From positions 1 through 59,431 of the forward strand of contig JAKBZR010000007.1 in assembly GCA_021842405.1 (NCBI GenBank): a stretch of 59,431 nucleotides of DNA, given 5' to 3'. Shown here piece by piece: positions 1 to 59,431 of the stretch (the first letter of the stretch is position 1; every line of letters begins with the position of its first letter). The DNA comes from a bacterium (lineage in GTDB: Bacteria > Armatimonadota > Chthonomonadetes > Chthonomonadales > JAMCWF01). A program made the translations under genes and the position numbers. Below the pieces are notes generated by a model that had not been told where the DNA came from, searched no databases, and worked only from the letters and a program-made list of their open reading frames with translations.

Positions 1-2156
1 CCGAGAATGAACAAACCGCCTCGATTACACACCTCGTCCGCCTCGCGGCGATGCTCTTCCGGATCGAGCGTAGTCACACTTTGCAAAACGGTGGACTGCT
101 TCCCGCCCCGCCGGTACGAGAGGATCGCCGCTGCTTCTTCGCTGTCTTCTGCACTCGGCGCAATCGCTACGGCGGTATCATCGGTTTTAGGCTTACCACC
201 CAACAATATATCAACACCGCGGCCCGCCATATTGGTTGCGATGGTCACCGCTCCTTTTCGGCCTGCCTCCGAGATAATAATCGCTTCCTTCTCGTGGTAC
301 TTTGCATTCAATACATTGTGCGGTATGCCATGCCGCAATGCCTCGTCCAAATTCGCAAGGGTCTCTTCATTTTCCGGCAGCTCCAGCATGGTTAAGATCA
401 TCCGTTTATTTTCATCCGAGAGTGGATCGGCTGAAGCCTCAAGCTGCTTTGCCATTGCCATTAACCGGGACATCGAAAGCTGGTCCAGATTGGAGTTGAG
501 CATTGCGATAAATTGATTTCGCTGATTTTTATCCAGCGTTTTGGAATCTTCGATTTTCTGCCTCAGGATTGAAACAAGTGCCAGCAGTTGCAGTCGGTCG
601 GCCGCGATACGGCTGCTGACCAGTTCCGACATCTCGATGGATCGAGTACCCACTAAAACCGGCTGCTGCTTGGTGTAGAGCCGCAATATCTCGGCTGCAA
701 TTCCTCGATATTTGTGCTCGGAGGTCTTATAAACCACATCGGGCTGATCCCGGCGGATCATGGGGCGGTTAGTCGGTACGACCACTACATCCAGCCCGTA
801 AATTCGTCGGAACTCATCCTCCTCCGTCTTTGCCGTACCGGTCATACCAGACAGTTTTCGGTAGAGCCGGAACAGGTTCTGGAAGGTGATGGTGGCCAGC
901 GTCTGACTTTCATGCTTGATCGCCACGTTTTCTTTGGCCTCAATCGCCTCATGCAGGCCATCCGAATAGCGCCGCCCGAACATCAGCCGCCCGGTAAACT
1001 CATCCACGATGACGATCTCACCGTCTTTCACCACATAATCAATGTCCTTCTTAAAAAGGGCGTATGCCTTCATCGCGGCGGTCACATGGTGCATAATCTC
1101 CGCATCTTCAGAGAGATTTTTAACACCAAGCGCTCTTTCCAAGCGCTGAATGCCGGCATCGGTAGGCGCCACCGTCTTTTGCTTTTCATCAACGATATAA
1201 TCTATATTGGGGTTGTAACGATCGGCATCCGGATTATCTTTGTCAGTTACTAGGTCTTTTCCCGCTCGGAGCTGTGCCACAACTCGATTGACCGTGTAGT
1301 ACTTATCGGTCGGCTGGTCCACCATCCCGGATATGATAAGCGGCGTTCTGGCTTCATCAATGAGGATGCTGTCCACTTCGTCTACGATGGCAAAATTCAA
1401 CTCTCTTTGCACGAGTTCACTGGCGCTGAAGGACATATTATCCCGCAGGTAATCGAACCCGAATTCGTTGTTCGTGCCATAGGTGACATCGCATTCGTAA
1501 GCTTCCCGGCGGGTACAGGGCCGGCAGAAGAGATACCGCTCGTCCGCATCGGTGTAGGTCGGGTCGAAGAGATAGGAGCCTCCCATGTCGCCCGTTTCCG
1601 GACTTTGCCCCTGTATAATGCCGACGCTGAGTCCGAGTAAGTGATAGATAGGCCCCATCCAGACCGCACCCACTTTGGAGAGGTAATCGTTTGCGGTGAC
1701 GAGGTGCGCCCCACGGCAGGCCAGCGCATTGAGGTAAAGAGGCAAGGTGGCCATCAACGTTTTACCTTCACCGGTCTTTAACTCGGCCACTCGGCCATCA
1801 TGACAAACCATGCCACCGACCAGTTGCACGTCGTAGTGCCGCTGACCGAGCGTTCGCTTGGCGGCTTCTCGTACTATCGCGAAAGCCTCCACCAGATGCT
1901 TCGATAAAATCTCATCGAGGATTTTCCGTTCGGCCTCTCTCCGAACATGAGCCTCCTGCGATTCATCGAGCCGCTCAAGCGCCGCATCAAACGCGGCCTT
2001 AACTTCCTCCTTCAGCTCGGATGTTCGTTGGCGCAAATCATGGTTGGACATCTTTTCGATTTTCGGCTCCAGCGCATTGATTTTCTGGACGACCGTCATG
2101 TACCGATTGATGTCTCGCTCGTTACTGTAAAAGAGGCCTTTAAGTGATCCAACCAT
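1..2156 (-). CDS. secA: Preprotein translocase ATPase SecA (C-terminus lies beyond the window edge)
   Basis: Absent from the ORF track because it has no stop in the window. Manual translation from ATG at 2156 gives [19 protein letters not shown]..., [65 protein letters not shown] and ATNMAGRG. Confidence 0.97.
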
Positions 2157-2180
2157 TTCGTACCTGCATTTCCGGTTGCA

Positions 2181-2220
2181 AAACTAAGCCGCCGCAACTC
2201 CTACCTGTAGTGCGGCGGCT
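2181..2220 (-). terminator. Hairpin/terminator-like structure between the phosphoesterase gene and secA
   Basis: 10-bp inverted repeat AGCCGCCGCA...TGCGGCGGCT, followed on the minus strand by TAGTTTT. Confidence 0.5.
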
Positions 2221-2300
2221 ATATTTACTCATAGCAATGAGTATACCAGCGTGACGATGAAGCTGTCAAACTGTGTTGCGAAGCGCGCTTCGCCTATCGC

Positions 2301-3698
2301 TCAGGGTCGCGTCGTCGTCATGTTGTTGAAATTCAACTTGGTGGCAGCAGTGATAATATCCGGCTTCAACGGTTTCTGATGGAAATTGAAGCAAGACAGC
2401 ATGTCGTTGGAATCCCGATCGCGCGCGGTTAAAGACGCCAGGCCAAATCTCACCTCGATTAATTTGAGGGGCGAAGTGAGATCAAAGCGCGTATTACAGA
2501 TATAGCCGGGCTTCGCATAGGGTGAAATGACGAGGGTCGGCACCCTGGGTCCGAAGCCGTAAAGGTCTACCTGCGGCGGCGGCACGTGATCATAAAAGCC
2601 ACCGTAATCGTCCCAAGTCAGGATGATCGCGCTGTCCTTCCAGTATGGGCTCTCCATAATCGCATTGATCAAGTGGGTGACATGCCACATCCCCTGCACC
2701 GAATCGGCCGGTGGATGCTCGCTATCCTCGAAGCTCGGAACGATCCAACAGACCTCCGGCAACTGGTGATTGCGGATATCGGTGTAATACTGGCCGAGCG
2801 TCACCAAGTGCGACATCAGCTTCGGGTTGTCTTCGAAGCTGACAAATCCGGCCAGCGGATTCCAGAGGGTGTGCGCTTTCGGGTTGAGCTGGTCATAGTA
2901 TTTCCAGGAGACATGCGAATTTTGGAGCAGTTCCGCCATCGTAGGGAATGAGTAGACGCCGTATTTGCCGGCGATATCCGGCGGCGGATTGTTGACCATC
3001 CCACCGGATTGAGCGGCGACGGTGTAGAGATGGTTCGGCTCGCTTGGGCCCATCAGTGAGGAGAAGAAGTTGTCGCAGAGCGTGAATCGCCGGGCATAAT
3101 CCCAGTAGTTGGGGATTTGATGCCAATCATAGTAAGAGAGCGTATTGATCACCCAGCTTGGCGGCGGGCCGGTCGGCGGCGCTCCTCGTCGCGCTCGAAA
3201 CCCCTGGCCGGCGCGGATGGCCGCGCGCATCGCCCTCATCGGCCGGCGCAGCGGCCGGCGGGAATTTTGAGAATTCAGTGCACTGGATTGAGATGGGTGA
3301 ACCAACTTTGGATTCGGCTGCGGGACCGGCTGATTCCAGTAATGCCGCAGCGCCAGCGGCCACTCCGCCCACAAAAAGCCGTCCATTTTACCGTTGTCCC
3401 ATGCGGTATGGGCGGCCTGCCAGCTATGATTTAAGTCGCGGGGCAGAGCAGTGGCTTTCAAATGAAATGGAGCCAGCTCGGGCGGACCGCCTGGATAATA
3501 GGGCAGCTTCACTCCGGGCGGGATCCCGTTGGCGCCGGGATAGGTGCCGAAATAGTGGTCGAAGGAGATGTTCTCCTGGATGATGTAAATGAAGTGGCGA
3601 ATGGGCATCGGCCTGGGAGGAGCAGCGGAAGCGGCAAAAACGGTGCCGATACCGAATGTGACGGATAAAGCTACGCTTACAAGGTTGCGGATGGACAT
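2301..3698 (-). CDS. Secreted phosphoesterase (phospholipase C/acid phosphatase family)
   Basis: Motifs [43 protein letters not shown] and GPRVP. The ATG at 3698 follows an AAGGAGA RBS and begins a signal peptide. Confidence 0.9.
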
Positions 3699-3891
3699 GG
3701 GTGTCTCCTTTCCTCTTGCGTCAGCGCACCATATAGTGCGACCGACGCATTCTCTCGCTTTCCAGTCAAATCGTAAAACCGACGGCCGGCCAGGCACCTA
3801 TTCGAGATAAGCCTTCTGCTGGCGAACGGCCGATATTCATTACATTATATAGCGCTTTTAAGGATAGGCGCTCCTACAATCTATAGGGCAA

Positions 3892-4028
3892 CAGTTTAGT
3901 TTTGTGGGAATGATTTTCGTACGACCAACGCCGCTAAACTCCTTCCCCCTCCTAGGGGGAAGGGCGGGATGGGGGTTAAGCAAAACCGCCCTCCAACATC
4001 TGCCTAAATTACCCAGAGAACTGAATTC
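3892..4028. repeat. Family A TIR repeat element, copy A1
   Basis: Ends AGTTTAGTTTTGTGGGAATGATTTTCG ... AAATTACCCAGAGAACTGAATTC. Its interior resembles the reverse complement of the 51769 copy. Confidence 0.8.
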
Positions 4029-4032
4029 ATTC

Positions 4033-4773
4033 CTACCGACAGATCGAAGAAAAATCCCGATCAATTCCCCGCTCCAACCAGTTTACGTCTTGATAACGCT
4101 CGCTCGTGAGATGCTCCGCCGCCCGCGCTTCGATTTCGGTGAGGCCTTCCCATTTCAGAGATTTTACACTCCATCGCTCAAAACGCTCCCTCAGCGCCGC
4201 CTTCAACTTATCAACCCGGTTTGGATCGCACTGTATCGAGCACTGGAAGAGGATGACATTTGCGCCTCGATGGATTGCCCCACCCGCCAACTTTCGGCCC
4301 GTTATATCGGCAATATCGGCCGCGCCGAGCCAATCGAAGCAGTTCGCGCCTACGGATGGGATTTCAATATGCTTGGATTGAGCGTTATGAATTGCATATC
4401 CCACATCACCAAGCGCGGCAACAATCGGCTGTTTGAGCAGTGCGTAGGTCTTATGGATGGCGGCTGATTTTTGGGGCAGATCATCGAAGGAGCAGATAAC
4501 GGCTAAGGTTAAATCCTCATCATGGGCAACCGCCCGCCCGCCGGTGATCCGCCGCACCATCGGAGCCTCTCTCCAGCGATCACGCCGCATATCGAGCTTC
4601 GCGCGCTCGTAATTTTGAAAACGGCCGATCGTGATGCTTGGCACCTCCCAAGCATAGAGACGAAGGATTGGGGCGGCGGGTTCAGATTGGAACCGGAGGT
4701 AGAGGGCTTCGTCCAGCGCCATATTATAGGCCGCGCAGGAAGGCGGCGATTCAATTATCCGCCAGTGCTCCAC
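4033..4773 (-). CDS. Lipoate-protein ligase A / octanoyltransferase (LplA/LipM-like)
   Basis: Motifs NMALDEAL, LRLYAW, GRFQ, VRRITGGRAVAH and GRKLAG. It is the last gene of the gcv operon. Confidence 0.88.
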   Translation of the reverse strand: MEHWRIIESPPSCAAYNMALDEALYLRFQSEPAAPILRLYAWEVPSITIGRFQNYERAKLDMRRDRWREAPMVRRITGGRAVAHDEDLTLAVICSFDDLPQKSAAIHKTYALLKQPIVAALGDVGYAIHNAQSKHIEIPSVGANCFDWLGAADIADITGRKLAGGAIHRGANVILFQCSIQCDPNRVDKLKAALRERFERWSVKSLKWEGLTEIEARAAEHLTSERYQDVNWLERGIDRDFSSICR

Positions 4774-6224
4774 CGCACATCCAGTTTTTTGACCGCCGCC
4801 GTCTCATTGAGGCGCGATACCGGAGTGTGATGGGGAGCGGTTCGAAGCAGCTCCGGATCGTCTTCCGCCTCACGCGAAATCTGGATTAGCGCCTCACAAA
4901 AGGTATCCAGCGTCTGCTTGCTTTCCGTCTCGGTCGGTTCGATCATCAGTGCTTCCGGCACCGTGAGTGGGAAGTAGTTTGTCGGCGGGTGAAAACCGTA
5001 ATCAATGAGTCGCTTGCTAACATCCAACGCCTTTACTCCATGACGGCGCAGACCGCCTGCGCTCACCACAACCTCGTGCATGCAGGTTTGCGGAAAAGCG
5101 GCCGGAAATGACTCCGCTATTTTCGCTCGGATGTAGTTGGCGTTCAGCACCGCATTTTCAGCAACCTCACGAAGTCCATCCGCGCCCAAGCCGGCAATGT
5201 AGGCATAGGCGCGCACCGCCACCAAAAATGCCCCATAAAAGGAGTGAATCCGCCCGATGGTGTGGGGGCGATCTTCTTCAAGTGAATAGTGCCGCCCGTC
5301 TTTGTGGATGATGACCGGCACCGGCAGGAATGGCTCCAGGCAGCGCTGCACCGCAATGACGCCGCCCCCGGGTCCGCCGCCGCCGTGCGGGGTGGAAAAT
5401 GTCTTGTGAAGATTGAAGTGCATCACGTCAAACCCCATATCGCCGGGGCGCGCTATTCCCAGTAAGGCATTCATATTGGCACCATCGCAGTAGACCAGCG
5501 CGCCGCGTTGGTGGGCGAGCTCGCAGATTTCAGCGATGCGCGTCTCGAAAAGGCCGAGTGTGCTGGGATTGGTCAGCATCAGAGCCGCCGTCTGCGTGCT
5601 CAGCGCCGCCTTCAATCCGCTCAGGTCAATATTCCCATTGGAGCCGGTCTTAATGGTTTGGACGGTAAATCCGCAGCGCGCGGCGCTGGCCGGATTGGTG
5701 CCGTGCGCCGAATCCGGGATGAGCACCACCTCCCTTCCCTCTTCACCACGATGACGGTAATAGGCCTGTATCATCATCAGTGAAAGCAGCTCGGCATGGG
5801 CTCCGGCCGCTGGTTGCAGGGTGGCCGTCGCCATTCCGGCAATCTCGGCCAGCATGGCCTGCAGCTCGTACATGATCTGCAAGGCGCCCTGAACCGTCTC
5901 CTCCGGCTGAAGCGGGTGAATCCGGGAGTAACCGGGCATTGCGGCGATGCGATCGTTTACCTTTGGGTTGTACTTCATCGTGCAGGAGCCTAAGGGATAA
6001 AAGCCGGAGTCAATCGAATAGTTATGATGTGAGAGGCTCGTGTAATGGCGAACTACGTCCAGCTCCGAAAGCTCCGGCATTGGAAGCTCGCGGCGCAAAT
6101 TCTCGGCCCCCAGCATATCGCCGAGCGAATGGGCCGGCACATCCAGTGTCGCGGTGCGAACCCCTCGACGGCCGGGAACCGATCCCTCGATCAGCAACGG
6201 ATTTTGATGGGTATAGCGGCTCAT
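4755..6224 (-). CDS. gcvPB: Glycine dehydrogenase (decarboxylating) subunit 2
   Basis: Motifs YPLGSCTMKYNPK, QPAAGAHAE, SAHGTNPAS, HFNLHKTFSTPHGGGGPG and MIEPTETES. ATGA overlap with the gcvPA stop. Confidence 0.96.
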   Translation of the reverse strand: MSRYTHQNPLLIEGSVPGRRGVRTATLDVPAHSLGDMLGAENLRRELPMPELSELDVVRHYTSLSHHNYSIDSGFYPLGSCTMKYNPKVNDRIAAMPGYSRIHPLQPEETVQGALQIMYELQAMLAEIAGMATATLQPAAGAHAELLSLMMIQAYYRHRGEEGREVVLIPDSAHGTNPASAARCGFTVQTIKTGSNGNIDLSGLKAALSTQTAALMLTNPSTLGLFETRIAEICELAHQRGALVYCDGANMNALLGIARPGDMGFDVMHFNLHKTFSTPHGGGGPGGGVIAVQRCLEPFLPVPVIIHKDGRHYSLEEDRPHTIGRIHSFYGAFLVAVRAYAYIAGLGADGLREVAENAVLNANYIRAKIAESFPAAFPQTCMHEVVVSAGGLRRHGVKALDVSKRLIDYGFHPPTNYFPLTVPEALMIEPTETESKQTLDTFCEALIQISREAEDDPELLRTAPHHTPVSRLNETAAVKKLDVRWSTGG

Positions 6225-7567
6225 GATGCGATGCACTCCTTCATAGCTTGAACGAAGCGGTCCAGATCGTCTCGGCTTTTGGTCTCGGTCACGCAAACCA
6301 ACATACTATCCGGCAATTGTGGATAGCGCCGACGCAGGTTGTAGCCGCCGATAATGCCTTGTTGGAGCAACCGCTGGTTTAGCTCGTCACCGTCAATCGG
6401 CAAGGTGACCGCGAACTCACAAAAGAATTTGGACTGAAAGAGCGGCTTCAGTCCTAATTCGTTCTCCAAATGCTGCTGCAAATAGTGCGCTTTTTGAACG
6501 CAGATTTCAGCCGTCTCCCGCAGCCCCTCTTTGCCCAGAGCGACCAGGTAGATGCTGGCCATCAGCGCCATCAGCGCTTCGTTGGTGCAGATGTTGGAGG
6601 TCGCCTTTTCACGCCTTATGTCCTGCTCACGAGTGCGCAAGGTCATCACATATCCTCGGCGACCTTCCGAATCGGTGGTTGCCCCCACGATCCGACCCGG
6701 TAATCGCCTGGCGTAATCGCGTTTGCAAGCAAAAATGCCCAGCAACGGCCCCCCAAACCCGGTCGGCAAGCCCAAACTCTGCCCTTCGCCGGTCACGATG
6801 TCAATCTCCATCTCACCGGGTGGCTTCAGCAAAGCGAGAGTAAACGGGTCTACCGAGATGATCGAGAGGGCGCCGCACCGGACAGCGGCATTGGAATAGT
6901 TGGAGACATCTTCAAGGCATCCAAAAAAGTTGGGCTGCTGGCCGATGATGCAGGCTGGAGGCCCTTTTAATAAATCTTCAAATGAGGCAGCATCGGTAAT
7001 GCCGCGCCGTGCAGGCAGAAGAATCATCTCATCGCCGGCCGACCGGAGATAGGTGTTAAGAACTTGCCGGTAATGCGGATGCACCGCTTCCGAGACCGCC
7101 ACTCTTGTGCGCCCGGTCACCTCAACGGCCATCAGGGCGGCCTCCGCCAGTGCGGTGGCGCCGTCATACATAGAGGCGTTGGCCATATCCATTCCAGTCA
7201 GGTCGCAGATGAGCGATTGAAACTCATACATCGCCTGGAGCATCCCCTGGCTGACCTCCGGCTGGTAAGGCGTATAGGAGGTGGCGAATTCCCCGCGGCT
7301 GGCCAATGCGCTCACTATGGCCGGGCAATAGTGGTCGTATATTCCAGCGCCGATAAAGGATAGATTACGATCGAGGTGGACATTCGCATCCGCAATGCGC
7401 TGGAGATGTCGGACCAGGTTTTGCTCATCGAGGGCGGGAGAGAGATCGAGCGGGCGATTCAATCGTATCGAGGCGGGAATGGGATCCCAGAGATCTTCCA
7501 GTGAGCGAATCCCGATCGTATCCAGCATGGCCGCTTGTTCGGGAATCGTGTTTGCGATGAAGCTCAA
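6221..7567 (-). CDS. gcvPA: Glycine dehydrogenase (decarboxylating) subunit 1
   Basis: Motifs YTPYQPEVSQG, NASMYDGATA and REQDIRREKATSNICTNE. Probable TTG start overlaps the gcvH stop. Confidence 0.96.
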   Translation of the reverse strand: MSFIANTIPEQAAMLDTIGIRSLEDLWDPIPASIRLNRPLDLSPALDEQNLVRHLQRIADANVHLDRNLSFIGAGIYDHYCPAIVSALASRGEFATSYTPYQPEVSQGMLQAMYEFQSLICDLTGMDMANASMYDGATALAEAALMAVEVTGRTRVAVSEAVHPHYRQVLNTYLRSAGDEMILLPARRGITDAASFEDLLKGPPACIIGQQPNFFGCLEDVSNYSNAAVRCGALSIISVDPFTLALLKPPGEMEIDIVTGEGQSLGLPTGFGGPLLGIFACKRDYARRLPGRIVGATTDSEGRRGYVMTLRTREQDIRREKATSNICTNEALMALMASIYLVALGKEGLRETAEICVQKAHYLQQHLENELGLKPLFQSKFFCEFAVTLPIDGDELNQRLLQQGIIGGYNLRRRYPQLPDSMLVCVTETKSRDDLDRFVQAMKECIAS

Positions 7568-7953
7568 TGGCTCGCTTCCTCCACGATCTGACGATAGGCA
7601 TCGGCATCGAGCAGGCCGTCCAATTCGGAGGGGTCGCTCATTCGTATCAGGATGATCCAACCTTCATCGTAAGCCGATTCGTTCACTCGCTCGGTATGAT
7701 TCAGAATATCGGTATTCGTCTCCACCACCTCCCCGCTAACCGGCGCATAGAGGTCGGAGACTGCCTTCACCGATTCCACCGCGCCGAATACGTCACCCTT
7801 ACTCAGAATTCGGCCAACCTCCGGCAAATCCAAATAGACGACGTCGCCCAGCTCCTCCTGGGCGTGATCGCTGATGCCGACCCGCACTTTGTCGCCCTCT
7901 ACCTTTGCCCACTCATGGGTCACCGAATATTTTCGATCGTCCGGAATCAACAT
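7564..7953 (-). CDS. gcvH: Glycine cleavage system H protein
   Basis: Motifs THEWA, GISDHAQEELGDVVY and VESVKAVSDLYAPVSG (lipoyl-Lys). GAGGAGG RBS. Confidence 0.97.
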   Translation of the reverse strand: MLIPDDRKYSVTHEWAKVEGDKVRVGISDHAQEELGDVVYLDLPEVGRILSKGDVFGAVESVKAVSDLYAPVSGEVVETNTDILNHTERVNESAYDEGWIILIRMSDPSELDGLLDADAYRQIVEEASH

Positions 7954-7983
7954 TCCCACTCCTCCTCAAGATAGTTATATTAA

Positions 7984-8171
7984 TCTGAATCAGGATTTTC
8001 TTGATTAAAGGATGGCCGGGATTGTACCCACCGCGACAATTTATCGCTTTAATCATGTACACAACGCCGTTAATGTATGCGCATGTTTTGTCGTACAGAG
8101 CGTAAGCATGCGCACATATTTATGACGCTCAGTACATGGCAATCCTTTAATCCTAAAAATCGTGGTTCAGA
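7984..8171. repeat. Family C palindromic element between gcvT and gcvH
   Basis: 34-bp imperfect terminal IR (TCTGAATCAGGATTTTCTTGATTAAAGGATGGCC / GGCAATCCTTTAATCCTAAAAATCGTGGTTCAGA) enclosing a second long hairpin. Confidence 0.75.
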
Positions 8172-9255
8172 CCGGCCGTGTGCCGAGATGCGAGAGCAGA
8201 CTCTTTTTAGGAACTACATGAACCGTATAGTTGCGGCCACGCACCCTAAAGAATAGGGGCGAGCCGCTCCGGGCATACGCCGGCGAAACGTAGGCCATCC
8301 CGATCCCACGTTCAAGCACCGGTGAATAGACCCCGCTCGTTACGGAGCCGACCACCGATTCATCATTAAAAAGAGTATACCCTTGCCTCGGAACTACCCG
8401 TTCGGCGTGCCAGATGCCGACCAGCAGTCGGCCCGGCCCCTCTTGTTGCGTGCGCCGAATCGCCTCCTGGCCGATAAAGCGATCGCTGCTCATATCAACC
8501 ACCCACATCAGGCGGGCTTCCACCGGGCTGATATCCTCGTCCAACTCGTGTCCATACAGCGGATAACCGGCCTCGATCCTCAAAGCGTCACGCGCGCCCA
8601 ACCCGCAAGGCAGCGCTCCGGCCTGGATAAAGGCAGACCACAGCTCGGCGGCGTACTCCCGTTTTACGACCACCTCAAAGCCGTCTTCACCCGTGTAACC
8701 GGTTCGGCAAATTCGAGCGGGTGAGCCCAATACGCCTCCGGTCGCCCAGCCGAATCGAGGGAGATCCGCAATCTCCATATCGGTGTGCGGTGCCAGCAGC
8801 GATACGGCAGCCGGTCCTTGAACGGCCACCATCGCGGTCCGATCGGTATGGTCATCAAAAGAGACGCTGGAATCCGCATGTTGGTGAAACCAGGCGATGT
8901 CCTTATCCGTGTTTGAGGCGTTCAACACCAAAAAGAAGGAATCGGGTGCATCACGATAGATAATGATGTCGTCCTTAATACCACCCTCCGGGTTCGGAAT
9001 CAACGAGTAACGTGCCCGCCCGACACTTAAATCGGCAAGCCGATTGGTGGTGGTACTCTGGAGAAGTGAAAGTGCACCCGATCCTGAAATTTGCAGCCTT
9101 CCCATATGTGAAATATCGAATATGCCGGCCGCTTTTCGAACGGCTAGCGACTCTTCCAGTATTCCGGAGTAGCTCACCGGCAGCGACCAACCCGCAAAAT
9201 CAACCATCCGAGCATTCAGTTGGAGGTGATTCTGATTCAAGGGACTGATTTTCAT
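8167..9255 (-). CDS. gcvT: Glycine cleavage system aminomethyltransferase T
   Basis: Motifs MVDFAGW, FDISHMG, RTGYTGEDGFE and GLGARDALRIEAGYPLYGHE. Confidence 0.97.
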   Translation of the reverse strand: MKISPLNQNHLQLNARMVDFAGWSLPVSYSGILEESLAVRKAAGIFDISHMGRLQISGSGALSLLQSTTTNRLADLSVGRARYSLIPNPEGGIKDDIIIYRDAPDSFFLVLNASNTDKDIAWFHQHADSSVSFDDHTDRTAMVAVQGPAAVSLLAPHTDMEIADLPRFGWATGGVLGSPARICRTGYTGEDGFEVVVKREYAAELWSAFIQAGALPCGLGARDALRIEAGYPLYGHELDEDISPVEARLMWVVDMSSDRFIGQEAIRRTQQEGPGRLLVGIWHAERVVPRQGYTLFNDESVVGSVTSGVYSPVLERGIGMAYVSPAYARSGSPLFFRVRGRNYTVHVVPKKSLLSHLGTRPV

Positions 9256-10106
9256 GGATGACCTCCCTTTTGAACCGGCACTCGCACCGACCCGGAAACT
9301 TTAACCTTCTGGTGCTCCAACGTGATCGTCTTCGGTTGAAAGAGCTCGCCCAGTCCAAAGACACTTTGCAGATTGAGGGCCGGGATCATGATGGTCTCCA
9401 TCTTTTGAATGAGCAGAGGACCCGCTTTTTGGCCGCCGACCATCAACTGCAGATTCTCGACCGCCAGCCCTCCATCCGGGTCTACATTCAGGTTAAATCG
9501 GGCCTGAAACGGCTCCGCTATTAGCCACAACGAGGCATTTCCAGTAATTTGGAGGTAGTTCGGCGTCACCTCCACTCGAACTCCCTTCAAGGCGGATACC
9601 TCCCGTTTTAGGATCGCCTGCAACCCCGCCCGGCCGATTACCAATTCGGCTTGGCCGGTCTTTGCCGACATCAGGCGGATGTGGCCGTCAAACAAGGCTT
9701 GATTTAAATCGAGGTGGACGAACGGCACGTTCGCTTTGAGCCTTTTGACCGGGATACCGGCTAAATTAAAGTTGTCCAGGTTAATGTTGAGCTGGCGGGC
9801 AGTTCCGCTGAGTGCGTGCCCCGGTGCCAGGTCCAGTGGAATATCGTTGATGCGATTACCTGAGCCGGTGATTTTGATCGCGTAGGCCTGGCCGATCAGA
9901 GCGCCGAAAAATCCGCGCGGGGCGACATCCACCTGTAACTGGCCGCCGTGAATGAATTGCCGCAACCGGTGCGTGGCAACCCCCTCTAATCGGGATTCCA
10001 TCGCGCCGGATACGATGACCAGACTGAAAAACGCGATGGCTGCATCTTTCCAATCCAATGGAATATCGGACTTTCTATCTAGCGCTTTTTCCCCCGATGA
10101 AATCAA
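9252..10106 (-). CDS. Membrane-anchored DUF2993/LmeA-like protein
   Basis: N-terminal hydrophobic segment followed by a beta-rich pattern typical of DUF2993. Overlaps both neighbours by 4 bp. Confidence 0.55.
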   Translation of the reverse strand: MISSGEKALDRKSDIPLDWKDAAIAFFSLVIVSGAMESRLEGVATHRLRQFIHGGQLQVDVAPRGFFGALIGQAYAIKITGSGNRINDIPLDLAPGHALSGTARQLNINLDNFNLAGIPVKRLKANVPFVHLDLNQALFDGHIRLMSAKTGQAELVIGRAGLQAILKREVSALKGVRVEVTPNYLQITGNASLWLIAEPFQARFNLNVDPDGGLAVENLQLMVGGQKAGPLLIQKMETIMIPALNLQSVFGLGELFQPKTITLEHQKVKVSGSVRVPVQKGGHP

Positions 10107-11563
10107 TCCAAGGTCTCGGGGCGTATTCGGGCATGGCTATGCCGGTAGCCATAGGTTGAATAGATAATAATTCCAATGATCATCCAAACAATGAGCCGCA
10201 CCCAGGTATCCAAAGGTAGCATAACCATTTGCAACAGGCAGATGGCAGCGCCGAGAATCGGAACAACCGGTACCCACGGCGTTCGAAAAGTGCGAGGAAT
10301 TTCAGGATGATTGAAGCGCAGCACCAGCACGCCCAAACATACGATCATAAACGCCATCAAGGTGCCGATGGATACGAGCTCCCCCAGAATGCCGATCGGA
10401 AAGAGGCCGGCCACCACCGCAGCAAGAATGCCGGTTGTGATGGTGGTAACGTATGGAGTTCGAAATCGCGGGTGAACTCGGGCGAATGCGGGCGGCAGCA
10501 GGCCGTCGCGCGCCATCGAGAAGAATACACGGGGTTGGCCCATCAATAAAATCAATACCACTGAGCTAAGTCCCGCAATGGCCCCTAGCTTGATGATCGG
10601 ACGCATCCAGAAGAGTTGAGGGCCGATCGAATCGGTGGCAACCGCGAGCGGGTCGGGAACCATCAGCTTAGTATAAGAGATAACGCCGGTAAGCACCAGC
10701 GATACCACAATGTAGAGCACGGTGGAGATCGCCAGCGAGCCCAGGATGCCGATCGGCATGTCCTTTTGCGGGCGGCGCGCCTCTTGTGCGGTGGTGGAGA
10801 CGGCATCGAAGCCGATATAGGCAAAGAAAATTACGCCCGCTCCACGCAGTACGCCACTCCATCCGAAATGGCCGAATCCTCCATGCTGGGGGGGTATAAA
10901 TGGATGCCAGTTGGCCAAATTGATAAATGGCAGCGCAACGGCAACAAACAGAATGAGCACCGCGATCTTGGTAAACACGATGATATTGTTGGTATTGGCC
11001 GATTCCCGGATACCGATAACCAGTAAGATGGTGGCCAGCACTACAATAAATACGGCTGGTAAATTAACCATACCCATCATCTGCCAATGACCTTTGACAA
11101 CATCCACTGGTGCCGCTGCCAACGCTTTTGGCACCGTGATGCCGAGATCCTTCAAAAAACTCACCACATAGCCGGACCAGCCCACCGCCACGGTAGCCGC
11201 GCCAAAAAGGTACTCGAGGATGAGATCCCAGCCGATGATCCAAGCGATAATTTCACCCAACGTGGCATAAGCGTAGGTATAGGCGCTGCCGGCAACCGGG
11301 ATCATGGATGCCATCTCCGCATAACAGAGGCCGCTGAAGGCGCATCCTATTCCAGATATGAGAAACGATATTACGATGGCCGGCCCAGCGTATTGGGCGG
11401 CGGCCTGGCCGGTGAGCACAAAAATACCGGCGCCAATAATGCCCCCCACGCCGAGGCTGACCAGGTTTACCGGCCCCAGCACCCGGCGAAAACCGTGCTC
11501 CGGCTCTTCCGCCTGCTCTTTTAGATGAGCAACTGATTTACGTGAAAAAAGTCCGGCGCTCAT
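10103..11563 (-). CDS. APC-family amino acid permease (cationic amino acid transporter-like)
   Basis: Motifs GIIGAGIF, CYAEMASMIPVAGSAY, FFAYIGFD and FRTPWVP. About 12 hydrophobic helices. Confidence 0.93.
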   Translation of the reverse strand: MSAGLFSRKSVAHLKEQAEEPEHGFRRVLGPVNLVSLGVGGIIGAGIFVLTGQAAAQYAGPAIVISFLISGIGCAFSGLCYAEMASMIPVAGSAYTYAYATLGEIIAWIIGWDLILEYLFGAATVAVGWSGYVVSFLKDLGITVPKALAAAPVDVVKGHWQMMGMVNLPAVFIVVLATILLVIGIRESANTNNIIVFTKIAVLILFVAVALPFINLANWHPFIPPQHGGFGHFGWSGVLRGAGVIFFAYIGFDAVSTTAQEARRPQKDMPIGILGSLAISTVLYIVVSLVLTGVISYTKLMVPDPLAVATDSIGPQLFWMRPIIKLGAIAGLSSVVLILLMGQPRVFFSMARDGLLPPAFARVHPRFRTPYVTTITTGILAAVVAGLFPIGILGELVSIGTLMAFMIVCLGVLVLRFNHPEIPRTFRTPWVPVVPILGAAICLLQMVMLPLDTWVRLIVWMIIGIIIYSTYGYRHSHARIRPETLD

Positions 11564-11642
11564 TTCTCCTCAACCGATTGATTTGATGGCCCGCTGTCTT
11601 CTCATAATACCAGCATGAACCGGTATATTATGACGGGAATGA

Positions 11643-11843
11643 AAGAGTTCAGTTTTATGGGAATGATTTTCGTTCACCCCCACCCCAGCCCTCCCCGCAA
11701 GCGGGGAGGGTGTCATTGCGAGCGAAGCGAAGCAATCTCTCCTTCACCAGTCCCTCTTAATCCCCTCCCCCGTAAACGGGGGAGGGTTAGGGTGGGGGTG
11801 CATCCAATATGGTCGTAAATGATTCCCACAGAACTGAACTCTT
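11643..11843. repeat. Family A TIR repeat element, copy A2 (complete)
   Basis: Ends AAGAGTTCAGTTTTATGGGAATGATTTTCG ... AATGATTCCCACAGAACTGAACTCTT. Interior modules include CCCTCCCCGCAAGCGGGGAGGG and GTCATTGCGAGCGAAGCGAAGCAATC. Confidence 0.9.
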
Positions 11844-11908
11844 ACGTTCAGATTAAAAAATCTCCAAGGAGAGTCTCCCCTTGGAGATCAATGGAAGTCA
11901 TCCCCCTG

Positions 11909-14900
11909 CTAGCGCAAGATCATCACCTTCGTGCATTGTAAAGTAACTGGTCCCAGCAATCCGGACTTTTGAAGCGGAGAGTTTGGATTATAAGGATTAT
12001 GGGTGGTGAAGGCGATCCGCTTATCGGCGGGCAGTGCGCTATCTCCGATGAGTCGGTTCGCCCATTGATTGGTCACCAGGACCTTCAATTCGTTCCGCCC
12101 TGGCTTGAGCGCCTTGGTGATATCCACACGAAAGGGTGGAAGCCATAATATCCCCATATCATGACCATTCACGCTCACGCTGGCGATATCCCGAAGATCA
12201 CCTAGATCGAGATCAACTCTTTTATTGGATGCTATCCAGGTCTTTGGAATTTCAAACGATTTGACATAGGTCGCAGTGCCGGAATAGTACTTTACGCCGT
12301 CTTCGGGGCGAGTGGACCAATCCTGCAATTTATTGAAGCGAATGCTCGCCGGACCTCCCCATCGGGGATCGAAATGGAGTTCCCAGGAACCCGTCATCCG
12401 GATCGTTGGGACGGTTGAAACCTCTCGGCGCACAACCTTGCCTGAGGAGTATCTCAGGATGAATTTCCCCGGATCCCACACCTTTAGCAATGCCAGCCCG
12501 TTTGATTCCCCAGTCAGCTCATAGGGAGGCTTCATATCTCCGGGTGGTGTGGTCGGGATCCGGAGTACCCCGTTTTCCGGGATGGTGATGACACCCGGCT
12601 TGCTATCGTAGGTGTAATGCACCTCCAAATGCTTCACGTGGAGCGGGGCTGGATCGGTGCCGAAGAACATGTTTGAGGCGTCGGCTTTGATCATCCCATC
12701 GCTTACCAGGGACTGGAGTTTCGCGGTCACGTCCAGCGCGGTTCCCGCCCCATCGTTCGCCGCATACACCCCTTTCGTGATGACGAGAGTATGCTTGAGT
12801 TCCTTCGTGGGTTTGGTATTGGCGTATGTCACCGAGACCAAATGGGGCGCATGGGATGCAGGCTTGCGAAATACGATGAAGAGCGATTCGGCTGGTCCGA
12901 AATTGAGCGGGACCGACGTGCGCCCGCCCGGTGTCGTTTGCCACACCGGCGCCGGTGAGATGACGCCCGTCTCGGGATTCCAAATCTCGGGGAGTCTTCC
13001 CTTCACTCGGAATGTGCAGAGGGCGTTCACGCGAGTCGGTTCCTGGTTGCTGACAAAGTAGACATCCGCGCCGCCAATACGGCGGTGGATATAGCGTATC
13101 CGCGAATCCGGTGCAACGTAAACAAAGTCCGGCTCAATTTTCAGCGCCTTTAGAACGGGCTTGATATCGGTGAACTCTCCGGTCCAGAAGATGCGGCCCG
13201 CTCCAAACTTGTGTGAGATGATCCTCTTCCCGTCAATTGGTCCCCAAAGTTCTCCAGCGATCCGTTTCACGATTTCGTCGCTCCGAGGGTAGCCATCCAA
13301 TCCAAAAGATCGAACCGGCTTCGGACCGAATACGTTCGCGCCCATTCGCACCAGATCGCGAATACGACGCAAAACGGCGGGCGACATCATCGTTTGGTTG
13401 GGCAACGCTAGCAGCCGATAATGCATTCCCGAAGGAAGGGTCAGAAGACCGTTTTTCACGGTCAGAGCTTTCAACAGAAGCTGGACATCCAGAGCATCGT
13501 AATCGTATCCGGCCGGAAGATCTTTGAAGGGACGAGGGTCGCCGTCGAAATGTTGCACGCCCTCCCCTTCAAAGGAGAGGACATCCGCCACGAATTGACC
13601 TCGCTGGAGCATGTATTGGCATCGCGCGATGTATTTCAGCCACGCGCTTGCCTGATTCCACCATGTCAAGTTACGGGTCAAATGGATACCGTTGCTCCAC
13701 ACCACTCCGGGCTTCCGTCCATCCGTGTACATCTGCTGGCAATAGCTATGGAAATAATAGCGATTGACGCCGTTGGTGAATATCCAGTCCCCCTCAATCT
13801 TCATGTTGGCCGGATAGAAGTTGAACCGATCGCCTGAAGTGAACGATTCCGCGCCGACAATCGGTCTGCCGTACGTATGCGCCGCGGAGGAAGCCTGCTT
13901 TGCGCAGTTCCCATCGCTAGAATTCCCGAACCAGAATTCGCTCATCGGCATGTCGTTAAGCCCGGCGGACTCCAGGTTGTCGAAACCCCCATTTCCATAC
14001 GCCTCGACGGACCCCTTGAGGCCCTTTTCGTGAAGTAAATGGGCGAAGTATCCGTAGTAATTCGTGCTCCAAAGGTCTGCAATGGTCTGGTTGAAATCCT
14101 CTTGAAACCGCTGGGTCAATTCCGGACTTTCCACGATTTCGCCTGTTAATGTTGGCAACCAAGGCAAAATCGAGTAACCGTTGCGCGCTTGGAATTCCTC
14201 CGGCATGAGTGGAGTCCAGTTCTGTTCTCCGCATTCGTAGCTGTCTATCAGAGAATAAACGAGCGTTTTGCCCGCCAATGAGCCGGCGGTGTCTATAACC
14301 TTGTCCACAAACGCTTTGAAATGATCCTTTAATGCGGCTTTGCTGAGCTTGTCGCATTCCAATCCGTCACCGTACTTGGTGACGGGATGATTGTGCACAC
14401 CAATCGGGGTGTAGCCGAAGCGCATCACCGTCCAGGAACCCGTCGGAACGTCCCAGTGAAGGTTTCCTGCGACATCCATGCGTGTGGTCAGGTTGATGAT
14501 GCTTTTCAAGGGGATGGGTGTTGGGTTGACGGATGCCGCCCCGCCTAGATTAAAGTCCGCCACCGTCATGGTGCCTCCGCGGTGGAACACAAGGCGAAAG
14601 TAGCGGGCTGTCACCGGGGTGAAGGCGCCAGTGGTGAGCCATTGAGTTCCCTGCTGATCCGTCAGGTTTCCCGGCAAAGCGAAGGTCTGAACCGTGCGGT
14701 AATTGCGTCCATCCTCCGACATCTGCAGGCTGAAATCCCTTCCAACCCAGGATGGACCGGGTAGCAATCGTAAAGACGCGGCGGTGAAAGGCTGCTGGAA
14801 CTCGAATTGAAGGTACGGATTGCCATTGGGATTAGTGGGTACCGTAATATAGGTCGCCGCGTTTCCGTCGTATAGGACGGATCCATTCAATGTTTTTCCA

Positions 14901-15484
14901 TCCGCTCCGGTGACAACAGGCTTGATATCCGCAAGGGTGGGGGCGAGGTCGTCTGGTGGAGTGGGAAACGCCACGATCCCTATGTCCCGGTAGTATCCCA
15001 GCCGTGTGAAGGGTTGCGGCAAGCTGACCGATACTTGCCCAGGCCCCTGCACTCTCGTTTCACTCCAAACCACCATCTGCATGGCGATGTTGGGGGTGAT
15101 CCATGGTCCGCCGCTTGAACTCCAACCTTCGCAATTGAAGAAACCGAGCTGAAGTCCGAGATGATGCGCCTCCAGCACGGCGTGCTTGATGGAACCCCAC
15201 CATTGCGGTGACAAGAACGGTTCCGGCCCTTCCGGCAGAACGCCGATGTTCGCGATGGTTCCGCCACCGATGCCCTCCTTTTTCCATGCCTTCATGTCGG
15301 CGGTGATACCGGCATTGGAGACATTTCCGGACGCCCAGTGCCACCAGACTTGGGGACGTGCGGAATCCGGCGGGCTTACAAAGTCTTTTTGCAGTTGGTT
15401 CTTCGATGTTGTATAGCCGGCCCCCCATGCGATATCGCATAGACATACAGCTATCAGCACCACAAGGGGTGTGAAGCGTTTCAT
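11909..15484 (-). CDS. Secreted GH106-like glycoside hydrolase (alpha-L-rhamnosidase-like) with a discoidin-like insert and a C-terminal sugar-binding domain
   Basis: Signal peptide. Motifs FVSPPDSARPQVWWHW, GWSSSGGPWITP, GLECDKL, IDSYE, PMSEFW, GAESFT, VTNQWANRLIGD and SGLLGPV. Confidence 0.85.
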   Translation of the reverse strand: MKRFTPLVVLIAVCLCDIAWGAGYTTSKNQLQKDFVSPPDSARPQVWWHWASGNVSNAGITADMKAWKKEGIGGGTIANIGVLPEGPEPFLSPQWWGSIKHAVLEAHHLGLQLGFFNCEGWSSSGGPWITPNIAMQMVVWSETRVQGPGQVSVSLPQPFTRLGYYRDIGIVAFPTPPDDLAPTLADIKPVVTGADGKTLNGSVLYDGNAATYITVPTNPNGNPYLQFEFQQPFTAASLRLLPGPSWVGRDFSLQMSEDGRNYRTVQTFALPGNLTDQQGTQWLTTGAFTPVTARYFRLVFHRGGTMTVADFNLGGAASVNPTPIPLKSIINLTTRMDVAGNLHWDVPTGSWTVMRFGYTPIGVHNHPVTKYGDGLECDKLSKAALKDHFKAFVDKVIDTAGSLAGKTLVYSLIDSYECGEQNWTPLMPEEFQARNGYSILPWLPTLTGEIVESPELTQRFQEDFNQTIADLWSTNYYGYFAHLLHEKGLKGSVEAYGNGGFDNLESAGLNDMPMSEFWFGNSSDGNCAKQASSAAHTYGRPIVGAESFTSGDRFNFYPANMKIEGDWIFTNGVNRYYFHSYCQQMYTDGRKPGVVWSNGIHLTRNLTWWNQASAWLKYIARCQYMLQRGQFVADVLSFEGEGVQHFDGDPRPFKDLPAGYDYDALDVQLLLKALTVKNGLLTLPSGMHYRLLALPNQTMMSPAVLRRIRDLVRMGANVFGPKPVRSFGLDGYPRSDEIVKRIAGELWGPIDGKRIISHKFGAGRIFWTGEFTDIKPVLKALKIEPDFVYVAPDSRIRYIHRRIGGADVYFVSNQEPTRVNALCTFRVKGRLPEIWNPETGVISPAPVWQTTPGGRTSVPLNFGPAESLFIVFRKPASHAPHLVSVTYANTKPTKELKHTLVITKGVYAANDGAGTALDVTAKLQSLVSDGMIKADASNMFFGTDPAPLHVKHLEVHYTYDSKPGVITIPENGVLRIPTTPPGDMKPPYELTGESNGLALLKVWDPGKFILRYSSGKVVRREVSTVPTIRMTGSWELHFDPRWGGPASIRFNKLQDWSTRPEDGVKYYSGTATYVKSFEIPKTWIASNKRVDLDLGDLRDIASVSVNGHDMGILWLPPFRVDITKALKPGRNELKVLVTNQWANRLIGDSALPADKRIAFTTHNPYNPNSPLQKSGLLGPVTLQCTKVMILR

Positions 15485-15773
15485 AAAAGTTTGTCCTCCT
15501 CTTGCCGCCTTCCTTCAGCGGGCTTATATATACCTGCACATACTCCTCCACCGTTGTGGCCGTTTCCGAGACGTATACTGGCGGCCAGTGATCCGGGTCT
15601 TTATTCGACAGCCTTACGTCAAACTCTACGCAAAATTCGCGTGAGCCCGGCAGCAAAGGCAATTGACCAACGGAGAAATCTCGAGGCGCGCCATCCCCAT
15701 TTTCACCGATAGCCTCATGATGCCTCTATTTCGGTGAGATGGTACTTCGGCATCCACACCATCCTTGAATAGC

Positions 15774-17282
15774 TCATCGTTTCGCTCGGATGCTGAGCGC
15801 GATATCCTCCGAATATTTCGGAGAGGTGAGCGTCACTATTCCACCGGAATGTCTGAGTGTTTCGCTCATCATGTATTGCCCGGTTTTGGTGTCCAGCCAT
15901 TTCACTTCGTACTTGCCGGCAGGGAGGTTTAGCTGTAAATCCGCATGACTCCCTCCAAGTAGATAGAGGGCGTATTGGCTTCCCGGTTTCGCCAGCACAT
16001 GCACTCGCGCCCCATCTGGAATGCCACCCGCAACTACCGTATTGTCCGGGGCCATTTGGATGAAATCGAATCGGCAGATGAAACGCTTCAAGATACCGAG
16101 CTGGCGACGCAGTTCGGGACTTCCACCGCCGGGGGATTTATAATCGAGGAATGAGCCGTCAGGATGAGCGCATGTGAAGGAATAATCCAGGTTATTATAC
16201 AGGCCTCCACCCGCCAGAATGAACTCCCAGCCCTCGGTGCGGTAAGGGGCGTCTTCCTTCCCGCGAAATCCCGTTTCATTCTCCCCTATCACCTTGTTCA
16301 GGGCATAGTTCATCCCCACTGTGTCGGGGGGAGTCGCATAGTGGAAGTTGAAGATGGAAACTCCTGGAACGGGCTTCGTGATTTGCGCCTTGTCGTTGGC
16401 GATATTCATGGAGATGAGATGCTTGTGAGGATAATCCTTCTCCGTATCTTGGATGGTTCTTACAATGTGTCGCTGCCAATCCAGCGTCACTCCGCCGAAG
16501 TAGGGTTCGTTGCAAACTTCGTAATACAGATTATCGTAGCCTTTCAACTCCTGAACGATTTTACGAACCATCGCGTCCTCCACCGTAAGCAGATCGGAAT
16601 GTTTCAGCGTGTAGACCTCATTCGCCGGGCAATCACCAACTCCGTTGACATTGTTCACCGAATTCATCGGGTTGGCCGCCCAAAGCGGATTATCGTAGTT
16701 CGGGCAGAATAGATTCATCTCCACGACCACGCCGTATTTGGACGCTATGCTCATGAAATCCTTCAGGCGCTTGAAGTAATCGGCGTCCCACTGGGTAAGA
16801 TCAAACTTATTGCCGCCGTCATAATAACCCGGCTTGTCGCTGCGCTTCCAAGGGCAGATATAGCGATTGGGAAGCGGCGCCAGCGTGTTATCGGTGATGC
16901 CGAAGGAGCTGATGATTTCCCTGTAGGGACCCGACCAGACACGGGTGAGATTCAGCCCATCCTGGTGCAGTGTCTTCAGATATCGCTGATAATCGAAATC
17001 GAGATTCAAAACCGCCCCGTAGTGCTCGCCGGATGTGATGAGAATCGTGGGCTTTCCGCGAAATAGAAAGTAATGCGGGTTGGCGGCATCCAATTCTAGC
17101 GGGGTTTTAATTTGTGGGGGATGAGCGGTCTTTTCGACGCTGGTTTGCATGGAGAAACCCTTTCGTATGCTCGCCTCGCTATAAGCTAAGGCGGATATGG
17201 AGATAAATCCTGTTACTGTGAATAGGATCACCAACGGGGCACATAACATCCGCTTGACGCGGAAACTCCTCATCCTATTCAC
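15774..17282 (-). CDS. Secreted clan GH-A-like hydrolase (GH5/DUF4038-like) with a C-terminal beta domain
   Basis: Motifs NPHYFLFRGKP, YYEVCNEP (candidate acid/base) and IGENETG (candidate nucleophile). N-terminal hydrophobic segment. Confidence 0.7.
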   Translation of the reverse strand: MNRMRSFRVKRMLCAPLVILFTVTGFISISALAYSEASIRKGFSMQTSVEKTAHPPQIKTPLELDAANPHYFLFRGKPTILITSGEHYGAVLNLDFDYQRYLKTLHQDGLNLTRVWSGPYREIISSFGITDNTLAPLPNRYICPWKRSDKPGYYDGGNKFDLTQWDADYFKRLKDFMSIASKYGVVVEMNLFCPNYDNPLWAANPMNSVNNVNGVGDCPANEVYTLKHSDLLTVEDAMVRKIVQELKGYDNLYYEVCNEPYFGGVTLDWQRHIVRTIQDTEKDYPHKHLISMNIANDKAQITKPVPGVSIFNFHYATPPDTVGMNYALNKVIGENETGFRGKEDAPYRTEGWEFILAGGGLYNNLDYSFTCAHPDGSFLDYKSPGGGSPELRRQLGILKRFICRFDFIQMAPDNTVVAGGIPDGARVHVLAKPGSQYALYLLGGSHADLQLNLPAGKYEVKWLDTKTGQYMMSETLRHSGGIVTLTSPKYSEDIALSIRAKR

Positions 17283-17405
17283 AAGACCTTCTCCTTAGCT
17301 CCAACGGGAATGATCGAATGGTTATTACGCACAGAGCGATATGTATCGCAACATTGAAATTATACTCCGCTTTTGCACGGTTGACAACTTTTATTGCGAA
17401 GACGA

Positions 17406-17434
17406 AAGAGCTCAGTTTCGTGGGAATGATTTGT
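17406..17434. repeat. Family A left TIR, solo (A3)
   Basis: AAGAGCTCAGTTTCGTGGGAATGATTTG matches the left ends at 11643, 42848 and 51769. Confidence 0.7.
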
Positions 17435-17523
17435 GATAGCATTGGTCGCCCCACTCACCTCAGCATTCCCCTAGTACTGCAATGTTATCAGGGAATCAAT
17501 CTACTAGCCTGCGAGCTACCTCT

Positions 17524-17704
17524 GAGCCGCGAGCGTGAGCGAGCGTACACGCTGACTGTTTATGCCTAACGATAATCCCATTCTCGTTCTCCACGTCATC
17601 ACCCGACTAGTTAACGGGGGCGCGCAGCAGAACACGATCGCCAACGTGCTAATGCTATACCGCTCCGCTCGCTCATCGCGTCCGCTCGCTCACGCTCGCG
17701 GCTC
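17524..17704. repeat. 22-bp perfect inverted repeat pair flanking a gene fragment
   Basis: GAGCCGCGAGCGTGAGCGAGCG (17524-17545) and CGCTCGCTCACGCTCGCGGCTC (17683-17704). Confidence 0.9.
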
Positions 17705-17723
17705 TGATTGTGGGTTAAATTGA
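17562..17723 (+). pseudogene. N-terminal fragment of a GT4-like glycosyltransferase
   Basis: MPNDNPILVLHVITRLVNGGAQQNTIANV resembles the GT4 N-terminal VLH(V/I)ITRL-x-x-GGAQ motif. The frame then reads into repeat sequence and stops at 53 aa. Confidence 0.7.
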
Positions 17724-17870
17724 GAAATGAGTGATCAGCCCACCCTACGAGTTGCATTCACTAGCCGGGTGACTCCTAAAGTAACCTATCAAAGACCATG
17801 CAACACATACTGCAATGTGGTCTGGGAAGCAATCTCTGTCTTCCCAAGCCCTCTCCCAGGATCGGCAAAG

Positions 17871-17972
17871 GGTTGGGGCGGTGTGCAGAAGAAGCGGAAT
17901 GGCCGCGTCCTCGATGGGCGCACCTGGAACGAGATGCCGAATGCCCACCTATTTGAACTTGAACGGCGATGA
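17871..17972 (+). pseudogene. C-terminal fragment of a DUF5131 (phage Gp37/Gp68 family) protein
   Basis: WGGVQKKRNGRVLDGRTWNEMP matches the family C-terminal WGG...K..GR.LDGRTWDEMP motif. It is fused directly to a repeat module. Confidence 0.75.
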
Positions 17973-18084
17973 TTCGGGCTTGGCCTATCTTTTGTGATTG
18001 CGTTGTTGGGGCGCAGAGTGTCTTTGATCTGTGAGGGTGCAGCTTGATTCGATGGGAGATTGCTCTCCAAATAGGTAGGGGATA

Positions 18085-18834
18085 CTATTTGGCGGAGGTT
18101 TCGAGCAGCTCGTCGGGGATATCGAAATTGGCATGGACGTTTTGAACATCATCCTGATCTTCCAGCAGCTCCATCAAGCGGATAAGCTGAGAGGCATCTT
18201 TTCCTTCCACTTTGACCGTATTGCTGGGGATGCGGGTGATTTCAGCGTTGATCGGCTTTAGACCGTGTTGGTCTATCGCGTCCCGAACGGCGGGAAAGCT
18301 ATCCGGATCGCTGTAAATTTCGTAGTTCTCTTCATCCGATTTCAAGTCTTCGGCGCCCGAATCCAGCGCCAAACCCAGCAAGGTGTCCTCATCCACGCTC
18401 GATTTGGGCAGCGTGATCACCCCTTTGGGCGTGAATATCCAGCCCACACAGCCGGTTTCTCCCAGGCTGCCGCCGGTCCGACCGAAGATACTGCGGATAT
18501 CGGCCACGGTGCGGTTACGGTTGTCGGTCATGCACTCCACCATAATGGCGGCGCCGCCCGGCCCGTATCCCTCGTAGGTCACCTCTTCGTAGTTGACGCC
18601 CTCAGCTTCACCGGTTCCACGCTGAATGGCGTTCTTGATCTTGTCGTTCGGCATGGAGTTTTCGCGCGCTTTCTGGATCGCCAGCCTCAACCGCAGGTTG
18701 GAATCGGGGTTGCCGCCGCCCGTTTTTGACGCAATGATGATCTCACGCACCAACCGCGTGAACTTCGCGCCCCTCTCTGCGTCCATCTTTCCCTTGCGAA
18801 GCCGGATATTGTGCCATTTAGAATGTCCGCTCAC
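18085..18834 (-). CDS. yebC: YebC/PmpR family protein
   Basis: GTG start then SGHSKWHNI. Motifs YEGYGPGG, TDNRNRT and LEDQDDVQNVHAN. Confidence 0.95.
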   Translation of the reverse strand: MSGHSKWHNIRLRKGKMDAERGAKFTRLVREIIIASKTGGGNPDSNLRLRLAIQKARENSMPNDKIKNAIQRGTGEAEGVNYEEVTYEGYGPGGAAIMVECMTDNRNRTVADIRSIFGRTGGSLGETGCVGWIFTPKGVITLPKSSVDEDTLLGLALDSGAEDLKSDEENYEIYSDPDSFPAVRDAIDQHGLKPINAEITRIPSNTVKVEGKDASQLIRLMELLEDQDDVQNVHANFDIPDELLETSAK

Positions 18835-18918
18835 CGAACTGACCTCATCATCATCATCATTGTACGGTAAAATTATAGCACCGCGCCCAGCCAAACGTCA
18901 AATGGGGGGAGCTGGCCA

Positions 18919-21837
18919 TCATAGCCGACCCCACCAAGCTCCCGGCTCGGCAAGCGGCTTCCCGGACAAACCAGCCGGTAGAGCCCAGATGCACATATTG
19001 CTGTAGTAATCGGAACCCCACACCGGATCGCCGTTAGCCGAGGAGACGTTGAAGTACTGGTTCCAGACCATGTTGTGGGCGCAGAGGTTGGCGTAGGCGC
19101 GTTCTGCCGCCGGCAGCCCGATTCGCGGCCGACCGGCATAGAGTGCGGTGGTGGCGAAATTCCACACCTCACCCGGAGACGAATCGAGGGATTGATTCTG
19201 GCCGCTCGGATCGGGTCGGCCGTCCGGCAGAACCCCGTTTACCGCTCCAACCGCAGTGGCCGCCATGTTAAGCCGCTGCACGCTCTCAACCACCGATTCC
19301 AGGTGGGACTTCGGCACGATATCTCCTAATCCGAGCAGTCTTGCGTACATTTCGCCGATAAGCTGATCGGCCAGGCAGCTTTCGGAAACTCGGTTATGAG
19401 ACGGCTGGTTATAGAGTCGATAGTAGCGGCCGTTCCATAGCTTGGCCTCGAAATCCGCCTGACCCCGTGTAAAATCCGCCTGCCATCGGGCCGCCCGCTT
19501 TAGGTCGCCCATCTTTTGAGCCATCGCGGTTGCCGCCTTCAGCGCGGCCAAATCTATCGAGGCCACGTAGGGACTGGTGCCCCACCACGGCCAGATATCG
19601 TAGTATTGATTGGCGGGCCAGCCGGTATCGCTGCCGGGAGCGTCGTTCACCAGCCCATCGCCATCAAGGATCAAACTGTTTCGAAAATCCATCGCCCTTT
19701 TCACATGAGGCCACATATCGCTCAGGAAGCGCCGGTTGCCGGTATAAAGGTAGTCCCGCCAGACCATCAGTATCCATTCGTTGGTCACGATGGGGCGCTG
19801 GAGGTGAAACATCGGGCTGGCGATACCGAGCGGCGAGCCGAAGCCGAACGGGATTTCACCCTGCGGACTTTGAAACTGGGCAAACTCCCGCATCACCGGT
19901 AATTCCAGCTTCGGAAACAGCATCAGCAGCGGAAATGAGCCGTTAAACCGACAGACCAGCGTCTCGGTAATCGGGCAGCCGGTGAAGCTCTCCGAGTGGT
20001 AGAATCGGCCGTCCTCAAGCCAGAGGGTATTTCGCGCCAGCGAATAGAGGCTGTTGATTAACCCATCCTGCAACCAACCCGGGATCGGCGCGGCGTAAAT
20101 CCGCTCCTGCCAGCTTATGATCTTCTTTTCAATTGCGGGCGCGCGAGGGGTAACCCACTCCGCGACCGCCTGCGCATTCTCAAACCATTTGGTATACCGA
20201 TGGCGGAGCGGTTGCCCATCCGAGCTGGTTGCGCTCGGGAAATACCACGCCAGCGTGAAGGTGATCGTCGCCGCCTGCCCCGGCCGTAAAACTCGATCGG
20301 CGTAGAGCCGCCCATCCCCGGTCTCCTTTTCGATCGAGTGGCCGAGCTGCCAACCTCTGCCGGCGGCCGTTATAGCGTAGCCGTCTGCGCTGTTCGGCCG
20401 TCCCAGCCAAAGCCCGCTGCCGCCGCTGATCAAAAAGGGCCGCCAAACCGGCTGCTCGGACGGCGTCGTGGCCAGGCGGCAGGGCGTGCTCTCCATCCGG
20501 CCGAAGGAATCGCGCACCGTTGGCCAGGCGCCGATCAGAAAACCTTCGGGCAGAGTGAGAGGTTTCAGCTTTGCATGGAAAGCTCCTTCCCCCCAAGAGA
20601 CAAGTTCACTCGTGGTGGGATCGTAACGGATGGTGTTCTGCTCGGATTGGTCGGGTCCGCCCACATCGAAATTAACGAAATAGCCGAACTGGACATGATG
20701 AAGTGGAGCGCCGCCCCGGTCGAGCAGAGTGAACGTTCGCCGGATCGTGCCGGAAGCGGTCACTTGGGTTTCGATCCGAACTTCGATTCCTAGTTCGGAA
20801 TTCACTAGATTTACGTTCGGGTAACTCCCAGCCTCGGCGCGCTTGTCCAGGTCAAGGCCAATCCGTTTCGTCATTTCGCCGGGCGCATAGGATATGCCGA
20901 CGTAATGAGCATCGCCGTTGCGCTCGAATTTGTACCCAAAAAGAATTTGACCGATCGTGGGAGCGCCGTCTACCAGCCCCGATTCGCGCTGATAGGCTTC
21001 CCAATTAAAACCACCATTTTCATCCAAAATGAAATCGGTAAGGGGCAGTGCTTTTTCGCGTCCGGCCGATGATCCAGATATAGATTGGGTGGCAAGATGC
21101 TCCAGTGAAACGGACCACTCCGAGTTCGGGGCGATTTCAGATTTTAACCAGTATAGCGCGCCGGCCACGTTGCCGGATGCGCAGAGGGAATCGGGTAAGT
21201 TACCGGGCCAGCGCAGCGCCAGTCTGACGTTTTGGTTCATCCGAGTGGGATTGTGTACATTGAATCGGAAGATCGCAGCCGGAGCGCCGCTCAAACGATA
21301 GTTCCCGGGAACGAAGGGCGACATGGCGCGCAGAGTCACTCGGACAGGATAAGCCGCGGAGCCGTAATCCATGTCCACCATCGGATAGTGTCCCCAGTAA
21401 CGGGAGGGCGATTGCCCGCCTGCCGTTCCAATCAGCGGATGGAGCGGCGGCATTTTATCATTGACTGTGCCGTCGGCTGCCTCTGGCGTTGCGCCGAACT
21501 CGAAACCGGCATCGGTTGGCGGTGCCGGTGCAAGCCAGTTGTTCTCCAATGTCGCGCGCCCGAATGTGCCGTCCGGATTGAGGTCCAGGTAGCCGGTGCC
21601 CAGCCCCCCCAGTGGAACCGCGCTGAAGTTGTCAGTTGCACCGATCCAGCGGCCGGTAACCTTCATTGAATAGCCACTTGGCTGAAATCGTTGAAAGAGC
21701 TTCCCCTTTGCCGCAGTATGAGGAACGGATCCCGCTGTCGCCGCCGATAGTGCCATCAGAGCAAACACCCCATTTCTCATCGCCGTTATCGAAATTCCAA
21801 CCCAAAAAATATCTCTCACCACCATCCTAAAAGGCAT
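18919..21837 (-). CDS. GH116 (GBA2-like) glycoside hydrolase with an internal insertion; start may be 21780
   Basis: Motifs VPLGGLGTG, SPFVPGN, DGDGL, NQYYDIW, LWNGRYY and DQLIG. Confidence 0.82.
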   Translation of the reverse strand: MPFRMVVRDIFWVGISITAMRNGVFALMALSAATAGSVPHTAAKGKLFQRFQPSGYSMKVTGRWIGATDNFSAVPLGGLGTGYLDLNPDGTFGRATLENNWLAPAPPTDAGFEFGATPEAADGTVNDKMPPLHPLIGTAGGQSPSRYWGHYPMVDMDYGSAAYPVRVTLRAMSPFVPGNYRLSGAPAAIFRFNVHNPTRMNQNVRLALRWPGNLPDSLCASGNVAGALYWLKSEIAPNSEWSVSLEHLATQSISGSSAGREKALPLTDFILDENGGFNWEAYQRESGLVDGAPTIGQILFGYKFERNGDAHYVGISYAPGEMTKRIGLDLDKRAEAGSYPNVNLVNSELGIEVRIETQVTASGTIRRTFTLLDRGGAPLHHVQFGYFVNFDVGGPDQSEQNTIRYDPTTSELVSWGEGAFHAKLKPLTLPEGFLIGAWPTVRDSFGRMESTPCRLATTPSEQPVWRPFLISGGSGLWLGRPNSADGYAITAAGRGWQLGHSIEKETGDGRLYADRVLRPGQAATITFTLAWYFPSATSSDGQPLRHRYTKWFENAQAVAEWVTPRAPAIEKKIISWQERIYAAPIPGWLQDGLINSLYSLARNTLWLEDGRFYHSESFTGCPITETLVCRFNGSFPLLMLFPKLELPVMREFAQFQSPQGEIPFGFGSPLGIASPMFHLQRPIVTNEWILMVWRDYLYTGNRRFLSDMWPHVKRAMDFRNSLILDGDGLVNDAPGSDTGWPANQYYDIWPWWGTSPYVASIDLAALKAATAMAQKMGDLKRAARWQADFTRGQADFEAKLWNGRYYRLYNQPSHNRVSESCLADQLIGEMYARLLGLGDIVPKSHLESVVESVQRLNMAATAVGAVNGVLPDGRPDPSGQNQSLDSSPGEVWNFATTALYAGRPRIGLPAAERAYANLCAHNMVWNQYFNVSSANGDPVWGSDYYSNMCIWALPAGLSGKPLAEPGAWWGRL

Positions 21838-21880
21838 CCTCCCTCAGGGCTTGATGATAAAAGGCCGTTCGCCCTTTCAG

Positions 21881-22122
21881 GAGGGTGTTGAAAAATACGA
21901 TGCTACCAACCGCATCGTCATTCCAGGCCCGCAGAGCGAAATACCGGAATCCAGAGCATCAGCATTTCTACGTCTCGTTTGGCAAAGGGCTGGATTCCCG
22001 CCTTCGCCTGCCTGCGGCCTGCCCCTGCCTGCGCCAAGCCCAGCGCGGCAGGCAGGTGTTGCAGACAGGTAGGCAGGCGGGAATGACGAAATGGGAGGAT
22101 CCAGCGATTTTTCAACAACTTC
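21881..22122. repeat. Family B TIR repeat element, copy B1, with triple-nested micro-hairpins
   Basis: Ends GAGGGTGTTGAAAAAT ... ATTTTTCAACAACTTC. Two inverted GTCATTCC...GGAATCCAG modules inside. Confidence 0.88.
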
Positions 22123-22144
22123 TTAATCCTTCCGTTGCAATCGC

Positions 22145-23152
22145 CTATTGAACCGCCGCCGCCGCATACTCCCGGAACAGCTTCAGGTAGAGATGATAGT
22201 CCTCCAACGAGACTCCAGGCGGGGTCTGATGATCCACCGAAGGGATATAGTATCCGCTGCGCATTACCGGCATCAACCGCTCGAACTCGGCCCGGATTGC
22301 GCCCTCACCACGATGCATCACCGTTTTGTCGAAAGCGCCGACCATCTTCCATTTGGGATGCCGACTGCGGACTCGGTTTACATCAACGCCCGCCATCCGC
22401 TCCAGCGGCAAAATTCCCTCCAGCCCCACCTCCTCAAACCACTGGATGAGCGGCTCGACGTTGCCGTCGCTGTCAATCATAGGAATGATGCCCCGCCTCT
22501 TCAGCTCCGGCACCACCTGTCGGTAGTAGGGCGCCATAAACTCGTCGTACTGCTCCTTGGATATCATCGGCCCGTGATTGTAGGACATATCTTCACCGAA
22601 GGTCATAAAATCAGGGGTGCAGATGGTGCCGAACTCCTCAAGGCAGCGCAAGGCATAACCGACCTGATCCTGGTTGATTCGGTGAATGAGTTGGGGCTGG
22701 TCAAAAAAGCTGTATAGGTGCGGCTCGATGCCTAGAAGCTCCCTCGGCCACCAGAAAAAGCCGCTGAAGGTGATCCAGATTACGGCATTTCCTTGCGCCT
22801 GATCATCGGCCCGCCTTTTCCACTCCTCCCGATCAAATGGAATCGGATCCGGATAGAGATAGGGCCTCATCGCTTCGTAATCGGCCTCGTTCTCGATCCA
22901 GCTTCCCTGGTGGCCGGAGCCGGGCCGTTTTTGAACGGCGCCGGGCATGATCTGTGGAAACCAGAGCTGATAGTCCACATCCAGATCAAAATGGCGCTTG
23001 ATGGCAATCCAGTCCAGGTTTGGATCAAGCCCTTCATCACGCCAGCGATAGATGGTTTTGTCCCACCAGGTCGCCCACTCCATCAAAGGTAACCGGTCAG
23101 CCGGCATTTGACCGGACATCACTTTTAGAAAGCGAGACCTTACCGTCTCCAC
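22145..23152 (-). CDS. Uroporphyrinogen decarboxylase (UroD/MtaA/CmuA) family protein
   Basis: Motifs EDMSYNHGPMIS, DSDGNV, GAFDK and YIPSVDHQTPPGVSLEDY. Confidence 0.85.
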   Translation of the reverse strand: METVRSRFLKVMSGQMPADRLPLMEWATWWDKTIYRWRDEGLDPNLDWIAIKRHFDLDVDYQLWFPQIMPGAVQKRPGSGHQGSWIENEADYEAMRPYLYPDPIPFDREEWKRRADDQAQGNAVIWITFSGFFWWPRELLGIEPHLYSFFDQPQLIHRINQDQVGYALRCLEEFGTICTPDFMTFGEDMSYNHGPMISKEQYDEFMAPYYRQVVPELKRRGIIPMIDSDGNVEPLIQWFEEVGLEGILPLERMAGVDVNRVRSRHPKWKMVGAFDKTVMHRGEGAIRAEFERLMPVMRSGYYIPSVDHQTPPGVSLEDYHLYLKLFREYAAAAVQ

Positions 23153-23338
23153 ACCTGTTCTCCCTCAATTATTCATCCGACCGCACGAAAAGGTGGTCGT
23201 TTTGTAAATCATGATGAATGCAGCCTATACGATACCCAAATTGGACGGCGAAGACAAGGGATCGCCCGGGCGAAAGAACGATATCCAAGCGGAACGGCTT
23301 AAGCGGATGTTGGCACCATAAAGTAGGGAGAAACGGCA

Positions 23339-23416
23339 TCCCCTCCCCGCTTGCGGGGAGGGTTAGGGTGAGGGGCGATCAATCCTGCCACAAATTATCC
23401 CCGTAGAATTGAAGTC
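23339..23416. repeat. Family A partial copy (A4): hairpin module plus degenerate right TIR
   Basis: CCCTCCCCGCTTGCGGGGAGGGTTAGGGTGAGGG ... AAATTATCCCCGTAGAATTGAAGTC. Confidence 0.7.
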
Positions 23417-23426
23417 TATCGGGTTA

Positions 23427-23471
23427 TTGACAATTCGTTACGGGCATGTTAATATTTAAACAGCTTGTTTA
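23427..23471 (+). promoter_or_regulatory. Sigma70-type promoter with a palindromic operator for the DUF1559 gene
   Basis: TTGACA-17 bp-TAATAT with an extended -10 TG. Palindrome TAAACA-GCT-TGTTTA at 23457-23471 covers the expected start site. Confidence 0.7.
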
Positions 23472-23522
23472 TACGCATAATCAAATGCTCGCAGTACTAG
23501 CTCACTTTAAAGGAGAAATCTG

Positions 23523-24353
23523 ATGCTCAACCGCAAGTCAACCGGTTTTACCCTCATCGAGCTGCTTGTCGTAATCGCGATAATCGCGATACTGGCTGCT
23601 ATACTCTTCCCGGTTTTTGCGCAAGCCCGGGAAAAGGCGCGCGCGATCTCCTGCTTGAGTAACTTGAAGCAGTCCGCTCTGGCTACGCTGATGTATGTGG
23701 AGGATTATGACGAAACCTTCCCAACCAGCATCTATCTAGCAACGGATGGAAGCGGCAATCCTTGCACGGCCACCTTCTACACCGAAGTGGCGCCCTACAT
23801 GAAAAACGCGAACATTATGCAGTGCCCGTCCAAGCCGAACGCGCTCAATATTCCAGTAGGTTTCAATGTAATCGGCCTTCCACCGCCATGTCCGGTCTCC
23901 CCTCAAGCAATTTACATCAGCTATCCCTTCAACTTTGCGGTTATTGAGGACGGCGATCCCAATCCACTATTTGGGGGCGAGACCGGCCGCCCCAACAAAT
24001 CAATGGCTGCCATTCCCTATCCGGCTGAGACCGGCCTCAATTACGACGGCAACATTACGCTGCCGGGCGGCACCGCCGGGTTTGGCCTGTTCAGCTCACC
24101 GGTGGACGCGCGGCATAACCTGACCGTAAATGTGAGTTGGGTGGACGGCCACTCTCATCTGGTCCACGCCGAGCCGGCACTCGATGGGAGCGGCAACCAG
24201 CTTGGCGGGAATGGTCTGGACGGCCAAGCGATTTTGGATTGGATCGTGACGGACAGCCCGTACGGCCATCTCTGCAATTCGCCGAACAATGACGAAATCT
24301 GGGGCGTTCCCATCTCTCAGGGCGCGAACGGATGCTGGAATATTCAAAACTGA
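23523..24353 (+). CDS. Prepilin-type N-terminal cleavage/methylation, DUF1559 and H-X9-DG domain protein
   Basis: [33 protein letters not shown]...CLSNLKQ and [23 protein letters not shown]. Confidence 0.93.
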
Positions 24354-24384
24354 CCATTTAATTACGAGCGAAGGGAGAAACTTC

Positions 24385-24639
24385 GTGGCCAAATCGAAAT
24401 CCTCAAATGGAACATCCTTCGGGAGCTTTGAGGTACCGACCTGGGGCGTGGTGGCGGCCGTGTTCGTCGTGATCATCGTCGTGATGCTGATTGCGTGGAA
24501 AACCCTCGGCCCTCCCAGTGGGGGCAAGTCTATTAAGGTACATCCCAACATGTACAATTTCCGACAGGAGTTTCTAAAGGGGAACGTGGGTCGTCATCCA
24601 CAAAATATCACCCCCCCGGCCAACAATGGGACACCGTGA
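24385..24639 (+). CDS. Small single-pass membrane protein (84 aa)
   Basis: GTG after an AGGGAG RBS. One TM segment (WGVVAAVFVVIIVVMLIAW). Follows the DUF1559 gene. Confidence 0.7.
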   Translation: MAKSKSSNGTSFGSFEVPTWGVVAAVFVVIIVVMLIAWKTLGPPSGGKSIKVHPNMYNFRQEFLKGNVGRHPQNITPPANNGTP

Positions 24640-24689
24640 TCAACCGAGGAGGGGCGAGAAACCAAAATTATGGAGGTGCTGAATTCATT

Positions 24690-24797
24690 TTGAAGAAACG
24701 TGAGCTTCAACCGTTGCCGCGCTGGGTTCCGATAACAGCGGTCGTTTTTGCAGTGATGGTTGTATTCTTGCTGATTTTAAGGATAGCAGGCGTATAA
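24690..24797 (+). CDS. 35-aa single-pass membrane microprotein (below the ORF-track cutoff)
   Basis: GGAGGTG RBS and TTG start. Sequence MKKRELQPLPRWVPITAVVFAVMVVFLLILRIAGV*. Confidence 0.55.
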   Translation: MKKRELQPLPRWVPITAVVFAVMVVFLLILRIAGV

Positions 24798-24811
24798 TTC
24801 GATTTAGGGGC

Positions 24812-24886
24812 GAAGCCATTTGGAAATGGGAGGCGTTGGACTCATCCGTTCAACCGCTTCCAAATCCCAAATGGCTTCAATTTTTT
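24812..24886 (+). terminator. Long-stem intrinsic terminator between convergent genes
   Basis: GAAGCCATTTGG...CCAAATGGCTTC followed by AATTTTTT. Confidence 0.7.
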
Positions 24887-24893
24887 CGGTCGT

Positions 24894-26285
24894 TTAACCT
24901 GAGTCACCCCGCGTGGGTGGAACAGCGTTATTTGATTCGGGGCCAATGCTCGGCGGATTGCTCTTCGTTGTATTACTGGATTGATTGGAACCGCTGGTGC
25001 TGCTTGGGGAAGCTGGAGATTGAAGGCCGCCGCCCGTTCCGCTGGGCGTACCGGTTGTGCCCGGGCTTGCGGGGCCGCTTGATGGATTAACTGAACCGGA
25101 ATTAGGGCGTGCAGGCTGTTGCAATGCCGAAGTGGGTTGCGCGCTGGTGTTGCTCTTCTGCACTACAGGAGGACTTGACTGATTAACCACCGGATGATAA
25201 CCCGCCGGCTCGTAGGGCGCGTTGAGCAGAGCCACTTCCTGCGGGCTTGGCGCGTTGATCTGGATCGGAACCTGCTGGCCGGGATAAAACAATTGCTGAA
25301 TCACCTGCGCATCTCGATTCAGGTCCAGCGAGACGAAGCTGGGTCCCTCGTTGGAGGGTGTCGTCTGTACGACAATGTTTTGCTGTGGCAGGTCGCGTAC
25401 AAAATTTAAGAGCGCCAACATCTGGCCCTGACTCATGCTGGTCTGTAAGCTATAGGCGAACTCATCCAGCGCGGTGGGTAACTTTAAAAAGATGGAGGGC
25501 TGCTGAATTTTCGTGCGCAGCGCTTCCAGAAATTCATGCTGCCGCTGCATCCGCATATAATCGCTGTCGGTATGCCGCATGCGGACAAAACCCATCGCCT
25601 GATAGCCGTTTAAGTGCTGCAAGCCCTTTTTCAGGTGAATGTGCAGGTTCGCCCAGTTATCGTCGTAATTTAAATCTTTTGGCACGTAGAGGTCAATGCC
25701 GCCGATCGCATTGACCAACTCCTGAAACCCGTGGAAATTGATGGCCAGCGCATAGTTCGGTGTCACTCCGAAAACGGACTGAACGGTCTGCATGGCAAGC
25801 TGGTTACCGCCGAACTCGTGGGCGGCGTTTATCTTGTAGATACCGTGATAACCGGGAATGCGGACCGCCGCGTCACGCGGAATGGACAGCACCGCCACCG
25901 TGTCATGGGTGAAATCAACGCGGGCTAACAATATGCTATCGCTTCGGCCGGGCGTATTCAGCACCTGGTCACGATGATTGTAATCCCGATCAACACCCAT
26001 AATCAACACATTGATGCTGGACTGTCCAGGGAACTGCTTGGCTGGAACGAAGGAGGCGAGTGGATTACCGTGTTCCAAAGTATCCATCGCCATCTGCCCA
26101 CCGTACTTGCCAAGAAACTCGCGCATAACCTTGCTGTGGGTGTAAAAATAGCCGAACACTCCTGCACTGGTGATCACCAACAGCAGCATGATCAATCCGA
26201 ATACGCGAAGCGCCAGCTTCCAGCGATTGAGTTTGCCGCGCACCTTGTTGCGACTTTTCTTGATTTTGAGATTCGAGTTCGCCAA
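24894..26285 (-). CDS. LCP (LytR-CpsA-Psr) family protein with a Ser/Pro-rich tail
   Basis: One N-terminal TM segment. Motifs GRSDSI, LSIPRD, KINAAH, GFVRMRH and RMQRQ. AAGGAG RBS before TTG. Confidence 0.92.
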   Translation of the reverse strand: MANSNLKIKKSRNKVRGKLNRWKLALRVFGLIMLLLVITSAGVFGYFYTHSKVMREFLGKYGGQMAMDTLEHGNPLASFVPAKQFPGQSSINVLIMGVDRDYNHRDQVLNTPGRSDSILLARVDFTHDTVAVLSIPRDAAVRIPGYHGIYKINAAHEFGGNQLAMQTVQSVFGVTPNYALAINFHGFQELVNAIGGIDLYVPKDLNYDDNWANLHIHLKKGLQHLNGYQAMGFVRMRHTDSDYMRMQRQHEFLEALRTKIQQPSIFLKLPTALDEFAYSLQTSMSQGQMLALLNFVRDLPQQNIVVQTTPSNEGPSFVSLDLNRDAQVIQQLFYPGQQVPIQINAPSPQEVALLNAPYEPAGYHPVVNQSSPPVVQKSNTSAQPTSALQQPARPNSGSVNPSSGPASPGTTGTPSGTGGGLQSPASPSSTSGSNQSSNTTKSNPPSIGPESNNAVPPTRGDSG

Positions 26286-26351
26286 TTTTAAACTCCTTGC
26301 TCACTTACGGTATGGAGATCCCGCGTATTAAACATCAACTGACCAAACTAA

Positions 26352-26487
26352 GCAGATGTTGAAAAAACCGTTAACACCCACCGGGTCGTCATTCCGCCTG
26401 CCTGTGCGCCTGCCTGAGCAGACAGGTGCCCGCACGCAGACAGGGGGCTGCAAAGCGGAGGATTCCGGTGAATTTTTCAACAACCTC
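26352..26487. repeat. Family B TIR repeat element, copy B2, with doubly nested micro-hairpins
   Basis: GATGTTGAAAAAA ... TTTTTCAACAACCTC, with a GTCATTCCG module inside. Confidence 0.85.
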
Positions 26488-26640
26488 ATCAGGCCGAAAC
26501 CTCTCTCGATGCGCGGGGTCCATTCTTAACTTTGGGCAAATTACAATATACCCGCAAACTAGGTTGAATCGGAAATCATCAGGTCAAGCTTGGCGTCAAG
26601 ACTAGCGGAAATAACAGCCGAACCTTAACCTATTTATTCT

Positions 26641-27387
26641 TTAACGATTGCAGCCGGTTGAGCCAAGCGCGGAAGCGATCTCCCGATTGATGGATTCGGC
26701 TGCAACTACCGGATCGTCGGCTTGAGTGATGGGGCGCCCCACCACTACATAGGAAGCGCCGTTTTGCATCGCTTCACCGGCGGTGGCCGTTCGGACCTGG
26801 TCATGCGCTTTCGCTTCGACCGACCTGACACCCGGTGTAATCAGACAAATATCTGGCCCCAACTCCTTTCTCATCCGCCTCACTTCGAGCGGCGAGCATA
26901 CAATGCCGTAGCAACCAGCGGCCTGCGCCATTCCGGCAAAATTCATGACGTAGTCATCAACCGGATAATCCACCATAAGCTCCTGTCTTAAAGAGCCCCC
27001 GCCGATGCTGGTCAACAAGGTCACCGCGATGACCTTTAGATTGGCCGGTTTCTCTCCATCCGTTTCACCTTGAGCGGCGCGGCAGGCGGCCTTGAGCATC
27101 TCGGAACCGCCTCCGGCATGAACCGTCACCATCTCAACTCCGAGCCGCGCAATCGCCCGCACGGCGCCGGCAACCGTCTTGGGAATATCGTGCAGCTTGG
27201 CGTCATAAAAAATACGATCCGCCCCCGCCGTTCGCAAATTGGCCACGATGCCCGGCCCGGCCGAGTGGATCAGCTCGAGACCGACCTTAAAGCCGGCGAC
27301 TTGACCTTTTAACTGACCCACCAGTTTGAGCGCATGACCGATGTGGTTTACATCCAGCGCCACAAATATCCGACTTTCGCTTTTCAA
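26641..27387 (-). CDS. pyrF: Orotidine-5'-phosphate decarboxylase
   Basis: Motifs VALD, FKVG, DAKLHDIPKTV, TPGVR, DQVR and VVGRPIT. Confidence 0.96.
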   Translation of the reverse strand: MKSESRIFVALDVNHIGHALKLVGQLKGQVAGFKVGLELIHSAGPGIVANLRTAGADRIFYDAKLHDIPKTVAGAVRAIARLGVEMVTVHAGGGSEMLKAACRAAQGETDGEKPANLKVIAVTLLTSIGGGSLRQELMVDYPVDDYVMNFAGMAQAAGCYGIVCSPLEVRRMRKELGPDICLITPGVRSVEAKAHDQVRTATAGEAMQNGASYVVVGRPITQADDPVVAAESINREIASALGSTGCNR

Positions 27388-30300
27388 TCCGAACTCCTAT
27401 TAACGATTGGACTCACCTCAATTACACTGGCAGGGTTCATCAGCCGAATCTCCGGCTCCCCCCAGGATCCCCAGTCGGCGGTGGAGTTATTATGCACCAC
27501 ATTCCCTCGTAGTACCAAGCGCACTTGTTGCCCCTCGAAACGGCTTAAATCGGCCTGCATCACCCTCCACTGGTGCTGAACCCCCAATTTTGACGCCAAT
27601 TGGATTCGCTGACCCTTCGAGTTGATGACGTCCAGGATAAAGTCGAGGCCGACGCTCGGGTCGCCCCCATCCTTTAGGCCGATGAAGCTGTGGAACTCCA
27701 CCGGCTCGTTCGGCAGTCGGATCGGCTCCGATATGGCCCAGGTATAGCCGATGCCGTGAATATAGGGCGGATGCATGAAGATTCCGTGCTTCACCGCCCC
27801 GCCGACCGGCAGTTCCTGACCGGGACTGAACATCGCGCCCGAAGTGCCGTCATCCGGTTCCTCATGTTGGCCGCGGAGAGCAATGCCCCACTGGTAACGC
27901 AGCGAGGTTAAATCAAACAGCTTTGCCGGTTGATTTCGACGGGTCAGTTGGAATTGGGCGCTGTAATTTCGATGGCATCCGGACACCGTAACGGTCAGCC
28001 GCCCGCTGACGGCCGGTGTGCTGCCGGGCCGAATGACAAGATTGATCTCCGAAGGCGGCTTCGTGGAGCTGAAATACAGTTTGCGGGGCGAAACCTCGAA
28101 TCCATCTGATACGGAACCATGTACGGCCAGTCTCGCTCTCGGCAAACCGCCCAAAAACCAGATCGGTTTCATCGCCAGCGTCGTCTTTTCGGGTGAGACG
28201 ACGGATTGGAATCGCCACTGAACCGGTGCTATCACCTGAATCATGGCCTCCCGTATCGCTTTTCTATGGATCGCGGTGACCCGCACCCAAGTCCCAATTT
28301 TGGCATCGGCCGGGATGGTTAAAACGTTGTGAGAAACCGTGCCCTGATTGGCAACCAAACGAGCGGAGCCGACCCTTAATAATAAAATCGGAACCCGGCT
28401 GCCCGGCGCCGCCACCGCCCTTTGAGGTTGAATGGACCAGGTCGTCTTGCCGGAAAAAATCAGCACGTAACGGATCGCCTGATTAACCGGCTCGATCCAG
28501 GTTGCGTTGCCCGAATCGTGGAGGACGGCGTTATGAAGCTGTTGCCCGTTCACGGCGTACGACTTACATTGAACGACAGCGGCCTTCGTTCCATAGGGTC
28601 GCTTGATCTCAAAGGCGCCGGTTCCGGAGATATGCACAATCTTGAGGTAGTTCGCGTCGCCCGGAATAATGGCCAGTGCGCCGTTGGAGCCGGCCGACTC
28701 GGTTTCAAACCAGTGCCCTCGACCATCCTGATAGGTATAGGCGGCTGATCTCAGAAAATCGTACTTGCGCCCATTACGAAGCGCTGAAAAGCTGAAAAGG
28801 GGCCCGCGCCGACTTTTTTCTTGTTCCACCACCCATCCGGCCGGCGGAACGTTGATATCCATTCCGTGCGCCTTAACCAGCCAGTCCTGATCGGGGCTGT
28901 CGTTCAGCCAGAGCTTTAAACCGTTTGGATACTCGAGAAATAATTGCCGACGCTTGCGAGGGAGATCCCTCTCCACTGCGCGGGAGGTGCCGACCAGCTT
29001 TTGGCCATCCCAGTAGGCGATCCGAACCGGCACTTTCAAACCGTAGCGGGCCTGCACCTGCTGGAGCATATAGTAAGACCGGCACGTCCGCTCAATTCCG
29101 TACTGCTCCTCCACCAGCCAGCCGATATGCCCGTAAGCCATCGTGGTCAGTATAAATCGGTCAATCGCGCGATCAAGGTTTTGAGGCGCTTGCCAGTTCG
29201 GGATAGCGTCACAATAAAAGGTGGTCCAGCTCACCCCGATATCGCACTCTTTGGGATGAATTTGGAGCAGATCGAAGACCGGAAGCAGCGGCTCGGTAGC
29301 GAGCGGACGATTATTATAGGTGTGGCCGTAGTTGCCGTCATCGAGGCCGGCGTAGAAACACTGGTAGGTTCCTTCCGAAAAGACCGGTCCGCCATAGATG
29401 CGCGAGTCGTTACGGAGAAGCTGCCCATACGCATAAAAGGTCTGGGCGAAGGTGCCGGCTCCGGGAAGCCGGGCGTCGAAATCGGTATGGTACCACGGAG
29501 AAACGGCGGTCATTACGTCAGTATAGGCGGCATCGGAACGGTATCGCTTTTCAACTTGCGGTGCTATTTCGGCCTCAAATTGCACCGCGGCCAGCGGCTT
29601 CTCCGCCCAGCACCGATACCAGGCCCCCTGCCAGCTCCCGTCCGATAGGAGTATCACCTTGTTTGGATCCCACCGCTTATCAATGGGCGCAAAATCGCTG
29701 TAGTTGGTGTAGAGGCCGCTCAGCCAGCCGAGCGACTTTTGATGCGCCACGTACTGCTCCAGCGCCCGATCACCGCCGCCCAACACCGGCTCCCCATTCA
29801 CAATGGGAGAGTTGCCTCGGAGCGGGGCGGCGTGGGTGCGCAGCGTAAAGCTCTCCCCGCGATCACGCCATGCGATCTCATGGTTGCATTGGATGAGCCT
29901 TCTGATCCCATAGGCGCGCAACATATCGCTTCGCTTTTCTTCCTGGACGTAGCTCTCCGGTCCCCAAGATTCCTGCCAGAGGCGGTTAGCCGCCTCTTTA
30001 GCATGCAAGCCGACCGGATTGGCAATAGTCGGCAAGACCTCCTCCAGCGAAGGCGAGACGGTGACGAAAAGTCGCTCATACATCGGGTTGAGCTTTCCGT
30101 TGGTAAGCGGTAAATAGTTAATAGCGCCGTTAATCCGCGCCGTCGCGCCGCCCGCGAATTGGGCGCCTCGCAGCTCGGACCCGTTGGAGCGGTACCAATC
30201 GGGCCAGATGGAGGTGTAGACCCAGCTTCGTCCGGCCCGGCTGAGTAACACGCTGGGATCGTTTGAGCTGCCGCCATAGGTTCCATAGACCAAGAAGGGA

Positions 30301-31478
30301 ATATAGAGGGCGCGTGGATCGCTCAAACCGGTGAGCTGGCCGAAATGGATGCTGGTCGCACGCCTTGTGCGGTTGATTACGTCAATCACCAACGATTTTT
30401 GCCAGATTTGAAGCCGGAGCTCGGTGCCGTCACCGTACCACGCCCTCAATAAATCGGATTGCAGGATCACCCGAGCAAGTGTGAAGGGGTTGCTCTTCTT
30501 ACCCTGGATTACGATTGAGGAATCAGCCATCAAGCGGCCGACGTTGGCTCCGTTATAAATTGCGGTGAGGCCGCTCAGACCCTTTTTCGCATTGAACCGG
30601 TAGGTTAAACGGCTTTTTGCCCCTTGATAGGTAAAGAGATAAAGGTCCGATCGCGCCTTAACGATACCGTTTCGGTAGTGTGGATCGCGATTATAGGGCA
30701 AAATCGTTTGCTCTCGGGTTGGAAACGGCAAGCGACCGGGGCCGGTATTGGCGCCAGGGGATTGGCCGGGCAGCAGGGTTAAATTGCGGCGAGGCAGCGG
30801 CGGAAAGTGAAGCGGCGGCAGCAACTCATGGTAAAACCGGATTGAATCGAGGTAGATGACCCGATTCTGCGCCTGCCAACCGCCGACAATCTGTATGCCG
30901 ACCAGATCGGCCGGAAATGTCAGACCGGCCGGCAGCTTGGTGTGGAGCAAAAACCACTGCGGCCAGTCGATACTGGCGATTTGGACGGGGATCGTGTTGC
31001 CCGCCGCGTCTCGAATCAGCAGGGTGATGGAGACCGGTGGGGTTTGGGACAGCGGCGGGGTGCCGGGCGGCTCCGAGCCAAACGTCCATCGGTCGCCATA
31101 GACCCACATATTCACCGCATCGGCGCCATCCGGTATCGCGATCGGTTTCGGTGGTGTGAGAGTGATGCGAGGGTTGGAGGATTGCTTGCCATCCCCCTGG
31201 TAGGTCAGCTCGCCCACTGGCCGATTCCACAAGTTCTGTGCGCGGCTGAGCTGCAAAACCGCCTTCGCTCCGCCTACCACCTGCATCGTCCAGCCGTTTA
31301 GGTCGGCGAAGGTCAGGGTCGGCGGCCCCGCCTCTTTTCGGTGCGCCCAGTAAATCTCGTAGGGCTGCACTCCAACCGGCTCATTGGGATTGATTTGTGG
31401 AACGACGGTCTGTGCGACGGCCACATTAAACGCGAATAAGAAGGCGATTGTAAGGGTCACTGAGGGTCCGCTGCGCAT
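27384..31478 (-). CDS. Large secreted multidomain carbohydrate-active-like protein (TIM-barrel core; C-terminal NPCBM/NEW2-like domain)
   Basis: Signal peptide. Central motifs LYTNYSD, YTDV and VFSEG. C-terminal GIFMHPPY...FIGLKDG...ADWGSWGEP. Confidence 0.65.
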   Translation of the reverse strand: MRSGPSVTLTIAFLFAFNVAVAQTVVPQINPNEPVGVQPYEIYWAHRKEAGPPTLTFADLNGWTMQVVGGAKAVLQLSRAQNLWNRPVGELTYQGDGKQSSNPRITLTPPKPIAIPDGADAVNMWVYGDRWTFGSEPPGTPPLSQTPPVSITLLIRDAAGNTIPVQIASIDWPQWFLLHTKLPAGLTFPADLVGIQIVGGWQAQNRVIYLDSIRFYHELLPPLHFPPLPRRNLTLLPGQSPGANTGPGRLPFPTREQTILPYNRDPHYRNGIVKARSDLYLFTYQGAKSRLTYRFNAKKGLSGLTAIYNGANVGRLMADSSIVIQGKKSNPFTLARVILQSDLLRAWYGDGTELRLQIWQKSLVIDVINRTRRATSIHFGQLTGLSDPRALYIPFLVYGTYGGSSNDPSVLLSRAGRSWVYTSIWPDWYRSNGSELRGAQFAGGATARINGAINYLPLTNGKLNPMYERLFVTVSPSLEEVLPTIANPVGLHAKEAANRLWQESWGPESYVQEEKRSDMLRAYGIRRLIQCNHEIAWRDRGESFTLRTHAAPLRGNSPIVNGEPVLGGGDRALEQYVAHQKSLGWLSGLYTNYSDFAPIDKRWDPNKVILLSDGSWQGAWYRCWAEKPLAAVQFEAEIAPQVEKRYRSDAAYTDVMTAVSPWYHTDFDARLPGAGTFAQTFYAYGQLLRNDSRIYGGPVFSEGTYQCFYAGLDDGNYGHTYNNRPLATEPLLPVFDLLQIHPKECDIGVSWTTFYCDAIPNWQAPQNLDRAIDRFILTTMAYGHIGWLVEEQYGIERTCRSYYMLQQVQARYGLKVPVRIAYWDGQKLVGTSRAVERDLPRKRRQLFLEYPNGLKLWLNDSPDQDWLVKAHGMDINVPPAGWVVEQEKSRRGPLFSFSALRNGRKYDFLRSAAYTYQDGRGHWFETESAGSNGALAIIPGDANYLKIVHISGTGAFEIKRPYGTKAAVVQCKSYAVNGQQLHNAVLHDSGNATWIEPVNQAIRYVLIFSGKTTWSIQPQRAVAAPGSRVPILLLRVGSARLVANQGTVSHNVLTIPADAKIGTWVRVTAIHRKAIREAMIQVIAPVQWRFQSVVSPEKTTLAMKPIWFLGGLPRARLAVHGSVSDGFEVSPRKLYFSSTKPPSEINLVIRPGSTPAVSGRLTVTVSGCHRNYSAQFQLTRRNQPAKLFDLTSLRYQWGIALRGQHEEPDDGTSGAMFSPGQELPVGGAVKHGIFMHPPYIHGIGYTWAISEPIRLPNEPVEFHSFIGLKDGGDPSVGLDFILDVINSKGQRIQLASKLGVQHQWRVMQADLSRFEGQQVRLVLRGNVVHNNSTADWGSWGEPEIRLMNPASVIEVSPIVNRSSD

Positions 31479-31623
31479 ATTTTTCTCCTGTAAATAGGGT
31501 TGAATACCAATTCACAGTTTATAAGTAAATAAATTTATAACAGTTATTTTATCAATAATTGCGATGTTTGCCCGGCAATCCCTCTTCTCAAACCCATAAA
31601 ATCAAGGAGCGCTTTTAGTAATC

Positions 31624-32247
31624 CTATAGAGTTTGCAAGAATTTTTTAAGCGGTTTAAAGACGGAACTATCCAGATTCCAGTAACCACTTTTCCCCGTCG
31701 CCTCGCCTACCAGTAGACCCGGTTCCTTCCGAGAAGCCAAAAAAGTATGCAACCGGGCCTTGTCTGCATTTTTTGGTAGCGCGGATGACTTTTTTAAGCA
31801 ATCAAGATATTGGTGGACGCATGGGATTGCGGAATCGTCCGATCTTGCCACTGCCTGCCAGCAGAGCGTCTCCAACATTCCCGGGTTTTGGCAATCCGGC
31901 AAAATAAAAACCGATATATTCGGGTCGCCGTCAACCATTTCGCTCGGGTGGGAAGGCACCGCAAAACCGCTCGCTTTCAGCGCATCACAAACCGACTGGA
32001 AAGCCGAGCCCATATCCAATTCAGCGTCACGAATGACGCCAAGTGAGTTGACATTCATTGACCGATAACTAGAACTGGCTTTTAGGGATTTCAGATATTT
32101 ACGAAATTGTGTTATCCCACCAAAATCCAGGATTTGAATGTCAGCTTGTTTTTCTATGTGCACACACAATTTATCGAAAAATATTTTTTCATCTTTGCCT
32201 TCCACTAGCACGATCTTAGGACGTGTGACCACTTCCGGGTCGGGCAT
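31624..32247 (-). CDS. DUF3226 family TOPRIM-like protein
   Basis: Motifs VLVEGKDE, GG, GVIRDAE, FILPD..NPGMLETL and KARLHTFLA. Confidence 0.8.
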   Translation of the reverse strand: MPDPEVVTRPKIVLVEGKDEKIFFDKLCVHIEKQADIQILDFGGITQFRKYLKSLKASSSYRSMNVNSLGVIRDAELDMGSAFQSVCDALKASGFAVPSHPSEMVDGDPNISVFILPDCQNPGMLETLCWQAVARSDDSAIPCVHQYLDCLKKSSALPKNADKARLHTFLASRKEPGLLVGEATGKSGYWNLDSSVFKPLKKFLQTL

Positions 32248-32248
32248 A

Positions 32249-33355
32249 TCACCGCACCTCCAGGTTACTGGAGATGGCGGTTTCTATCATTTCCTGGTCA
32301 TAAACGATAGCATCAACGTCCTCTTTTATGTTATCCAAACGAATCACCCGAAGATCGTTGGGATCGGCTTCCTTAAAAGCCTCGTGGGCGGCGCAAATAC
32401 ATTCCCAGCTATGGGTGGTGGCGAATATCTGCAAATCGTGATCTTTCGCCGCTTGATTGATCGCTTTCCATACGTTCTTCATCGTGGAATGATGAAGTCC
32501 GTTTTCCACCTCGTCTATGAGCACGATTCCCTTTTCCGCCTGCGTTATCGCCAAAATAATCGAAGTGAGGCGCACCATTCCCTGTCCCATCAAGGGTAAT
32601 GGGATTAGACGCTCAAGGCCAATATCACCGTAGAGCATCGGGGTTTGTCCCATCAATAAAACGGAAAGTTGTTTCAGCCTTTTCTCCAATATTTTCAGCG
32701 GCTCGATAACCTCATCAATGCGTCCCACCAGCGCTAAGCTGCTATATATCTGCACATATTCATTCGTTAAGCGATTTGAGGCACCCATAAGGCGGGTTAA
32801 AGGCATAAGTGGCAACTTACCTTGACTAGTTGCAGTTTCAGTCGGCGTAATCTTAATATGAGATTCGTAAGCCTCATTATTAAAATCCTTGAAAACAAGT
32901 TTTATTTCCCATAAGCCTTTATCGGTGCTAAGAGAAGTGGTTGGCTTTGAAAGGTTCTCGGAAGTTGGTATGCTCTCCCTTACAATACCGCTCACTTGCC
33001 TTGTCGTCATAACCATGTCTTGTTGAGTTAAATATATTTCAAGTGACCGTCTCTTTTTGTCATCATTTTGGATAATCAATTGAATCGGTTCGTTAGAAGC
33101 GTCGCTGTGAAACAGTGAGCGGCAGTTTCCTACCATATCATCCGAGGGAGTTGGAAAAGTAAGAGGTATGCCTCGAAAGCCATTTATATTAGCAACAATT
33201 TGAAGATTATTTCCTGCCATGTGCAAATAAATCGCTTCCAATAATGCCGTCTTGCCGACGTTGTTGGATCCCATGATCAAGTTCACGCGAGCGAACGGCT
33301 CAATCTTTATATCACGGAAACAGCGAAAGTTTTTTATCTCAAAAGATTCCAGCAT
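32249..33355 (-). CDS. AAA_15/AAA_21 ABC-type ATPase (AbiEii/OLD-like)
   Basis: IKNFRCF, Walker A GSNNVGKT, signature-like MGQG, Walker B LIDEVENGLH and H-loop TTHS. Confidence 0.9.
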   Translation of the reverse strand: MLESFEIKNFRCFRDIKIEPFARVNLIMGSNNVGKTALLEAIYLHMAGNNLQIVANINGFRGIPLTFPTPSDDMVGNCRSLFHSDASNEPIQLIIQNDDKKRRSLEIYLTQQDMVMTTRQVSGIVRESIPTSENLSKPTTSLSTDKGLWEIKLVFKDFNNEAYESHIKITPTETATSQGKLPLMPLTRLMGASNRLTNEYVQIYSSLALVGRIDEVIEPLKILEKRLKQLSVLLMGQTPMLYGDIGLERLIPLPLMGQGMVRLTSIILAITQAEKGIVLIDEVENGLHHSTMKNVWKAINQAAKDHDLQIFATTHSWECICAAHEAFKEADPNDLRVIRLDNIKEDVDAIVYDQEMIETAISSNLEVR

Positions 33356-33535
33356 GATCGCTCACACCACCTTTCAGCTTGGCGCCGGCACGATTATTCT
33401 ATACCCGATCCCTATCCGTTTTTGCATGGCCGACATGCGCATTCCGTATCATCACTCAACCATCAGCAGACCTTAGATTAAGCTTTAGCGGCGTACGAAG
33501 GCCAACGCTTTATCGAACAGCGCGCCGATAGGACG

Positions 33536-36073
33536 TCACCTCACGATCTGATAAGTACCGGGCCGCAGCAACCAGCCGCTATGAACGGCCGGAGCCAGGC
33601 TCTTCGTCGCACCCTCAATCCGGTAGCATTTTGCCCGCTCCCAACCCGACATTTTCAAACGAAACCACTGCCAATGCTCTTGCAGCTCACCCACCGGCGC
33701 CTCGAACGAGCCGTTCAAGCAGTTTCCCACCAGTTGCGCATCCGGATTTACAGTCAGTTGATACCCATTCGCACCAATTTTTTCAAGAACATAGAGGCCG
33801 CTTCCCCCATAATCCACGTAGGGCGATGAGCCGGTTCCCACGATTTTAACCGGAGATGGCGGCCATTTTAGCGGACGCCAGCGATCGTTTATTTGCCGCG
33901 AATGGTAAACCCGATCTTCGGTGGCGAGCAGGGTCATGTTTTCATAGAACGAAACGGCCATCGGGGGCAGAATGAGCGGCCCCGGTCCGGCCGTATAGCG
34001 GATCCCGCGCGGTAAGCGCCGGAACGCCTCGCCGGCCGCCATGTAACTGACGACTTTGGTCGGGGTGTAGAGCCAGTTCAGCCAGTGAGCGTTCCAATCG
34101 GTGTTCCAACGAGCGGTCGCAAGGGTGTCGTACTGAAATTGGCAGGCGATCTGGCACTCGCCGCTGCGAAAGTGGGCCGCGATGGCGGGATAAAGGTAGC
34201 AGCTCACGTTGGTCGCCGGCGCATCGAACTCGTAGGCCACCCGCGCCTTCTTTGCCAGGCGCCCATCCAACTGCAACGGCCCCACCGATGGCAACAGGTT
34301 AGTTCCATCGTTAACCTGCTCCCAGCCGCCCGGATAGATGCTTACCGTCACCGCCTCGCACTCGGAGTCGGCGATCGCCTGGGTCAGATCATCCCCCGGA
34401 TCAAAGAAATAAGAGACCGCCACCGGCTGGTCGGCGGCGGTTGAGCGAATGGCGCCGATCATTTCGGTCAGATAGGTGCGCATCAGCTCGTATCGGAAGA
34501 AGGGAAAAAAGGCAACGCGGTCCTTTAACTGATGGTTTGTTAGCCACCTTTGCCATAATTCACGAAATATTCGATGGTCCTTCTTCAGCACATCGGCCGG
34601 CTCGCCCTGGGGCGAGTAAGCATCGCCGGTAATATCGCCATAGCTGAAATAGGACGGCTCATTCATGATTTCCAGGAAGCAGACGTTCGGCTGATCCTTC
34701 AGTGCGCGCCCGCTGTAAGGATTGATGTGATTCAGAAACTGACGGATGAAATTTGAGGCCGCCGCCTTCGCGGCCGGAACGAACATCATTCCCGGCTTGC
34801 TGGTGAAATTGGAAAAGGCGTCCGGCCTTGCATTGGGGCTGTTCCACCACGCGATGAGGGTGAAGTAAAAGTAGATGCCTCGATCGGCGCACTCGGAGAC
34901 CAGATAATCCAGCAAATCTAAATGGATGTTCGGCTTTAAATTACCCTTCGAATCGCTGATCTCCCGATCGAAAACGTGGATGCGAATAATTTCGACGTCC
35001 ATCCGTTGAAGATCATCCAGATCCTGGCGGATGGTTGCCTTCATATCAACCCGTCGGGCCTCCATGTTGACAAACTGCTGCCAGGCCATAGGGTAGTAGT
35101 TCGTTCCCCAGAGGGCGACCTCGGCGCCTTCCGGATAACGCAGCACCCCATCCTTCACATGCAGCCGCCGAAAAGGATGCGGTGTGCCGATCGGTCCCGG
35201 TTTCGGGCGCTGGATCGGCGGCGTGGCGCCGGCCGGCTGGTTCGTCCAGTTGCCCGCATCGCCCGACACGATCAGATAGGGCGGCTCGTAAAGACCACCG
35301 CCGAAGGTTGGATTTTCCACCATTACGGTCAGCAGGTTCGGCTTCCCCCACCGAATCAAATTTTCCGGCGCCACGTAATCCCGCGGTGTATTCCAGCCGT
35401 TTATGTGACCAATCTCAGTCCCGTTCCAGTAGGTAATATCGTTATCGTCCACTCCGCCCAGTAAAACATGGAGCGGCCGCCCCCGCCAATCGTCCGGCAC
35501 ATTGACCCAGACCCGGCACCAGGCGTTTTCGTTGCTCTCCCACATGTGAGGAATGGCCAGGCTTTCCCAATTCTCGTCATTGAGCGATGGAGCAGCGAGC
35601 AGTGGGTTGATCGGCTGGCTGGCCGGGACGAATTTGCGTTTCCATGTAAGGCCGGACAGATCAATGCCGCGCCGAATTGCAATATCAGCGACCGCCTCGT
35701 TCAACCGCGCGACGAGGGTCGCATTTGCGGTATTTGGGCTTATAGCGGCTTCAACTGTTACCAGCTTCCAACCGAAAGACTTCAGGCTGCATGCGACGTG
35801 ATCGGGAGTTACCGATCCATTTTCGATGGCGAGATCGAGATTTCCGGTTACCGGTGAGGAGCCTCCATTATAAAGCATCAAGATGATGCTTTCTGGTGAG
35901 CTCCCGCCGATGACATAGGAGGGAGCGCGAATTTGAAGGTCGTCGCCCGCCATACCGCTAGCACCGGCATACCGGCTGACGCCAAGCGCCGCGCTTGACA
36001 GCGCTGAGCTTATCAGAAACTCACGCCTTGAGACTTTCCCCTTCTGAGCTTTCGCGCTCCCCCGATTAGGCAT
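33536..36073 (-). CDS. Tat-exported glycoside hydrolase-like protein (sugar-binding domain plus GH-A-like TIM barrel)
   Basis: Twin-arginine SRREFL. Motifs GGVDDNDITYWNG, LWGTNY, IRIH, EIMNEP and AYEFD. Confidence 0.75.
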   Translation of the reverse strand: MPNRGSAKAQKGKVSRREFLISSALSSAALGVSRYAGASGMAGDDLQIRAPSYVIGGSSPESIILMLYNGGSSPVTGNLDLAIENGSVTPDHVACSLKSFGWKLVTVEAAISPNTANATLVARLNEAVADIAIRRGIDLSGLTWKRKFVPASQPINPLLAAPSLNDENWESLAIPHMWESNENAWCRVWVNVPDDWRGRPLHVLLGGVDDNDITYWNGTEIGHINGWNTPRDYVAPENLIRWGKPNLLTVMVENPTFGGGLYEPPYLIVSGDAGNWTNQPAGATPPIQRPKPGPIGTPHPFRRLHVKDGVLRYPEGAEVALWGTNYYPMAWQQFVNMEARRVDMKATIRQDLDDLQRMDVEIIRIHVFDREISDSKGNLKPNIHLDLLDYLVSECADRGIYFYFTLIAWWNSPNARPDAFSNFTSKPGMMFVPAAKAAASNFIRQFLNHINPYSGRALKDQPNVCFLEIMNEPSYFSYGDITGDAYSPQGEPADVLKKDHRIFRELWQRWLTNHQLKDRVAFFPFFRYELMRTYLTEMIGAIRSTAADQPVAVSYFFDPGDDLTQAIADSECEAVTVSIYPGGWEQVNDGTNLLPSVGPLQLDGRLAKKARVAYEFDAPATNVSCYLYPAIAAHFRSGECQIACQFQYDTLATARWNTDWNAHWLNWLYTPTKVVSYMAAGEAFRRLPRGIRYTAGPGPLILPPMAVSFYENMTLLATEDRVYHSRQINDRWRPLKWPPSPVKIVGTGSSPYVDYGGSGLYVLEKIGANGYQLTVNPDAQLVGNCLNGSFEAPVGELQEHWQWFRLKMSGWERAKCYRIEGATKSLAPAVHSGWLLRPGTYQIVR

Positions 36074-36078
36074 TCGCG

Positions 36079-36936
36079 TTAGATCTTGGCCCAAACCTTG
36101 TTGAGCGCGGCCGCCGTATCCCGCGCCGCCTCGTCAGCCGGCAGCGCTGCGGTCGGCTTATGGAAGGGCTCCGGCGTAATGGGTCCTTGGTAACCGATCT
36201 TTTTCAGCCCGCGCAGGAATCCCACCAGGTCAATCACGCCGGTGGCTCCCGGCAGATCCCTCACGTTATCCATCTGCTCGTCCACTGGAATGCCCACCGG
36301 GGCATCGTTGACGTGCACATAGACCACCTGCTCCGGCTTGAGCGCTTCCACCTCGGCGACCGTGTGGTGGGCGGTGTACCAGTGCCAGCAATCCAACAGC
36401 AGGCCGACGTTCGGTCCGATCGCAGCGTCCAGCTCCAGCATTTTGTCCATCGTGTGAATGAATTCGTACTTTTGGCTGGTCCAGAGCGTTTTTGGCCCGA
36501 TGAACTCAAGACCGAGGCTGCAACCGTGATCCCGCAGCGTTTTTGCAATCGGCGTGAAGCGCGCCACCGCAAAGTCCCAGTATTCCGAGTAGGTCATCGT
36601 GTTGGAGCAGGGCATCACCCAGGTCGAAACCCGGGTGCAGCCGATGGCCTGGCCCGCCTTCGCCAGCCGAGGCAACTGCTCTAAATCCTTGCGCCATCGC
36701 TCTTCGTCACCGCGCCACTCCACCGGCAGTCCCCACCCGCCGGGCAGTATCCCATTTTTCCGAAACAGGTTGATGACTCGCTCCGCTCCGATCTCATTCA
36801 GCAGGTTGGCAACCTCACCGATCGGCACCTCAACCCCTTGAAAGCCGGCGTCTTTCGCCAACTGTATGCCCCGTTCCAATCCGGCCGAAATCCCGATCGC
36901 GCCCGGGCTTAGACAGGTAAACATCTTCGCTTGCAT
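36079..36936 (-). CDS. Sugar phosphate isomerase/epimerase (AP endonuclease 2 family)
   Basis: Motifs GFQGVE, GLEF, LLDCWHW, HVND, PGATGVID and GYQGPITPE. Confidence 0.88.
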   Translation of the reverse strand: MQAKMFTCLSPGAIGISAGLERGIQLAKDAGFQGVEVPIGEVANLLNEIGAERVINLFRKNGILPGGWGLPVEWRGDEERWRKDLEQLPRLAKAGQAIGCTRVSTWVMPCSNTMTYSEYWDFAVARFTPIAKTLRDHGCSLGLEFIGPKTLWTSQKYEFIHTMDKMLELDAAIGPNVGLLLDCWHWYTAHHTVAEVEALKPEQVVYVHVNDAPVGIPVDEQMDNVRDLPGATGVIDLVGFLRGLKKIGYQGPITPEPFHKPTAALPADEAARDTAAALNKVWAKI

Positions 36937-37001
36937 CTCCTTGTAGCTTAATTTAGAAATGGATTGATTTACGAAAGCCGTTTCAATTGAAATGATTCAT
37001 C

Positions 37002-37937
37002 TTACTGGGCGCTACGGCGTCCAGGCCAGTGAAAGAGCGGGAGGCCCGGCGCCGACACCGGAATAGAATAGACCGCATTCGTCTCGCATTCGGTAATGTA
37101 GAGCGTTTTCAAATCCATGCCGGCAAACTCCACGTTGGTCACCTGCTTGCCAGGCAGGGAGATACGCCGAACGATCTTCCCATCCGGTGAGATGACGATA
37201 ACGGCAGATCCCCCAAAATGGGCGACGTACAGTTTACCCTCAGTGTCAAAGGCCATCCCATCCGGTTCACCGCCGGGCAAATCAATGAACACCTCCGGCT
37301 TGCCCAGCGCACCGTCCGGATGGACCCGCAATCGCAGCACCCGTTGGGGGCTGGATTCGTTCAAATAGAGCCAGCGGCCGTCCGCGCTAAACGCCAAGCC
37401 GTTCGGGAACGCCAGCCCTTCCGCCGCGCAGGTGACCTGATGCGTATTGCCGTCAATCCGGTAGACGCAGCCGATCGGACGCTCCACATTGGAGCCGGTC
37501 GGATCGGTGAAGTAGAGATTGCCGCCAGCGTCGAAAACGAGGTCGTTCGGGCCCTTGAAAGCTCGGTCGCCGCACCGATCGGCAATCAGCTCGTTGGTTC
37601 CATCCAGCTTGATGCGGACGATGGCGTTCCGGCCGAAGTCACAGACCCACAGCGAGCCGTCCTCGGCGACGATCATGCCGTTCGTTCTTTGAAATCGGAA
37701 ACCGCTCGGATCGCCGGCACATTGAAAGGTGGAGACCACGCCGGTAGTCAGGTTGATCCTCGTAATGAAATCCCTATTGCAGTTAGAGACGTAGAGCGTT
37801 TCTTGCCCATCGTAAGCCGGCCCCTCCGGAAAAAACAGGCCGCCGGTTACCTTTTTCAGATCGGTTACCTCATCGCCTGCCGCACCCAATCCCATGCAAA
37901 CGGCGATCGCCGCCAGATAAAATCCAACTTGCAACAT
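37002..37937 (-). CDS. SMP-30/gluconolactonase/LRE family protein (signal peptide)
   Basis: Motifs FPEGP, GPNDL, YFTDP, FPNGLAFS and PDGMAFD. Confidence 0.92.
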   Translation of the reverse strand: MLQVGFYLAAIAVCMGLGAAGDEVTDLKKVTGGLFFPEGPAYDGQETLYVSNCNRDFITRINLTTGVVSTFQCAGDPSGFRFQRTNGMIVAEDGSLWVCDFGRNAIVRIKLDGTNELIADRCGDRAFKGPNDLVFDAGGNLYFTDPTGSNVERPIGCVYRIDGNTHQVTCAAEGLAFPNGLAFSADGRWLYLNESSPQRVLRLRVHPDGALGKPEVFIDLPGGEPDGMAFDTEGKLYVAHFGGSAVIVISPDGKIVRRISLPGKQVTNVEFAGMDLKTLYITECETNAVYSIPVSAPGLPLFHWPGRRSAQ

Positions 37938-38073
37938 AGTTTCCTATCCTTTACCAAAATAAATTATGAATAATCCCGCCTTCAGAGAAAATCGAAGGGC
38001 CGGCCGCATCCCGCAAATCACCATCAAAACCTTCGGGCGGAGTTGATGGGTAATTCGGCATTTGCTTTAATAA

Positions 38074-38266
38074 GAGGTTGTTGAAAAGGTCGCTGAAGCC
38101 TGCCGCTTCGTCATTCCCGCATGGCTTCACTCCAGTGGAGTGGATGGCGGGAATCCAGTCCCAAGTCTACCGGCAGGCAAGAATGCTATTATTCTGGATT
38201 CCGGGTTCCGCTTTGCGGCCCCGGAAAGACGACCTTGTGGGCGTTATGGTACTTTTCAACATCCTC
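38074..38266. repeat. Family B TIR repeat element, copy B3
   Basis: GAGGTTGTTGAAAAG ... CTTTTCAACATCCTC. Contains GTCATTCCCGC...GCGGGAATCCAG and CTGGATTCC modules. Confidence 0.85.
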
Positions 38267-38366
38267 ATACGTATTCGCAAAGGTGATCTGCCCGAAAATC
38301 ACTCTCAAAGCCTTATTGTTCGCGAAGTGGGAGTATTTCTCCTGCCGAGAGGATTCATTTTGACGC

Positions 38367-39626
38367 CTACCCGTGTCCGATGTGCTCGATCTGGATGAGG
38401 GAAAGCGTCGGCTCAACGATGTGGAGATTGTTGAGCAGCGGCTCGGTGTATTGAATGTCGCCGTATTCCGACTGGTTGAAGTGGTGCTGTCGTCCCACGT
38501 GATTGTTCCAATCAACCCCTTCTGTCAAGAAACCGTGCGGCCCGTGATGGTGCTTTGCAATGGCGCGCAGAATGGTTTTTCCGCATTCCAGCCAGCGCAG
38601 ATCACCCCACTCCATAAAAGCCTCGAAATAGGCTTGGGCGCACTCCGCGTTTTCCCAGAGATAGGCGGTATCCCAGCTATCCTCCATATAGAGAAGACCT
38701 TTGGATGCCACATCGTTCCGATCCTCCACCATTTTAAAACGATCAAGGCCCTTCAGCGCATGATTAAAAGCGAAAGCGCGGTAAGCCGGCTCCTCCATCC
38801 ATTCCGACGCACGCACCAGCACCCGAAACGCAACGCCGTGAGCCACGCTTTCATCCGTATCGTAGGTATCGTGGTTGATGCTGCCGTAAATGCCGCCTTG
38901 TGCGAGGAAGTGATCCAGCATTCCCTTGGTCAACGGTGATAAGGGCGACCAGCCCAGCCGAAATAACTCGAGATCGAGCCATAGGAGGTATAGCCCGTCG
39001 GCGCTGCTATAGAGGAGCGGCTCCGGTCCGCCCTCCGCCCGGTAAGGATAGGGATCGCCCTCGCGGTCGCATCGCCGGGGGAACCATCCCGCCTCTGGCT
39101 TGAGATGTTTGAACAGCCAGTCGTGGGCGCCCAACGCGGCGCTCTTCAGCCGGTCACGACGCAGGTCACCGGCCGGCAGCGATTCGTAAAAGAGCGCCAG
39201 TTGGCGGGCGATATTGGCCATCGCTCCCGGACAAAACCAGTCGCGGTTGTGCTTGAAATTGTAGACGAAGCGCTCGGCGGCGGTGTCCAGGTAACCGGCG
39301 ATGAAGCCGTCTTCCTCCAAAAAGCCGTCCCGCAAAATATGGTCCAGCAGCCCGACCGCGACGTCGCGCAGCAGGCAGCTTTGATCGTAGTTTGCCCAGC
39401 GATACAGCTCCCAAGCCCCGCCCACCGCGTTAGCCGCCCAGCCCGGCCCCTCCAGCGTGCCGAAATCGTGCCATTCCATCGGCCGGCCCTCGACGTCCAC
39501 GAAGCTGGAGTGCGCCCTGCGAACCCCGTGCGTGGCATAGAGGCAGTAGTCGGCAAAGCGCACCGAGTCGCGCGCGCTGTCTAGGACGGTGTAATCCGGA
39601 TTCTCGTCGAGGTAAAATGATGCCAT
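38367..39626 (-). CDS. Hypothetical protein, possibly alpha/alpha six-hairpin glycosidase-like
   Basis: 419-aa ORF with GC-type codon usage and a GAGGTG RBS. Aromatic/acidic helical pattern; no family recognised with certainty. Confidence 0.6.
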   Translation of the reverse strand: MASFYLDENPDYTVLDSARDSVRFADYCLYATHGVRRAHSSFVDVEGRPMEWHDFGTLEGPGWAANAVGGAWELYRWANYDQSCLLRDVAVGLLDHILRDGFLEEDGFIAGYLDTAAERFVYNFKHNRDWFCPGAMANIARQLALFYESLPAGDLRRDRLKSAALGAHDWLFKHLKPEAGWFPRRCDREGDPYPYRAEGGPEPLLYSSADGLYLLWLDLELFRLGWSPLSPLTKGMLDHFLAQGGIYGSINHDTYDTDESVAHGVAFRVLVRASEWMEEPAYRAFAFNHALKGLDRFKMVEDRNDVASKGLLYMEDSWDTAYLWENAECAQAYFEAFMEWGDLRWLECGKTILRAIAKHHHGPHGFLTEGVDWNNHVGRQHHFNQSEYGDIQYTEPLLNNLHIVEPTLSLIQIEHIGHG

Positions 39627-39773
39627 GCTTCACCTCATCGGGCGATAATGATGTATATTTCACGTGATGAAGCGGGGTTTCCTGCACCGGTCTTTATCCG
39701 CCTGATGGCTTACAAGCAGCGGATGCCTTCAGCCGGTCAGTTGTGGTTCTTATAAGAATCATCAATCATCGAA

Positions 39774-39938
39774 GTGATTATTGAAAAACTAGATAAAGCA
39801 TACCGCTTCGTCATTCCCGCCTGCCTACCGCAGGCAGGCGAAAGCGGGAATCCAGTCCGATGCTGGTGTTCTGGATTCCATGTCCCGCTTCGCGGTCCCA
39901 GAATAACGACGTGGGGGTATTACAGACATTCAACACCA
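39774..39938. repeat. Family B TIR repeat element, copy B4, with a single micro-hairpin insert
   Basis: GATTATTGAAAAA ... TTCAACACC. Contains GTCATTCCCG[CCTGCCTACCGCAGGCAGG]CGAAAGCGGGAATCCAG. Confidence 0.82.
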
Positions 39939-39959
39939 ATATAAGGGACTTTCTCAAAT

Positions 39960-41243
39960 ATGGCAGTGATACGGCCGTTTTTTGCAACTCGATATAATCC
40001 AAACCAAGCGCCGCTCGAACGGGTGGTAGCGCCTCCCTACGACGTGATCAGCCCGAAAGAACAGGACGAGCTGTACGAGCTCAGCCCCTACAACTGCATT
40101 CGGCTGATCTTGAATCGGGAAGAAAAGGGTGATCAACCGGCCGGCCGGTACGAGCGTGCGGCGCATTTTTGGAATGAGTGGCGGCGAGTCGGTATCCTCA
40201 CTCAGGATGAGCAGCCGTCTTTCTATCTATACCAGCAGGAGTTCACCGATCCGCTCTGCGCTCGCCGACTCAGTAGAACCTGCCTGTATGCCGCTCTCCG
40301 ATTGGAGCCGTACTCGACCGGCACCGTAATTCCGCATGAGGAGACTCGCTCGCAAGCCAAGCAAGATCGCCTCTTGCTGATGAGGGCGATGAAAGCCAAC
40401 CCGGAACCTATCTTCGGCCTATACCAGGACGATAGCCTCTCCGTCGCCGGCTTAATCAACGGCTCTTCCTGCAATCTGATTCCGCTGGCCGATATCTCAT
40501 TTCAAGGCGAAAGGCACCGCCTTTTTCGCTTTCAATCCGAGGATTCCCAGCGACAGATCGTGGAGCGTTTCCAAGACAAGAAAATCTGGATCGCCGACGG
40601 CCACCATCGCTATGAAACCGCCCTCGCTTATCGGGATGAAGCTCGTTCGCCTACCTCTGATGGGGAACCGGATTATATCTTGATCGGATTGGTGGCATTA
40701 AACGATTCGGGGCTTGTGATCCATCCCACCCACCGTTTAGTTAAAAAGGTAAGCCCAGAGCGCCTCCGGAACTTGGCGGCCTCCCTCGATGACGATTTTA
40801 CTGTTACGCCGATCACCGAGCAATCGGCGCTCAATTATCCGATTGAGCGCCATCAGCTCATCTGCGCTTTACCGAACCGATGCCTGCTTCTCAGCTTGAA
40901 AGGAGATGATGCGGCGCATTATAACGATGCAGCGCACTCCCAGGCTTGGCGAAATCTGGATGTCGTCATCTTGCAAAGGCTGGTGCTGGAGAAGCGGTTG
41001 GGTATCCCAGCCGCCGCTTTAGCCACCACACCGGACATCGGATATACTCGAAGCCGGCAAGAGGCGCTGCAGGGGGTACAAAAAGGGGAGTTCCAGGCCG
41101 CCTTCCTGCTGCGCGAACCAACGGTGCAGGAGCTGCAGGGGGTAGCGGTGAGCGGTGATAAGATGCCGCCCAAATCCACCTTCTTCTACCCTAAACTGCT
41201 CAGCGGCCTGGTGATGAGGTCGCTGCAATCATCGGAAAAGTAA
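39960..41243 (+). CDS. DUF1015 family protein
   Basis: Motifs PPYDVIS, PHEET, IADGHHRYETA, PTHR and MPPKSTFFYPKLLSGL. Confidence 0.92.
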   Translation: MAVIRPFFATRYNPNQAPLERVVAPPYDVISPKEQDELYELSPYNCIRLILNREEKGDQPAGRYERAAHFWNEWRRVGILTQDEQPSFYLYQQEFTDPLCARRLSRTCLYAALRLEPYSTGTVIPHEETRSQAKQDRLLLMRAMKANPEPIFGLYQDDSLSVAGLINGSSCNLIPLADISFQGERHRLFRFQSEDSQRQIVERFQDKKIWIADGHHRYETALAYRDEARSPTSDGEPDYILIGLVALNDSGLVIHPTHRLVKKVSPERLRNLAASLDDDFTVTPITEQSALNYPIERHQLICALPNRCLLLSLKGDDAAHYNDAAHSQAWRNLDVVILQRLVLEKRLGIPAAALATTPDIGYTRSRQEALQGVQKGEFQAAFLLREPTVQELQGVAVSGDKMPPKSTFFYPKLLSGLVMRSLQSSEK

Positions 41244-41280
41244 GTTGAAAATAGAAACAGCGATCGCACCTTGAACGCAG

Positions 41281-41478
41281 ATGAAAAAGAACGATAGCCC
41301 GGCCTACTGCCAGCATTGCGGGGCGCTCGTCTATCCCGATACAAAGGAATGCCCTCAATGCCAACACTTTCCGGTCAAGCTGCATCGTTGCCCGAAATGC
41401 GCTCACATCCAGCCTCCGAATCAGGCCCGATGCGAACGCTGCGGCTGCCCGCTTCGTCCTGACGGGGATTTTCTTTAA
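41281..41478 (+). CDS. Small zinc-ribbon protein (four CxxC motifs)
   Basis: CQHCG, CPQC, CPKC and CERCG. Confidence 0.75.
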   Translation: MKKNDSPAYCQHCGALVYPDTKECPQCQHFPVKLHRCPKCAHIQPPNQARCERCGCPLRPDGDFL

Positions 41479-41534
41479 GTGACTGTTGACGCAAATTTGG
41501 AAGGAAAACGATATTAAACAAAGGTGGTTTATGC

Positions 41535-42836
41535 ATGACGCTCTCAACTCAAAAATCCAAAATGCTTTTCGAGCGCGCGTTGCGGGTCATTCCGGGCGGC
41601 GTGAATTCACCGGTGAGGGCATTTAAGACGGTCGGCGGTGACCCGCTCTTTATCGAGCGGGGTGAAGGCGCCTACCTCTGGGATGTGGATGGCAACCGAT
41701 ACCTCGATTGCTGCGGTTCCTGGGGGCCGCTCATCCTAGGCCACAGCCCGAGTGAGGTGGTGGCCGCATTGAGCGAGCGGATTGAAAACGGCACCACCTT
41801 CGGCGCCCCCACCGAGATTGAGATCGAGCTCGCCGAGATGGTGACCCGCTTTATGCCGACGATCCAAAAGCTGCGGCTCGTCTCTTCGGGCACTGAAGCG
41901 GTTATGAGCGCTCTTCGCCTGGCTCGTGCCGCAACCAACCGCTCGAAAATCGTTAAGTTCGAGGGCGGCTACCACGGACACTCCGATCATCTGCTGTCGA
42001 AGGCCGGATCGGGGCTGGCATCGCTGGGCATCCCCAACAGCGCCGGTGTGCCGGCTGCCATCACCGCCGATACCATCACGCTTCCCTATAATGACGTTCA
42101 GACGGTGGAAGCTCTCTTTCGAGCGGATGGAAATTCCATCGCCGCCGTGATCGTGGAGCCGATCGCCGGAAATATGGGTTGCGTTCCACCAAAACCGGAT
42201 TTCCTGCCCGCCCTTCGCCAGCTCACCGAGCGTACCCATTCGCTGCTTATCTTTGACGAGGTGATCACCGGCTTCCGAGTCGGGACGGGGGGCGCGCAGG
42301 CACTCTACCACGTCTCCGCAGACCTCACCACGCTGGGCAAAATTCTGGGCGGCGGCCTCCCGATCGGCGCCTACGGCGGCCGAGCCGACCTGATGGATCT
42401 GATCGCGCCCAGCGGGCCGGTCTATCAGGCCGGCACCTTGAGCGGTAACCCGTTGGCGGTTGCGGCCGGCATCGCCACATTGAAGGTACTCTCCGACCCA
42501 AAGGTTTATGAACGGCTGGAGCGGATGGGCAACCAGCTTGAAGCCGGATTGACCGCCGCCGCTGAGAGAGCTGAAACGCCGGTGCAGGTGAATCGGATGG
42601 GCTCTATGTTCTCCCTCTTTTTTACGAACCGGGCGGTCACCGATTACAGCAGCGCCAAGCGGTCGAATACGGCCGAATTCGCACGGTTCCACCGTAAGAT
42701 GCTGGAAAAGGGAGTCTACCTGCCGCCCTCCCAATTTGAAACCGCATTTCTCTCAGCCGCCATGACGAACTCCGATATGGTTCACATCATCGAGGCGGCG
42801 GAGTCATCTTTTCAATTCATCGCCCGTAAAGAATAG
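41535..42836 (+). CDS. hemL: Glutamate-1-semialdehyde 2,1-aminomutase
   Basis: Motifs IPGGVNSPVRAF, SSGTEA, YHGH, FDEVITGFR, GKILGGGLP, YQAGTLSGNP and PPSQFE. Confidence 0.97.
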   Translation: MTLSTQKSKMLFERALRVIPGGVNSPVRAFKTVGGDPLFIERGEGAYLWDVDGNRYLDCCGSWGPLILGHSPSEVVAALSERIENGTTFGAPTEIEIELAEMVTRFMPTIQKLRLVSSGTEAVMSALRLARAATNRSKIVKFEGGYHGHSDHLLSKAGSGLASLGIPNSAGVPAAITADTITLPYNDVQTVEALFRADGNSIAAVIVEPIAGNMGCVPPKPDFLPALRQLTERTHSLLIFDEVITGFRVGTGGAQALYHVSADLTTLGKILGGGLPIGAYGGRADLMDLIAPSGPVYQAGTLSGNPLAVAAGIATLKVLSDPKVYERLERMGNQLEAGLTAAAERAETPVQVNRMGSMFSLFFTNRAVTDYSSAKRSNTAEFARFHRKMLEKGVYLPPSQFETAFLSAAMTNSDMVHIIEAAESSFQFIARKE

Positions 42837-42847
42837 CGGCCGGACGA

Positions 42848-43034
42848 AAGAGTTCAGTTCCCTGGGCAATTTAAGCAGGAGGTTCTCACTGTCTGTCTGC
42901 CGCCAGGCAGACAACTCTTTTCCCAATCCTGAGAGAGGACTGGTGAAGGAGATTGCTTCGCTTCGCTCGCAATGACACCCTCCCCGCTTGCGGGGAGGGC
43001 TGGGGTGGGGGGGCTTCCCGCCAAACTGAACTCT
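42848..43034. repeat. Family A TIR repeat element, copy A5
   Basis: AAGAGTTCAGTTCCCTGGGCAATTT ... AAACTGAACTCT. The interior includes the reverse complement of the A2 modules. Confidence 0.88.
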
Positions 43035-43062
43035 CTCTTGCACCGGCGTTTCGTGTGGTTTT

Positions 43063-43146
43063 TTGATGAGGCAACGTATCCTTTTCCTTTAGATTCTTGA
43101 TGAGGCAATTCGACCGGTTGACTTCTGACTCTTTTCGGTCTAAAAT
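43063..43146 (+). promoter_or_regulatory. Promoter of the ParA-containing operon with two upstream 12-bp direct repeats
   Basis: TTGACT (43118)-17 bp-TAAAAT (43141). TTGATGAGGCAA occurs at 43063 and 43097. Confidence 0.65.
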
Positions 43147-43184
43147 AAGCAGTGATATTTTCCCCTCGACATCAGGAGCTTTAG

Positions 43185-44033
43185 GTGGCCGATAACTTAT
43201 TTCAATTTGAAGAGGCGTTTGCTGACTTGGAGATTGGCGCCACCAGCAGCTTCCTTAAAACCGGCGCTTTGCGATCCACCATCATCGCCATCTCGGAAGA
43301 GGGCGTCTACCAGCCCATCTTGCTGGATTTTGGAGCGACCTCCAATCCCGATGAGGTGTTTGAAGAGGCGAGGCGCTATTTGATCCGAAGCCACCATCCG
43401 ACCGCCTACGGGTTCATCAGCCAGGCATGGAGTTACGGGATGGATCAACCGACCATTTCCTTCGTCTACGATGACCGGCAGAAATTGCAAAACGAGATCA
43501 TCATACTGGTGCTGTGGGCACAATCCGGTGAATCGAGAGGGATGGCCTTTCCGGTAAGGAGAAAGGGCGAGACGATCTCCTTCGACCGTCCCTGGAAGCC
43601 GGACCACGGCCCGGTTATACTCTGCCCGATCGGCGATATCTGGCGAAACCCCCTCTGCGTTGGCGATCTGGTGCGGACTCGACCGGGCATGCGACGGCTG
43701 GTTGAGCCTGGCACCGAGCTATGGGAGACCCTGATCGCCCTCATCCGTCTAAGAATCCATGGTGATCAAGCGCACGCGTCCGAATATCAGCAGTGTCTGG
43801 ACGACATTCGCAACAGTATCTATATCGTTCACGGCCGGGATCGCTTCCATTCCGGACGCCTAATTCTGCGACCGCGCACCCTATTTAATCCGCTCGGATT
43901 TTTAGTCGGCGAGGCCGACTCGCTGATTCTTTTACAAGAAGGAGAAGGAACGCCAGGAGCCATACGGCATGGGGTTTTGGCCGACGAGTTGCACCATCCG
44001 AATCTGCCGGCAGGAGCCGCTAGCAGCCGATGA
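43185..44033 (+). CDS. Hypothetical protein upstream of parA
   Basis: AGGAG RBS and GTG start. ATGA overlap with parA. No family recognised. Confidence 0.75.
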   Translation: MADNLFQFEEAFADLEIGATSSFLKTGALRSTIIAISEEGVYQPILLDFGATSNPDEVFEEARRYLIRSHHPTAYGFISQAWSYGMDQPTISFVYDDRQKLQNEIIILVLWAQSGESRGMAFPVRRKGETISFDRPWKPDHGPVILCPIGDIWRNPLCVGDLVRTRPGMRRLVEPGTELWETLIALIRLRIHGDQAHASEYQQCLDDIRNSIYIVHGRDRFHSGRLILRPRTLFNPLGFLVGEADSLILLQEGEGTPGAIRHGVLADELHHPNLPAGAASSR

Positions 44034-44812
44034 AAATAATCGCGGTTGTTAATCAAAAGGGAGGCGTCGCCAAAACAACCACCTGTGCCAACCTGGGGGC
44101 GGCGCTGGCCATTCGGGGTAAGAAGGTGCTGTTGATTGACCTGGACCCTCAAGCGAACTTGACGATGGGGCTTGGCGTCGAATGGTATCATCTTGAGAAG
44201 GCAATCCACTCCACCCTGCTGGATCCCGATCAGGCGCCGATCGCCTCAATCGTTCATCAGATTGACGAAATTAACCTTTTCCTGGCGCCGGGCCATTTGG
44301 ATCTGGCCAAGTGCGAGCGGCTTCTCCTGCCGGCGCCCGGACGCGAATATCGGCTCCGCAACGCCTTGGAGGCGGTGGATGGCGTGTATGATTACGTTTT
44401 TATAGATTGCCCGCCTTCGCTGGGCACGCTCACCACCAACGGTATCGTGGGCAGCAGCGACCTGCTGATACCGATTGAGCCGAAATTTTACGCTTTCGCC
44501 GGCATGAGCACCCTGAACGAAATGATCGCTGATCTCGCCAAAAGCCTGCGGATACATGTGGACCTATTTGGGGTGCTACTCACCATGTATGAGCGCAACA
44601 CCCGCCTGCACGGAATGGTTGCTGAAGAGATCCGAGAGCGTTTTGGGGGGAAAGTTTTTCGCACCATCATCTATAAAAATGTGAAATTATCGGAGGCGGA
44701 AGGAGAGGGGAAGCCGATCGTGCTGTACGACCCTCGCGCGCCGGCGGCCCAAAACTATATGGAGCTGGCCGAAGAGATTTTAGCCAATGGCCGACAAAAC
44801 ACAGTCACTTAG
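44030..44812 (+). CDS. ParA/Soj family ATPase
   Basis: Deviant Walker A NQKGGVAKTT, plus LIDLDPQANLT, IDCPPSLG and LSEA. Confidence 0.95.
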   Translation: MKIIAVVNQKGGVAKTTTCANLGAALAIRGKKVLLIDLDPQANLTMGLGVEWYHLEKAIHSTLLDPDQAPIASIVHQIDEINLFLAPGHLDLAKCERLLLPAPGREYRLRNALEAVDGVYDYVFIDCPPSLGTLTTNGIVGSSDLLIPIEPKFYAFAGMSTLNEMIADLAKSLRIHVDLFGVLLTMYERNTRLHGMVAEEIRERFGGKVFRTIIYKNVKLSEAEGEGKPIVLYDPRAPAAQNYMELAEEILANGRQNTVT

Positions 44813-45296
44813 AGAGAAATTACGAGCGCGGACCCAATCTTTCCGGTTCGACGCCCTGCTGCAAAACGGGGAGGCAACAGCCGAAGGGGAAAGCGCCGCC
44901 GGCACCGCTTCCACACCAGCGGGCGCCGAGCCGTCCAGCGCGCTGGTCGCACTCATCGAACGCCTCGGCGAGGAAATCGGGGGGCTGCGCGCCTACCTTC
45001 AAGTCGGCGATCCGCAGGAGGCGGGCGTCTACCTGGCCAGACTGAACTACACTTTGAGCTCACTCAATCGGCTCGACCCTTACGGCGAGCAGGGACGAAA
45101 GTCGAACGTTACGCTGCCGGCCGGTGGGTGGCCCCTACCGGTATGGACGCAGGTCGAATTGCTCTCATCGCCGCTGGCGATCTATCTGCCGCCCACGTGC
45201 GGTGAAGAGCTGATCCGCGAGTTGCTTCGAAGTGCCTGGGGCGTCTTTCATACCGCACAACCGGAACGGCCGGAGCCCGCACCGCCGGCATCATGA
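44787..45296 (+). CDS. Hypothetical protein, candidate ParA partner
   Basis: Overlaps the parA 3' end. Basic N-terminus (LREKLRAR...RFDALL), a low-complexity linker and a helical C-terminal region. Confidence 0.7.
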   Translation: MADKTQSLREKLRARTQSFRFDALLQNGEATAEGESAAGTASTPAGAEPSSALVALIERLGEEIGGLRAYLQVGDPQEAGVYLARLNYTLSSLNRLDPYGEQGRKSNVTLPAGGWPLPVWTQVELLSSPLAIYLPPTCGEELIRELLRSAWGVFHTAQPERPEPAPPAS

Positions 45297-45338
45297 GCGG
45301 CCATTTTCAGCGGCGATTACACAATAGCGATAAGCCAG

Positions 45339-45677
45339 GTGATTCAACCACCCCGATACGACCTTTACCAGCCGATCTATGATTTCGTGCGCCGCGTGCC
45401 CTACGGTCGGGTGGTGAGCTATGGTCAGGTAGCCGATTGGGTGACTGAGGTTCGCTTCACGCCGCGGCAGGTAGGCGTCGCGATGTCGGTCTGTCCGCTG
45501 GATGTTCCCTGGCAGCGGGTGGTCGGTTCGGATGGGCGGCTGTTGATCGCGAAAAGAAATCCGGCGATGGCGGTTCAGCAGCGCCAAAAGCTTGAGGCGG
45601 AGGGGGTCGGGTTTACGGAAGACGGCCGGGTGGACATAGAGCGATACCGGTGGTTGATATATGAAAAGGAGGGATAA
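45339..45677 (+). CDS. Alkyltransferase-like (ATL/MGMT family) DNA-binding protein
   Basis: Motifs VPYGRVVSYGQVA, PRQVG, VPWQRVV (Trp in place of the catalytic Cys) and QKLEAEGV. Confidence 0.9.
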   Translation: MIQPPRYDLYQPIYDFVRRVPYGRVVSYGQVADWVTEVRFTPRQVGVAMSVCPLDVPWQRVVGSDGRLLIAKRNPAMAVQQRQKLEAEGVGFTEDGRVDIERYRWLIYEKEG

Positions 45678-45679
45678 CG

Positions 45680-46684
45680 ATGCAAGAGCTTTCCTTTGAT
45701 CCACAGCGACTCCCCAAGCATTTACAACGCACCATCAGCACGTTATACGAGAATGGGCAATCACCAAATGGATGCTTATTGCCGAATAACGTTTATCAAG
45801 GTGACGCACGCATATTGTTGCCAAAGATTGACCCGAACAGTGTTGCGTTGAGCGTCTGGTCCCCTCCATATTTTGTTGGAAAGAGTTATGAATCCCATAT
45901 ATCCTTTGAGGAATGGCAAGATTTACTGAGTTCGGTCATCGCCCTTCACTTCCCGATCATTAAGCCCGGCGGTTTTCTTGCAATCAATATCGCAGACATT
46001 CTCTGTTATCGTGATGATTCGATGCCTCGTATCCAAGCAGAAGCAGCCAATCGTCGTAAATCGAAAGTCACCAGAGAGGATGTACTGCGCACCATAAAAG
46101 AGCATCCGGAGGCGAATCGGTATCAATTAGCGACCTTACTCGGGTGTAGTGAGCAGACGATTGATCGGCGTTTACATGGAAACAACATCCGCGGCGGTAA
46201 ATATGAAACTCAGACCCGAGTTAAGATTGTTGGAGGAATGGTGGAGACATGGGCATTGGAGGCCGGTTTCTATCCTTATGATCGACGAGTATGGGTTAAA
46301 GACGCGGCCTGGGAGAATTCTCGCTGGGCAAGCCTTTCATATCGGGCGGTTGATGAATTTGAATATATCTATATATTCTGGAAGCCTGGCATCACCAAGT
46401 ATGACCGAAACCGATTAACTATGGATGAATGGAAGAATTGGGGATCGCGCGGGGTTTGGACATTCCCTTCGGTCCGTGCAAATGATGATCATGAAGCTAA
46501 GTTTCCCATTGAATTGCCCCGGAGATTAATACGTCTACTTACTGAACCGGATGAGATAGTTTTGGATTGTTTTCTTGGGAGCGGGACATCTGCACTTGCG
46601 GCCATTCGAGAAGGACGGCGCTACATCGGCATCGAACTAGAAGAACGATATATTCGACTAGCAAAGCAACAACTATTTTTGTAA
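45680..46684 (+). CDS. Beta-class N4-C/N6-A DNA methyltransferase with an internal HTH (SfiI/BglI-type suspected)
   Basis: Motif IV WSPPY precedes motif I LDCFLGSGTS, with HEAKFP between. HTH-like NRYQLATLLGCSEQTIDRRL. AT-richer than its neighbours. Confidence 0.88.
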   Translation: MQELSFDPQRLPKHLQRTISTLYENGQSPNGCLLPNNVYQGDARILLPKIDPNSVALSVWSPPYFVGKSYESHISFEEWQDLLSSVIALHFPIIKPGGFLAINIADILCYRDDSMPRIQAEAANRRKSKVTREDVLRTIKEHPEANRYQLATLLGCSEQTIDRRLHGNNIRGGKYETQTRVKIVGGMVETWALEAGFYPYDRRVWVKDAAWENSRWASLSYRAVDEFEYIYIFWKPGITKYDRNRLTMDEWKNWGSRGVWTFPSVRANDDHEAKFPIELPRRLIRLLTEPDEIVLDCFLGSGTSALAAIREGRRYIGIELEERYIRLAKQQLFL

Positions 46685-46932
46685 AATATAATTACAAAGA
46701 TAATGGCTCTCATCAATTAATTAATATCACGGTAGCGGTTGTCCCCAATGGATTGTTGCAAGAACGGTATAATCCTACTCATCGCGAATCGATCTGGCTG
46801 GCAGGGCGTAATTCACCATCACGTGGAGAGGAATTCCGTGTTCGATTGAGTTTCGCTCATCTTAGAGAAAAAGCCGCTTGGCGAGTGCAAATAATTCCTA
46901 TGACTCCAAACCAATATATATGGGTTGAGTAA
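46666..46932 (+). pseudogene. C-terminal remnant of an SfiI-subtype type II restriction endonuclease
   Basis: TTIFVKYNY...VPNGLLQERYNP...WLAGRNSPSRGEEFRVRLSF..L.EKAAWRVQ resembles the SfiI/BglI C-terminus as recalled. No credible start of its own; overlaps the MTase end in another frame. Confidence 0.7.
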
Positions 46933-47104
46933 TCACCCTAAGGCTTCAAGTATTTTACATTTAAGGGATAATGTCGTTAATGCAGTAGTGCAATTGATAT
47001 GACAATTTTAATCCCAAATATATGTTGGTTATGAGCAGCTAATCAGATGATCGGTGAAATTTGATGTATGTTCAAATATACAGTATATCTACAAGAGGAG
47101 AGTT

Positions 47105-48109
47105 ATGACGAAACGAACCGTTACGGTGAATCTCGGAATTAACGGCGCATTCATTACCCGACGATGGGAGGAGCCGGAAAACTGGATGCGGCTCACGCGG
47201 GAGTGCGGCTTTAACCAGCACTCCTTCTGTGGGGACGTGATTGATCCGTTTTTCTCGGGAGACCGTGAGTTTCAACTGGAACAAGCGACGGCCGCCAAAG
47301 AAGCGGCGAAACGCTATGGGGTGAAAATTTGTGACTTCTACACCGGCGTGGCGACCCACCGATTCCTGGGGCTTTCGCACCGGGATGAGCGGGCTCGGCG
47401 CCGGATGATGGAGTGGGTGGAAGGGGCGGCCGAAATTGCGGCCGCCATGGGAACCGATCGTCTCGGCGGCCACGTGGACGCCTTCTCGGTCGAGGTTCTC
47501 TCCGATCCGCAATTGACGAAAGAGGCCGTCGCGCGCCAATACCAGACGATCCACGAGTTGGCGGTCCGGCTGAAATCGAGCGGCATTCGGTGCCTGATGG
47601 TGGAGCAGATGTACATCCCCAGCGAAAAGCCCTACACGTTGGCGGAGTGCGAGGAGTTTTTAATCGAAACCAACCGAGGATTTTCGGGCATTCCGGTCAT
47701 TGTAACGCTGGATGTGGGCCACCAGGCCGGTGAGCACTACGGCCTTTCCGGCGCCGATACCGACTACGTGGAGTGGGTGCGGCGGTTCGGCGCGGTATCC
47801 GAAATCATCCATCTTCAGCAGACGACCCGAGACGCCTCGCACCACTGGCCTTTCACGGATGAGTATAACCGTCGCGGCCATATCAAAGTGGATGCGGTGC
47901 TGAAGGCGCTCTGGGAATCGCACCAGCGCTATGCCCAGCAGCCCTACGCATCGGTGCTGCCGCCGGTTAAAGAGCACGTGCTGGTTGCCGAGATCATTCC
48001 GGGTTCAACCAAGACGGAGGCCAAGCTGCTCGCCGAGCTCAAGGAATCGGCCGAATATCTAGCCGATTTTGTGCCGGAAGACGGCTTGCAATGGGAGTTT
48101 GAAAGATAG
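47105..48109 (+). CDS. Xylose isomerase-like TIM barrel protein (AP endonuclease 2 family)
   Basis: AAGAGGAG RBS. Motifs VEQM, LDVGH, IHLQQT and HWPFT. Confidence 0.85.
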   Translation: MTKRTVTVNLGINGAFITRRWEEPENWMRLTRECGFNQHSFCGDVIDPFFSGDREFQLEQATAAKEAAKRYGVKICDFYTGVATHRFLGLSHRDERARRRMMEWVEGAAEIAAAMGTDRLGGHVDAFSVEVLSDPQLTKEAVARQYQTIHELAVRLKSSGIRCLMVEQMYIPSEKPYTLAECEEFLIETNRGFSGIPVIVTLDVGHQAGEHYGLSGADTDYVEWVRRFGAVSEIIHLQQTTRDASHHWPFTDEYNRRGHIKVDAVLKALWESHQRYAQQPYASVLPPVKEHVLVAEIIPGSTKTEAKLLAELKESAEYLADFVPEDGLQWEFER

Positions 48110-48153
48110 GCGAGCCGGTTCGGAGCGATTATGCCCTTGTAAAAAACGTTATG

Positions 48154-48198
48154 ACTCCGGCAGTGTTATAGCGTAATTATCCTAACCTCACTACTCCT
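48154..48198. repeat. 45-bp direct repeat, copy 1 (42/45 identical to 57928-57972)
   Basis: ACTCCGGCAGTGTTATAGCGTAATTATCCTAACCTCACTACTCCT. Confidence 0.9.
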
Positions 48199-49012
48199 CC
48201 CGGCTGGCCAAGACCTCAATGCGGCTGATTTTCCAGCAGGCTAAAACGAGGAAAAGCAAGAGGAATACGACGAGGTACATCCAGGCGGCCGTCTCACTTT
48301 CGGGCGCCGCTTTTAGATACGATGCGTTGGCTTGGTTGAGATACTGGGGACAAAGGGTGTGTAGGTGGAACAGGATGGTGAACCGTTTTAAGAATCCTGG
48401 CAGCCAGCCGGCCAGATTTTCCCAACCAAAAGCGATGCATATCCCCCAAAAATGCGGAATTTTAAAGACGAGACCGATGAGTGTGAAGAGGGAGGTGTAG
48501 GCGGCGATGCCCAATGCGGCGGCAAGGGAATCCCTTTTCAGATTTCCGATGTCGTGGCTGAAGACGCCGTGCGAGGAGATGTGAGTCAGCAAATATGAGA
48601 CAAATATAGAAAAAACGACGCCCACCTCGATCACCGCGATAGTCCCCAAGAATTTCACGATGAGCCACAAACTGCGCGGAATCGGCCGGCCGAAGAGATA
48701 ACCGACCGTCCCCCCTTCCACCTCATCAGCGATCAGTGCGACCCCGAAAAACAGGGTGCATACTGGAATTAAAAAGGGGATGTAAAAGAGCGTTATGAGC
48801 AAATTGTAGAGCAATGAGCCGTTCATACCGACGATGTATCTCTTCGAGATGAGGAACTCCAGCAACAAAACGATTGCCCACGGAACCAGCATCAGGGAGA
48901 AAAGTATCGCGCCCTTCGAGGAAAGCATCAGGCGTCTTACCGTGAACCCAAAAATCGCCTTAACCGCTTCTCGGTATCTCAAGTACAGGTTTGGTGTTAT
49001 CGTTTCATTCAT
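48191..49012 (-). CDS. ABC-2 type transporter permease
   Basis: About 6 TM helices. Motif IADEVEGGTVGYLFGRPIPR. Confidence 0.88.
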   Translation of the reverse strand: MNETITPNLYLRYREAVKAIFGFTVRRLMLSSKGAILFSLMLVPWAIVLLLEFLISKRYIVGMNGSLLYNLLITLFYIPFLIPVCTLFFGVALIADEVEGGTVGYLFGRPIPRSLWLIVKFLGTIAVIEVGVVFSIFVSYLLTHISSHGVFSHDIGNLKRDSLAAALGIAAYTSLFTLIGLVFKIPHFWGICIAFGWENLAGWLPGFLKRFTILFHLHTLCPQYLNQANASYLKAAPESETAAWMYLVVFLLLFLVLACWKISRIEVLASREE

Positions 49013-49015
49013 CTT

Positions 49016-49930
49016 TTATGTCACGAGGTACTGAAAAACGGACGCTAAATTGTCGTCCAGTGGGTTGAGAATTTCCAGTCCGAAGTCCTCATTCGCCATC
49101 AGCTCGCCCAATTCGGCATAGAAACCGCTCGCATCGGCGACCTCGATCGTCAGGTTTTTGCTATCTTCTCCGAATTCGAGCGATTTGACGGTAGGCCAGG
49201 CGATCAGGGAAGCGCCGAGTCGCCTACCATCGGCGCAGCGCAAGGAGATCCGCAGCGGTCGGCTTGCGATGGCTTCGCGAACCTCCGGAACTTCACCCGA
49301 AGCGAGCAGGCGTCCGTGGTGCAAAAGAAGAATCCGGGAGGTCATCGCCTCCACTTCATGCAGCACATGGGATGACACCATCACGCATTTGCCGGCTGCG
49401 CCCCACTGCCGGATCAGCTTTATCGTTGTGGCCCGGCTCGGAGGGTCCATACCGTTCAGCGGTTCATCCAGCAGCAAAATGGGTGGGTTATGGACGATCG
49501 CCTGAGCCATTTTCACCTTTTGCCGCATTCCTTTGCTCATACGGCGGATTTTCTTTTGCCCTTCCGCTCCGATCGCCACCTCGTCGAGCGCTTCCTTTGC
49601 TCGGCGGCGCGCGTCATCGAGGGTGAGGCCGGACAACCGCCCCATATAGGTTACGAACGCCTCGCCGGATAGATCCTCATAAAATTTGTCTATTGAGGGG
49701 CAGTAACCGATCTTGCGAATGGCTTTACCATTGCTGAACACCGGCGCGTTGCCCACCGTGACGGATCCGGTGGAAGGTTTCAAAAGCCCGCCCATCAGGT
49801 TCAGCAAAGTGCTCTTTCCCGCACCGTTCACGCCCAGCAAGCCGGTTACGCCGGGCTCGAGGGAGAGCGATACGCGGTTGATGCCCACCACAATGCCATA
49901 CCACTTTGAGACGTTGGTCACTTTGATCAC
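49016..49930 (-). CDS. ABC transporter ATP-binding protein
   Basis: Motifs GVNGAGKST, MSKGMRQK, LLLDEP and SSH. Confidence 0.93.
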   Translation of the reverse strand: MIKVTNVSKWYGIVVGINRVSLSLEPGVTGLLGVNGAGKSTLLNLMGGLLKPSTGSVTVGNAPVFSNGKAIRKIGYCPSIDKFYEDLSGEAFVTYMGRLSGLTLDDARRRAKEALDEVAIGAEGQKKIRRMSKGMRQKVKMAQAIVHNPPILLLDEPLNGMDPPSRATTIKLIRQWGAAGKCVMVSSHVLHEVEAMTSRILLLHHGRLLASGEVPEVREAIASRPLRISLRCADGRRLGASLIAWPTVKSLEFGEDSKNLTIEVADASGFYAELGELMANEDFGLEILNPLDDNLASVFQYLVT

Positions 49931-50799
49931 CGCAGTATCTCCCGGCGGTAGAAGCGAAGAGAGAGGATTGTGAGGCTGAGCAGCGCCATCACCCCGAAAA
50001 AGGTGACCGAATGAAGGATCGAGATGGGGTACTCGGTGCTTACTCCAAGGCAGTGACAGGCCAGCGCCTGCAGCTCACCAATTGGGCTGAAAATCCAAAC
50101 GATCGGCTTGTGTGTGTTAAACCATAGAATTTTCGATACCGATAGGCCGAAGAAGAGGATGAGGACGAGTATCAGGCCTGCCACACGAGGATTCTCGCCC
50201 AGGGCGGATAAGGCAAGGATAAAAAGTATTAGAGCGCCGAACCCGCCAATCGAATACAGCAGGGTTCCCCATAATATCCGTATGTGGTGCCATAGGAAAG
50301 ATACGTTGCCCGTCAGCCCCACCTGAAAAATCAGCACGATGATCAGGGGAATTAGGGTGATACCCAGCAGAAATACGCCCAATGCCGCCCCTTTGCTCCA
50401 TATATACTGGGCGGGACCGAGCGCCCGGCCGAGGAAAACCTCCATCGTGCGCTCCTTGCGATCCCTGGCAATGAGACCGGATCCAACCCACACCGAGATG
50501 ATAACGAGCATGAGGATGGTCCAGGGATTGGTGAGAATGCGCGCGATTAATTTTTCATCCATTGGCGGCAACTGGCTGTTCATCGAGGAGGGCCAATACT
50601 CATTTCCCATTTGAGTGCGCAAAAAGGTGGGACCGATTCCCATAATCACCCATGGCAGAAGCGTAAGTGCGATCAATAAGATAAAGATTCGCTTCTTGGT
50701 ATAGGGGAGGATCTCCTCACGCATCAGCGGAATCCAGCGTCTCCTTCTTGAAGTGCGGGCGCCGGTATAGCTTTCATACCCCTGATCGTAGATCGGCAT
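49927..50799 (-). CDS. ABC-2 type transporter permease
   Basis: MPIYDQGY start. About 6 TM helices. Motif GSGLIARD...F.R.L...QY. Confidence 0.85.
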   Translation of the reverse strand: MPIYDQGYESYTGARTSRRRRWIPLMREEILPYTKKRIFILLIALTLLPWVIMGIGPTFLRTQMGNEYWPSSMNSQLPPMDEKLIARILTNPWTILMLVIISVWVGSGLIARDRKERTMEVFLGRALGPAQYIWSKGAALGVFLLGITLIPLIIVLIFQVGLTGNVSFLWHHIRILWGTLLYSIGGFGALILFILALSALGENPRVAGLILVLILFFGLSVSKILWFNTHKPIVWIFSPIGELQALACHCLGVSTEYPISILHSVTFFGVMALLSLTILSLRFYRREILR

Positions 50800-51717
50800 T
50801 CAGGTTCCCTTCCTCAAAGCCTGAAGAAAGACTTCCTCCAGCGTGGTGCGCTCATGAACGAGGCGGTGGATCGTGCCATCCAGCCCGCCTGCGAGCGAAA
50901 AGAGATCCTTCAGCCCCTTTCCAGGCGGGATAACCACGCGCAAGAGGCCGTTTTCACTGGGGTTGACGCCCCATCCATGATCCTCGAGGGCGTGGAACAG
51001 AAGCTCCCTTTCGCCGTGCCACTGAACGAGGTAGTGCCGGCTCTCACTCCGGCTCCAATCCTCGATGCCAAGATGAGAGAGGACCTCCCCTTGGTGGAGA
51101 ATGATCACCTGGGTACAGATCGCCTCCACATCCTTGAGGATATGGGTGGAAAGGAGGATGGTTTTACCCTGTTTCGCCAGATCCTGGCATAAATCGAGCA
51201 TCTCCTGGCGCCCGCCCGGATCCATGCCGGCCGTTGGCTCATCCAACAAAACCAGCTCCGGATCGTGAACCAGCGCGGCGGCCAATTTCAGGCGCTGCTG
51301 CATGCCGGTCGAGTAGGTTTGGACCTCTCGGTAGCGGCTTTCCCCCAATCCAACGTACTGCAGCACATCGTGCGCCCGCTCGATCGCGGGACGGCGCGGC
51401 AGCCCCGAGATTTCACCCAAGAATGCGACCCACCCCACACCGGTCATGCCGCTTCGGAGCCCCTCCTTTTCGGGCACGTAACCGATCTTCTCGCGGAGAG
51501 CTGCCCCGAGGTTGGATGTGTTTTCACCTTTAAACAGGAAATGGCCGCTCGATGGGGGGACTAGATTGAGGAGTGCTTTGATGAGTGTGGTTTTTCCGGC
51601 GCCGTTGGGGCCGAGCAGCCCCACCGTATTGTCGCTGATGTCGAAGGTCACTTCTTTGAGAGCCTTCGTTTTGCCGTAGTATACAGAAACGTCTTGTGCC
51701 GAAAGTACGTTTTGCAT
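50800..51717 (-). CDS. ABC transporter ATP-binding protein
   Basis: Motifs GPNGAGKTT, YSTGMQQR, LLDEPT, STH and LEEVF. Confidence 0.93.
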   Translation of the reverse strand: MQNVLSAQDVSVYYGKTKALKEVTFDISDNTVGLLGPNGAGKTTLIKALLNLVPPSSGHFLFKGENTSNLGAALREKIGYVPEKEGLRSGMTGVGWVAFLGEISGLPRRPAIERAHDVLQYVGLGESRYREVQTYSTGMQQRLKLAAALVHDPELVLLDEPTAGMDPGGRQEMLDLCQDLAKQGKTILLSTHILKDVEAICTQVIILHQGEVLSHLGIEDWSRSESRHYLVQWHGERELLFHALEDHGWGVNPSENGLLRVVIPPGKGLKDLFSLAGGLDGTIHRLVHERTTLEEVFLQALRKGT

Positions 51718-51752
51718 GCACTCATTATACCCATCAATATCAAAATGGCTGG

Positions 51753-51914
51753 AAAGGGTTCAGTTTGTAAGAGTTCAGCTTTATGGGAATAAATAATTTT
51801 TACGTTGCCCACCTCACCCCCCATCCCCCTCCCCCCTCGTGTCTATACACCTAGGAGGGGGAAGGAGTTTAGCGGCGGATCGAACGAAAATCATTCCCAC
51901 AAAACTGAACTCTT
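51753..51914. repeat. Family A TIR repeat element, copy A6 (duplicated left end)
   Basis: AAAGGGTTCAGTTTGT-AAGAGTTCAGCTTTATGGGAAT ... AATCATTCCCACAAAACTGAACTCTT. Confidence 0.88.
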
Positions 51915-52055
51915 ACAAAGAGAAGACAGTAAGCACTTTCGCATTCCTATAAATCCACTCGCCCATTCTCTCTGAAATTGTGCAGATGTTATCGCGATTA
52001 TTGACTATTTTCAAAAATGCGGTCCCTTTCTCGGCGACAAGGTAAGAAGCCCCAG

Positions 52056-52085
52056 TTGACACCAACCGCCTTCCGCCAATATACT
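52056..52085 (+). promoter_or_regulatory. Candidate sigma70 promoter for wzm/wzt
   Basis: TTGACA-18 bp-TATACT. Confidence 0.5.
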
Positions 52086-52195
52086 ATCAACGATTTTTTA
52101 AGACACCGGGCAATCCATCTTAAGGTTGCCTGTTTTAATCCACCCTTGAAAAAGCGGATGCCACCACCGGCGGCCGCGAGCGAGCGTATCTCTCA

Positions 52196-53035
52196 GTGAT
52201 TGAAGAGTTAAAGGAAGTCTGGCGTTTTCGCGAGCTTTTAATTCAGCTTGTCGCACGTGATCTGAAGGTTCGCTACAAAAATTCGGTGCTCGGCTTTTTC
52301 TGGTCGCTGGCCAATCCACTGGTTCAGGTTGCGGTAATTACAATCGTATTTAAAACCATGACCGGGATGGTGAAAGTGCCCAACTACTCGGCCTACGTGC
52401 TTTGCGCCTTCATCCCCTGGAACTACTTTCAGACCGCGGTGCTCGATTCAAGCCAGTCCATATTGCTGATGTTCCCGGTCATCAAGAAGGTCTACCTGCC
52501 GCGAGAGCTCATCCCGCTGTCCAACGCGATCAGCAACTTCATTCATTTTTTGCTGGCTTGGATCGTCTTTTTCCTATACCTCTACGGCTACCTGCGGGCA
52601 CCGGTGCTCATTACGGTGTTGCTGCTGCCGGTGCTGGTCATCATTCAGTTTATCTTCACGCTGGGCGTCAGCCTCTATGTGTCCTGCCTGAACGTCTTTT
52701 ACGAAGACGTCAAGTACCTGGTAACCGTTCTGCTGAACCTCTTTTTCTTTTTACTGCCGTTGATCTATTTCACCGAGAACGTCTATTTTGCGCACAGCAT
52801 CCCGCCGAAATGGCACATGTTGGTCTATCGTCTCTACATGCTGAACCCGGTCGCCTGCTTAATCACCGCCTTTCGGAAATCGTTCCTGCAACCGCTGCCG
52901 GCCCACATGTTTCCACACAATCTGCCGCTGGACTACATCAGCATTGAAATATCAGGCGTTTTTTCGGTGTTGGTGCTGGTAACCGGCTACGCCTATTTCA
53001 ATGCCCGCAAGTGGCAATTTGTGGAGAAGCCATAA
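52196..53035 (+). CDS. Polysaccharide/teichoic acid export ABC permease (Wzm/TagG-like)
   Basis: Motifs RDLKVRYKNSVLGFFWSLANPL, IKKVYLPRE and LNPV. Confidence 0.92.
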   Translation: MIEELKEVWRFRELLIQLVARDLKVRYKNSVLGFFWSLANPLVQVAVITIVFKTMTGMVKVPNYSAYVLCAFIPWNYFQTAVLDSSQSILLMFPVIKKVYLPRELIPLSNAISNFIHFLLAWIVFFLYLYGYLRAPVLITVLLLPVLVIIQFIFTLGVSLYVSCLNVFYEDVKYLVTVLLNLFFFLLPLIYFTENVYFAHSIPPKWHMLVYRLYMLNPVACLITAFRKSFLQPLPAHMFPHNLPLDYISIEISGVFSVLVLVTGYAYFNARKWQFVEKP

Positions 53036-53808
53036 TGGATCAACCGGCGATCGAGCTTCGCGGCCTGCGTAAAGTATTCCGCATGATTCATCAGCGCCAT
53101 GGCACCTTGAAGCGGGCGGCACTCAATCTATTAAGGCGACAGAAAAAGGAGTGGGTGGTAGCCATTGATCACCTGGACCTGGAGGTGGCGCACGGGGAGA
53201 CGCTGGCGGTGATCGGCCGCAACGGCTCCGGCAAATCCACGCTGTTGGGCATCTTAAGCCGTGTTTACCGCCCCACCGCAGGCATCGTGAAGGTCAATGG
53301 AAAGATCGCGCCGCTGCTGGAACTGGGCGCCGGATTTCATCCCGATTTAAACGGCATCGAGAATATCTACCTGGACGCATCCATCCTGGGCCTATCCCGC
53401 CGGCAAACCAGTGAGAGGCTGGATTCGATCCTGGAGTTCGCCTTCGTGGAGCCGGGGCGGGATTTGCGATCGTTTGCCGATATTCCGGTTCGTAACTATT
53501 CCGATGGAATGAAGATGCGGTTGGGCTTCTCGGTTGCCATTCATACCGATCCCGACATTTTGCTGGTGGATGAGGTGCTGGCGGTCGGGGATGAGCTATT
53601 TCAGCACCGCTGCCTGAAAAAGATCAGCGAGTTCCAGCAAGCCGGGAAGACGATCATCTTTGTCAGCCATCAGCTCTGGGTGATTGAGAAGGTGGCGACC
53701 CGCATCATCTGGCTCCAGGACGGTCGAATGGTGGCGGATGGCGAACCGGCTTCAATATTGGCTCGTTACCGGGAGGCGGAGGTTTCCGGCCCCTCCCCCC
53801 CGGCTTAA
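53035..53808 (+). CDS. Polysaccharide export ABC ATPase (Wzt/TagH-like, no C-terminal binding domain)
   Basis: Motifs GRNGSGKST, LELGAGFHPDL, YSDGMKMRLGF, DEVLAVGD and VSH. TAATG coupling to wzm. Confidence 0.92.
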   Translation: MDQPAIELRGLRKVFRMIHQRHGTLKRAALNLLRRQKKEWVVAIDHLDLEVAHGETLAVIGRNGSGKSTLLGILSRVYRPTAGIVKVNGKIAPLLELGAGFHPDLNGIENIYLDASILGLSRRQTSERLDSILEFAFVEPGRDLRSFADIPVRNYSDGMKMRLGFSVAIHTDPDILLVDEVLAVGDELFQHRCLKKISEFQQAGKTIIFVSHQLWVIEKVATRIIWLQDGRMVADGEPASILARYREAEVSGPSPPA

Positions 53809-53813
53809 CAAGA

Positions 53814-54923
53814 TCAGATCGTAATAGCAGTGGAGATGGAGCTTTGCACGACCTCGTCGGCGGTTACTTCCCGGCCTCGCGCTTCGGAAAGATAGATGCC
53901 TTCCGAGATCAGCATCGTATTCAAGGCGATATCGGCGGTCGGTATCAATTCCACCTTTCCCTGCAGCGCCGCGATCCAGTGTTCTTGAGAGCCGCCGTAT
54001 CCGATGATCTTTTTCACATTATTCCAGCGGTAGAGGGCGGCGCCTAAATTAACGGTTCCGTCAATATCCAGGTTTCCGACGCTGCGGAAAAAGCCGAACG
54101 GATCCAACCGAACTCCCCCCTTAGTGCCGAGGACGCAGGATCCCTCGATTTGATCCAAATTGAGGGCCCAAGCCTCGATGATGTCCATCGTCATATCGCC
54201 GGCAAATCGCACGAAGCCCAGTCCCAGCTCCTCCACGTTGTAGCCGGAGGTTTTCCGACGGGCCTCATCCATCTCCAGCTTTTGGTAGGTCTTGCCGCTG
54301 ATCCGCTCAACGCTTGGATTGCCCAACAGGTAGAGGACCTGGGCGATGTGGTAGACGCCCATATCGTAAAGGGCGCCGCCGGCCGCATTTTGCTTCTGGA
54401 CAAAAGTGGGGGTACCGTAGCCATCCACGTAGGGCCTCCCCCGGCGCCGGTGGCCGGTGGATCGGGCGTGATAGAGCTCGCCCAGCTCGCCCGCCTCGAT
54501 CAGCTCTTTGGCGGCTCTGGTTTCATTGCTGTAGAGGGTTGAAAGCTGAATGTGGAGCTTTTTGCCCAGCTTTTTGGCGGTCTCCCACATCGTTCGTGCA
54601 TCGCGATAGGAACCCGCCATCGGCTTTTCACAATAGACGTGCTTATCGGCCTCCAATCCCGCAACGGTTGCCGGCATGTGAAGGTTGTTGTGCAGGCAGA
54701 CATCCACCGCTTCCATGTCATCCCGCTTCAGCATTTCGCTGATTGAGGTGTAGACGTTCGGGATGTGAAACTCATCCGCCGCCTTTCGGGCCGCCGTTTC
54801 GTTGACATCACAACAGGCGACTAATTGCGCATCTGATATGCCGCTGTATGTCCGCATATGGTGTTGGGCGATCTGCCCGCAACCGATCATCCCAATGCGG
54901 ATTTTTTTATCCGTTTCGCTCAT
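53814..54923 (-). CDS. Gfo/Idh/MocA family oxidoreductase
   Basis: Motifs IGCGQIA, HVYCEKP and [10 protein letters not shown]. Confidence 0.93.
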
Positions 54924-54947
54924 TCAAAAATCTCCTTACTATTATTA

Positions 54948-55790
54948 TTATGTGACCGGCACCAGCCGGCGGATGAGCGCGATGGTTTTGCGCGCACCGG
55001 CGTGCTCATCGCCGTCATCCGGCACCGATTCGATGCCCCAAATCCCATGATAGCCTGCTTCCAGCAGCAGGCGGATCGCCTCCTCCACGTTTTCGCCCAC
55101 CTCGTTGCCGTCATCATCCCAATGCAGTGTCTTAATGTGCAACCCCTTGGCGTACCGCGCGCAACGGGCGCGTCCCTCATCTCGAAAACCAGTCTTCCAA
55201 TTATGCGTGTCCAATAATAGCCCCAGCCCCGGCACGTTCTCCAACAGTTTGATCACGTTATCCGGCAAAACAGTCGGCCCCCAGTGATTCTCGACCAGCA
55301 CCTCGATCCCTTTTTCGCCGGCCCGATCAATGACATCCCGGTATCCTTCCTGGATGATCTTGAACACCTCGGCCGGCATATCTTCAGGGCCGCCCGCGTC
55401 AATCCGCACCTGATCGGCTCCCAACCGTTCAGCCACCTCCAGCCAGCGATAAGCGCGCGCCCGGTTCAGCGCCCGCTTATTGGATTCGGGTTCGTAAATA
55501 TGGGCGCCATCCGCCGCAATCAAACCGAAAGGAAGTTCGACCTCATCGGCAGCCGCCTTTACCTGTTCGAGATAGTACAGCTCTTCATCGGACAGCAGCC
55601 GGCCCGCATCCATGAAGTGCTCATCCTTGATTTTCTCATCGTTTCGGCGGATGAGATCCAGATGGTAGTTCCACGGATCGAGCTGAGTGCAGCCCAGCTC
55701 CTTGCAATCCCGAATGTACTGAAAAATGTCTTGCCTCCCGGCTCCAAGCAGACGATGAAAGCTGTATGAGCAAATTCCAATCTCCAGCAT
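54948..55790 (-). CDS. Sugar phosphate isomerase/epimerase (AP endonuclease 2 family)
   Basis: Motifs CSYSF, VENHWG, LDTHNW, HIK and GYHGIWGIE. Confidence 0.88.
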   Translation of the reverse strand: MLEIGICSYSFHRLLGAGRQDIFQYIRDCKELGCTQLDPWNYHLDLIRRNDEKIKDEHFMDAGRLLSDEELYYLEQVKAAADEVELPFGLIAADGAHIYEPESNKRALNRARAYRWLEVAERLGADQVRIDAGGPEDMPAEVFKIIQEGYRDVIDRAGEKGIEVLVENHWGPTVLPDNVIKLLENVPGLGLLLDTHNWKTGFRDEGRARCARYAKGLHIKTLHWDDDGNEVGENVEEAIRLLLEAGYHGIWGIESVPDDGDEHAGARKTIALIRRLVPVT

Positions 55791-56059
55791 AGCTCCGTCC
55801 TTTCTAATCAATCAACGCAATCGGCGGGCTGATTGCGTTGATTTAGGCAATAACGATGCGGGAATATTCGACGTCGGGGCCGATAGTTCCTTGAGGATTG
55901 TGCGAAATAGCTTAACAACCTTATGGTAAGTTTGCACCGCTGTCCCATGTGTATTGGAATGAAATAATTGCGCCATCTCTTGATTGATGGAAGCGGATTA
56001 AGGTACACTGAAGCCTGTCACTCGGTGATGTGAGGTCCTATTCCTCACCGGGATGTCGG

Positions 56060-56132
56060 GGGTCGTTAGCTCAGGCGGCAGAGCATCTCCCTTTTAAGGA
56101 GAGGGTCGTAGGTTCGAGTCCTACACGACCCA
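56060..56132 (+). tRNA. tRNA-Lys (anticodon UUU), CCA not encoded
   Basis: Acceptor stem GGGTCGT/ACGACCC, D-arm GCTC/GAGC, anticodon arm TCTCC-CTTTTAA-GGAGA and T-arm GTAGG-TTCGAGT-CCTAC. Confidence 0.97.
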
Positions 56133-56154
56133 ATTTTATTGGATCGCTCATTTC

Positions 56155-56321
56155 TTCAATGCCTCCCCAGAACTCGGTGAAATCGGCGTCCACTCCCTGA
56201 GACCATCCGCTAATCCCCGAGTTTGGGATAGGGATGCGATGCCTGCAGAACGGGGAACCACACATTCACCCGACGAACGAAAGAGAATATCGCTACACCG
56301 GTGTGAGCGAAGCATTCTGAA
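56155..56321 (+). ncRNA. Candidate 6S RNA
   Basis: About 165 nt. The ends pair (AATGC/GCATT and CGGTG/CACCG). Contains CCCTGAG and ACACATTCACC, reminiscent of 6S bubble-flanking motifs. No credible ORF. Confidence 0.5.
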
Positions 56322-56354
56322 CCGTTCGTAAAATCCACCGATTATGAGGTTGAC

Positions 56355-57713
56355 ATGAGCACCTCATTCACAAAACATAATAATCCGGATTGGGATGCGA
56401 TGCAATTCATCGCCCGAAAACGGGATGGGTTTGAGCATGGAGAGCACGACATCCAGCGCTTTATCCGCGGACTGGTGGACGGCGACATCCCCGATTACCA
56501 AACCTCAGCCTGGCTCATGGCGGCCTACCTGAACGGACTCTCGGCAGCGGAAGCTCAATTTCTCACTTCGGCGATGCGCAACAGCGGCCGCACCCTTTCA
56601 GCCGATATTTTACCAGCGCCCCGCTGTGATAAGCACAGCACCGGCGGCGTCGGCGATAAGACCTCGCTGGTGGTGGCGCCGATCTTGGCCGCGGCCGGTG
56701 TATCGGTCTTAAAAATGTCGGGGCATGGGCTCGGCCATACCGGCGGCACGCTGGATAAGCTGGAGGCGATCCCCGGCTTCCGCTGCGATCTGCCGGTGGA
56801 GGAGGCGATCAATCAGGTGAAGCGCATCGGGTTGGCCATCATCGGTCAGACAGTGGAACTGGTACCGGCCGACAAAAAGCTCTACGCACTTCGCGACGTC
56901 ACCGCCACCGTGGATTCCATTCCGCTCATTGCGGCCAGCATTATGTCAAAAAAGCTGGCGGCCGGCTCACCCGCGCTGGTTCTGGATGTGAAGGTGGGGG
57001 CGGGCGCCTTCATGAAGACGGTTCCGCGCGCCCGTGAGTTGGCCCATACCATGCTGACGATCGCCGAGAATGCCGGAGTCGCGGCGAGTGCGCTGCTCAC
57101 CGATATGAATCAACCGCTGGGAGCGACGGTCGGCAATGCGCTGGAAATCATTGAGGCGGTCGGCATTTTGACCGGCTCGTTGGGTAAATTGGATCTCGAA
57201 GCCTCCGCATCGGCGGCCGCTCGTTTTCGTACTCTCTGCCTCGAAATGGCGGCGGCTGGTCTGGTGCTCACCGGAAAGGTGAAAAGCCATAAGGGTGGTT
57301 ACGATTTGGCGAGCCGCTTGCTGGAGGATGGGTCGGCGGCCGCCAAATTGGAGGCGATGGTAGCAGCCCAATACGGCGAAGCCGCCGTCGTGAAAGACCC
57401 ACTGAAACTCGAGTTGGCGCCGGTGCAAAGGCAAATCAAGGCCGAGCGCGACGGCTACCTCATTTCAATGGATGCCCAGCGCATCGGTGAGGCAGCGGCC
57501 GATTTGGGCGGCGGCCGCCATCGTGCCGAGGATGCGGTGGATCATGCGGTCGGCGTGGTGATTCATCGGTCGGTGGGCGAAGGGGTAAAGCGGGGTGAAC
57601 CGATTTTGACCGTCTATTCGCGAGATGAGGATGCGGCGGTGTTGAAGGAGGTCGTGCAAATCGGTGATGCGCCGCCCGCTTCAACGCCGATCGTATTGGA
57701 ACGATTGCCGTAA
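56355..57713 (+). CDS. pdp: Pyrimidine-nucleoside/thymidine phosphorylase
   Basis: Motifs DKHSTGGVGDK, KMSGHGLGHTGGTLDKLEAIPG, LRDVTATV, SIMSKK and DVKVGAGAFMK. Confidence 0.95.
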   Translation: MSTSFTKHNNPDWDAMQFIARKRDGFEHGEHDIQRFIRGLVDGDIPDYQTSAWLMAAYLNGLSAAEAQFLTSAMRNSGRTLSADILPAPRCDKHSTGGVGDKTSLVVAPILAAAGVSVLKMSGHGLGHTGGTLDKLEAIPGFRCDLPVEEAINQVKRIGLAIIGQTVELVPADKKLYALRDVTATVDSIPLIAASIMSKKLAAGSPALVLDVKVGAGAFMKTVPRARELAHTMLTIAENAGVAASALLTDMNQPLGATVGNALEIIEAVGILTGSLGKLDLEASASAAARFRTLCLEMAAAGLVLTGKVKSHKGGYDLASRLLEDGSAAAKLEAMVAAQYGEAAVVKDPLKLELAPVQRQIKAERDGYLISMDAQRIGEAAADLGGGRHRAEDAVDHAVGVVIHRSVGEGVKRGEPILTVYSRDEDAAVLKEVVQIGDAPPASTPIVLERLP

Positions 57714-57927
57714 TTAAACGGTCTTTAGTTAGGATGAAAATGTGCAGCGGCAGCCAATATCCAGATTAGGGTGAATAACTGCGTCGGGTCTTTTGTCCTA
57801 CCGCTTCGAAAATTGCAGAGATCACAGGGGGTGGAATTTAAGAGGCTGTCGAGAAAAGGCTAAAACGATAAATATACGGATGTTTTATAGTTTTTTACGA
57901 TCAATTTATAGAATACGTTTAGCTATT

Positions 57928-57972
57928 ACTCCGGCAATGTTATAGCGTAATTCTCCTAACCTCACTGCTCCT
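57928..57972. repeat. 45-bp direct repeat, copy 2
   Basis: ACTCCGGCAATGTTATAGCGTAATTCTCCTAACCTCACTGCTCCT. Confidence 0.9.
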
Positions 57973-58003
57973 GCTTGTCGTCGTCGCCCACCACGCGCCG
58001 ATC

Positions 58004-58053
58004 CCCTAAACCCTAAACCTAAACCCTAAAGGTTTTTAAAACCTTTAGGGTTT
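58004..58053. repeat. CCCTAAA heptamer tandem running into a palindrome
   Basis: CCCTAAA CCCTAAA CCTAAA CCCTAAAGGTTTTTAAAACCTTTAGGGTTT. Confidence 0.8.
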
Positions 58054-58206
58054 CGCCGTGCCGTTTCACCCCAATGTGCGTGGCGGCCGAAGATACTGCT
58101 GCCTTTAGAATGAAGATGGTAACCGGTGGTAATAACCTAACGCCCCCCCTCGCCCTCACTCCAAGTTTAAAGAAGAAGATTCCGATCCGGGTCCATCCGA
58201 TTTCAC

Positions 58207-58345
58207 TTCCCAATCCTGGGAGAGGGCTGGTGAATGAGATTGCTTCGCTTTGCTCGCAATGACACCCTCCCCCCTCCGTGGGGGAGGGCTGGGGTGGGGG
58301 GGCGGCAAATATGGTCGAAAATCACTCCCATAAAACTGAACTCTT
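58207..58345. repeat. Family A partial copy A7 (modules plus right TIR)
   Basis: CCCAATCCTGGGAGAGGGCTGG...GATTGCTTCGC...GCAATGAC...CCCATAAAACTGAACTCTT. Confidence 0.85.
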
Positions 58346-58465
58346 ACTGTAACAACTCTCTTACTTCAGTTGGCACGATTTATGCAATAATACCAGGCAA
58401 GCAAGTTAAATATAGCGCGAGTGATTTTACCGGCAGCCATTAAAGTTAATATAGGAAGAATTGAA

Positions 58466-59406
58466 ATGTTCTGGAGTCGAACTCGCTCAACGCTGTACCT
58501 CTTCTTGGCGACCTCGCTCTTCGTTTTTGCGGGTGGGGGGGCAAAATGCCAAACCAGTAATTGGAGCATATTAATCTCTCGTACACCGTAAACGGAACTA
58601 CCACCACCGGATTTTCAATTCAAGTCTCAGACCTTCAAAATGGTTTTGAAACATATGTTGGTGGTTCGTCTCCGGCATAAACGATGTGATTTTGTATCAA
58701 GGGGGTGCGAAGCATTTTACCCCCTTGATATCTTGAATGTCGAATACACGCTGATAAAAAGGAGCGATCCATGATTTTACGGGCATACGTTATCCTACTG
58801 GCTACGTTACTCCTTGTAAAGAGCGGCACTTCAGATTTGAAAGACCCACGGCTGCAACGAATCTCCAAAGAGGAACTAATCAGTCTCATCAATCAAACAC
58901 CTTTCGAGGTCACGGTTACATAGGAGATACGACCTGGGATGGGATATATGTACAACCAACAGATGCTTTATCAGCACAAGTAAATTTTACCTATTCGCAT
59001 TAAATGGTGACGCCCACCATTCGTTTGCCAGTGTTGCCGCCGAATGGTGGGAGCTAAATAAAAAGCCATTGAAAGGAGTTTGAGCGATGAAACGGAAATT
59101 AGCTCTCACATCGGCGATAGTTCTGCCAGCGCTGAACCGGTAGGCATCAACTTTGGAGTCACATTGGGAGCTACGTTTACTACGCAAGTCACCCGGCACA
59201 AATCGTATACCTGTCCACAGGGCTACTATTCGTGGGTCACCAATCAACCGTTTTGGCGCCATCGAGACGGCGTGGTTGACAATTACGGCAGCCACGGTTT
59301 CGCCGGAACTCAGCCTTGGATGCTAGACTGTGCTTATAATCCATCAAACCCCCTGATTGATTACGTAGAATATATCAGAATGAGTGACACGCCACCACAA
59401 TTTTAA
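58466..59406 (+). pseudogene. AT-rich tract of fragmented secreted-protein ORFs
   Basis: Signal-peptide-like starts at 58466 (MFWSRTRSTLYLFLATSLFVFAG...) and 58771 (MILRAYVILLATLLLV...) both stop early. A Ser/Thr-rich 108-aa fragment lies at 59080-59406. Confidence 0.45.
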
Positions 59407-59431
59407 AACTGATATTACAACGCCTTCCGCT

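Follow-up and report, generated by a model that had tools for sequence, protein, structure and literature searches.

IS200/IS605 elements move by 'peel and paste', in which hairpins are recognised in single-stranded DNA and the element is inserted with a fixed polarity 3' of a short target, no target duplication being left behind. The REPs are imperfect palindromes of 20-40 bp, present in many copies and mostly extragenic, and in the survey by Di Nocera et al. 2013 (PMC3733652) some of them are described as 'inserted within' palindromes, in T. roseum, A. variabilis and H. neapolitanus, and also as lying in frame inside genes, though the word 'nested' does not occur there. One group treated there, the CGTC-1 REP or dRS3 family, is the hairpin that now goes by the name of NTS, for which Chenal et al. 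2025 (PMC11893778) give the consensus CGTCATTCCCGCGMAVGCGGGAATCYRG; NTS and Ssn-related motifs go with the Ssn single-domain GIY-YIG ssDNA nucleases, and neither 'nested' nor 'inserted' is a word used in that paper. From heterocystous cyanobacteria there are the small dispersed repeats SDR4-6, drawn on here through passages citing Elhai et al. 2008 (PMC4390886, PMC13756078, PMC5861425, PMC3116915); SDR5 of the Nostocaceae, of 21 nt, sits between bases 3 and 4 of HIP1 (PMC4390886, PMC13756078), and SDR-like repeats are reported, in the passage concerned, to be absent outside the Nostocaceae among HIP1-rich cyanobacteria (PMC5861425). With REPs lying within palindromes and genes, and SDR5 within HIP1, tiny palindromic movers that leave no target duplication are a known kind, and the remark in an earlier note on the present DNA that no named system is known at this size has to be withdrawn. 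SDRs reportedly also sit inside one another.

The window, as the whole 59,431-nt stretch of DNA analysed here is called, is one contig (C147) of the genome of an uncultured bacterium of the Armatimonadota (G000; 3.51 Mb, 174 contigs, 54.5% G+C, about 97.4% complete), and the sequencing runs that hold its DNA are mine-drainage metagenomes from one study. Comparison was with a second genome of the same genus (G001; 1.2 Mb, 64% complete), which has about 85% nucleotide identity to it over 950 kb. Among metagenome contigs around a gene neighbouring the focal element in the window the best match has only 74% amino-acid identity, so that no close strain was found. The genes of the window are ordinary housekeeping genes with no transposase among them, an Rfam search of the whole window returned tRNA only, and a promoter and terminator scan of 21700-22300 gave nothing exceeding shuffles. 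The largest of the three loci of interest (Table 1) lies between a GH116-like gene (18922-21837) and a URO-D-like gene (22148-23152), both on the minus strand. As DNA the whole element, 21880-22125, folds with -62 kcal/mol (z -5.3), and 21990-22087 as single-stranded DNA with -33.8 kcal/mol (z -4.4).

Table 1. Host hairpins and CCTG...CAGG units in the window
Feature	Position	Strand	Description
Host element, ~240-nt palindromic intergenic repeat	21885..22125		Head-to-head pair of CGTC-tagged hairpins, ends GTTGAAAAAT / ATTTTTCAAC
Left host arm, CGTC-tagged hairpin of the longer, H2-like type	21916..21954	+	CCTG unit absent here
Right host arm, NTS/CGTC-1-type hairpin, stem ATTCCCGC	21990..22088	-	Stem-loop split by the 71-nt nest
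Level-1 unit	22007..22077	-	Reverse complement of the 19-nt unit of 39820-39838, in two parts, 22007-22017 and 22070-22077
Level-2 insert, 52 nt	22018..22069	+	A 19-nt unit split into 22018-22023 and 22057-22069
Level-3 unit, 33 nt, innermost hairpin	22024..22056	+	k-mer screen event, junction ambiguity 0
30-nt-type unit	26397..26444	+	Interrupted by the 18-nt unit; host is a CGTC hairpin of H2 type with arms 26385-26396 and 26445-26468
18-nt unit	26409..26426	+	Nested in the 30-nt-type unit 26397-26444
Host NTS-type hairpin	39809..39855	+	Without its unit fits the published NTS consensus CGTCATTCCCGCGMAVGCGGGAATCYRG
19-nt unit, single insertion	39820..39838	+	Inside CGTCATTCCCG / CGAAAGCGGGAATCCAG; exact screen event, 224 empty matches

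At all three window sites the coordinates and the text given in the earlier note (39810, 21990-22087 and 26397-26444) proved exact, and taking out any of the CCTG...CAGG units leaves a sequence that is found elsewhere in the genome. Judged by their sequence the host hairpins are known repeats, CGTC-tagged REPs or NTS-SRMs, and that of 39809-39855, once 39820-39838 is taken out, reads ATTCCCGC-GAAA-GCGGGAAT, preceded by CGTC as its head and followed by CCAG as its tail.

The units within these hosts have invariant ends, CCTG(C/T)CTG...CAG(A/G)CAGG, that is two CCTG repeats and their complement, around a variable centre, and in their simple form are 18-33 nt long. A scan of the whole genome, as the earlier note had proposed, gave 76 matches to CCTGYCTG-N2-16-CAGRCAGG and 0 to the reversed pattern that served as control; with looser ends there are 89 simple units (44 distinct sequences) and 106 blocks. 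Of 300 other genomes in the phylum, 66 contain the same pattern at all, none of them more than 6 times, and G001 has 3, one of them central in a similar host element. The family is real and lineage-specific, and it grew in the G000 lineage after the split from the sister species. Identical units recur in this genome in different surroundings: one of 30 nt has 8 identical copies between 6 different pairs of flanks, and there are the 18-nt unit of 26409-26426 in 14 exact copies genome-wide with 13 different 8+8-nt flank contexts, and the 19-nt unit of 39820-39838 in 11 exact copies with 7 flank pairs, 5 of the 11 being at the 39820 host site. The reading that we favour, with a probability of roughly 0.6, is that these tiny palindromes form a mobile, non-autonomous family peculiar to the lineage, whose members would travel as folded single strands, cleaved at the stem foot and joined 3' of a G.

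Evidence for insertion comes from comparing empty with filled sites. When the 30+30 nt flanking each block were joined and the genome was searched for an ungapped match across the junction, a precise paralogous empty site was found for 51 of the 106 blocks, and these sites belong to at least nine different repeat families; for the right host arm in Table 1 (block b26) the joined flanks matched 98 paralogous empty sites, and for 26397..26444 (block b27) there are 33 empty paralogues. An unbiased indel screen, taking any 8-90-nt segment between two exact 12-mers that are adjacent elsewhere in the genome, yielded 932 events, of which 790 are non-tandem and 27 have terminal inverted repeats of at least 4 nt; 23 of these 27 are CCTG...CAGG. 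Junction ambiguity across the screened events is 0-2 nt and, since the two events with zero ambiguity are delimited exactly by CCTG...CAGG, there is no target duplication; the fixed-length target-site duplication that is the hallmark of DDE-type MITEs was not found at these junctions. Discrete elements with constant CCTG/CAGG junctions and without target duplication, lying in dozens of unrelated surroundings, the core of the earlier note apart from that number, are thus borne out by the 51 paralogous empty sites, the 23 exact events of the screen and one orthologous empty site.

That site is on C158 at 32745-32774, where an ORF of 590 aa has a 30-nt unit within its Pro-rich linker, in frame, and G001 is without exactly those 30 bases. 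It is the single orthologous empty site overall, 24 of the 106 blocks having any counterpart in G001. In six intergenic counterparts that were inspected either the whole host or mosaic element is missing or a different mosaic stands in its place, and so they are uninformative at the level of the unit; orthologous intergenic regions of G001 are usually without such whole host elements. The search for empty alleles in relatives, another check put forward in the earlier note, thus succeeded at one locus and was silent at these six. Two further spanning matches in G001, for C113 1013 and C35 30276, were set aside as conserved coding sequence rather than units.

Counted host by host, empty and CCTG-filled copies number 91 and 8 in G000 and 46 and 0 in G001 for H1, the NTS type (the 91 being obtained with anchors in each of which one substitution was allowed), and 27 and 6 against 10 and 0 for H2. 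The corresponding figures in G000 are 5 and 15 for H3, 7 and 2 for H4, 93 and 2 for H5, 6 and 1 for H6, and 3 and 3 for H7, with 0 copies of each of these five found in G001; H3 has some insert in 23 copies, 15 of them strict CCTG...CAGG. It is probable that a small number of insertions, multiplied later together with the host repeat, account for many of the filled copies, so that the copy number exceeds the number of independent events. Repeated insertion of discrete units is well supported. As to H7, host of three identical 30-nt units at contig ends, it was considered as the end of an IS and turned out to be a promoter-like repeat upstream of different genes.

Repeated insertion is illustrated by the nest at 22007-22077. 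Its bare host hairpin has 91 copies in G000, the host with the first unit 5 copies with the unit at the same site, levels 1 and 2 alone are found at C31 4934-4971, and all three levels are found in the window, at C132 8608-8678 and, with a degenerate outer arm, at C90 10362-10421, the composites on C132 and C90 having flanks different from those of the window copy and point differences from it. Relative to empty hosts the whole 71-nt block is an exact insertion; the 52-nt insert within it (C147 22018) has exact flanks in common with the filled but unnested copies, the 19-nt unit of that insert is known unsplit in 3 copies in 3 contexts in G000, and the innermost unit has a paralogue with one mismatch at C132 8629. 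The nest is the product of three successive insertions, and the view that the elements insert in successive rounds, into their own kind as well, gains from the presence of every intermediate of a three-deep nest elsewhere in the genome. A comparable series leads to 26397: H2 is empty in 27 copies, has an un-nested 30-nt unit in the same position on C60, C95, C123 and C132, and has both units in the window, at C107 22862 and at C152 440. Nest depths were read by eye; automatic peeling by regular expressions gave untidy partitions.

Nesting may itself set further change in train. The repeated termini that it brings together would act as direct repeats between which slippage deletes half-units, and half-composites fitting such deletion are found at C152 11954, C12 1497, C54 11818, C33 2112, C144 35662 and C5 35049. 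At C146 12762 the two arms of the outer unit complement each other perfectly, which looks like the copying of one arm onto the other, and copying of this sort may have turned some outer hairpins into perfect palindromes; a long-loop NTS variant exists in one asymmetric form and two symmetric forms. At C55 12521 four CCTG repeats stand in tandem, a case of (CCTG)n slippage. With half-composites, palindromised arms and a CCTG run, slippage and template switching evidently act, but as secondary events: an origin by these processes, which the earlier note had named as contrary to its proposal, applies to some composites and there only to later modification.

Could such processes have made the insertions as well? 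Microhomology-guided copy-choice is the main rival to mobile palindromes. It would need no dedicated enzyme: during replication a nascent strand that has stalled at a hairpin uses 1-2 nt of microhomology to jump to a CCTG hairpin elsewhere, copies that hairpin and returns to its own template, leaving a templated insertion without target duplication. Most junctions do have a 1-2-nt identity (G) of the type that microhomology-mediated template switching would likewise leave, with the base in excess at -1 being the last base of the unit, and the arm-to-arm copying at C146 12762 and in the two symmetric derivatives of the asymmetric NTS variant, the slippage at C55 12521 and a negative transposase search of G000 all sit comfortably with it. 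What it fits badly is the exactness of the boundaries in 23 of 23 screened events, both zero-ambiguity cases included, with no donor flank carried over, and the confinement of 23 of the 27 hairpin-type insertions to one hairpin family in a genome full of other hairpins, and it leaves an excess of T at +1 unexplained. We regard it as unlikely.

Passengers rather than movers is another possibility. The units would then be modules of mosaic intergenic repeats, in the manner of BIMEs or NIMEs, shuffled by recombination or gene conversion at their common 8-nt termini, and would spread only along with larger repeats, without mobility of their own. Such an account draws on the position of most copies inside larger repeat families (H1-H9), on the presence or absence of whole host elements between G000 and G001, on the frequency of chimeric and half composites, and on the precedent of Neisseria, where in mosaic regions members of other repeat families lie interspersed between CGTC-1 elements (PMC3733652). 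It is nevertheless improbable, as identical units stand in unrelated unique contexts and in a coding sequence, the unit is all that distinguishes filled from empty copies of one host, whose flanking bases are identical at up to 60 of 60 positions (H7), and nested forms require insertion, not exchange.

Nor is it at all probable that events ran the other way, with complex nested hairpins ancestral and the simpler copies derived from them by precise excision of palindromes. Palindromes are prone to deletion, H3 is mostly filled (5 empty, 15-23 filled) and deletions between repeated termini are evident; however, empty H1 and H2 hosts are the large majority in G000 and the sole state both in G001 (56 of 56) and in the published NTS consensus, an identical unit occurs in unrelated hosts, and the flanking direct repeats are merely 0-2 nt. 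That the nests are artefacts of metagenome assembly at inverted repeats is scarcely credible: the genome is in 174 contigs and Logan k=31 contigs from 4 samples break inside each window unit without a bridge, but the three-level nest was assembled three times separately, in copies that differ in their flanks and at single bases, every simpler intermediate turns up in other parts of the assembly, the 4 samples agree with both halves of each window locus at 0 mismatches, and arms of 8 nt are far below the assembler k. The Logan contigs, whose 4 samples come from one study that is possibly the source of the assembly, reproduce 21500-22032 and the DNA from 22061 onwards without mismatch, none of them bridges 22032-22061, 26422 or 39830, and no filled/empty polymorphism within the population was seen in them. 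A joint from 22023 to 22057, skipping 33 nt, was considered as an empty allele; having 24 letters on its shorter side and fitting the paralogue on C31, it is no evidence of an allele.

To return to mobile palindromes, where do they land? When the 103 blocks, which fall into 53 flank groups, were oriented by a conserved asymmetry of the unit, whose left arm has C at position 5 where the right arm has A, a score was obtained for 33 groups; 23 of these have G at -1 (base frequency 0.27, binomial p 4.5e-7) and 15 have T at +1 (p 0.005), fractions that overstate independence, several flank groups having one left half in common. The G directly 5' of the unit is the clearest feature of the site. Hosts of insertion are CGTC-REP/NTS hairpins, other mosaic repeat modules, other units and, in frame, one gene. 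The idea that hairpin DNA is the target is not supported as a general rule: many sites lie within hairpins, but non-palindromic modules and a coding linker are hit too. In a crude MFE fold test on the reconstructed empty site, hairpins enclosed 24 of the 33 junctions scored by site group and 243 of the 300 positions drawn at random, a metric that does not discriminate. Unit orientation relative to local GC skew has one configuration in 44 of 69 cases (Fisher p 0.03), a weak hint only, since unit copies are not independent.

A single-strand HUH mechanism of the RAYT type, as the earlier note suggested, finds no enzyme in a genome that is 97.4% complete, a six-frame search for PF01797 (Y1/RAYT) giving 0 matches where the same search was positive in 6 of 14 control genomes. 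Six-frame searches of G000 for PF01548 (IS110-type), PF07282 (TnpB-type) and PF00078 (reverse transcriptase) also gave 0 matches each, and for PF00239 one weak resolvase fragment only; no ORF or gene bracketed by CCTG units was found in G000. Among pairs of units 150-3000 nt apart no regular spacing was seen, and units that adjoin one another are nested or overlap. The unit, we suggest, would move as a folded single strand; a nuclease or transposase acting in trans, specific for structure and sequence and other than a Y1/RAYT protein of the assembled genome, would cleave it at the base of its stem and join it 3' of a G. An enzyme-mediated single-strand route of some kind we would put at a little under even odds. 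A bolder version, doubtful as it stands, is that no smaller transposable units that nest in one another have so far been seen outside cyanobacteria: they would be polar hairpin elements of single-stranded DNA with (CCTG)2/(CAGG)2 termini only, cut at the stem foot and pasted 3' of G by an enzyme neither Y1-HUH nor DDE, for instance a small structure-specific nuclease in trans as Ssn is for NTS, and young enough, with identical copies and a burst since divergence from the sister at about 85% identity, to be caught moving.

How close does this come to what is already described? REPINs are inverted dimers of REPs at a fixed spacing, and the gene for the cognate Y1 HUH transposase, the RAYT, is as a rule flanked by copies of the repeat; at one end of the REP there is a conserved unpaired tag, GTAG or CGTC (PMC3733652). 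With REPs, REPINs and their RAYTs the units have in common that they are short palindromes in high copy, mainly extragenic, expanded in lineage-specific bursts and free of target duplication (89 simple units and 106 blocks here, with one coding insertion). They differ in being smaller, from 18 nt, in being nested in one another and apparently not arranged side by side as dimers, in the absence of a RAYT gene among those found in G000, and in having no unpaired GTAG or CGTC tag, their conserved bases being the paired CCTG/CAGG termini with flanks that vary beyond -1/+1. The SDRs of the Nostocaceae, dispersed repeats of 21-27 nt, are alike in very small size, precise insertion and the want of a known enzyme; in so far as the citing passages characterise them, they belong to another phylum and are unrelated in sequence, and SDR5 has one defined 8-nt target, whereas the CCTG units have 53 flank groups in which the sole preferences are for G at -1 and, weakly, for T at +1. 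IS200/IS605 elements and their palindrome-associated miniature derivatives offer the best mechanistic analogy for exact cleavage at the base of a stem (in part from the discussion in PMC11893778). These elements need a Y1 TnpA, however, while G000 has no match to PF01797 or TnpB; their target is a defined tetra- or pentanucleotide, the CCTG units being strongly biased at -1 only; and their hairpins are subterminal where those of the units are terminal.

The differences from these systems lie in the family itself, whose CCTG/CAGG ends are paired and which has neither a GTAG nor a CGTC tag, in the lack of a RAYT, in units that nest in one another three levels deep with every intermediate preserved, and in the use of Ssn-related hairpins as sites of insertion. 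Full-text literature on nested or CCTG palindromes in bacteria yielded nothing relevant (the supplements of PMC11893778 and PMC3733652 may list enlarged-loop variants), and none was found on REPs in the Armatimonadota. The units bear on how REP-like palindromes spread without RAYT. They also constitute an unusually clean natural experiment, with one short, exact-ended family, a recent burst, the same site empty or filled once, twice and three times, and a sister species that has the hosts and almost no units, so that the chemistry of insertion is open to test with oligonucleotides. The hairpins of the newly recognised Ssn-related system can evidently be remodelled by a second, smaller element, and the in-frame insertion means that units can also alter proteins.

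NTS and Ssn come in through the host hairpins, which are of this kind, and they illustrate that the single-strand nuclease cognate to a hairpin repeat need not be a Y1 enzyme. The CCTG units have no sequence in common with NTS and are absent beside the GIY-YIG gene, and SsnA cuts a few nucleotides upstream of the hairpin whereas the CCTG insertion point is inside the stem (PMC11893778, from the text accessible). The gene in question, a 97-aa ORF at C11:20401-20691 that is a candidate for the Ssn type (PF01541, 61.6 bits at C11:20416-20634), is bracketed by 10 NTS hairpins within about 1 kb, 3 upstream and 7 downstream, and 73 of 80 related GIY-YIG loci from many phyla have such hairpins adjacent; the pairing is the published Ssn-NTS association and not a new one. 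The earlier note had also proposed a test of whether RAYT, GIY-YIG or DUF559 genes are flanked by the units themselves; no RAYT was found, and the other two are flanked by host hairpin families, not by CCTG units. The small DUF559 gene of G000, at C11:22469-22786, is bracketed by CCCTCCCC...GGGGAGGG hairpins, and of 30 loci sampled across the phylum 10 have the same pairing.

Arrays of NTS-type hairpins, a repeat class that hosts the 18-33-nt CCTG...CAGG units, lie on both sides of a small GIY-YIG gene in this Armatimonadota genome, three hairpins upstream and seven downstream. Among 80 related loci spread over many phyla, 73 have ATTCC[CG]...GGAAT hairpins, typically adjoining the gene. The gene with its hairpins is a match to the published Ssn-NTS system (PMC11893778), and because of that agreement the arrangement is to be regarded as known, though for this genome it had not been noted earlier. 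A DUF559 nuclease gene on the same contig is flanked on both sides by CCCTCCCC-loop-GGGGAGGG hairpins of another host repeat family, H5, which has 93 copies without a unit in the genome. In a phylum-wide sample of 30 DUF559 loci, 10 have hairpins of this type, several immediately at the gene ends, and the DUF559 gene and H5 hairpins may be a second nuclease-hairpin partnership.

Features and their coordinates (C-numbers are contigs of the genome; window, contig C147)
Feature	Position	Locus	Strand
GIY-YIG gene, single-domain, 97 aa	C11:20401-20691; surrounding region C11:20260-21280	L142 360-1380	
Small DUF559 (Vsr-like) nuclease gene	C11:22469-22786	L224	
CCTG...CAGG unit, 30 nt, coding	C158:32745-32774	L143 845-874	
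Promoter-like repeat, ~60 nt, start GGAACGTGTCAAGG	C89 25151-25278; C91; C174; C166 12853-13011; C111 1358; C70 1839; C131 2875		
DUF3226 gene with OLD-like TOPRIM domain and adjoining AAA_15/AAA_21 ATPase gene	window 31627-33355		minus

Units are also found in other settings. The coding one keeps the reading frame and lengthens by 10 residues the Pro-rich linker of a membrane protein of 590 aa, which has Cys-rich motifs at its N-terminal end; the orthologous gene of the same-genus genome compared (~85% nucleotide identity) is exactly without these 30 nt. The promoter-like repeat stands upstream of differing genes; three contig-end copies share one and the same 30-nt unit, which sits where a hairpin loop begins on its 5' side. 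One copy is empty, and its flanking bases are identical at 60 of 60 positions.

A common NTS variant has a long loop of ~28 nt and occurs genome-wide (e.g. C5 45692, C11 8079, C18 9719 and C22 10475). One of its forms is asymmetric and two are perfectly symmetric; from their sequences, the symmetric ones look like the products of copying one arm, or else its partner, across the hairpin, which points to template switching within hairpins. In the unit at C55 12521-12551 CCTG is repeated four times in tandem on the left, and CAGG stands twice in the right arm, which looks like tetranucleotide slippage inside the unit.

Within the window, summed depth of metagenomic Logan contigs at 37984-38617 is ~60-fold higher than in the bins next to it, in each of the four mine-drainage runs (2114 versus ~35 in one, X1). 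This is the mark of a repeat cluster with a very high copy number, in which joints and loose ends are numerous at 38071-38232. The DUF3226 and ATPase genes resemble an OLD-family or Gabija-like defence pair.
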